Assembly (NCBI GenBank): GCA_016839605.1
Contig: JAEOTX010000211.1
Coordinates: 1 to 28,588 of the forward strand
Direction of reading: 5' to 3'
Origin: Candidatus Thorarchaeota archaeon
GTDB taxonomy: Archaea; Asgardarchaeota; Thorarchaeia; Thorarchaeales; Thorarchaeaceae
DNA length: 28,588 nt
Positions 1-28,588 of the stretch are shown one piece after another. Both the position numbers and the translations under genes were made by a program. How positions within the stretch are numbered: the first letter of the stretch is position 1; every line of letters begins with the position of its first letter. Below the pieces are notes generated by a model. That model searched no databases, had not been told where the DNA came from, and worked only from the letters and a program-made list of their open reading frames with translations.

Positions 1-353
1 CTCTGGAAGGGGTGGATCTTCCTATAGGTGCCAATCGTCTTACCCCCTGGTGATGCTATCACGAGGGTGTTGAAGAAGAGTGATTCAGTCTTCTCAAGTC
101 CGGTGCCGACGACATAGCTGGAATACTCCTCAGCCAGGTCCTGCACGAACTCACTAGTTGGTCCTGGTATTCCTGGGCCAGCTTCAGAATAGTCCTCGAA
201 TCTGAATCCGATATCGAAAAGTTCGGGCAGCACAATGAACTCGAGATTCTCTGTACTCTCATGATTCTGGAGTAATCCTCTGGCCCATTCGTAGTTTGCC
301 TCTCTGTCACCTTCTACGCAGGGCATCTGGACAAGGGTCAGCTGAAGTTTCAA
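1..353 (-). CDS. Carbon-nitrogen hydrolase (nitrilase/amidase family), 3' end outside window
   Basis: Not in the ORF track. Manual minus-strand translation from TTG at 353 gives MKLQLTLVQMPCVEGDREANY...FIVLPELFDIG...FFNTLVIASPGGKTIGTYRKIHPFQ, with the catalytic Glu motif (VLPELF) and Lys motif (YRKIH). Confidence 0.9.
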   Translation of the reverse strand, partial: MKLQLTLVQMPCVEGDREANYEWARGLLQNHESTENLEFIVLPELFDIGFRFEDYSEAGPGIPGPTSEFVQDLAEEYSSYVVGTGLEKTESLFFNTLVIASPGGKTIGTYRKIHPFQ

Positions 354-505
354 CGTGCATCAACTCAATTCATACACTGATTATCTCTCACATCAAGGCT
401 GACACTTAAGCATGACCAAATAATCTCCTTACATTGGACTCATCATAATGCTAATATGGTCCGTGGCGCGTGGGCTCATAGTGGCTTCCAACGGATGTCT
501 GATTT

Positions 506-817
506 ATGGTCAATGAAGTCAACACCGAGCCGAAGAAGCGGGCAGATATGCCAAAGACCTCCTACTCTAAGCCCATGGTAGGAGCAACTGGAGAAACAGG
601 TAGCTGGCGGACATTCTCTCCGAGAATCGATTATGAGCGCTGTAACAAGTGCCGAACATGCTGGCTCCATTGCCCTGAGGCTGTAATTTCAATTGATGAT
701 GAAGGGTTTCCTCGAATTGACCTGGACTATTGCAAAGGTTGTGGGACCTGCGCACAAGTCTGTCCACCTGAGTGTATCGAGATGATAAGAGAGTCTCAAG
801 AGGAGGCAGACGATTGA
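506..817 (+). CDS. porD: 2-oxoacid:ferredoxin oxidoreductase delta subunit (2x[4Fe-4S])
   Basis: TGSWRTFSPRID signature and two CxxCxxCxxxCP motifs (CNKCRTCWLHCP, CKGCGTCAQVCP). Substrate (pyruvate vs branched-chain) is not resolvable. Confidence 0.92.
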   Translation: MVNEVNTEPKKRADMPKTSYSKPMVGATGETGSWRTFSPRIDYERCNKCRTCWLHCPEAVISIDDEGFPRIDLDYCKGCGTCAQVCPPECIEMIRESQEEADD

Positions 818-1992
818 AGACTGAATTAATGAGTGCGAACTATGCCGCTGCACGAGCAGTGGTTTCTACGCGGGTTGAGGTTGTCGCAGCATATCCTATC
901 ACGCCTGCAACGACAGTGCCTGAGCAAATTGCCTTGCTCAACGAGGAGGGCGTCTATACAGGCGAGTTCATCCGCGTAGAGTCAGAACATTCAGCCATGT
1001 TTGCTTGTATAGGAGCCAGCTCAACAGGAGCTCGAGCCTTTACTGCAACATCATCGAATGGGCTGCTACTGATGGATGAAGGCCTCCACTGGGCTGCAGC
1101 CGCACGTCTGCCAATCGTGTTAGCAAATATCAATAGATCAGTATCACCGAGCTGGAACATCCATGTCAGTCATGATGACAGCATGAGTAAGCGCGATACA
1201 GGCTGGATTCAGTTTTACGCATCCAGTGTAGATGAGCTCTATCACACCATAATTCAGGCGTTCAAGCTTGCAGAGGATGAACGTGTACTGATGCCAGTAA
1301 TGGTTAATGCAGACGGTTTTGTTCTCAGTCATACTCTTTCAACTTATGACTATCTAGAGCCTGAGGAAGTTGACAAGTTCCTCAAGCCTTACACACCTCC
1401 GCATTGGATAATGGACCCAGAGAATCCAGTATCGCATGGAAACATTGTGTTTCCCGAACACTATCAGGAATTCCGCTATGGAATGCATGAGGGCGCAAGA
1501 AACGCTCTCGAAGTCTATGAAGAGGTTGAGAAAGAGTACAAGAAACTCTTTGGCAAACATTTTGGCGGCCCAATTGATTGCTACAAGTGTGACGATGCTG
1601 ATGTGATATTCACATCACAAGGATCAGTGGCTGCAGAGGCAAAGGATGCAATTGATGAACTGCGAGAGGAAGGCTACAAAGTCGGCAATGCCCGCATGCG
1701 AATGATTCGGCCATTCCCTGATGACAAGATCCGTGAACTTGGAGCCAAGGTGAAGGGAATCGCTGCCTTTGACAGAGGTGCGTCCTACGGTTTCGGTGGA
1801 CATATCGCAGGCGATATCCGGTCTTCTCTGTATAACACTAAGCATAGACCTCTAGTTATTGATTACATTGGCGGCATGGGTGGCCGTGATGTCACAGTGA
1901 AAGACATCAAAGAGATGCTGACCAACACAGTGACATTTGTGGAGTCTGGAGAGCCAGCGCCTGAACAGATCTGGCACGACCTGTTGGAGTGA
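814..1992 (+). CDS. porA: 2-oxoacid:ferredoxin oxidoreductase alpha subunit
   Basis: YPITP, ESEHSA and TATSSNGL motifs. Start moved from 772 to the in-frame TTG at 814, which overlaps the delta stop and follows GGAGG; ATG 829 is an alternative. Confidence 0.93.
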   Translation: MKTELMSANYAAARAVVSTRVEVVAAYPITPATTVPEQIALLNEEGVYTGEFIRVESEHSAMFACIGASSTGARAFTATSSNGLLLMDEGLHWAAAARLPIVLANINRSVSPSWNIHVSHDDSMSKRDTGWIQFYASSVDELYHTIIQAFKLAEDERVLMPVMVNADGFVLSHTLSTYDYLEPEEVDKFLKPYTPPHWIMDPENPVSHGNIVFPEHYQEFRYGMHEGARNALEVYEEVEKEYKKLFGKHFGGPIDCYKCDDADVIFTSQGSVAAEAKDAIDELREEGYKVGNARMRMIRPFPDDKIRELGAKVKGIAAFDRGASYGFGGHIAGDIRSSLYNTKHRPLVIDYIGGMGGRDVTVKDIKEMLTNTVTFVESGEPAPEQIWHDLLE

Positions 1993-2903
1993 TGAAGATG
2001 GTAACAACAAAAGAAATGCCCCTGAAGGAATACGTACTCAAGGGCAACGCAGCTTGTGCAGGCTGTCAAGATATGGTTGCGCTTCGACATGCCCATAAAG
2101 CTCTGGAGGGCGATGTCATCCAAGTTGTGCCTGCATGCTGTACAAGCGTCGTTCAGTCACTTTGGCCAAAGTCTGGCCTTGCTATTCCTGTACTAAACAC
2201 AGCATTCATGGCTGCGGCTGCTACCGCATCTGGTGTCAAGGCTGCATTGCGTGCAAAGGGTAACGACCACACACAAGTCATGGTATGGGCCGGCGACGGA
2301 GGAACCTTCGATATAGGCCTTCAAGCATTGAGTGGGGCTTTTGAGCGAAGGACAGACCTTCTTTATGTCTGCTATAACAACCAGGTGTATTCCAATACTG
2401 GAACGCAGCGTTCAGGAGCTACACCTCTTCATGCTCAAACAACCACCACATGGTATGGGAAGGCCGAGCCAGAGAAGATGCTCGACCTGATAGTTGCAGC
2501 ACATGAACCAGCCTATCAAGCCACAGCGAATTCATCCTACCCCCGAGACCTCTATGATAAGGTGAAGAGGGCGAGCGAGATCGAAGGACCCAAGTTCATC
2601 CATATCTTCCTACCTTGTCCCCAAGCATGGAACTATCCAGTTGAGAGAGGGGTGGAAGTAGGGAAGCTCGCAGTTGAAACCGGTTATTGGATAATGTGGG
2701 AGCGCATTGGTGACGAGTTCAAACTTGGCCGCGAGAGTAAGAGGTTCCAAGATCCCGAAAAGCGAAAACCCATTGAGGAGTTTCTTCAACTGCAAGGTCG
2801 CTTCTCCAAACTCTTCAAACCCAAAAAGGACGAGAAGAAGATAAAGGAACTCCAGGACTTTGTCCAGCATAGATGGGATCTTGTAATGCGGACATTCACC
2901 TAG
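1989..2903 (+). CDS. porB: 2-oxoacid:ferredoxin oxidoreductase beta subunit (TPP-binding)
   Basis: ACAGC and ACC cluster ligands, TPP motif GDGG...YNNQVYSNTG, and PCP. Overlaps the alpha stop. Confidence 0.93.
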   Translation: MMKMVTTKEMPLKEYVLKGNAACAGCQDMVALRHAHKALEGDVIQVVPACCTSVVQSLWPKSGLAIPVLNTAFMAAAATASGVKAALRAKGNDHTQVMVWAGDGGTFDIGLQALSGAFERRTDLLYVCYNNQVYSNTGTQRSGATPLHAQTTTTWYGKAEPEKMLDLIVAAHEPAYQATANSSYPRDLYDKVKRASEIEGPKFIHIFLPCPQAWNYPVERGVEVGKLAVETGYWIMWERIGDEFKLGRESKRFQDPEKRKPIEEFLQLQGRFSKLFKPKKDEKKIKELQDFVQHRWDLVMRTFT

Positions 2904-2905
2904 AT

Positions 2906-4849
2906 CTAACCGCCTAGATGGACCCAATATTTCTGGTAGTAAACGTACCCCCCAGCAATGATTGTTGCCGCGACAGCAGCAACACCAAGCGCAAGCACTA
3001 TTGGGAAGTCATAATTGGCTGGATCTGTTCCTCGGAGATATTCATCCAGATTACTGATGCCATCATTATCTAGATCGCGTGATGAATCATCGACCAATGG
3101 ATTAAGGCCATTCTCGACCTCATAGTTATCGGGCATGGTATCCTGATCTGTGTCCGAGCTGATTGGTGAAGTCCCATGAGCATACTCATTGATGTTTGTT
3201 AAACTGTCTCCATCAGGATCGTGATGAGAATCTACAACGAGGGGATCGAGACCGTAGTCCACCTCCCATTTGTCATCCATGCCATCTGCATCGGTGTCCA
3301 CATTGTCTGGCTCCGTGTGCAGGTCGAACTCTTCAATATTCAGTAGTCCATCTTCATCAAAGTCGCCTGCTGAGTCATTGACCAGAGGGTTAAGACCATG
3401 ATAATATTCCCATCCATCTGTCATTAGATCTGAGTCGGAATCGGGATTCATATGGTCCGTGCCCAATACCAGCTCAAGCCCATTACTAAGCATATCATCG
3501 TCGCTGTCTTCCGCGAAGGCGATCGCGAAGAACCATTGGTCATCCTTGTCTGGGAAGCCATCTCCGTTATAGTCAACGTCGTACTCCACGTCAATCGCAT
3601 AGTCCATAGACGAACCACCCTCATATTCTATGACTAGCCTGTAGAGGCCTTTTTGACTCACAAATGTGTCAAAAATCGTCTGCTGTAAGGGGGTAGCTGC
3701 TTCATCTAGTGAATCAACCAATGTACCGTCAGGGGCATAGAGATAGAAAGCGGTTCGTTGGTCCCATATAGCCTCCACCTTGAAGTTGGTTGCCAAACTC
3801 ATTGCGAAGAGGTATTCAGTTTCATAGCTGGCCGTGTCGCTTCCTGAATATTGAATGGATAGCTTTTCGCCGTACTCCAAGGACATGATGAAGGCCATAG
3901 TGGCTCCCAAGCTGGCTACAAGTTCTGTGGCAACATCATAGTCATAAGCTGGATTGTCCCAGGTGTCTCTGGGTGAGTGATAGTCTCCATCAACTCCTGA
4001 TTGATGGGCAAATAGGGAACTTAAGTATCCCTCCTGGATGAAGGCGTAATGATCAGACCTCGTCCAAGCTCCAAATGCATCTGACGGCACTGGCTTAATC
4101 ATATCATTTCCGACATTATTGCTCATCATCTGGGCGGTTTCAGCCCAGACCTTTCCAATATGATATTCTCCCAAATCACCAAGAGGGTACACGAGTAGCA
4201 GCTTCTCGTCTGGAGGGGCGGTTTGACTGGGTACAAGTATCATGTCTATGTTGTAGTGGACTAGTATCTCAATCTCTCGGCTCACAAACTCGGCAGCTAC
4301 CTGATAACTACCATGAAGGCCAATCTCCTCGGCATTCCAGAACCCGAAATAAATGTCCAATGGCCACTCAAACTGGGACATGACTCTTGCGAGCTCCATT
4401 GCAGTTGCCACACCAGAACCATCATCATTGGCGCCTGGTGCGCCAGCTACAGAATCAAAATGTCCCCCCACTAGCATCGCAGGACCCTCTCCCTGATATC
4501 CGGGGAGACGTCCGACAACTGATTGATAGCTCCCTATGACCTCGGTCTCGATACGTCCGTCAGAAACATCTTCTAGTTCGCTGATTATCCAATCTATAGC
4601 ATAGAGATTGGCATCGCTTCCTACTACCCTTGAGCCGTTCTCAGTGATTTTCTGCACATATCCGAGATAGGAATCCCGAGAAACCATGGAATGAATCAAA
4701 CTTGAATAATCGTCTCCATACACCCTAGTGTCTGATGTGATCACTTTACCTTCTGGAGTACAGGCCTGATTCATTGCTGGAGCCTGAATAATGGTTGGAA
4801 CTCCTAGAATGAGAATGAACACGAGTGATAGAGTCCACAGTCGATTCAT
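2906..4849 (-). CDS. Membrane-anchored M28 family aminopeptidase with TSP3-like Ca-binding repeats
   Basis: N-terminal signal peptide; M28 motifs GHFDS, GANDDGSG, NAEEIGLHGS, NIDMI, SDHYAF, YHSPRD; about 8 DxDxDG-like repeats; C-terminal TM helix. Confidence 0.9.
   Translation of the reverse strand: MNRLWTLSLVFILILGVPTIIQAPAMNQACTPEGKVITSDTRVYGDDYSSLIHSMVSRDSYLGYVQKITENGSRVVGSDANLYAIDWIISELEDVSDGRIETEVIGSYQSVVGRLPGYQGEGPAMLVGGHFDSVAGAPGANDDGSGVATAMELARVMSQFEWPLDIYFGFWNAEEIGLHGSYQVAAEFVSREIEILVHYNIDMILVPSQTAPPDEKLLLVYPLGDLGEYHIGKVWAETAQMMSNNVGNDMIKPVPSDAFGAWTRSDHYAFIQEGYLSSLFAHQSGVDGDYHSPRDTWDNPAYDYDVATELVASLGATMAFIMSLEYGEKLSIQYSGSDTASYETEYLFAMSLATNFKVEAIWDQRTAFYLYAPDGTLVDSLDEAATPLQQTIFDTFVSQKGLYRLVIEYEGGSSMDYAIDVEYDVDYNGDGFPDKDDQWFFAIAFAEDSDDDMLSNGLELVLGTDHMNPDSDSDLMTDGWEYYHGLNPLVNDSAGDFDEDGLLNIEEFDLHTEPDNVDTDADGMDDKWEVDYGLDPLVVDSHHDPDGDSLTNINEYAHGTSPISSDTDQDTMPDNYEVENGLNPLVDDSSRDLDNDGISNLDEYLRGTDPANYDFPIVLALGVAAVAATIIAGGYVYYQKYWVHLGG
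3020..3580 (-). repeat. Tandem DxDxD(G)xxxxxE protein repeats (TSP3-like, Ca-binding)
   Basis: DYNGDGFPD, DSDDDMLSNGLE, DSDSDLMTDGWE, DFDEDGLLNIEE, DTDADGMDDKWE, DPDGDSLTNINE, DTDQDTMPDNYE, DLDNDGISNLDE. Coordinates approximate. Confidence 0.85.
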
Positions 4850-5003
4850 AGCTGTCCATCGAAACGCAACTGCACATGAACATTTTCATTCGTGTAATTA
4901 TCTTCAGGCTGAAAAGAGTCATTTGCGCATTCAAGCCGTATCCCCAAATCATATTAGAGGTATATTGTCCCTATGACGATAATGATCCAGAAGAGAAAGA
5001 ACA

Positions 5004-5120
5004 ATGATTACATGGCCGGAAATAATCAGTGTGTTGTTCATAGGCTGCATGATTGGAATAATCTTTGGTGCTATGTTAGGCCTTGCTTCCGTAATATGGG
5101 ATAAGATTAGAGGCAGTTGA
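5004..5120 (+). CDS. 38-aa single-pass membrane microprotein
   Basis: MITWPEIISVLFIGCMIGIIFGAMLGLASVIWDKIRGS: one hydrophobic helix and a basic C-terminus. Its ATG overlaps an upstream frame's TGA (ATGA). Confidence 0.55.
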   Translation: MITWPEIISVLFIGCMIGIIFGAMLGLASVIWDKIRGS

Positions 5121-5139
5121 ATGAATGGGAGAGAGAACA

Positions 5140-5259
5140 ATGAAGTGTCCAAGGTGTGGTAAAGTCAACATCAGCAGAGACATGCACCCCGGTTCCTTCG
5201 GAGTACGTGCCCGTTTCGTCTATGTCTGTAAGGACTGCAAACACAAATGGGAAGCATAG
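5140..5259 (+). CDS. 39-aa zinc-ribbon microprotein
   Basis: MKCPRCGKVNISRDMHPGSFGVRARFVYVCKDCKHKWEA: CPxCG...YxCxxCxHxW ribbon. Alternative in-frame ATG at 5125. Confidence 0.7.
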   Translation: MKCPRCGKVNISRDMHPGSFGVRARFVYVCKDCKHKWEA

Positions 5260-5327
5260 AAGAACGGGTCAGACAATGGTTAAACGAACTCAGCAGACGA
5301 TTCAGGCAAGCTGGTCTGAGTAAGTGA
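5247..5327 (+). CDS. 26-aa amphipathic-helix microprotein (putative)
   Basis: MGSIEERVRQWLNELSRRFRQAGLSK; overlaps the end of the Zn-ribbon ORF. Confidence 0.35.
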   Translation: MGSIEERVRQWLNELSRRFRQAGLSK

Positions 5328-5343
5328 CTGGATTGGATGAAAT

Positions 5344-5772
5344 ATGGAACTGGATGATACAGAGATTTCACAAGTAACACAACTAAAGTCCATTCTAAGC
5401 AATACTAAGAATCCGTTTACGCAGTCCTTTCTCGGATGGATCACAATCTTCTTTGAAGGACGGATATTGTGTGAAATGGATAGAGAGTCTTTGTTTGATG
5501 AAGTTGCGTGGACTCATGAATTCACTGAAGTGGCTCTTACGGTTCTAATGCCTTCCCAGTGCGATGGCTCTTATACACTATGTAGATGTGACAGACATTG
5601 TGGCGTGGCGTTCACTTGGTTAGGACTTGACCTTGGATTTCCTATTTGCCATTTTGTGTCCAGTGTGATCACATCTTGCCTTCTGCCAAATAAGACTGGA
5701 TATGAAAGGGCTGATGGTGATAGAGTTTGGAAACTTGCAATGGAATGGTTGCTACCGCTGAAGTTCAAGTAA
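5344..5772 (+). CDS. Hypothetical protein (doubtful)
   Basis: 142-aa open frame filling the gap before ArsR; no recognisable motif. Confidence 0.2.
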   Translation: MELDDTEISQVTQLKSILSNTKNPFTQSFLGWITIFFEGRILCEMDRESLFDEVAWTHEFTEVALTVLMPSQCDGSYTLCRCDRHCGVAFTWLGLDLGFPICHFVSSVITSCLLPNKTGYERADGDRVWKLAMEWLLPLKFK

Positions 5773-5794
5773 TCAGTTTCTATTGGTTTTTCCC

Positions 5795-6088
5795 CTACAG
5801 AGTAACTATTATTTGATTCACTCTTGTGGCGCAAATCTTCCTGAGACCATGAACACCCTTGTCATACTGACATGTCAATAGACCTGCATCAAGAAGGATC
5901 TTGGTTTGAGCACTTGCATTGGCCTCTGTTCCTCCAAGAGCCTGCGCAAGCTCCGCATTACTCATTTCCTTTTCCGCTAGTACTCTCAATATTCTAAGTC
6001 GTGTTGGTGATGCTAGTGCTCGTCCAACCTTTGCGATTGCAGCATCATCTCTGATTTCAATCTTCTCCATCAGTCTTGCATCCTGCAT
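5795..6088 (-). CDS. ArsR/SmtB-like winged-helix transcription regulator
   Basis: ALASPTRLRILRVL...MSNAELAQALG.TEANASAQTKILLDAGLL pattern. Confidence 0.88.
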   Translation of the reverse strand: MQDARLMEKIEIRDDAAIAKVGRALASPTRLRILRVLAEKEMSNAELAQALGGTEANASAQTKILLDAGLLTCQYDKGVHGLRKICATRVNQIIVTL

Positions 6089-6131
6089 CTATCTGCCATG
6101 ACTGGTCTTGTCTGCTCCCAATTAGTGAACA

Positions 6132-6148
6132 TATCCAGCTACTGGATA
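6132..6148. promoter_or_regulatory. Inverted repeat TATCCAG-N3-CTGGATA, candidate regulator operator
   Basis: Perfect 7-bp arms about 45 bp upstream of the ArsR start, in the divergent intergenic region. Confidence 0.35.
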
Positions 6149-6530
6149 ATCCCGCGAAGAGTAATCGTGAGATTCTGGAAGCATTGCGTGACTCCAGTCA
6201 GGACTGAATGACATGTGAGAGAGTTCCATAATATATATCCTCACTATACCCCCAAAGAAGGATTTCATACTAATCCTATTGCCTATCTATCTGTTTGAAG
6301 AGCGAACAGAATTACGTTTTTTCTTTTCGTGTTTTCAGAAACTGCCTTTGGGGAACTTTAAAGGCGCATTTGAGAACGATGCAACGATATTATAATATAA
6401 TCATTTTATCGCAAGTTCATTTGATGGACGAAACTAATAAGCAAGTGTCTGAATATATAGGCGAACTCATAATGAGTTCGATTGCAACAACGATAGCTTG
6501 AAGAATAGGGAAATCCAGGAGGTAGGAAAT

Positions 6531-8255
6531 TTGTACAAGAGGAAAATACAGGCTTTGCTTCTGGTAGTATTGTCACTCTCGATTGTTAGCTCTTCGGCCA
6601 TGGCACAAGTTGTAGATTCTATGATGCAGTTTGAATCTAGTGCCCAGCTCTATCAACAACGAGAGCAGTCCGATGATAATACCGACTGGCAAACACCCAT
6701 TTTAGAAGATGAGATACCATATGGAGATTCAGCAACAATGGAGTTCCTATCACAAGAGTGGCGAGGGCCCTTGTCGCAGGATGAAATTCGCGATGTCGAA
6801 CTGTCTTCTGCAGCGGCTCTCTCGAATGCAGATTCGATTCTCACAGAAGAAAGAGCCTTTCCGGATTCCAGTGTGGATAGAAACGGAACATTTGATGATG
6901 AAGATCCGTTGGACTTCGGAATTGAGTCTGAATCTGAAAGAGGCTGGCCTTGGCAACCTTGGCCTAGTCAGAGAAAGGACTTTGCTGCCACGGTCTTGAG
7001 CCCGCCTAGGGAGGGGCATTGGTTTCCCCGCAAGAGCTATTCAGTTTTGGCGTTTGATATCACCTTTGAATATGAAGTGAGCTCATCAGATGATGTCTAT
7101 ATCTGGACTTGGATAGTAAATGATCAGGATCTCTATAGCCGATATCTAACATTTTGGTGGGACAATCAGATGGTCCACCAACGCATCATCACTCCTTGGG
7201 ACTTGAAGACAAGCATAAAGATAGAATACGATGACTTCAAAGACTATTTGGGAGTAGGCCACCATCGGCTAGAGATCGCCATTAATTACGGTGCATGGAA
7301 GGACCATGGTTGGAAGATGATATATGTCTGGCCCGGAATTGGCCCCACTCCATGGGCAGATGATCAACACCCTCCACTCAGATCGCATGCAGGTGCGCCA
7401 CCATGGCCAGGAGAAGGACGAGATGCGCCTACTGACTTCTTTGAATTTACGCCCAATACAGGCTCTTCCAACGTTATTGTCGAGTACCAAGTCTACGCAG
7501 GAACTTCAACATATCTGAACCTAGTTACCGATAACTGGGATGATACTTCAACTCGGCCTCTTCGGGTCTACTGGGATGGGTCCTTCAAGGCATATCTGTA
7601 TTCACCTGGTTCCTTCCAAATCTGGATAGGGAATGAGAATGATGATAGTATTCATACCTTGAAACTGAAATTCAGTAACATGCCCATAATGCACTATGCA
7701 AAAAGAATAACCACAATGGCTGTTCATCATCGAGGCTGGAATGTTGAACTTGATTGTATGTATGGTCTTGACTACGGCAGTCTTGTGAATGGTATCACAT
7801 ATACACAGGCCTACTACAAGGTTCACAGCTATCACCGAATGGATCTCTCCCTTGATGAAACAGACATCGTATATGACGATTACACGACCGATAGTGAGTA
7901 CAGATCGCTTCACAACAGTCATTTTGATCACTCTGGGCAGGCTGGATGGACCTGGGCTTTGCTTGCGAATAAGCTTGAGGGAGAACCGATAGCATTCTAC
8001 ATGCCTGGATATGGTCTAGCTTTCGCGCAGGAAACAATCGATGACGGAAGAGAAACAGAAGGCGGAACCAGGACTCAGTGGATGACAATGTCTTTCATGC
8101 ATGAATTTGGTCATTCGATTGGTATCAAGGAGGGACCCGGTGAAGTCTATTGCTGGAATACCGATTGTGTAATGGCATCGGCATCAGCAGAGAACACACA
8201 TTATCATGACGCATGGTATTGCTTCTATCATTTCTGGCTAAGAAACAAACACTAG
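6531..8255 (+). CDS. Secreted protein with C-terminal zincin (archaemetzincin-like) metallopeptidase motif
   Basis: GGAGGT directly before the in-frame TTG at 6531; signal peptide; acidic pro-like region; beta-rich middle; HEFGHSIG...CWNTDCVM...CFYH near the C-terminus. Confidence 0.72.
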   Translation: MYKRKIQALLLVVLSLSIVSSSAMAQVVDSMMQFESSAQLYQQREQSDDNTDWQTPILEDEIPYGDSATMEFLSQEWRGPLSQDEIRDVELSSAAALSNADSILTEERAFPDSSVDRNGTFDDEDPLDFGIESESERGWPWQPWPSQRKDFAATVLSPPREGHWFPRKSYSVLAFDITFEYEVSSSDDVYIWTWIVNDQDLYSRYLTFWWDNQMVHQRIITPWDLKTSIKIEYDDFKDYLGVGHHRLEIAINYGAWKDHGWKMIYVWPGIGPTPWADDQHPPLRSHAGAPPWPGEGRDAPTDFFEFTPNTGSSNVIVEYQVYAGTSTYLNLVTDNWDDTSTRPLRVYWDGSFKAYLYSPGSFQIWIGNENDDSIHTLKLKFSNMPIMHYAKRITTMAVHHRGWNVELDCMYGLDYGSLVNGITYTQAYYKVHSYHRMDLSLDETDIVYDDYTTDSEYRSLHNSHFDHSGQAGWTWALLANKLEGEPIAFYMPGYGLAFAQETIDDGRETEGGTRTQWMTMSFMHEFGHSIGIKEGPGEVYCWNTDCVMASASAENTHYHDAWYCFYHFWLRNKH

Positions 8256-8268
8256 GGTGGCATTCCAC

Positions 8269-8319
8269 TAGGGCGAGGAGCTCCCCCTCCTAGGGTCGTG
8301 CTCCTTCCCTACTCTTTTT
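8269..8319. terminator. GC-rich hairpin with T-tract between convergent genes
   Basis: TAGGG-CG-AGGAGC ... GCTCCT-T-CCCTA stem enclosing an inner CCCT/AGGG stem, followed by CTCTTTTT. Confidence 0.5.
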
Positions 8320-9481
8320 AGCATTCTAGAGCTCTAGATACCTTTCGTTTTGTGAGTAAGAACGCAACTGCTGCCAAGCCAAAGCACCAAACCGGCACTA
8401 GAATCAGAAAGAACACCATTCTTTCTCCTAGAACGCCAACGTGGAGATACAGAGGAGTGGGATGGAATCTTTCTCCGGTATAAGCATCTCTAAATGCTTC
8501 TTTCAAAACTAATCCATCTACGGTGGACGCTTCTATCTGAATGTGCCATGCGAGTGAGAATCTTAGACTGGAAGATCTCCATGGCGATTCCCAACCTCGA
8601 AGAGCCAGATGCAAGCCCCCCACTTCAATTGCGTTCAACTCCTCACCCATTTCTTCTCTTACGAGTTCCTCAACCAAACTTGGTGTGATGACATTGGATG
8701 TATCAATGAATGGAAGAAGGATTCTTCTGCGCGAGAAAGAGTGAATCCATCCGTGATGAGCATTGATCTGAAGAGTGAGTCCTTCTAGATACTCATCGGG
8801 GAGAACGCCATTGTTTGCATACGTGAAACGAATCAGATACTCAGGAATGTCCAAGGTCCCATTAGGGATGAATTCTATCCCTAGATACAACATGTCTTCT
8901 GAAGCAACGTAATCAATTGATCTCAGATAATCTAATGCCATGGCCTCTACTGATGCTTCACTAAGCAAGCCCTCAAAATCACCTAATGTTGCTTCCAAGT
9001 ATGTTGCATTTTCCCATGCTTCTTCATATGCAACTACAACACCGGAGATAGGATTAAGCCAGATGTTCACGCTTACTCCATTTCCCACAAAGTGATACCT
9101 CCATTCTTTATGTTCCGGGTCAATATAGGTGCCTGTGTTCAGGATCAAAAGTGATTTCAGCGGTTCCCTCAGAAACGTACTGCAGACCTCCTGCCCTTCG
9201 TCGACAGATAATGAGCTGTTAGCCAACTTTAGAACCGCAACAAATGGTGCACTTTCGTCTATTGACCATTCGCCATAATACGCGCCCCCATCGAAAGATT
9301 CTCCTATCAATTCACTGAATATTGTATCCTTCAATGAACTTCCTGGAACTGGTATTGATACTGATGCAGTTCTGGTGTTTGACCAAATTGCTTGAGGGAT
9401 GAATAATCCTGTCAGAAGGACAATTATCATTAGTGCAAGGGTCCTCATCTTAATCGAGGAGAACGAAATACTAGCGAACAT
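8318..9481 (-). CDS. Membrane-anchored extracellular protein with PepSY/YcdB-like repeats
   Basis: N- and C-terminal hydrophobic helices; three beta-hairpin motifs (LNPISG, INAHHG, RDAYTG) of the PepSY 'vDAxTG' type, each preceded by helix + strands. Confidence 0.6.
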   Translation of the reverse strand: MFASISFSSIKMRTLALMIIVLLTGLFIPQAIWSNTRTASVSIPVPGSSLKDTIFSELIGESFDGGAYYGEWSIDESAPFVAVLKLANSSLSVDEGQEVCSTFLREPLKSLLILNTGTYIDPEHKEWRYHFVGNGVSVNIWLNPISGVVVAYEEAWENATYLEATLGDFEGLLSEASVEAMALDYLRSIDYVASEDMLYLGIEFIPNGTLDIPEYLIRFTYANNGVLPDEYLEGLTLQINAHHGWIHSFSRRRILLPFIDTSNVITPSLVEELVREEMGEELNAIEVGGLHLALRGWESPWRSSSLRFSLAWHIQIEASTVDGLVLKEAFRDAYTGERFHPTPLYLHVGVLGERMVFFLILVPVWCFGLAAVAFLLTKRKVSRALEC

Positions 9482-9592
9482 GATCTGTCAGTGTCCAATT
9501 AAGCCAACTATACTATTAGTTCTATCAATAGAGCTAGCATTGGATTGTGACCATTTTCATTGTTCTAAAGATAGATCGGTGATCAGTCGTGT

Positions 9593-10048
9593 TTATACTG
9601 GCCCTGCTTTCCAAATATGATACGTTTCGAAGACAAAGATGATGATTGAAATGCATAGAACAAGATAGAGAAGGATTCGTTCAGCTGTAAGAACCAAACC
9701 AAAGATAATGAGGGAACTTACCATCAGACTACCAAAGAATACTAAATAGAGAGTGTACCGTGGAACTAGAAAAGCTCCAATATTCACGAAGAATCGAAGA
9801 ATGCCTATCTTGATGTATTTTGATACTACATATCCCTCGTCATCAATTTTGGTGACCAAGTCCAGCTCCTGTAGTTTGGCAAGATGATGTAATGAAAGAC
9901 TTGGACTTGATAGACCAGTTCTTCTCTGTATTTCTCGTGCACTAAGTGGCTTGTTCTGCTTAAGCATGAAGTAGTATACCTTCATGGTCTTACCCTTGAG
10001 TATGTCCTCAAGTTTCTTATCAGAACGTACATCACTTAACGTCATCAC
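9593..10048 (-). CDS. Membrane-tethered winged-helix transcription regulator (wHTH + 2 TM)
   Basis: LKGKTMKVYYFML...SAREIQRRTGLSSPSLSLHHLAKL HTH, then LVPRY and two hydrophobic helices. Confidence 0.82.
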   Translation of the reverse strand: MMTLSDVRSDKKLEDILKGKTMKVYYFMLKQNKPLSAREIQRRTGLSSPSLSLHHLAKLQELDLVTKIDDEGYVVSKYIKIGILRFFVNIGAFLVPRYTLYLVFFGSLMVSSLIIFGLVLTAERILLYLVLCISIIIFVFETYHIWKAGPV

Positions 10049-10170
10049 CCTCTACGATTCTCCAGCACGAAGCAACCAACTTTCTATTGGGTTTGCCTGT
10101 GCCATGAGCTGTTCGTACTATTCTCTTATAACTTCGAGAGATTTAATATTAATTCTTATTTTTATATCAG

Positions 10171-10184
10171 ATGATGATCATCAT
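10171..10184. promoter_or_regulatory. 14-bp perfect palindrome ATGATGATCATCAT in an AT-rich promoter region
   Basis: Perfect palindrome next to TTTTTATA; a second palindrome TTAATATTAA at 10143-10152. Lies upstream of the membrane wHTH gene. Confidence 0.3.
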
Positions 10185-10522
10185 GTTAAATGGATGACCA
10201 ACATTCTACAGTAATCACTAAAGCAGTGACGCGGTAGAACCTCGGGCGTGGTGGATGAGAGCCTGATTAAACATATTCTTGCCTGCATTTGGTTTCTTGG
10301 GCAGCTTAATATCTCAGAATCGAAGAGGATTTGCTTCCAAGGGTGTTCTGAGAGTGTACCGGGTGATGGTGCATGTCTGTCAGGCATTTAGGATGCCCTG
10401 CTTCTTGTATTACTCAGTAATTTGTGCCGGTGGAACGCAATCCGACCTGCGCGTGTTTGCTAAATGCAATCATCTCCGAAGATTTGAATAACGCCATTTT
10501 AATCGATGCTAAGGTGTTATAG

Positions 10523-10915
10523 ATGGGAGAATACGAGGGTACCCTGAAAGATATAGAGACCAGCATAGGGATAGTACCGGGCTTCATGAAGGCCCTGCCA
10601 AAAGATGTCCTGGTACAGGATTGGCCCCTCATGAAGAAGTACACGCCAGGTGAGTCGAAGATCCCAGCCAAGTATAGGGAACTGATAGGGCTGGCGGTAT
10701 CGGCCAACATCAAGTGCCCCTACTGCCAGCTCTTCCACAAGGGGGCGGCAGGACTGTATGACGCCACCGAAGAAGAGTTCGCAGAGGTCGCCTTCCTGGC
10801 GAGCTACTCTGCAAGGTGGAGCGCCATGATACACGCCCAGCACTACGACTACGATAAGCTTGAAGAGGAAGTCCATAAGATAGACGCGCACCTCAGCAAA
10901 CAGGCAGGCACCTAG
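10523..10915 (+). CDS. Carboxymuconolactone decarboxylase / AhpD-like protein
   Basis: IPAKYRELIGLAVSANIKCPYCQLFH motif (ELIxLAVS...CxYCxxxH). Confidence 0.9.
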   Translation: MGEYEGTLKDIETSIGIVPGFMKALPKDVLVQDWPLMKKYTPGESKIPAKYRELIGLAVSANIKCPYCQLFHKGAAGLYDATEEEFAEVAFLASYSARWSAMIHAQHYDYDKLEEEVHKIDAHLSKQAGT

Positions 10916-10996
10916 AGAAGTTCACAGCCCTTCTTTCTTCTCCCAGTATTCATCCCTATGTTTCTAAATAATGTAAATTGATTTTACCGCTCCTAG

Positions 10997-11158
10997 GGAA
11001 TCGCAACTGAGATACCTGGAACAGTCTTTGCATATGTCTTATCTGTCGCTTATATCATGACTCCATTTTATTCTCCTGTTCCCATAATGCTTGCATTAGG
11101 GCTGTTTTTTGTCGTAAGAACACCCAAGAAGTCACCGACATGGATTGAAGAAACGTAA
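10997..11158 (+). pseudogene. 5'-truncated remnant of a membrane-protein gene
   Basis: Frame after a TAG reads GIATEIPGTVFAYVLSVAYIMTPFYSPVPIMLALGLFFVVRTPKKSPTWIEET*, with two TM-like segments and no start at the front. Confidence 0.4.
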
Positions 11159-11322
11159 CTACTATGACTCCTACTCACGAATATCAAATGTTCGTCGTTG
11201 CGGGAGATGTGCGTTGCGCGAGGGCGTGACAGGCCCGCAAGCTGGCACATTTTCTTTTTCGGGTTTCCAGCATTCGGCATTAGTACAGCCATTCTTCTAA
11301 GAGAGGCTTCAAGTACAAGCTC

Positions 11323-12120
11323 TTGAATCAGGATTATCCTCATGCTTTGAGGTTGCGAAGAATGGAATCGAACCCCGAGCCTCCGCCGCTCCTTACAACC
11401 ATACTATTGAACTATTTGATATTCAGTGTTTTCTATACTCTGTGCATCGTTCATGCTGTTCTCTTCGGGGTCACTGCGGGATTCATTACCGAAATCTCAC
11501 TATCGTTGCGTTTCAGCTACTTTTCTCTGACATATTTGGTATTGACATACTTGGTATTTAGACTGTTCATCGTCCTTTTACCACTATTATTAGTTATAGC
11601 GCTGAACACTGCCCAATTCAATCGAATTCTATCGAAGCGACTAGAAGTGCCAAGACCCAGTGCTATTCGGATTCTTCTCGGTGTGTTTATGGCAGTCCCC
11701 TTTCTCTTCCTAACAGTCTATGTTTACTACTACCTCCCGGGATTCATCATTGGGTGGCCATTGATCGTGTTTGTCCAGAGCATTGTAGTAGCTGGTTCTT
11801 TGATGACATATGTTCTCATTGTTACCGCCATCATGACTGAGAATACTAAGGCGTATCTTATTCGCTCCATTCGAAATCCCGAACTGTGGGTAATGGCACT
11901 TGTTCTCGGCGCTTTGCTCTTTCTCCCCACTTTAGCTTTCATCAACCCAATTCAGAAGGGATACTTCCATTCCTTCCCTTCGAGGGACCTTTTCCTCTAT
12001 GCACTCCCGGATCTATTTGCGAGGGCATTCTTATTGGGAATTCTTATCCCGCTCATGCTCTTTTCTTTGCAATATATTGACCGGATTTCTGCTAATCAAC
12101 CCAGCAGCTCCACACAGTGA
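11323..12120 (+). CDS. Multi-pass membrane protein, unknown function
   Basis: About 6 hydrophobic helices. The true start may be ATG 11362. Confidence 0.7.
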   Translation: MNQDYPHALRLRRMESNPEPPPLLTTILLNYLIFSVFYTLCIVHAVLFGVTAGFITEISLSLRFSYFSLTYLVLTYLVFRLFIVLLPLLLVIALNTAQFNRILSKRLEVPRPSAIRILLGVFMAVPFLFLTVYVYYYLPGFIIGWPLIVFVQSIVVAGSLMTYVLIVTAIMTENTKAYLIRSIRNPELWVMALVLGALLFLPTLAFINPIQKGYFHSFPSRDLFLYALPDLFARAFLLGILIPLMLFSLQYIDRISANQPSSSTQ

Positions 12121-12687
12121 TATCTGAGAACTAATCGTCCTTTGAGTCCAACCATCGCTTTTGAATCCGGGTTGTTTATACATTTCTTAAGATTAAACAT
12201 TTCCAATAACACGGTGTCAACGATGAGAATCGATAACATTTCATTATTCGATAAGCAAGGACGCGAATTGAATTTCATCACCAGAGGGCACACATCATCA
12301 ATAACTGAGATCGAGATAAGGGGCAATGAGACTGAACCCTGGCGGTGTTTCTGCCAGAGATAACCAACGGGGGAAGCAGATCAGGTTAAGTTAAAACTGG
12401 TGATTGAACGGAGATGGAAAAGGACACTGAAGAAGAATCTTGTATCGACGATAGTTCCTAAAAGAAAATTTCCCACTGGAGAGATTATGAGGGTTCTCTG
12501 AGAAGATGAGAAGAGTGGAAGCGGAAGGGCGGCAAGACTAGATAATGCAAAGTCTCTTGTACTACCGCGCTTTCTAGATTGACCCCATCATTGAGTAGGT
12601 GCGTATAATTATTGTTTGGTAGCTCTTACAATATTACACAGTTACTTACTTGATTTCGGTCTCCAAACGAATTGGCTGTGTCATATT

Positions 12688-13965
12688 ATGCCGCTAACAG
12701 ACTTCCCCAAAGTGGTTGAGATAAAGGACCCTCTACATGGTTATGTAGCTCTCTCAAAAGTAGAGAAAGCGATAATAGACCTGCGGCTGACCCAGAGGTT
12801 GAGAACCATCCGTTCTCCCGCTGGCGTATACATGGTCTTCTCGGGTGCTGACACCTCTCTGATGGGGAAGCTTCTGGGATTCATGCACACCACTCACATC
12901 TTGATGGACTATCTTGGAGGCAACAAGGAAGAGATTCAGAAGGCACGTCTTGCTGCAATGTTCCTGACGCTCTCCACAGGTCCATGGGAGAATGTAATTA
13001 ACGAATACTTGACTGTACGCGGACTCAACCGCAAACAGCTTGCTGAGTTGATCATCAAAAAATCTCCAGCCGGTGACAGACTTGATGAATGTGGATATAC
13101 CCGTGATGAGATTGTGAGCACTATCAAACGTGGGGTGCCTATAAAGGGCGTCCGTTTTGATCTTGAAACTGCACCGATAAATCCCGAGCTGGTAGACCGG
13201 CTGGAGCGTGATTCTTACTTCTCAGGAGTAGAATATGCACAGCTCGAGTTTCGAAGGTTGTTCCAGTCCACGAGGGTTGCAAAGAACAAGATTGCCATAC
13301 ATCGTGGAGCAATATTCACTTTCGAGTCATATCTCTCCGCGGGAGCCAATATGTTTGATGCCGTATACTATCACAAGTCTGTGCGCGCCGCCGAACTCAT
13401 GCTACTGAGGATATTGGACGAGGCGGGTACCGAGCTTGCACCTACACCTCGGGATGATATCGATGCATACCTAAATCTAGATGATATTTCCTTCATGGAT
13501 CAACTACTAAATCCGCCTAATGATGCGTCGGAAGGGATGCAAAATGCAAGTAAGCTGTTCGAAGACTTTAATGCTCGTTACCTAATCAAGATGGCAAGTG
13601 AACGTGCCATATCCGACGTTGCGTTTCTCCAGTCAATCTCCACTCCTGATGGATTATACAATGTAGAGAAGGAGATTGCAGACAATGCTGGGATTGATCC
13701 AAGCAATGTCTTTGTCGATTACCCTGACAGATGCTCTGTGAGTTTCTATCCTGGAAAATTCGACATTGAAGATCTGGTGTTCTTTGAGCGAGGTTCAAAG
13801 GGCTACGAGTTCTGGCCTGTCGAAGATGTTAGTCTGCTTGCCAGGAGTTTCGAAAGAAGGATCAAACTGGTTAGAGTCTATACTACTCGCGGCTATCGTT
13901 CAAAGGTGAAGAAAGCTGCAGATGCTCTACTGGAGAGCATTGATGCTCCCGGTAGTCCTGACTAA
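12688..13965 (+). CDS. HD-superfamily dNTPase-like (COG1078/SAMHD1-like) protein with degenerate active site
   Basis: IKDPLHGY, IID..TQRLR, GA, LG, GP, RD and YYHKSVRAAE scaffold motifs are present; the His/Asp metal ligands are replaced. Start set at ATG 12688. Confidence 0.85.
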   Translation: MPLTDFPKVVEIKDPLHGYVALSKVEKAIIDLRLTQRLRTIRSPAGVYMVFSGADTSLMGKLLGFMHTTHILMDYLGGNKEEIQKARLAAMFLTLSTGPWENVINEYLTVRGLNRKQLAELIIKKSPAGDRLDECGYTRDEIVSTIKRGVPIKGVRFDLETAPINPELVDRLERDSYFSGVEYAQLEFRRLFQSTRVAKNKIAIHRGAIFTFESYLSAGANMFDAVYYHKSVRAAELMLLRILDEAGTELAPTPRDDIDAYLNLDDISFMDQLLNPPNDASEGMQNASKLFEDFNARYLIKMASERAISDVAFLQSISTPDGLYNVEKEIADNAGIDPSNVFVDYPDRCSVSFYPGKFDIEDLVFFERGSKGYEFWPVEDVSLLARSFERRIKLVRVYTTRGYRSKVKKAADALLESIDAPGSPD

Positions 13966-14025
13966 ACAAACGAAAGCCCGTAAAGAATAATACGAGAGCT
14001 GAGTGTTGGACACAGGGTCATTATA

Positions 14026-14481
14026 TTGAATGGAATCGTTTCTGAAACTGGATTTGATAATGTGGTAAGAGATCCGAATTTTCTGATGATTGTGCTTGGA
14101 GCAATTGTCTGGATCCTAGGATCATATGTCCCTTTTATCGGGCCTTTTCTAGTTGTAGGGGGATTTGTTCTTACTATCTTCGCTACTGCCTCAACTGCTG
14201 CTGTGCGTCCCACTACTGGAGCCTGGCCAGGATTGCTGATAGGTTCCCTACTCTATCTAATTGGTCTCTACTTGCCATGGATTCTCCTAGGCTTCTTGTC
14301 ACCCTTATTCCTAATACCTGGTGCAGTGCTAATACTGTTCTTCGCGATACCACTTGCATTGCAGTATGGCAATGCCCCTCTCATGACGACTATGCAAGAA
14401 CAATGGGAATCTAGGTCACAGAAGAAATCAAGTGAATCACAAGAGACGGAGGAAAGCACTTCGGATGCAGACAATCAATAG
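14026..14481 (+). CDS. Small 4-TM membrane protein with acidic C-terminal tail
   Basis: Two similar Gly/Pro-rich helical hairpins (LGAIVWILGSYVPFI / IGSLLYLIGLYLPWI) and a polar tail. Confidence 0.75.
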   Translation: MNGIVSETGFDNVVRDPNFLMIVLGAIVWILGSYVPFIGPFLVVGGFVLTIFATASTAAVRPTTGAWPGLLIGSLLYLIGLYLPWILLGFLSPLFLIPGAVLILFFAIPLALQYGNAPLMTTMQEQWESRSQKKSSESQETEESTSDADNQ

Positions 14482-14600
14482 CGTTCGTTTGTCATTTGAC
14501 CATCAATATCGAATTCATTAGCTTACGAAATACCTAATAGAGAGCAAGTAGGCTTGGAGGAACGGACATCCACCCTGCACGCCATAGGAGAGGGAGAAAC

Positions 14601-16439
14601 ATGTTCACTTGCAGGAAATGCCGGGAGCCTCATTATATTCAGGCAGCACAGATTAGGGGTAATAACCTTCGAGTCTTTCTTCAATGCATGAATGGGCACA
14701 AAGACAGACGAGACCTGTCGCGATTTCAAGCTGACAATGCAGCTTTCGATCTGTTCCGGGGATTGTTCACATGCGTTCAATGTGGCTCAATAATGGATAT
14801 CGCTAGTACAGATGCCCATCGGGATAAGGTCGAGTATATCTTTCTATGTCCCATACATGGTCCTCAGAGAAGGGTGGCTCCAACCCTATACCATCCGACG
14901 GTCAATCAGCTCCGGACAGAGGCCAATGCAGCAAAATCGATGCTTGACGCAATGAGCTGTCCACGCTGTGGCCAAGTTTTTGTGATACACGAGATTGCGG
15001 AGAAAGGAGAGTTCCTTGAGCTGAAATCAAAGTGCCCTAATGGTCACAAGGAGATGCGATACGCGACCCGTGGTGCTGACGAATCAATACTGAAGACCGT
15101 TCTCAAACGACTTGTCCATTGTGATACCTGTGGTCTACCTTGCACTATCCAGGACAAGAGTGTGAAACGCGACAAGATGCGTTTAGAACTACTATGTCCT
15201 GTTCACGGTTCAAGTAAGAAGGAATTACCTACGACTTATGCTGATCTACTTGATGATGTTTCACAGGCGGTCACGGAGGGGACACGTCTTCGGTCTACGC
15301 TGAAGTGTGCCGATTGCGGTAGCGCCCTCTCGATACGCAATATCGAAGCATCAAAGGATGAATATAAGATTAAAACAATCTGCACCGATGGACACTCGTT
15401 CGAGATGATTCAAAAGATCGACTGGAGTGATGATGCTACTGAAGAGATTTCACGGGCCATTCTGAAATGCAATGAGTGCGATTTACTGACTGAGGTTGCT
15501 TCAAAGAAGGTGGATGGCACGAAAGCTGAGTTAGAGCTCTCATGTCCTCTTCATGGTTCTATGAACAAGAAACTTACCGTTGATGCGCTCAAGAACTTGG
15601 AGCGAATGGAGGAGAGCATCGACAGACAGACTTCAATTGATGAGAGCTTGAAGTGTGTGAAATGCGGAACTCCAGTGGTCATAAAGGAAATTAAGACTGG
15701 TAAGGAAGCGGTCGAAGCCAAAGTGGAATGTCAAAAGGGCCATGGGGACAGTCGACATTATCTCAATTCATTATCACCAGCTGCTCTTGTAGCAATTTAC
15801 GACAAGTCGTATGAGTGTCACAAGTGCCATCAACCACTCAGTCTACTGGGAATTGAGCAGGAAGATTCGAAGAGCATTGTGAAGATGAAGTGTGAGAAAC
15901 ATGGGGAGCGAAAACATGAGATTCCCTTTGAACACAGCCTCCCCATGAGAGATGCATTTACCGCAAAAGCAACAATGCCTTATCTAGAGTCCGTTATGGA
16001 AGACCTTGGACATGAAGAAGTGTGCTCATTTCAATTTGAATCCGGATCCGACATTGAGGAGCTTCTCCAAACTGTGAGAAGTGTCATTGAGCAGCACGAC
16101 TTGCATTTCGTATCTGAGAGTAAATCGACCAATATGGTATCAGCTTGGTACTATGGAAAAGCACTCAAAGGCGATCAGTTTGTTGTTGTTGGAGCAGTTT
16201 CTGAGGAAAACAAAGATATCAAGATACGAATCTTCTCAGACAATGAGAAGAGTCTAAGTACTCTACTGGCACATATGCGTGAGAACCTAAGGGAAGTACT
16301 ACTTCGCATACGTGCAGACGCAGATGACATTCAACCACTCATTATCCAATGTGAGAAGTGTGGTGCTGGACTATCCAAGAGAGGTCTGCCTGGCGAAACA
16401 ACGCTCTGCGAGCACTGCGGCGTACCTTTGCATTGGTGA
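14601..16439 (+). CDS. Multi-zinc-finger repeat protein (8x CX2C-X21-CX2-3H) with alpha/beta C-terminal domain and terminal Zn ribbon
   Basis: GGAG-rich SD; eight equally spaced Cys3His modules; terminal CEKC...CEHC. Confidence 0.85.
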   Translation: MFTCRKCREPHYIQAAQIRGNNLRVFLQCMNGHKDRRDLSRFQADNAAFDLFRGLFTCVQCGSIMDIASTDAHRDKVEYIFLCPIHGPQRRVAPTLYHPTVNQLRTEANAAKSMLDAMSCPRCGQVFVIHEIAEKGEFLELKSKCPNGHKEMRYATRGADESILKTVLKRLVHCDTCGLPCTIQDKSVKRDKMRLELLCPVHGSSKKELPTTYADLLDDVSQAVTEGTRLRSTLKCADCGSALSIRNIEASKDEYKIKTICTDGHSFEMIQKIDWSDDATEEISRAILKCNECDLLTEVASKKVDGTKAELELSCPLHGSMNKKLTVDALKNLERMEESIDRQTSIDESLKCVKCGTPVVIKEIKTGKEAVEAKVECQKGHGDSRHYLNSLSPAALVAIYDKSYECHKCHQPLSLLGIEQEDSKSIVKMKCEKHGERKHEIPFEHSLPMRDAFTAKATMPYLESVMEDLGHEEVCSFQFESGSDIEELLQTVRSVIEQHDLHFVSESKSTNMVSAWYYGKALKGDQFVVVGAVSEENKDIKIRIFSDNEKSLSTLLAHMRENLREVLLRIRADADDIQPLIIQCEKCGAGLSKRGLPGETTLCEHCGVPLHW

Positions 16440-16445
16440 ACAGAA

Positions 16446-17009
16446 CTAATCTCCTGTCCATTCAATGGAGGGATTCTCTAAGGCTCCGAGATGAACCATA
16501 ATTCTCTCTACTAAAGAGCTCACTAGATCATCGACAGTTTCCGGACGATGCCAGAATGCTGGACTCGCAGGCATCACCACTGCTCCGGCCTCTGTTGCTG
16601 TTGCCATATTGCGAATATGAATTAGGTTCAGAGGGGTTTCTCTAGGAACAATGACAAGCTTTCTACGTTCTTTCAGAGCACAATCTGCTGCCCTAGCCAC
16701 CAGATTGTCCGCATATCCGTGGGCAATACCAGCCAAGGTCTTCATCGAGCACGGGACAATTGCAACTGCATCCAGCGGGTAACTTCCACTAGCGGGTCCT
16801 GCTGCCAAATTGTCCTCTCGATATGTCTTGTGTGCTTCATTTCCAAGAGTCGTTGCGCTTAGCCCTGTTTCGTGCTTGAGTGTTGCTTCTCCCCACTTTG
16901 TGACTACAAGGTGCACTTCATGCCCTAGTGCCTTCAATTGACGGATCAAATGCACTCCATATAATGTACCACTAGCTCCTGTGATACAAACGAGAATCTT
17001 CTTACTCAT
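16446..17009 (-). CDS. ubiX: Flavin prenyltransferase UbiX
   Basis: ITGASG, ASGS, PCSMKTLAGIAHG, RAADCALKERR, PRETP, PASPAFW. Confidence 0.96.
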   Translation of the reverse strand: MSKKILVCITGASGTLYGVHLIRQLKALGHEVHLVVTKWGEATLKHETGLSATTLGNEAHKTYREDNLAAGPASGSYPLDAVAIVPCSMKTLAGIAHGYADNLVARAADCALKERRKLVIVPRETPLNLIHIRNMATATEAGAVVMPASPAFWHRPETVDDLVSSLVERIMVHLGALENPSIEWTGD

Positions 17010-17086
17010 TTGGCTGTCGACTCCATTGAAGTGTTTTCCTTCAAACGTGATTCCTCATTTGCCTTTCTGTTTTGACACTGACTGCT

Positions 17087-18931
17087 TTAGAGTAAGAATG
17101 TAAGCAGCAAGGCAATCAGAAACGATGCTGCACCAACACGGATTCCCACGCGTTTCGCTATCCCAGCAGCCTCAGCAATGTTTTGGGTGAGAATGTCGAA
17201 CCCTCTCTCACCGAAAGTACATAGATTCTTGACCTCGCCGAAACCAAGCCCCATCCTTACTGGAGAAACGTTCTCACGAGCCTTGTTAGCGGCGATTATG
17301 ATAGCTTCCATAATCTCCTGAGGTTTGTTTTGTCCTATCGGAGGATAGCCTCGACTTGAAAGTGAAATTGCATTCACCACATGTGTGTCTGTTGTCAAGA
17401 CTTCTGCATCATCGAATCCCTGTGTCATCAGAATTCGAATAGCTTCTTCCCGAAAGCCGGGTTCCATGTTGTTACCGTCAAGAGACAGCAAGACGACTTC
17501 GCGCTCTCCGCCATCCAGTACCAAAGCGGTCACACCACCGGGGCCCATTCCTTCATCCGGACGTATATCGTTGGGCACTACTCTGAAGACTCCAGCTGAT
17601 ACCTTCATTTTTGGATTCTTCACTGTGGAGAACACCGCACTAGAGACCGCACCAACGTATTCTCCAGCCTCAGGGTCTCCCGGCATCACCGAAACTGCTT
17701 CTCCATCGATGCAGTTGTGAGCATCAACAATAGACACCCTCTCAATTTCGGGCATCCGTTCCCTCACCATGTCAGCAGCAGCACGACCAACATCCAATGA
17801 AATATCATCAGTGAATTCAGGTGCGCTTGTGCTGATGGTGAGAACATCATTTCCTGCAAAGAGAGTCCAGACTTTGAACTTACCAAGGTCTGACCAATGA
17901 GGCCCAGACATAGTATCATGGACTAGTGTTTCACCAATTAGTCGGTCGATTTCTGCCATGACAATCGGGAAGTCCTTTTTCGAGGTGAGGTTCTGTTGAT
18001 GAGTACAGCTTCCATGCATAACGAAGGCTGGCACTCCATGCGTCTGCTCAATGTGTTCCATAATAGCTGAAGGGAGACCGCTACTTCCAATCTGTCGAAA
18101 AGGTCCAGGATGTACGTATTCAACAACTCCTACCGCAACGAGACCTGCATCGTTCTTGATAACGAGAATCTCAATTGGAATGTCCTGCATCTCTCCGATC
18201 TTTGATAGAGTTGCTTCCATGGGTTCAGAATTGTTGGTGAGATAGTCATACCCGAATGCTCGTAGGAGTTCTGGTCCATTGATGTTGAGGTCTCTTTCAA
18301 ATGGGACGCTCACTGCGCGAAAGATGTAGTTGACTGCTAAGGATAACATGAGAAACATGAAAACTGCCGCTAATAACCACAAAGTGGGTAAGACATAGAT
18401 CGCTCCTCCAAATCCTCCCAGCGCAAAAACCATCAGATACCATAAAGCTGGTATCATCATTGCAGCGATGAAGTTTCGAACTGGATGATAGTCACTCAGC
18501 CCTGTCACAAGGAATGCAAAGAGCATGTATGCTGCGCCAAGTCCCAGTATCCAGAAGCGCACCTCGTAGAAGGTACTGCTGGTCAAGAAGCTGAGAACAC
18601 TACCGATTACTCCAAACACCACCCAGAAGAAGATACCAAATTGGACAGAACCTGCTGTCCTTCTAGCATCAAGAGGTGATCCTTCCTTCCTAACAACCAA
18701 GTAGAGCAGTCCAGTTCCAGCTAATGATGGAATGGCGAGGACAAGGATTGAGATAGAAACTGTGGCAATAATGTCGATTCCTGGTGTGGATTCAATCCGA
18801 AGTGCTGCGGAGATGACTGCGCCTAGCAAGACAGCCACAAGAATTCTGGCAATGATTCCTCTATAGGTGGGTAGCTGCCAGACCTTAGAGTAAAGCCTCA
18901 CAGTTTCCTTGACCTTGGCCTTCTCGCCCAA
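17087..18931 (-). CDS. DUF2070 family membrane protein (predicted ceramidase-like hydrolase)
   Basis: N-terminal TM bundle, then HPGPF..IGSS, HG.CTH, DAHN, DGNN and TTDTH motifs. Start moved to TTG 18931 to avoid the PadR promoter. Confidence 0.88.
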   Translation of the reverse strand: MGEKAKVKETVRLYSKVWQLPTYRGIIARILVAVLLGAVISAALRIESTPGIDIIATVSISILVLAIPSLAGTGLLYLVVRKEGSPLDARRTAGSVQFGIFFWVVFGVIGSVLSFLTSSTFYEVRFWILGLGAAYMLFAFLVTGLSDYHPVRNFIAAMMIPALWYLMVFALGGFGGAIYVLPTLWLLAAVFMFLMLSLAVNYIFRAVSVPFERDLNINGPELLRAFGYDYLTNNSEPMEATLSKIGEMQDIPIEILVIKNDAGLVAVGVVEYVHPGPFRQIGSSGLPSAIMEHIEQTHGVPAFVMHGSCTHQQNLTSKKDFPIVMAEIDRLIGETLVHDTMSGPHWSDLGKFKVWTLFAGNDVLTISTSAPEFTDDISLDVGRAAADMVRERMPEIERVSIVDAHNCIDGEAVSVMPGDPEAGEYVGAVSSAVFSTVKNPKMKVSAGVFRVVPNDIRPDEGMGPGGVTALVLDGGEREVVLLSLDGNNMEPGFREEAIRILMTQGFDDAEVLTTDTHVVNAISLSSRGYPPIGQNKPQEIMEAIIIAANKARENVSPVRMGLGFGEVKNLCTFGERGFDILTQNIAEAAGIAKRVGIRVGAASFLIALLLTFLL

Positions 18932-19020
18932 AGTTAATCCATCCTGTTCCCTAGCACCTCGGTCAAAACCTCTCTTATCAACGTTATCGAAGTACAGGTG
19001 TATCACGCCGGAACAATAAC

Positions 19021-19075
19021 CTTTATATCGCATTCGATAATCGCATTCGATATTAGACTATTATCATATTCGATA
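19021..19075 (+). promoter_or_regulatory. TATA-like box overlapped by three TATCG-N4-CGATA-type inverted repeats (candidate PadR operators)
   Basis: TATCGcattCGATA (19026-19039), AATCGcattCGATA (19039-19052) and TATCAtattCGATA (19062-19075); CTTTATAT at 19021. Confidence 0.7.
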
Positions 19076-19090
19076 TTGGGCGTGCCTATT

Positions 19091-19633
19091 TTGCAGAAAC
19101 CTGGAACTCATGATCCTGATTGCGAGCCTATCAAGATGCCCCATTCCATCCCGCGGGGGCTCTTGAAACACGTGATTATCCGAATGCTTCACTCAAGGGA
19201 CATGACTGGGACTGACATCATGAAAATCATGGATGAACGGACCGAGGGTCATTGGCGGCCAAGTCCTGGCTCCATCTACCCGCTTCTTTCGCAGCTGGAG
19301 GAGGAAGGCATTATTGAGGCTGTCAAGACTGAAGGAAGAAGCAAGACATACAGCCTCTCCAAAGACGGTCGTGCCCGGATAAATGAAATCCTTCACAAGC
19401 GGGGTGATGTTGAACACAAGGCACGACTCAACCGAATGATGCTATTACAGCTCCTAGAACCCTATGACCGAGTTCACTTCCACATCAGTGGAATCAACCA
19501 TGCGATTGACCACATAACTGATGCAATTGAAAAACTAACTGCATCAGAGAGGCGTAAAGTTGGCACACGGTTGACGAAGACATCAAAGAGATTAGACACG
19601 CTTTTGGAGCGAATTGAGCAAGAGGAAACATAG
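19091..19633 (+). CDS. PadR family transcription regulator
   Basis: RGLLK..I..ML....MTG.DIM...WRPSPGSIYPLLSQLEEEG...YSLS..G. Start is TTG 19091 or ATG 19136. Confidence 0.92.
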   Translation: MQKPGTHDPDCEPIKMPHSIPRGLLKHVIIRMLHSRDMTGTDIMKIMDERTEGHWRPSPGSIYPLLSQLEEEGIIEAVKTEGRSKTYSLSKDGRARINEILHKRGDVEHKARLNRMMLLQLLEPYDRVHFHISGINHAIDHITDAIEKLTASERRKVGTRLTKTSKRLDTLLERIEQEET

Positions 19634-19634
19634 A

Positions 19635-21488
19635 ATGGCTAACGAAAACAACAACAAGACAGGCCGCGGGGCGGCGATGCGATACATGCTGGGAGGTCTT
19701 GCGAGACATCCTGGAGCAATTACATTCGCTTTGATACTCACAGTAATTTCAACACTGCTTGTAACAATACCTAGCGTCATCATTGGAATTGCAATTGATG
19801 AGCTGGAACTCTCTGGTCTCAGTGCGCAGTTTACATTCCTCGTGTGGCTCATTGTTATCTTTGGCTTAGTCTACATGGCAATGTACTTCATAGTAGGCTA
19901 TGTCTGGGCAGTTGTCACTCTGAGGTGGGAACGAGACTCAAGGCAGGAGTTCTTTGAGGAGCTCCAAGACTTCAGCATGACCTTCCACGATGAGGTTGAC
20001 AGTAAACGATTACTCTCAGTGGCAATGCAAGATATTAGTTGGGTGCGATTCTCCTTGAATCCTGCCCTGCGGAATCTAATCGCGAGCCTCATCTCCTTTG
20101 GCATCACTGGCATATTCCTTGTTCTAGTGGACCAGACCGCTGGTCTGACTGGCTTAGTCACAGTATTTGGCTATCCGATTCCTGTACTCACCACAATCAT
20201 GCTGATTGGGACCCCCATCTATCTGGTCTTTGCCTATCGATATGCTAACGCCGTTGAGCCAGTCCGTAGGCAGCGTGCTGAGGACATGGAGAAGCTCACT
20301 TCAATTTCACAGGGAGTCTTCCAGGGCATCGAGGTGGTGCGGGCATTCGGTTCAGAAGATCATGAACAGGAGAAGTTCCATGAAGCTAGCAAGGCATACG
20401 AAAAGATGGTTGCTCGAGAGGGACAGCTAGCCGCCTTCTACATTCCTGCACTGGTCCTGACTGGAATGACTACTCTGGCATTTGCCTACGTTGGTTATGC
20501 TGTATTGTCCGGTTTACTCACCAATGGTGCTATGATCATGGTCCTCGGTCTGCTGCTTGCATTGGAAGGCTTGAATTACCATTTGCCAATGATGCTGCTA
20601 ATGCTGCGTGGCGGCTATGTGAATGCTCAGCGTATCGTCGACATCCTCAACTGGGAAGATCCATTGGAAGAGCCATCTGAAGAGGCATCACAAGTTGATT
20701 GGTTAGGTGACATTCTATTCGATAATGTCAGCTTTGCTTACAATACAAACAATGGAAAAACGGAGCATTATGCTCTGAAGGACTTTAAAATCACAATTCC
20801 TGGCGGATCCAGAGTAGCTCTAATTGGGGGGCCTGGAGGCGGCAAGAGCACTATTCTCAAGCTACTCCTGAGGCTTTATGATCCCACCGAAGGCTCAGTC
20901 AGTGTAGGGGGTGTGGATCTCAAGAATGTGACAACAAAACATGTCAGAGATATGGTTGGACTGGTTGAACAGGACATCTTTCTATTCAGGATGAGTGTTC
21001 GTGACAACATTGCGTTTGGGAGGACCGATGCCTCAGACTTAGAAGTGATAGAGGCCGCTCGCCGTGCTCAAGCAGATGAGTTCATTGTAGAAATGGAAGA
21101 TGGCTATGACGCAAAGATTGGTGAACGAGGGATGACTCTTAGTGGTGGTCAACGACAACGACTGGCAATCGCACGAGCGCTTATTCAGGACCCGAAGATT
21201 CTACTTCTGGACGACTCAGTGAGTGCAGTTGATGCCCAGACTGAGTTCTTGATGAGAAAGGCATTAGAAGAAGTCATGGTTGGACGAACAAGCATCACTG
21301 TCACTCAACGACTTCGCACACTTCTTGAGTCCGATTTGATTCTCATTGTGGATAAAGGGCAGCTGATTGCTGCAGGCACTCATGAAGAACTCCTTAGAGA
21401 ATCAGAACAATATCAACGCATCTTTGAGCGTCTGCCAGGAGCAAGATCGCTTCTTGATAGTATGTCTGTTCAGGGAGGTGCTGTGTGA
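19635..21488 (+). CDS. Heterodimeric ABC exporter subunit (TMD+NBD, degenerate Walker B/switch)
   Basis: 6 TM; Walker A GGPGGGKST; LSGGQRQR; Walker B LLLDDS (E->D); switch ITVTQR (H->Q). Confidence 0.93.
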   Translation: MANENNNKTGRGAAMRYMLGGLARHPGAITFALILTVISTLLVTIPSVIIGIAIDELELSGLSAQFTFLVWLIVIFGLVYMAMYFIVGYVWAVVTLRWERDSRQEFFEELQDFSMTFHDEVDSKRLLSVAMQDISWVRFSLNPALRNLIASLISFGITGIFLVLVDQTAGLTGLVTVFGYPIPVLTTIMLIGTPIYLVFAYRYANAVEPVRRQRAEDMEKLTSISQGVFQGIEVVRAFGSEDHEQEKFHEASKAYEKMVAREGQLAAFYIPALVLTGMTTLAFAYVGYAVLSGLLTNGAMIMVLGLLLALEGLNYHLPMMLLMLRGGYVNAQRIVDILNWEDPLEEPSEEASQVDWLGDILFDNVSFAYNTNNGKTEHYALKDFKITIPGGSRVALIGGPGGGKSTILKLLLRLYDPTEGSVSVGGVDLKNVTTKHVRDMVGLVEQDIFLFRMSVRDNIAFGRTDASDLEVIEAARRAQADEFIVEMEDGYDAKIGERGMTLSGGQRQRLAIARALIQDPKILLLDDSVSAVDAQTEFLMRKALEEVMVGRTSITVTQRLRTLLESDLILIVDKGQLIAAGTHEELLRESEQYQRIFERLPGARSLLDSMSVQGGAV

Positions 21489-23629
21489 TGGGAATGAGAG
21501 GTCATGGAGGTCCAAGGAGAATGATGGGTGGAAAAGAGAAGAGGAGCCGCCCAATCCGTGTCCTACTTGGTCGGATGATTCACTACCTTGGTCGGTTCAG
21601 GCGTATTGTCGCAATTGGTGCAGTTTTGTCCATTCTGGCTACAGCAGTCGCAGTATTTGATCCCCTTGTTCTATCAATAGGCATAGATGCGATTGAATAT
21701 GGCAATCCTGCATCTTACAACATCCTCTTGCTCTTGATAGGAATATACATTGTTATGAGAATCACGAGTTGGGGATTGTCAAGTGGGAATACTTGGATTC
21801 TCGCCAATGCGCAAGCAGGTTTTGTGCAGAACATCCAGGAGGATGTCTATTCCCATCTAGTGAGAGCTGACCTCTCCTACCACAAAGCTGAGCAGAGTGG
21901 CAATGTTACATCAAGAGTCACATCAGATACGGTATCGCTTGGAACAGGCATTCAGGTTATGATTAGCTTTGCAAGTCAAGCTCTGATGCTGGTCGCTACA
22001 TTCTTGCTTCTGTTCTTCACATCACAGGTGCTAGCGCTAACATCCCTAATTGTGATACCTGGAGTTGTCCTAATCGCGGTTCTTTTCGGTACAGTGGGTC
22101 AAAGAATCATGTTAGCGTCACAGCGAGCAGCAGGTGAAGTCTCTGGACAGATTGCGGAGAACCTGAGTGGCATTCATGTCGCGAAGGCATTCAATCGAGA
22201 AAAGGAACTCGCTGATGAGATGATGGAGCTCAATCAGAAATCATACAAATTTGGCTTCCGATTTATGATTCTAATGAGTGCCATGCAACCCCTTGTGAGA
22301 AGCATAGGTCAGTTTGCGGTAGCGGCGCTGCTGTTTGTTGGGGGTTCATTGGCTGCTGGCACTCTGCCTGTTCTGACAATTGGGGAGGTATTTCTTGGAA
22401 TAATGCTCGTCAGCCGTTTCATGTGGCCTCTCCTATCGCTGGCTATGATGTCATCGCAAGTGCAGGCTTCACTAGCAGCCATGGATCGTCTCTACGATGT
22501 GCTAGAGTCAAGGCGAGCTATAGATGACCTTGAATATGCCACGCCCCTTCTGGAAACAAATGATGGCATCACCTTTGACAATGTCACCTTTGAGTATGTG
22601 AAGGACACACCTGTACTGAAGAACATCGACCTCAAGATGGAGGCAGGGAAGACTATTGCTGTGGTTGGGCATACTGGAGCGGGAAAGACAACTTTGGCTG
22701 CTTTGATCAACAGGTTCTATGACCCTCAAGAGGGCAATATCCTGATAGGTGATCAAGATCTAAGAGAGATCACTTTAGACTCTCTTCATGGCACAGTAGC
22801 CCTCATACCTCAAGAACCGTATCTCTTCGATGCTTCAGTAATGGAGAATATCCGCTATGGTCGAGCCGATGCCAAAGATGAAGAGATTAAGGAACTATGC
22901 GGCCTAATCGGAGCCAATGACTTCATTGAGGTCTTGGCTGATGGTTATGACACATGTATCATAGAGAATGGGAAGAACCTTAGTGCTGGGCAAAGACAGA
23001 TGATCACAATTGCTCGAACGATGCTTGCTAATCCTCGCATTCTAATCCTTGATGAAGCCACTAGCAGACTTGATGCATACAGCGAGTCGCTTGTTCAGGA
23101 TGCCCAAGCAATGCTGTTCTCAGATAGAACTACCGTTGTCATCGCACATCGGCTCACTACTATTGCTAATGCTTCAAGAATCATAGTGTTTGAGGATGGT
23201 GAGATCATTGAGGATGGCACACACGAGGAACTCTTGGCTCTTAATGGCACCTTCAAGTCACTCTATGAAACATACTATGCTCACCAAGGATTTGAGGAAC
23301 TCACTGAGGAAACAGCACGTGTTGCTGGAGAGGAGGTCTCTAAGATAGGCGGTGAGTCTGCCCTTGGGTCACCTCAACCAAGCGGTGGAATGGGCATGAT
23401 GGGTATGATGGGCGGTGGAGGACCACACGGGATGCCCGGTGGACATGGAGGGATGCCTCGTGGAGGAATGGGCCCGCCAGCTGAAATGATGAAGAAGCTG
23501 CTCGAAAATCCTGAAGACATCCCACCCCCGATGCGCGGTCATCTGATTGAGAGGCTTGAACAATCTGACGACCCCGAGATGCAGGAGCTCCTACGAAAAT
23601 TGAAGAATCTCGAAAAGAAAGCTGAATAG
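21485..23629 (+). CDS. Heterodimeric ABC exporter subunit (consensus catalytic NBD) with Gly/Met/Pro-rich tails
   Basis: GHTGAGKTT, LSAGQRQ, ILDEAT, IAHRL. Start overlaps the partner's stop. Confidence 0.93.
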   Translation: MMGMRGHGGPRRMMGGKEKRSRPIRVLLGRMIHYLGRFRRIVAIGAVLSILATAVAVFDPLVLSIGIDAIEYGNPASYNILLLLIGIYIVMRITSWGLSSGNTWILANAQAGFVQNIQEDVYSHLVRADLSYHKAEQSGNVTSRVTSDTVSLGTGIQVMISFASQALMLVATFLLLFFTSQVLALTSLIVIPGVVLIAVLFGTVGQRIMLASQRAAGEVSGQIAENLSGIHVAKAFNREKELADEMMELNQKSYKFGFRFMILMSAMQPLVRSIGQFAVAALLFVGGSLAAGTLPVLTIGEVFLGIMLVSRFMWPLLSLAMMSSQVQASLAAMDRLYDVLESRRAIDDLEYATPLLETNDGITFDNVTFEYVKDTPVLKNIDLKMEAGKTIAVVGHTGAGKTTLAALINRFYDPQEGNILIGDQDLREITLDSLHGTVALIPQEPYLFDASVMENIRYGRADAKDEEIKELCGLIGANDFIEVLADGYDTCIIENGKNLSAGQRQMITIARTMLANPRILILDEATSRLDAYSESLVQDAQAMLFSDRTTVVIAHRLTTIANASRIIVFEDGEIIEDGTHEELLALNGTFKSLYETYYAHQGFEELTEETARVAGEEVSKIGGESALGSPQPSGGMGMMGMMGGGGPHGMPGGHGGMPRGGMGPPAEMMKKLLENPEDIPPPMRGHLIERLEQSDDPEMQELLRKLKNLEKKAE

Positions 23630-23632
23630 TAT

Positions 23633-24424
23633 TCAGGCGACCTCTATTGCTTTGGCAGAAGTGAGTGCCATGCCTAGAATGATATAGGCTTCTGTTCTCA
23701 CAAGCTGTCCTAGAGGCTCAATTGGAGAGAGTCCCACACAACACCACAGCACGATCTGCATTGTGAGGATCAATATCGCGATGAATGCTAGTCCTATGGG
23801 GCGCGCTAATCTCCCTCCTCGAAAGACGATAACCACATATCCAAGAGCCAGGGCTATCACGCCCATCCCAATTGCTAGTGGTGAGGTTGTAAGAACCTCA
23901 AGTGGGCTTCTAGCCGGGTTTAGGAGCAGTACCAGGGTGGCTAGAATAAGCATCGCAGCAGTCGGAACTACTATCATTGTCCCGACAAGTCTTCGATCAT
24001 CCGTTGTTTCAAGAACCGAGTTTGAAGCTCTTAGGTATCCAAGAACACCCATTGCCCAAAGAATCAGACCTGGCATCTGAATTAGACTCACTGTGAAGAG
24101 ATACGCTTCACTGCCTTCCTGACTTGCTAAAAGGCTAGCAGCTACTTCGGATATGGCATATAGAACGAGTCCAAGAGAGAAGAAGAGGTTCATCAGGTGA
24201 AATCTGTCCTCTCGTCTGAAGTCTTCCCTACCGAATATGACTAGTCCGATGAATCCCATTATGAGAGCTGATAACGGTGCTGATGACAATCCTAGTGCCG
24301 CTAAAGCCGGTTGTTCATCGTAAATCCAGGCAATCGAACCAAGCACGAGAATAACAATTGCACTGAACAAGAATGCAAATGTCAAGTATCTTTCTCGAGA
24401 TGACACGATCGAGTTGCTCTCCAC
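23633..24424 (-). CDS. Multi-pass (7-8 TM) membrane protein, possible sensor
   Basis: Continuous series of hydrophobic helices with no soluble domain. GTG 24424 is preferred over 24526; start uncertain. Confidence 0.7.
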   Translation of the reverse strand: MESNSIVSSRERYLTFAFLFSAIVILVLGSIAWIYDEQPALAALGLSSAPLSALIMGFIGLVIFGREDFRREDRFHLMNLFFSLGLVLYAISEVAASLLASQEGSEAYLFTVSLIQMPGLILWAMGVLGYLRASNSVLETTDDRRLVGTMIVVPTAAMLILATLVLLLNPARSPLEVLTTSPLAIGMGVIALALGYVVIVFRGGRLARPIGLAFIAILILTMQIVLWCCVGLSPIEPLGQLVRTEAYIILGMALTSAKAIEVA

Positions 24425-24501
24425 GCAAATGCAGACATGAAGTCGTATAATCCTCGATTTGATTGTTTTCCTTATCAATGAGTTCCCGACATGTATGCTG
24501 G

Positions 24502-25713
24502 CTAGGATACCTGAAAGGTTTCCCAATGGATGTCAAAAGCAGTACTTGGGAATTGCCTCTCAATGTAGGTTCGGGCGCCAGTCAAAATTGTATTCACAGG
24601 ATTTGATCCCATAAGGGTACTCATCCTTCTAGTATACTCTTGAAAGAGCTCTCGAAATCCTCCACTGAGAGTTTCAGGAGTTATACTTCCTTTTACTGTG
24701 GCGGACACAAGAGAGGTCTTAATCTCAACATCAACCCCTTCCTCTAATCCAACAAATGCCAGCCATGGAAGTTCTGTGATTAATTTCTCTTTGGAGCTGA
24801 AGAACATGCTCCTCGCAGGCTTTATTCCAAGGATTTTGGCACACCTATTCAGGGTTTCTTGTAATGCTGCTGTATACAATACAGTTGTTGCTTGAGCTGG
24901 AGATACCAATTCAACTGCTTTTCGTTGGGCCAGAACGGCAATCTCGTCGAGAAACTGCTTGAGATCAGATGTCTTGACACGTTCTGCAGCAATAGACAGG
25001 GGGGTCTCTCCATCTAGTTCTGGTAGTACTTTCGCAGTGTCTTCGGAAATACCATCCACCGTTTCAGTTGGATGGATGAGGGTCGTTGCTTGGTAGATGT
25101 CATCTGGCATCGCTGACTGCGAGATCGTAACTGCCTTCTCCCAGAAAGCTTCAGCTGCTAAGTTCATAGCCAATTCAACAGGCACTTCGAGGAACATGGC
25201 AGCTTCCTCGACTGTACAAATTTCGGGGATGAGTTTGAGAAATGAAACGACATCCGCCTTCTGTGTGTAGAACTCCCAATCTCTTCTGATATACATCGTT
25301 GTTTGCGGGACGATTTGACCGCGCACAAACTCCTCTATCACGTTACGTTCAAATCTTGTATATACTGCCAGGTCAAGGTCAACCCATCTCAGCAATCCAA
25401 ACTGGTCCTCAAACGCATAAATAAGACGCTTGAGTTTTTCCCGAATAATCTCCGTGTCTTCTGTGATAGAAATGGCTCCCAGCGTCCACTCGCCAAACTC
25501 AACTATGATTCTATTGTTCGTACCTTCAAAGGCTCTAGCTCTAGACGTCACTGATCGTGTTGCCTCATCAAAGAAAGATGTCATTGCGACGAGAAATGAT
25601 GATAGCAGGTCTGGGTCGAACTCAGGCTCCGCGAAATCGTGGTGATACATACACACACCCGTATCGCGTCTGATGATGTATAGACTCTCTATCTGCATCA
25701 ATCGTTTCCTCAT
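24502..25713 (-). CDS. Longin-like domain protein with tandem winged-helix-like segments
   Basis: N-terminal IESLYII...G.CMYHHDF...DPDLLSSFLVAM.SF...beta-beta-beta...L..L...FE.QF longin pattern; then two 'LxxIxxxxTV/LxxxA' wHTH-like units and a helical C-terminal domain. Confidence 0.78.
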   Translation of the reverse strand: MRKRLMQIESLYIIRRDTGVCMYHHDFAEPEFDPDLLSSFLVAMTSFFDEATRSVTSRARAFEGTNNRIIVEFGEWTLGAISITEDTEIIREKLKRLIYAFEDQFGLLRWVDLDLAVYTRFERNVIEEFVRGQIVPQTTMYIRRDWEFYTQKADVVSFLKLIPEICTVEEAAMFLEVPVELAMNLAAEAFWEKAVTISQSAMPDDIYQATTLIHPTETVDGISEDTAKVLPELDGETPLSIAAERVKTSDLKQFLDEIAVLAQRKAVELVSPAQATTVLYTAALQETLNRCAKILGIKPARSMFFSSKEKLITELPWLAFVGLEEGVDVEIKTSLVSATVKGSITPETLSGGFRELFQEYTRRMSTLMGSNPVNTILTGARTYIERQFPSTAFDIHWETFQVS

Positions 25714-25859
25714 CCTATGTCTTGCCTGGCATACAAGCCCGCTATCCCTCGGCGCTTTCTGATGGACCTACCAGTCACTTTTTGAGGATTCTAGTGAAAC
25801 TGCTAGAGTCAGTATCACTATTCACTAGGACTATAAGGATATGAAAGTGGTGTGGATGT

Positions 25860-26471
25860 ATGACTCCAGACGAGTCTCTTGTCATTACCTGCCCGTCATG
25901 CGAAGAGAGTGAACTAGACATCAATTCCGTACTCTACAGTGTGCCATACTTCAATGAGCTAGCTTTGTTTACGATGACATGTCCGAACTGCAACTTCACG
26001 CATAATGACATCTTCTCAGCTGAACAGAGACCTCCAGGTCGATGGACTCTTAGAATTGACAACGAGGCTCTATTGAGAGTTCGCGTTGTCCGATCCGGTT
26101 CAGGTTCAATCAGGTTGCCAGATTTCGGCATTGATGTGGAGCCAGGTCCTGCAGCAGAGTCATTCATCACTAATGTTGAGGGTGTTTTGCTTCGCACACG
26201 ACCAGTTGTTGAAACCGCAATTCGCTTTGCGGAGACTGACTCAGAGAAGGACAGGGGGAATGAGATTCTGGAGATGATTGACAAAGCAATGAATGGAGAG
26301 CTGCCCTTCACGCTCATTATTGAGGATCCTATGGGCGTGAGTGGTATTCTTCCTGATGATCTCACTCTCGTGGAGCATATTCAACTGAGTCATGAGGAAG
26401 CATCCCAGCTGAGAGGTGCACCTGCGTGGATTGATAGCGCTCGTCAGGACTATACGGAGCGTAAGGGCTAA
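25860..26471 (+). CDS. ZPR1 zinc finger protein (archaeal single module)
   Basis: CPSC...VPYF....CPNC; VVRS; EPGPAAESFITNVEGVL; FTLIIEDPMG.S. Confidence 0.95.
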   Translation: MTPDESLVITCPSCEESELDINSVLYSVPYFNELALFTMTCPNCNFTHNDIFSAEQRPPGRWTLRIDNEALLRVRVVRSGSGSIRLPDFGIDVEPGPAAESFITNVEGVLLRTRPVVETAIRFAETDSEKDRGNEILEMIDKAMNGELPFTLIIEDPMGVSGILPDDLTLVEHIQLSHEEASQLRGAPAWIDSARQDYTERKG

Positions 26472-26503
26472 AAGGTCAGCCCTAGGTCTGAACAGTCAAC
26501 AGT

Positions 26504-26580
26504 GGGCCGATAGATCAGCCTGGCAGATCGTCTGGTTTGCATCCAGAAGGTCGCGAGTTCAAATCTCGCTCGGTCCACCA
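26504..26580 (+). tRNA. tRNA-Ala (UGC), CCA encoded
   Basis: Acceptor GGGCCGA/TCGGTCC with G3:U70; D stem GATC/GATC; anticodon stem TCTGG/CCAGA with loop TT-TGC-AT; T arm GCGAG-TTCAAAT-CTCGC; terminal ACCA. Confidence 0.97.
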
Positions 26581-26653
26581 TCATCTTTCATTTATGTGTG
26601 ATATTGAACAGGTTTTCAGAGTCATCACAAAATCCTACGAATTTGAGAACATG

Positions 26654-27124
26654 TTACGCTCCATCTCTACCAGAGGCGCCTGAATCCATTATTGCTCTCC
26701 CTTCTCTTAGTGCACAATCTCTGTGTGTAGCACGTTCTGCTGGAATTAGCTTATATCCAACATGTGCTGTCACTCTTGACTCAAGGTTTATCGACACCAC
26801 AAGACCGCATGACGTTAGGTAAAGTCCTGACTCAGGTTCCTTCTTCCATGGTTTGCCAGAGTGTATCGGCCCACCATCTTTGATGAGAAACGGTATGCTC
26901 TCCTTAAATCTCTTTAAAAGAATCACTCCAATACTGATCGCACAGATATCTAGAATCATGAATAATGGTAATATTGCGATATCTTGGTAATATTGGGATG
27001 GCAGGGGTCCATATTCACCAGTGTACGTGATTGCAAAGTAAACGCCATAGCTCATTAGGACGAAAATTGGAATCCCTATGATAACTAATACTTTCCCAAT
27101 TAAACGAAGAAGGCGCTTCCTCAT
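26654..27124 (-). CDS. 2-TM membrane protein with C-terminal His/Cys domain (paralog A)
   Basis: MRKRLL followed by two TM helices and FLIKDGGPIHSG...LTSCG...HVGYK...HRDCALREG. Confidence 0.8.
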   Translation of the reverse strand: MRKRLLRLIGKVLVIIGIPIFVLMSYGVYFAITYTGEYGPLPSQYYQDIAILPLFMILDICAISIGVILLKRFKESIPFLIKDGGPIHSGKPWKKEPESGLYLTSCGLVVSINLESRVTAHVGYKLIPAERATHRDCALREGRAIMDSGASGRDGA

Positions 27125-27226
27125 ATAACCATCTCTCTGGTGTCTTTTACCCAAATAACAGTTTTATGTCTTTATCAAAAAACTAGGTTCTCGTTTTTCG
27201 AAACCATTCCATTTGGCAGTTTGTTC

Positions 27227-27277
27227 TGCATCCAGAAGGTCGCGAGTTCAAATCTCGCTCGGTCCACCATCATCTTT
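27227..27277 (+). repeat. att-like direct repeat of the tRNA-Ala 3' half
   Basis: 51 nt identical to 26538-26588, starting at the anticodon TGC and running through CCA + TCATCTTT. Looser similarity continues downstream. Confidence 0.95.
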
Positions 27278-27342
27278 AATTTATGCATAATATTGAACAG
27301 GTTTTCAAACTCGTCATTAGATCTTTCATATTAGAGGACTGA

Positions 27343-27774
27343 TTACGGTCCATCTCTAGTATACCTAACTGATTCCAATATCTCTCTCCCTTCTCTTAGG
27401 GCGCAATCTCTGCATGTTGTACGTTCTACTGTGACAATCTTATAGCCAATATGCGATGTTGCATTTGATTCTTGGTTAATCGACAACACAATTCCGCATG
27501 AGGTAAGGAATACTCCTGATTCAGAACTTCTTTTCCAAGTTTCACCTGAGTGTATCGGCCCACCATCTTTGGTCAGAAACGGATTCTGCTCACTGAATTT
27601 TCTTCGAATTATCATTCCACTAAAAGTCAAAATCAATCCAAAGGGAAGGAATCCAAGGATGACTGCTGTACGGAGGTCAAAGTAGAATCCGGAAAGCGTG
27701 ATTGGGTGAATTAACCAATAAGTGCCAATAGTCACGTTGGTTAGAAGCATTGTCATACCCACTAGTACGACCAT
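27343..27774 (-). CDS. 2-TM membrane protein with C-terminal His/Cys domain (paralog B)
   Basis: FLTKDGGPIHSG...LTSCG...HIGYK...CRDCALREG. The frame is open upstream to a CTG at 27807. Confidence 0.8.
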   Translation of the reverse strand: MVVLVGMTMLLTNVTIGTYWLIHPITLSGFYFDLRTAVILGFLPFGLILTFSGMIIRRKFSEQNPFLTKDGGPIHSGETWKRSSESGVFLTSCGIVLSINQESNATSHIGYKIVTVERTTCRDCALREGREILESVRYTRDGP

Positions 27775-27892
27775 GCTTCCATAATCACGATATTTACGCT
27801 CCTTCAGTTAGTAAACTCTCCTCAATATATAATGAGGATGATACCGCTTTATGTTTTCGCCAAATCAAACCCTTGTAATCTAAATACGCACA

Positions 27893-28588
27893 TTAGCCCT
27901 TGCTGTTTCTCTGTAGTTTCTTTCTAACAGCATCATCAAAATAAACAATAGGAATATCTTGAGCCATCTCTTTCATGTCGTCCAGTATCTCCATGTCCAG
28001 CTCATATTCAGCGGCAAACTCCTTCGCGAAGGAACCATCCTGAATCTCCTTGAGGGATGTCTGCATAGCTTCGCGAAGCTCCGGATTTGCATACCGCATT
28101 CCTCTGGACATACTTCCATACTGACTTGTTGGTGAGTGTAGTTCAAGTTGTTTAAGTGTCCCCATCTTAGCTATCATCTCTGCTGTGTATGCAAACTCAC
28201 CAGACATGTATAGTTCAAGAAGAACAATCTCTGGTGGATATCCAGCTTCAATGGCCACATCAACTGCGGCGATTAGAACCTGTCCAAAGGCTGGACCAAA
28301 GGCTTGCTCATTGAAAAGATCAAGCTCAGCTTCCTGTCGGAAAGTAACTTCTAATACTGCACCACCAGATTTTGTGGACCCAACTCCTTTGGCGATGGCA
28401 AGTGCTATCTCCTTGGCTTTTCCTGATGCGTCATTGTGCACTCCAATGAATGAATAGAATCCCTTGTCGTTCACAAACGATTCTCTGACACCTTTCCCAA
28501 TCATTCTCGGAGCTACGAGGATTGTATCAATGTTTCTGGGCACAGAGAGTGTTTCAAATGCAATGTTGTAACCCGATGCGAAACAAAG
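27893..28588 (-). CDS. ilvC: Ketol-acid reductoisomerase-like protein (class I, divergent clade), 5' end outside window
   Basis: Frame open to the window edge: FASGYNI...VAPRMIG...DASGKA..IA...G...E.ELDLFNEQ...ELYMSGE...HSPTSQYG...IQDGSFAKE. Confidence 0.85.
   Translation of the reverse strand, partial: LCFASGYNIAFETLSVPRNIDTILVAPRMIGKGVRESFVNDKGFYSFIGVHNDASGKAKEIALAIAKGVGSTKSGGAVLEVTFRQEAELDLFNEQAFGPAFGQVLIAAVDVAIEAGYPPEIVLLELYMSGEFAYTAEMIAKMGTLKQLELHSPTSQYGSMSRGMRYANPELREAMQTSLKEIQDGSFAKEFAAEYELDMEILDDMKEMAQDIPIVYFDDAVRKKLQRNSKG

Follow-up and report, generated by a model that had tools for sequence, protein, structure and literature searches.

Of all known archaea, the Asgard lineage is most closely related to eukaryotes, and its multidomain proteins that carry eukaryote-like trafficking domains are being studied closely. 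The accessible part of a recent preprint describes appendage-like domains in such proteins as probable interaction hubs (Makarova et al. 2024, bioRxiv 10.1101/2024.02.06.579148); zinc-ribbon arrays are not mentioned there among the partner domains. For Cys3His metal sites, a described case is the tetraether lipid synthase GDGT-MAS, in which C9-X2-C12-X20-C33-X2-H36 binds a rubredoxin-type iron (PMC9433317). The original prediction for the locus studied here had correctly pointed to this CX2C-X20-CX2H site (PMC9433317) and knew of no described array of such sites. Literature searches on Asgard archaea or Thorarchaeota for zinc ribbons in tandem or in repeats likewise retrieved no description of the present array.

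Here, we analysed a window of 28,588 nucleotides from a Candidatus Thorarchaeota archaeon (contig JAEOTX010000211.1) and one gene within it, whose product contains eight Cys3His sites followed by an appendage-like domain. Our preferred reading, which we hold with roughly even confidence, is that of a cytoplasmic, Asgard-only scaffold protein in which a zinc-stabilised binding arm is mounted on an appendage-like hub.

Results

The whole gene (P0001) occupies positions 14601..16439 on the plus strand, and 14601-16436 (+) translates as a single open frame of 612 aa, in which four double-ribbon units are followed by a platform domain and then a C4 ribbon. The original prediction had placed an array at 14601-15930. 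While the array proved real, the gene extends to 16439 and takes in a ninth metal site in addition to a 115-aa alpha/beta domain; the earlier reading had missed the platform domain and C4 ribbon, the best functional clue. The public gene call on this contig (P0002, 583 aa) begins at Met30 and truncates module 1. We favour a start at 14601, because the N-terminal MFTC(R/K)KC is kept among aligned orthologues and because a purine-rich GGAGAGGGAG stretch, a candidate ribosome-binding site read from the sequence, lies 4 nt 5' of the ATG (14587..14596, +). A homology search returned 79 homologues of the protein, and its AlphaFold model reached a pLDDT of 88.8 and a pTM of 0.67. Motif, ribbon and double-ribbon models, conservation, taxonomic range, platform fold match and domain combinations were all obtained computationally.

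A regex scan found exactly eight CxxC-x21-C-x(2-3)-H motifs in the 612-aa protein, starting at residues 4, 58, 120, 174, 236, 290, 352 and 406, with a spacer of 21 residues in 8/8, while shuffled versions of the protein (n=20,000) held a mean of 0.0046 motifs and a maximum of one. All modules lie on the plus strand. The odd ones end in C-x3-H, namely module 1 (aa 4-33, CxxC-x21-CMNGH, 14610..14699), module 3 (aa 120-149, CxxC-x21-CPNGH, 14958..15047), module 5 (aa 236-265, CxxC-x21-CTDGH, 15306..15395) and module 7 (aa 352-381, CxxC-x21-CQKGH, 15654..15743). The even ones end in C-x2-H (CPIHG, CPVHG, CPLHG and CEKHG), namely module 2 (aa 58-86, CxxC-x21-CPIH(G), 14772..14858), module 4 (aa 174-202, CxxC-x21-CPVH(G), 15120..15206), module 6 (aa 290-318, CxxC-x21-CPLH(G), 15468..15554) and module 8 (aa 406-434, CxxC-x21-CEKH(G), 15816..15902). 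Scan and shuffles support all eight modules, joined by the orthologue alignment for modules 3 to 8; the ligands are at least 90% conserved in module 1 and invariant in module 2. Start-to-start distances of 54, 62, 54, 62, 54, 62 and 54 residues define four units of 116 aa, which align to one another without gaps. The exact spacing, the alternation of CxxGH and CxxHG and the four tandem two-module units that had been predicted were hence all recovered.

Among 30 orthologues (43-86% identity), 32/32 metal ligands are invariant or at least 90% conserved, and indels within the 450-residue array occur in 2/30 (two small ones). We regard the array as confirmed to be a real, conserved repeat with predicted metal sites. 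As its modules are 13-17% identical to one another within an array that is itself constrained, each module seems to have its own conserved surface. The survey of taxonomy and copy number that had been suggested located the two-ribbon unit in Asgard archaea only, in 148/400 Asgard genomes with 1-9 units each, and the four-unit array only in Thorarchaeaceae (the source family) and one sister family belonging to the same taxonomic order. Some relatives carry automatic annotations as Elf1 or RpoP-like in the source databases.

According to DSSP of the AlphaFold models, each module runs from one knuckle through a beta-hairpin to a second knuckle and then a further strand, which completes a three-stranded antiparallel sheet (e.g. 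strands 12-19, 22-28 and 34-40). The eight motifs have the two CxxC-type knuckles ~15-25 residues apart that characterise zinc ribbons, and one module taken alone fits the zinc ribbon of NrdR with an rmsd of 1.2-1.7 Å over 41 residues (Z 3.3-3.5, normal for so small a domain). Judging by these models, the modules are ordinary, classical zinc ribbons and not a new fold; the original prediction had spoken of a new metal-binding solenoid. The 116-aa unit was modelled with a pLDDT of 94 and a pTM of 0.83; here, an odd and an even ribbon and their helices (predicted between the modules, and present in the AlphaFold models) are seen to pack into one compact domain. That the two-ribbon unit forms a single domain is supported by these model scores, by the existence of stand-alone one-unit proteins (a 162-aa Promethearchaeota cluster has a TM of 0.76 in the ESM Atlas) and by the fixed odd-to-even spacing, which is 54-55 residues in all paralogues, with unit-to-unit spacing ranging from 58 to 76.

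Structure prediction and Foldseek, both proposed earlier as checks, thus yielded a predicted ribbon fold and a two-ribbon unit for which the fold search offered no structural counterpart in the PDB (best Z 4.6). Eight-bladed propellers and similar structures, listed for the whole model by Foldseek against the PDB (E about 1e-5), were rejected as repeat-strand artefacts (TM 0.07-0.16, rmsd >17 Å). An ESM Atlas feature search with the unit, reaching ≤0.86 for unnamed bacterial clusters, stayed below a trustworthy level and was set aside. Searches of PDB sequences with the protein and the unit profile gave nothing significant (best eIF2-beta, E 0.11). The original prediction had allowed that the repeat might match a characterised Pfam family of the same architecture; no family above threshold was found for the array in Pfam, NCBIfam or PDB-sequence searches. 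Its weak Pfam matches are all to zinc-ribbon families. The best of these, PF13408 (Zn_ribbon_recom), is matched by 32/97 units at E<0.01, and its gathering cut-off of 25.3 bits is reached neither by the whole protein (18.6) nor by unit 1 (22.5; model positions 1-29 of 58). Serine-recombinase catalytic or recombinase domains were absent from the Pfam matches of the 612-aa protein at E<=10.

The C-terminal part begins with a predicted beta-alpha-beta4-alpha domain at aa 453-575 (15957..16325, +) that corresponds to the adaptin/COPI appendage platform (TBP-like) subdomain and bears a conserved AWYYG motif. Residues 453-567 of the model match 3h1z_A (beta2-adaptin) with Z 12.9 and an rmsd of 2.7 over 105 aligned residues, as well as 1w80_A (alpha-adaptin, Z 12.6), 1r4x_A (gamma-COP, 11.1) and 2mj7 (AP-4 beta, 10.8), whereas unrelated structures in the same fold listing have Z <=8.8. 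On the strength of this model, we assign residues 453-575 to the appendage-type platform fold. Pfam appendage families gave no match to the 612-aa protein at E<=10. The Ig-like beta-sandwich subdomain is absent from the protein. In the model, module 8 and its helices lead straight into the platform, a position at which the 758-aa paralogue has some 130 additional residues. A C4 zinc ribbon (aa 584-606, CxxC-x15-CxxC, 16350..16418, +) with a conserved LPGET loop comes last, its four Cys invariant in 38 diverse sequences.

A profile of platform plus C4 ribbon, built from an alignment that includes the 612-aa protein itself, matches this protein over its full length (E 5.1e-49, positions 3-165 of 166). 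The module is present in 202/400 Asgard genomes and in >150 Asgard protein clusters with other N-termini, where its partners are TPR, beta-propeller, beta-helix, Ig-like, lectin and winged-helix repeats. Standing behind so many repeat types in Asgard archaea, it behaves like a widely shared hub or docking module. In Thorarchaeaceae it occurs mostly in one copy per genome, and the array gene is the sole copy in the source genome. Besides, the array is also found fused to UFL1-like winged-helix repeats, and those repeats are in turn fused to the platform module (P0166). A weak NCBIfam match to Sel_Asgard (residues 513-577) was discarded as unrelated, because the platform module reached no more than 24% probability when profiles were compared. 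A true Sel_Asgard gene is located elsewhere in the source genome.

Discussion

From these results we infer the identity of the metal, the rigidity of the array and an adaptor or scaffold role for the protein. In the mechanism that we propose, one structural metal, likely Zn2+, would lock each small ribbon of two knuckles and a three-stranded sheet, and a C-x3-H and a C-x2-H ribbon would pack via short helices into a compact double-ribbon domain of 116 aa. Lined up one after another, four of these domains would make up a binding arm of tightly conserved length, joined to the C-terminal adaptin-appendage (TBP-like) platform and C4 ribbon. The latter two may provide the shared hub for docking, while partners would be bound by the N-terminal region, which varies. 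A more specific version, in which the array selects cargo or partners while platform and C4 ribbon dock on a shared sorting machine (ESCRT or ubiquitin/UFM1-like), strikes us as unlikely.

The original prediction had offered three roles for the array: scaffold, nucleic-acid binder or mononuclear-iron wire. We favour the scaffold and consider the wire unlikely. In all probability, a single structural metal ion sits in each Cys3His site, most likely Zn2+. A structural rather than a redox metal is favoured because distant relatives differ in the fourth ligand (H, D or C) and because one site is lost in the 758-aa paralogue family, where the equivalent of module 5 lacks two ligands. Both observations speak against a multi-centre iron protein with rubredoxin-type Fe at every Cys3His site and an array that stores or relays electrons, despite the CPxHG of even modules resembling the CPxCG knuckle of rubredoxin and the metal ligands being conserved among orthologues. 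The even-module CX2C-X21-CPxHG is also close to the iron-binding C9X2C12X20C33X2H36 of GDGT-MAS (PMC9433317), yet a PDB sequence search with the unit profile returned no chain of GDGT-MAS at E<=10, nor do the fold lists provide a link. With one site per 54-62 residues and helices in between, short metal-metal distances seem improbable; furthermore, the protein has no radical-SAM or other redox domain, and comparison of neighbourhoods revealed no conserved redox partner beside the gene. Taken together, this weakens the wire, and an electron-handling array is in our estimation most unlikely. Tandem zinc fingers are known to line up along nucleic acids, and zinc ribbons often bind them; the eight ribbons might accordingly lie along DNA or RNA, with basic third-strand residues contacting phosphates. 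In line with this, a single module finds its best structural match in NrdR, whose zinc ribbon binds DNA, conserved K/R outnumber conserved D/E in the array by 40 to 29, a basic position recurs at +32/33 of the module (3-4 residues past the His), the pI rises to 9.0 in some orthologue arrays, and there are the Elf1 and RpoP-like labels of certain relatives. The excess of conserved K/R and the frequent nucleic-acid binding of zinc ribbons make a nucleic-acid or membrane ligand conceivable. On the other hand, the array carries a net charge close to zero, ranging from -5 to +18 across orthologues, and unit 3 has a pI of 4.8, modules of 13-17% identity are ill-suited to a periodic ligand, related architectures pair with protein-interaction repeats, and no nucleic-acid enzymes are conserved near the gene. 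We therefore regard nucleic-acid binding as possible but rather unlikely.

The gene might also belong to a three-gene system, e.g. for defence or nucleotide sensing, together with the upstream HD_assoc_2 (dNTPase-like) protein and a 151-aa membrane protein. Two Thorarchaeota contigs (49-54% identity) repeat the order of HD_assoc_2, then a second gene, small or otherwise, and then the array gene. However, the downstream genes are equally syntenic (DUF2070, PadR and two ABC genes in both contigs, UbiX in one), so that this looks like inherited gene order; in one contig, an array-gene paralogue takes the place of the middle gene, and PADLOC detects neither the array protein nor the two upstream ones. 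Gene order is kept only among close Thorarchaeota, with unrelated neighbours in more divergent orthologues, and the surroundings of single-unit genes in four other Asgard families differ as well. As the neighbourhood is not conserved beyond close relatives, context gives no functional lead, and a three-gene system appears very unlikely to us.

Returning to the scaffold that we prefer, the 612-aa protein couples an appendage-like platform to a repeat scaffold made wholly of zinc ribbons, and its two-ribbon domain has no Pfam family or solved structure and was seen in Asgard genomes only. Were the platform to serve as a shared docking site, several recognition arms, the array among them, would be interchangeable, and the ligand of the array would inform on what Asgard archaea sort or assemble. 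Should the protein indeed be an adaptor of a sorting machine, four double-ribbon domains would do the job of HEAT, TPR or propeller repeats, adding a new class of metal-built repeat scaffold among the archaea most closely related to eukaryotes. Even if the protein is purely structural, the unit would still amount to a new and clearly delimited domain family, present in 1-9 units per genome and open to annotation across Asgard genomes.

Among known systems, zinc ribbons such as those of the NrdR N-terminus and TFIIB/TFIIS share with the array modules a three-stranded antiparallel sheet and a pair of knuckles separated by ~21 residues, but classical ribbons are Cys4, whereas the array modules are Cys3His, paired by helices into a 116-aa domain and repeated four times. 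LIM-domain proteins may provide a functional analogy, with two Cys/His metal sites per module, tandem arrays and a protein-binding adaptor role; they are eukaryotic, differ in finger fold and are not known to be homologous to the array. The CX2C-X20-CX2H of GDGT-MAS is similar, though not identical, to the even (CX2C-X21-CX2H) and odd (CX2C-X21-CX3H) modules, and it is a single site ahead of a radical-SAM enzyme, as opposed to eight sites without redox domains, one of them dispensable in a paralogue. Adaptin and COPI appendages have a beta-sandwich and a HEAT trunk, both lacking from the 612-aa protein, which instead carries a C4 ribbon after its platform. Finally, like the Asgard appendage-like domains described in the accessible part of the preprint (bioRxiv 10.1101/2024.02.06.579148), the platform module joins TPR, Ig-like and winged-helix repeats.

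Module architecture and conservation

The array gene is a single open reading frame (14601-16439, + strand) encoding 612 aa and extends beyond position 15930, where the originally described region ended. A regex scan of the protein returned exactly eight CxxC-x21-C-x(2-3)-H motifs, starting at residues 4, 58, 120, 174, 236, 290, 352, and 406 and terminating in CxxGH (odd modules) or CxxHG (even modules), while 20,000 shuffled versions contained 0.0046 motifs per sequence and never more than one. The predicted module number, 21-residue spacing, and alternation of motif ends thus hold. Motif starts lie 54 and 62 residues apart in alternation and hence define four 116-aa units, whose gap-free alignment agrees with the proposed tandem two-module organization. 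An alpha/beta domain (residues 453-575) and a ninth site, CxxC-x15-CxxC (residues 584-606), complete the protein. The database gene call (P0002, 583 aa) starts at Met30, which affects window positions 14601-14690 and costs the protein its first CxxC knuckle. The start at 14601 is supported by an MFTC(R/K)KC N-terminus kept across orthologues and by the purine-rich GGAGAGGGAG stretch immediately upstream.

We found 79 homologues of the array protein, nearly all labelled Thorarchaeota and mostly 612-620 aa long, 30 of which (43-86% identity) were aligned. Here, each of the 32 Cys/His ligands, like the four cysteines at the C-terminus, was invariant or at least 90% conserved, and the 450 residues of the array were free of indels in all but two of the 30 sequences (indels of 2 aa and 1 aa). 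Besides, ribbons within one protein shared 13-17% identity, ligands excluded, same-type pairs being scarcely more similar than odd-even pairs. Low ribbon identity, conserved ligands, and the near absence of indels together point to old repeats with individual conserved surfaces and fixed lengths. Judged from these alignments, a rigid scaffold with differentiated faces would suit the data better than a uniform repeat on a periodic ligand.

Predicted fold

No Pfam or NCBIfam model matched the array protein at its cut-off and no match was found among PDB sequences; a match to an already characterised Pfam family with this architecture, which would have spoken against the original prediction, was thus not obtained. 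Sub-threshold matches were to zinc-ribbon families throughout (Zn_ribbon_recom, GRF-like, Trm112p, TFIIB, LysW, and Elf1). A full-length AlphaFold model from 30 orthologues was confident (pLDDT 88.8, pTM 0.67) and showed each module to begin with a knuckle and a beta-hairpin, followed by a second knuckle and then a third strand, a topology that, in the model, is that of a classical zinc ribbon. A helix or a pair of helices comes after each module, in line with the helices anticipated between modules. The zinc ribbon of NrdR superposed on a single module with an rmsd of 1.2-1.7 Å over 41 residues.

A model of residues 1-116 on 97 aligned units scored even better (pLDDT 94, pTM 0.83), from which an odd ribbon, an even ribbon, and the associated helices are predicted to build one compact domain. 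This double-ribbon domain had no counterpart among 48,161 PDB chains (best VIA-align Z 4.6), by Foldseek against the PDB (best E 0.02), or in a repeat PDB structure search (best Z 3.9). Structure prediction plus Foldseek, the check suggested at the outset, therefore yielded confident models of a domain that lacks a PDB counterpart. In the ESM Atlas, four clusters only matched the unit at a TM of at least 0.6, namely two from Thorarchaeota, a 162-aa Promethearchaeota zinc-ribbon cluster, and a 177-aa cluster without taxa.

Distribution and copy number

When 1.84 billion representative proteins were searched with a whole-protein profile, the array part was recovered in about twenty clusters only and the C-terminal 155 residues in more than 150 clusters carrying other N-termini. 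Positions 449-508 of this profile also aligned to 14 stretches of a 2694-aa protein from Anabrus simplex, an insect (P0124; E 1.2e-7). The insect protein is probably no relative but an artefact of repetitive or low-complexity sequence matching the helical linker.

The repeat survey that had been recommended, for which the 116-aa unit served as profile, was positive in 148 of 400 Asgardarchaeota genomes, which had 1-9 units each. Within the Thorarchaeaceae, 68 of 85 genomes had the unit, usually as four (one gene) or eight copies (two genes); so did all sampled genomes (2-19 each) of five further families and 45/135 genomes of the largest family, most with one unit, and there were no matches in several families sampled at 12-31 genomes. 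In these other lineages, the unit usually resides in a protein of 150-400 aa; this has a single unit and at least one C-terminal C4 ribbon, frequently along with a proline-rich linker. Odd-to-even spacing is 54-55 residues everywhere, the distance from one unit to the next varies (58 to 76), and the fourth ligand of distant relatives is His, Asp, or Cys. The 116-aa double-ribbon domain is a clean, conserved, Asgard-specific family. In a closed Asgard genome, the gene for a right-handed beta-helix protein of 1289 aa (NosD-like; L031:2908-6777, +) is immediately followed by a single-unit gene (L031:6928-7386).

A 758-aa Thorarchaeota family (P0084) has the same four units, a fifth module lacking one Cys and the His, a Pro/Glu-rich linker, and ∼130 extra residues ahead of a diverged version of the C-terminal platform and C4 ribbon (hhalign probability 97%, E 5.7e-11). 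Its gene can stand in tandem (L001:3835-5919, +), directly upstream of a 612-aa-type orthologue (L001:6001-7848). About half of the Thorarchaeaceae genomes have eight units, i.e. both genes; the present MAG (80% complete) has the 612-aa type only.

The C-terminal module and its partners

Residues 453-567 of the full-length model, compared with the PDB by VIA-align, most resembled appendage platforms, namely those of beta2-adaptin (3h1z_A; Z 12.9, rmsd 2.7, 105 aligned), alpha-adaptin (1w80_A; Z 12.6), gamma-COP (1r4x_A; Z 11.1), and AP-4 beta (2mj7; Z 10.8), with unrelated folds at Z ≤8.8. Foldseek of the full model likewise listed the beta2 appendage (probability 1.00). However, an Ig-like sandwich precedes the platform of true appendages and is missing from the 612-aa protein. 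Kinship of the platform to Sel_Asgard, presumably a selenocysteine system protein, was rejected, hhalign giving only 24%; a true NCBIfam Sel_Asgard gene sits elsewhere in this genome (G000:C181:3464-4039, +, locus L028; 228.6 bits vs a cut-off of 132).

Platform and C4 ribbon are conserved together as a single module, which has an AWYYG-type motif and an LTGLLAE-type helix as well as four invariant cysteines. It occurs in proteins of Lokiarchaeota, Helarchaeota, Asgardarchaeia, and Thorarchaeota, preceded by TPR, beta-propeller repeats (SBBP, NHL, PD40), right-handed beta-helix (as also seen beside the single-unit gene), Ig-like, PKD, or cadherin-like domains, ricin-type lectin, CHAT protease, or DDRGK/UFL1-like winged-helix repeats. 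The latter accompany five Cys3His modules in P0247 (Candidatus Ranarchaeia, partial, 923 aa; Pfam E3_UFM1_ligase PF09743 at 64 bits vs a cut-off of 23.2, DDRGK also matched), and similar repeats join the platform/C4-ribbon module in P0166 (Asgardarchaeia, 1459 aa). The module was present in 202/400 Asgard genomes, including 132/135, 14/14, and 4/4 genomes of three families (1-7 copies each). Among Thorarchaeaceae, 46 of 85 genomes had it, in single copy in all but one; this genome's sole copy is the array gene, and the top matches in others of the family fell in open reading frames of that gene's size.

Proposed role

The platform/C4-ribbon module is common to many proteins whose preceding region swaps among protein-interaction repeats, a slot that the array occupies in Thorarchaeota genera having the module. 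With a shared module, an exchanged front region, and the array in that place, we give an even chance to a reading in which the array serves as a binding arm stabilised by metal and the C-terminal module as its docking part; both the rigidity of this arm and the existence of a partner are presumed. Zinc would be the likeliest metal, given the zinc-ribbon fold, the drift of the fourth ligand (H/D/C), and the loss of one site in the paralogue. The original prediction of a metal-binding solenoid acting as scaffold, nucleic-acid binder, or iron wire is thereby retained as to predicted metal sites and leans towards the scaffold.

Nucleic-acid binding by the array appears rather unlikely. It would fit the 40 conserved K/R vs 29 conserved D/E, a basic residue recurring just past the His of modules, and the DNA binding of NrdR, the nearest solved ribbon, yet the array's charges nearly cancel out (net charge varies from -5 to +18 in the orthologues), unit 3 is acidic, the ribbons are dissimilar, and related architectures indicate protein binding. 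An iron relay is the least probable reading. GDGT-MAS, correctly described in the prediction, binds Fe through C9X2C12X20C33X2H36 (PMC9433317), so a Cys3His site of such spacing can hold iron; however, PDB sequence profile and fold searches found no homology to GDGT-MAS, redox domains are absent, one site is dispensable in the 758-aa paralogue, and a whole ribbon plus helix separates neighbouring sites.

Likewise highly improbable is a three-gene system with the upstream gene (12616-13965, +), which matches HD_assoc_2 only (PF19276, E 1.9e-17) and no HD domain. This gene is syntenic with the array gene in close relatives only: the order is kept in two contigs (49-54% identity) but lost in more distant orthologues, and PADLOC found no match for the array protein or the two upstream proteins. 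Downstream (16446-23629) lie genes for a UbiX-type flavoprotein (-), a DUF2070 membrane protein (-), a divergent PadR regulator (+), and two ABC exporter genes (+); DUF2070, PadR, and the ABC genes keep their order in two other Thorarchaeota contigs, one of which includes UbiX.

Relation to known systems

The array family, whose role is a proposed one, is of interest for its partner domain. Our literature search found no description of the 116-aa double-ribbon domain, its fixed-phase four-fold array, or its fusion to the platform module, consistent with the earlier statement that no described array of this kind was known. Appendage-like Ig and TBP domains do occur in archaeal, especially Asgard, multidomain proteins, although the parts of that work covered here make no mention of a zinc-ribbon array (Makarova et al. 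2024, 10.1101/2024.02.06.579148). There, these domains are read as interaction hubs linked to ESCRT. Ribbon fold and appendage-like platform are each of an already known kind.

Follow-up and report, generated by a model that had tools for sequence, protein, structure and literature searches.

The window, by which the whole 28,588-nucleotide stretch of DNA analysed here is meant, carries near its right end a tRNA-Ala(TGC) gene and two small gene units, each headed by a copy of the tRNA 3' part. How two related genes came to lie beside copies of one tRNA end is the question that this locus raises. The explanation favored here, to which a probability of roughly one half is assigned, is that the 689-bp unit is a single-gene cassette belonging to an array for which tRNA-Ala(TGC) is the anchor; similar arrays recur in Thorarchaeota.

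Architecture of the locus

The features of the locus are as follows; g1 and g5 denote the two genera to which its parts are compared.

25860-26471, plus strand: ZPR1 zinc-finger gene (Pfam jr-ZPR1, Zn_ribbon_ZPR1), the conserved left flank of the tRNA-Ala locus, g1-like
26504-26580, plus strand: intact tRNA-Ala(TGC), the array anchor, attL-like (ARAGORN; Rfam RF00005, 64.9 bits)
26538-26588, plus strand: repeat copy 1, anticodon to CCA plus the 8-nt trailer TCATCTTT (exact 51-mer, found twice)
26581-26653, no strand: spacer A, from CCA to the gene A stop, 73 nt
26654-27124, minus strand: gene A, 156 aa, ATG start, clade A
27125-27226, minus strand: gene A upstream region, ending at the repeat copy 2 junction
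27227-27277, plus strand: repeat copy 2, a partial tRNA (3' part plus trailer), attR-like, at the seam between g1-like and g5-like DNA
27278-27342, no strand: rest of spacer B
27343-27774, minus strand: gene B, 143 aa from ATG, clade B
27848-27864, minus strand: conserved promoter-like motif upstream of gene B, plus-strand TTTATGTTTTCGCCAAA
27893-28588, minus strand: ketol-acid reductoisomerase (KARI, ilvC; Pfam KARI_N, KARI_C), the C-terminal 231 codons of a gene cut by the contig end

The 51-nt exact repeat begins with the anticodon TGC, ends 8 nt past the CCA and occurs exactly twice. Its copies are offset by 689 nt, as are the stops of genes A and B at 26654 and 27343, and thus spacers A and B are each 73 nt long with no indel. 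The original prediction, which described a unit present twice at an offset of exactly 689 nt with its first 51 nt identical from the anticodon onward, was confirmed in both respects. Around the 51-mer lies a looser repeat of ~300 nt with 78% identity. Comparison of the two units in 40-nt bins yields 35% identity before the anticodon and, from the anticodon on, values of 100%, 88% and 60-82% until ~26940, followed by 32-52%. The latter range corresponds to the noise level, and the last 250 nt of the two units cannot be aligned; this profile agrees with the predicted combination of a perfect repeat and substituted spacers and genes.

Spacers A and B, with the stop codon included, align ungapped with 57 of 76 identical positions (75%) and resemble the spacer of no other locus examined. 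The trailer TCATCTTT is the same after both repeat copies and differs in every other g1 and g5 genome examined. Because the two spacers are of equal length, 75% identical and found nowhere else, they appear to link units A and B historically. The sequence 5' of repeat copy 2 is non-tRNA except for a weak TGGCAG...TTTGTTC resemblance, and the 54 nt that precede this copy have no homologue in anything searched. A direct repeat formed by a tRNA 3' part, with the intact tRNA at one end, is the arrangement of a tRNA-targeted element. Most of the g1 and g5 genomes examined carry a tRNA-Ala(TGC) sequence that is 100% identical over its 77 nt.

The cargo genes and their family

The gene A protein comprises two N-terminal transmembrane helices followed by a C-terminal domain of ~85 amino acids that bears His and Cys residues. 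In gene B, the frame homologous to the family extends past the ATG to 27807, such that the 11 codons before the ATG encode the family N-terminus, the first being CTG; an in-frame stop lies upstream at 27808-27810, which is the end coordinate of the original prediction. The A and B proteins share 45% identity over their full length. The statement that their N-termini do not align holds for the DNA but not for the proteins, where the N-termini are homologous. A and B belong to separate old clades with SH-aLRT values of 96 and 98, each of which is common to many other genomes. Because these clades are separate and well supported, A and B are very probably not diverged duplicates, and the diverged cargo of the original prediction cannot be read as a single gene that changed once it had been captured.

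The closest protein match to cassette A is 71% identical, and no near donor is known. The gene B protein, annotated with a later start (P0038), occurs on JGI contigs of at most 3018 nt; the exact gene B is also encoded on a Logan contig of 1556 nt, and the exact gene A on further JGI/IMG contigs. The neighbouring locus tags ACW96M_05760 and ACW96M_05755 encode a clade-A and a clade-B protein on the same 2760-nt NCBI contig. The promoter-like motif TTTATGTTTTCGCCAAA is likewise present upstream of family genes in loci L040, L041, L028 and L029, and a degenerate form, plus-strand TTTATGTCTTTATCAAA, is located at 27163-27179 upstream of gene A.

Neither cargo gene matches a Pfam family, the ESM Atlas yielded no usable match for the cargo protein, and a profile search of the family against the PDB returned none. 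A Foldseek search of the PDB with the full-length AlphaFold model (pLDDT 77.5) identified nothing at E <= 0.001. The VIA wide search with the cargo protein matched the helical hairpin only, residues 1-75, and the C-terminal domain modelled alone reached a pLDDT of just 49. A profile search of 1.84 billion representatives identified 26 proteins, of which 24 are 59-191 amino acids long, mostly ~150; the two long matches, LRR and Ig-repeat proteins, were judged spurious. The cargo is probably a small membrane-anchored protein with both ends in the cytoplasm, and its gene constitutes an orphan Thorarchaeota family.

The tRNA-Ala locus in relatives and arrays in other Thorarchaeota

The layout at the tRNA-Ala(TGC) locus is different in every relative examined, and the number of family genes detected by tblastn is 0, 1 or 2. 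KARI directly follows the tRNA in G016, and the order tRNA, one gene, KARI is seen in G020, L031 and L034. L043 has the tRNA, 560 nt, a fragment and the gene, and G005, G015 and G011 have the tRNA, a 5-kb radical-SAM island, a fragment and the gene. In L033 (genome G086) the tRNA region occurs three times in tandem, once every 849 nt; two gene copies were detected between these repeats, and the outermost tRNA copy is decayed. The other g1 genomes carry a single family gene and no KARI at this site. The original prediction had expected a cassette locus to vary among relatives; number and layout do vary, and no fixed two-copy layout was found. An unoccupied site or different inserts in relatives, here all of other species, are again what a tRNA-targeted element leaves. 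The scans of genomes and metagenome contigs were performed with records close to the window removed.

A tRNA or tRNA fragment lies 8-85 nt past the stop of every family copy examined, except for copies cut by a contig end. Fragments flank the family gene on both sides in L040 (CCA ends at 2619 and 2015), L054, L032 (two copies) and L051. A clade-A gene between two fragments is found again in the unrelated context of L040. Arrays in other Thorarchaeota contain 3-8 fragments, and every interval holds a single ORF; L051 is at the upper end with 8 fragments by BLAST, followed by L032 with 7. Their units are 0.5-1.4 kb long with one gene each, in mixed orientations. The array repeats consist of tRNA T-arm and acceptor sequence ending in CCA. 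The 5' ends of the fragments vary among cassettes and are located at the anticodon loop in the window and mostly at the T-loop elsewhere.

The cargo of these arrays is mutually unrelated and includes beta-helix/NosD, LVIVD, FMN reductase, SnoaL, old-yellow-enzyme and cupin proteins. One cargo ORF matches a DNA methylase only at the C-terminal end of the Pfam profile and looks truncated. Pairwise comparison of L048 with L051, and of L030 with L044, the flanks of which are 92-95% identical, shows common blocks that begin and end at fragments, with non-homologous intervals between them. In the MAG from which the window derives, contig C239 carries a 25-nt Ala(TGC)-type fragment, a PEMT-like gene and then a g1-type PPase; this contig is the continuation of the array in its own genome.

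The search for a recombinase

The original prediction noted that no integrase is present, and this proved correct: no large ORF of the window contains an integrase or transposase domain, and the MAG, which is 80% complete, yielded no PF00589 match. No integrase lies within the unit next to the att-like repeat, the unit consisting of one gene for a 156-aa membrane protein. Likewise, recombinase or tycheposon-type modules are found in none of the arrays L032, L051, L048, L030 and L044. Within the genus, PF00589 is present in only 4 of 17 genomes, and no tRNA or tRNA fragment adjoins any of the five loci concerned. The expectation that an integrase or element sharing the attachment site would be found was therefore disappointed at these loci, and also in IMG/VR, where the 32-nt tRNA end has no exact match. 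A helper element with the same attachment site was sought with a degenerate 26-mer as well, and this candidate was rejected because the only match was a 159-kb virus with its own tRNA cluster.

The seam between two genera and alternative origins of the units

Repeat copy 2 divides DNA of g1 type (ZPR1, tRNA, gene A) from DNA of g5 type (gene B, KARI). The g1-like side extends over 26.5 kb plus gene A, and the g5-like side comprises 1.36 kb at the contig end. The flank on the ZPR1 side, 25001-26588, exhibits 77-83% nucleotide identity to g1 loci, whereas the ZPR1 region is 65-68% identical to g5 loci. The window KARI is nested within the g5 clade, with 83-89% amino acid identity to g5 compared with 72-78% to g1. 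The MAG (80% complete, 4.6% contamination) contains a second KARI of g1 type, on contig C41 and syntenic with g1 relatives, which brings it to two, whereas every g1 genome with a KARI match has one. A search of the MAG did not recover the remaining part of the window KARI, and for the small ORF across the seam junction an exact look-up in other assemblies gave no match. That the seam at repeat copy 2 is a real cross-genus join at a tRNA-derived site is given even odds.

The same boundary would result from an assembly chimera, in which a g1-type Thorarchaeote (ZPR1, tRNA, gene A and an older fragment) is fused to a co-occurring g5-type one (tRNA, gene B, KARI and PPase) via their common tRNA 3' part; the supposedly non-functional tRNA half would then be perfect because it belongs to the working tRNA of the other organism. 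This account draws on the opposite affinities of the two sides, the g1-type KARI on C41, the end of the contig 1.36 kb past the seam, the absence of the rest of the window KARI from the bin and the occurrence of the exact gene B on short JGI contigs, and tRNA, gene and KARI in that order are the standard g5 layout. However, whichever account is true, DNA in which the upstream region of gene A runs into a tRNA piece that begins at the anticodon must exist. In addition, the trailer is shared and the 65 nt that follow are of equal length, the two together being 75% identical; since the trailer differs in all other g1 and g5 genomes examined and the spacers have no counterpart at the other loci examined, a chimera requires coincidental sharing between two genera. 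An overlap of 51 nt would also probably be too short for the join, given that metagenome assemblers usually finish with a longer k-mer, and this was counted against a chimera. On balance a chimera, which the original prediction itself had named as a danger, is considered unlikely, although it is a serious alternative. An old local tandem duplication spanning the tRNA 3' part and the gene, whose copies then diverged while gene conversion from the tRNA 689 nt upstream preserved the tRNA half, requires no mobility and is very unlikely. The tandem amplification at the same locus in L033, the decay of identity with distance from the tRNA piece and the adjacent clade-A and clade-B genes on the 2760-nt contig agree with it, but the full-length homology and mutual closest relationship of a simple tandem duplication are not seen. 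Instead, A and B fall in different well-supported clades, the ends of the units do not align, gene B and KARI are g5-type whereas gene A and the left flank are g1-type, and at this site the other g1 genomes show a single family gene and lack KARI.

It is also possible, although quite unlikely, that the array arose by accretion and decay, whereby full-size viruses or plasmids bearing integrases integrated and were then deleted down to the gene adjacent to the attachment site, the units never being mobile singly. Tandem integration of tycheposons leaves partial tRNAs and degenerate elements (bioRxiv 10.1101/2020.12.28.424599), some genomes of the genus do have tyrosine recombinases, and bigger inserts such as the radical-SAM island occupy the same tRNA. 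Against this stand the filling of each interval by one intact ORF with its own promoter, the cargo ORFs scanned, which contain no integrase or replication domain, and the reappearance of the same small clade-A unit between two fragments in L040. Two further candidates were rejected. A retro-copy, made by tRNA-primed reverse transcription of the antisense mRNA, was discarded because the units include the promoter region upstream of the gene. Gene conversion into the coding region was dismissed because the fourfold-site differences between A and B (8/25) are not lower than those between A and L040 (11/32) or B and L033 (8/21); by this comparison, the sharing specific to A and B is limited to the spacer.

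Proposed mechanism of cassette joining

According to the favored cassette explanation, single genes with their own promoters would be joined head to tail at copies of the tRNA 3' part. For incoming DNA that carries such a part, the partner in recombination would be either the tRNA gene or a fragment already in place; the tRNA would stay intact, and a fragment would remain beyond the insert. The crossover may be performed by a site-specific recombinase supplied in trans or by homologous recombination; as most of the g1 and g5 genomes examined share all 77 nt of the tRNA, its 3' part can act as portable homology. Tyrosine integrases often recombine in the anticodon loop and duplicate the tRNA 3' half, and Williams (2002, Nucleic Acids Res 30:866) is said to have distinguished anticodon-loop and T-loop crossover classes at tRNA genes. 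The anticodon-loop boundary of the repeat fits the former, a known tyrosine-integrase class. The varied 5' ends of the fragments are more readily explained by homologous recombination or by several enzymes than by a single dedicated system.

The original proposal of an integron-like capture of cassettes thus stands with respect to cassettes bounded by tRNA repeats, variable arrays and breaks of homology at fragments. Its recombinase is something that we infer, and homologous recombination through the conserved tRNA piece gives the same picture. In this genome the cassette process would have set a g1-type cassette beside a g5-type block composed of gene B and a second ilvC. The perfect fragment would then reflect a recent join, or else refreshing by exchange with the tRNA 689 nt away.

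A broader proposal, put forward tentatively and held to be less probable than not, is that Thorarchaeota practice an integrase-independent exchange of cassettes, in which the invariant tRNA 3' part serves as a portable site and single genes, together with their promoters, would be cut out and inserted again at any copy of it, even across genera. The tRNA-Ala locus would then be an archaeal counterpart of the integron built from unrelated parts, and the window would capture a fresh join with a second ilvC.

Relation to known systems and significance

Integrase-less derivatives flanked by att sites are known as cis-mobilisable elements (CIMEs). As in tRNA-gene integration and CIMEs, the insert in the window lies between an intact tRNA and a displaced duplicate of the tRNA 3' part, the start of the repeat is located in the anticodon loop (window) or the T-loop (most other arrays), newer inserts adjoin the tRNA and several fragments occur in a row. 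Unlike tRNA-integrating elements, no integrase was found in unit, array, window or MAG, the units are single genes of 0.5-1.4 kb, and the insert carries a homologue of a resident neighbour gene in place of element genes.

Tycheposon islands of Prochlorococcus are seeded at tRNA genes that include Ala(GGC) and Arg(TCT), and contain scattered partial tRNAs and diverse accessory cargo; the tycheposons themselves encode a replication module together with a tyrosine recombinase, and their old copies can be recognised by integrase fragments (Hackl et al., bioRxiv 10.1101/2020.12.28.424599). The Thorarchaeota arrays share the tRNA seeding, the partial tRNAs and the varied accessory cargo. They differ in their Asgard hosts and one-gene units, and no recombinase, replication or packaging genes were found in the unit or the arrays. 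Integrons in archaea are the subject of Ghaly et al. 2022 (PMC9668308). The resemblance to integrons and to CALINs, which are clusters of cassettes that lack an integrase, lies in mostly single-ORF cassettes arranged in rows, a site-like repeat at the 3' side of the gene, and variable content and order. Nonetheless, the repeats are tRNA 3' parts and not attC hairpins, a working tRNA gene takes the place of attI at the head of the array, and no IntI was found, neither window nor MAG having a PF00589 match. Integron cassettes are mostly promoterless and of one orientation, whereas the cassettes described here have their own conserved upstream motif and occur in both orientations; one ORF per interval is common to both. 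The array can be regarded as a variant of tRNA-anchored island building.

The genomes of Asgard archaea are large, rich in genes and contain much foreign DNA, and to our knowledge few mobile elements have been described that would explain this gene traffic. To the arrays the window adds a repeat that starts in the anticodon loop, an entire gene family never found away from a tRNA end, and a seam between DNA from two genera. If the seam is an artefact, conserved tRNA pieces in such arrays can yield chimeric MAG contigs; if it is real, core metabolic genes such as ilvC move by the same route. Should the cassette explanation be true, rows of one-gene units with spare tRNA ends and no adjacent recombinase would provide a simple and general route for gene gain, gene loss and exchange across lineages.

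Two units behind tRNA-Ala(TGC)

The source MAG (3.08 Mb in 259 contigs, 80% complete, 4.6% contamination), of which the window is contig C156, was assigned to g1, one of the two Thorarchaeota genera, g1 and g5, compared here. Homologous proteins likewise point to Thorarchaeota, a lineage of the Asgard archaea. The tRNA-anchored repeat originally noted, with one gene behind each copy, is confirmed, and the locus comprises the following features.

26504-26580, plus strand: tRNA-Ala(TGC) (ARAGORN, Rfam)
26538-26588 and 27227-27277, plus strand: exact 51-nt repeat, two copies only
26654-27124, minus strand: gene A, 156 aa
27343-27774, minus strand: gene B, 143 aa counted from ATG
Left flank of the tRNA/A/B region: ZPR1 gene (Pfam)
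27893-28588, right flank: 3' two thirds of ilvC, encoding ketol-acid reductoisomerase (KARI), cut by the contig end (Pfam)

The repeat spans the stretch from the anticodon to 8 nt beyond the CCA. Behind each copy come a 73-nt spacer and a gene on the minus strand. Identity plotted along both units, as had been proposed, is 100% at the tRNA piece, 88% over the following 40 nt and 60-82% within the 3' halves of genes A and B; past ~26940 it drops to noise level. The A and B proteins are 45% identical. Eleven more in-frame codons of gene B (27775-27810 region) match the family N-terminus, yet open with CTG. Because this ancestral start reads CTG, immediately after a stop codon, and the next ATG lies 11 codons downstream, gene B may be N-terminally shortened or beginning to decay. 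The remaining window ORFs are housekeeping genes or lack a Pfam match; two of the latter adjoin ZPR1 on the minus strand (24502-25713, 403 aa; 23633-24526, 297 aa).

An orphan cargo family with two old lineages

Genes A and B are the sole two copies of their family in the MAG. The family is an orphan, with 35 proteins among 5.8 billion, and those with a named source are all labelled Thorarchaeota or Promethearchaeota. A profile search of 1.84 billion sequences returned 26 representatives, 24 of which span 59-191 aa (mostly about 150 aa); the other two are repeat proteins and were judged spurious. Two N-terminal transmembrane helices and a β-rich C-terminal domain of ~85 aa, with invariant His, Cys, His and Cys, are predicted for the family proteins, and by the positive-inside rule we infer that both protein ends probably face the cytoplasm. 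Searches that included Pfam, Foldseek against the PDB and PDB profiles gave no fold or family match. A promoter-like motif ~40 nt upstream of the start is conserved in members of all clades.

A 59-member tree (quick search, SH-aLRT support only) puts A in a 17-member clade (SH-aLRT 96) along with genes of the g1 genomes G005 and G015, and B in a separate clade of 22 (SH-aLRT 98) along with the g5 genomes G020 and G086. As judged from this tree, the divergence between A and B is thus the distance separating two old gene lineages, not post-capture decay.

The tRNA-Ala(TGC) locus in related genomes

In every fetched locus with DNA after the stop of the family gene, a complete tRNA-Ala or a tRNA 3' fragment lies, similarly oriented, within 8-85 nt of that stop. 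What the fragments have in common is the stretch from T-loop to CCA. A second fragment on the promoter side places the gene between two fragments in loci L040, L054, L032 (two copies) and L051; the L040 gene belongs to clade A and is 66% identical to A.

The most frequent order runs ZPR1, tRNA, family gene, KARI and H+-PPase (G020, L031/L046, L034/L035 and other g5 genomes). The g1 order is ZPR1, tRNA, insert, a decayed 18-21-nt fragment, family gene, hydrolase and PPase. The insert is ~560 nt in L043, and G005 and G015 have a ~5-kb island in addition. This island encodes a class-I methyltransferase, a B12-binding radical-SAM enzyme, a radical-SAM/SPASM enzyme, a TetR regulator and an unknown ORF; a similar island in G011 lacks the methyltransferase. 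KARI is sited elsewhere in the g1 genomes bearing an island or insert, and directly after the tRNA in G016 (g1). The g5 genome G086 has a tandem that repeats whole tRNA genes, not 3' parts alone, with two detected family-gene copies between the tRNA-region copies and a decayed outermost tRNA copy.

L021 2981-8224 (G005): ~5-kb island directly after tRNA-Ala; also in L022 (G015) and L023 (G011), absent in L043
L033 2346-4133 (G086): three tRNA-Ala-region copies, period 849 nt

Some Thorarchaeota tRNA-Ala(TGC) genes carry insertions (L031/L046/L072/L073 and L029/L041), of two types: a 27-nt T-loop-region insert (BLAST split after position 59), which ARAGORN missed, and a 30-nt intron after the anticodon. 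At least ten tRNA genes are clustered on a 159-kb viral contig (L061, IMGVR_UViG_3300045988_122866); one of them is a tRNA-Ala(TGC) with a 3' end that matches the type found in Thorarchaeota.

Arrays of single-gene intervals

Longer rows of fragments occur in relatives: eight within 7.6 kb in L051 (BLAST), seven behind an intron-bearing tRNA in L032, five behind tRNA-Ala(GGC) in L048, and three each in L030 and L044. Ala(GGC)-anchored arrays were found in L047 and L048. One ORF, in either orientation, fills each interval, and the cargo is unrelated (NosD/β-helix, LVIVD repeat, FMN reductase, SnoaL-like, old-yellow-enzyme, cupin and unknown proteins); no recombinase was found among the cargo ORFs scanned. 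When L048 is compared with L051, and L030 with L044 (flanks 92-95% identical), common blocks start and stop at fragments and the intervening intervals are non-homologous. Cassette content and layout thus vary across the relatives compared, which are different species; a comparison of this kind had been asked for originally.

Further fragment rows occur in the MAG itself, with five fragments on C109, two on C75 (L069) and one on C239 (L067). Those on C109 and C75 match the 3' end of an intron-bearing tRNA-Ala(CGC) on C82.

C109 1-4926 (L068), plus strand: five fragments over 4.9 kb, with ends at 29, 509, 1686, 3663 and 4815

The C239 fragment, 25 nt long and of Ala(TGC) type, lies between a 274-aa ORF, beyond which is a Rad51/KaiC-like ATPase gene, and a PEMT-like gene that in turn precedes the H+-PPase. 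Because this PPase, the MAG's own and of g1 type, is preceded by the PEMT-like gene and the fragment, the genome's array extends beyond the part contained in the window.

Origin of the second unit

On its left side the contig is g1-like, with 77-83% nucleotide identity to g1 loci over 25001-26588; the ZPR1 region is 65-68% identical to g5 loci. The right-end KARI piece shares 83-89% protein identity with g5 genomes and 72-78% with g1 genomes, and nests inside the g5 clade (quick tree, SH-aLRT only). The MAG's second KARI (C41 18092-18778) clusters with g1 (87% to G005) and shows synteny with g1 relatives. Within the taxonomic family KARI is patchy, with matches in 5 of 41 genomes sampled at E ≤ 1e-30 (own MAG included), all in g1 and g5; every other g1 genome with a match has a single KARI, and the MAG has two of different genus affinity. 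Because the left side is g1-like, the right-end KARI g5-type and the g1-type KARI on C41, repeat copy 2 is the boundary between DNA of two genera. Neither this genus pattern nor the clade pattern fits an old tandem duplication with gene conversion.

The boundary could be a real join, in which a g5-derived block starts exactly at a tRNA-derived site beside a g1-type cassette in one genome (probability about 0.5). It is rather unlikely that the contig is a chimera of two co-occurring Thorarchaeota joined through the common tRNA 3' part, a reading favored by the mere 1.36 kb beyond the seam, by a search of the MAG that did not find the rest of the right-end KARI, and by the presence of exact gene B on JGI contigs no longer than 3018 nt. 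Under either reading, however, DNA in which the region upstream of gene A meets a tRNA piece must physically exist. Both repeat copies are also followed by an identical 8-nt trailer and by equally long spacers, with 75% identity over trailer plus spacer (57/76, ungapped), whereas the trailer after the tRNA differs in every other g1 and g5 genome examined and a spacer like those of A and B occurs at no other locus examined. Unless the two units have a common local history, a spacer that both share and that is otherwise unique is difficult to account for. Trimming of full-size elements to single genes is less likely, since each array interval contains one intact gene with its promoter, and remnants of integrase or replication genes are absent.

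Possible routes of recombination

Classically, integrase-mediated insertion leaves a repeat that starts in the anticodon loop, with the tRNA restored. Among the classes of integration position at tRNA genes reportedly set out by Williams in 2002, the anticodon loop is a classical position and the T-loop the second; fragments in the other arrays mostly begin at the T-loop. As originally noted, no integrase was found: none of the window ORFs is a recombinase or transposase, and neither the window nor the arrays nor the MAG (80% complete) yielded a tyrosine recombinase. Among 17 genomes of the genus (MAGs 62-92% complete), just 4 had a PF00589 (Phage_integrase) match, never beside a tRNA, so that even a Xer-type recombinase goes undetected in most of them. 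A search of IMG/VR gave no viral contig with this att. Together these results argue against a resident integrase. One candidate is a crossover enzyme supplied in trans by an unbinned element. Ordinary homologous recombination may instead be enough, given that most of the g1 and g5 genomes examined have a tRNA gene identical over 77 nt. Homologous recombination, or several enzymes, would fit the variety of fragment 5' ends.

Relation to known systems

The likeness to an integron, as originally proposed, is one of function: the single-gene units are stacked and swappable, with a site on the 3' side of each. IntI, attI, attC and promoterless cassettes, each a defining feature of integrons, are absent. 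Closest in structure are tandem accretion at tRNA genes and tRNA-seeded tycheposon islands, whose elements are separated by partial tRNAs (bioRxiv 10.1101/2020.12.28.424599). Unlike tycheposons, the Thorarchaeota arrays lack integrase and replication modules, and their units are single genes. A literature search found no publication describing such arrays in Asgard archaea.
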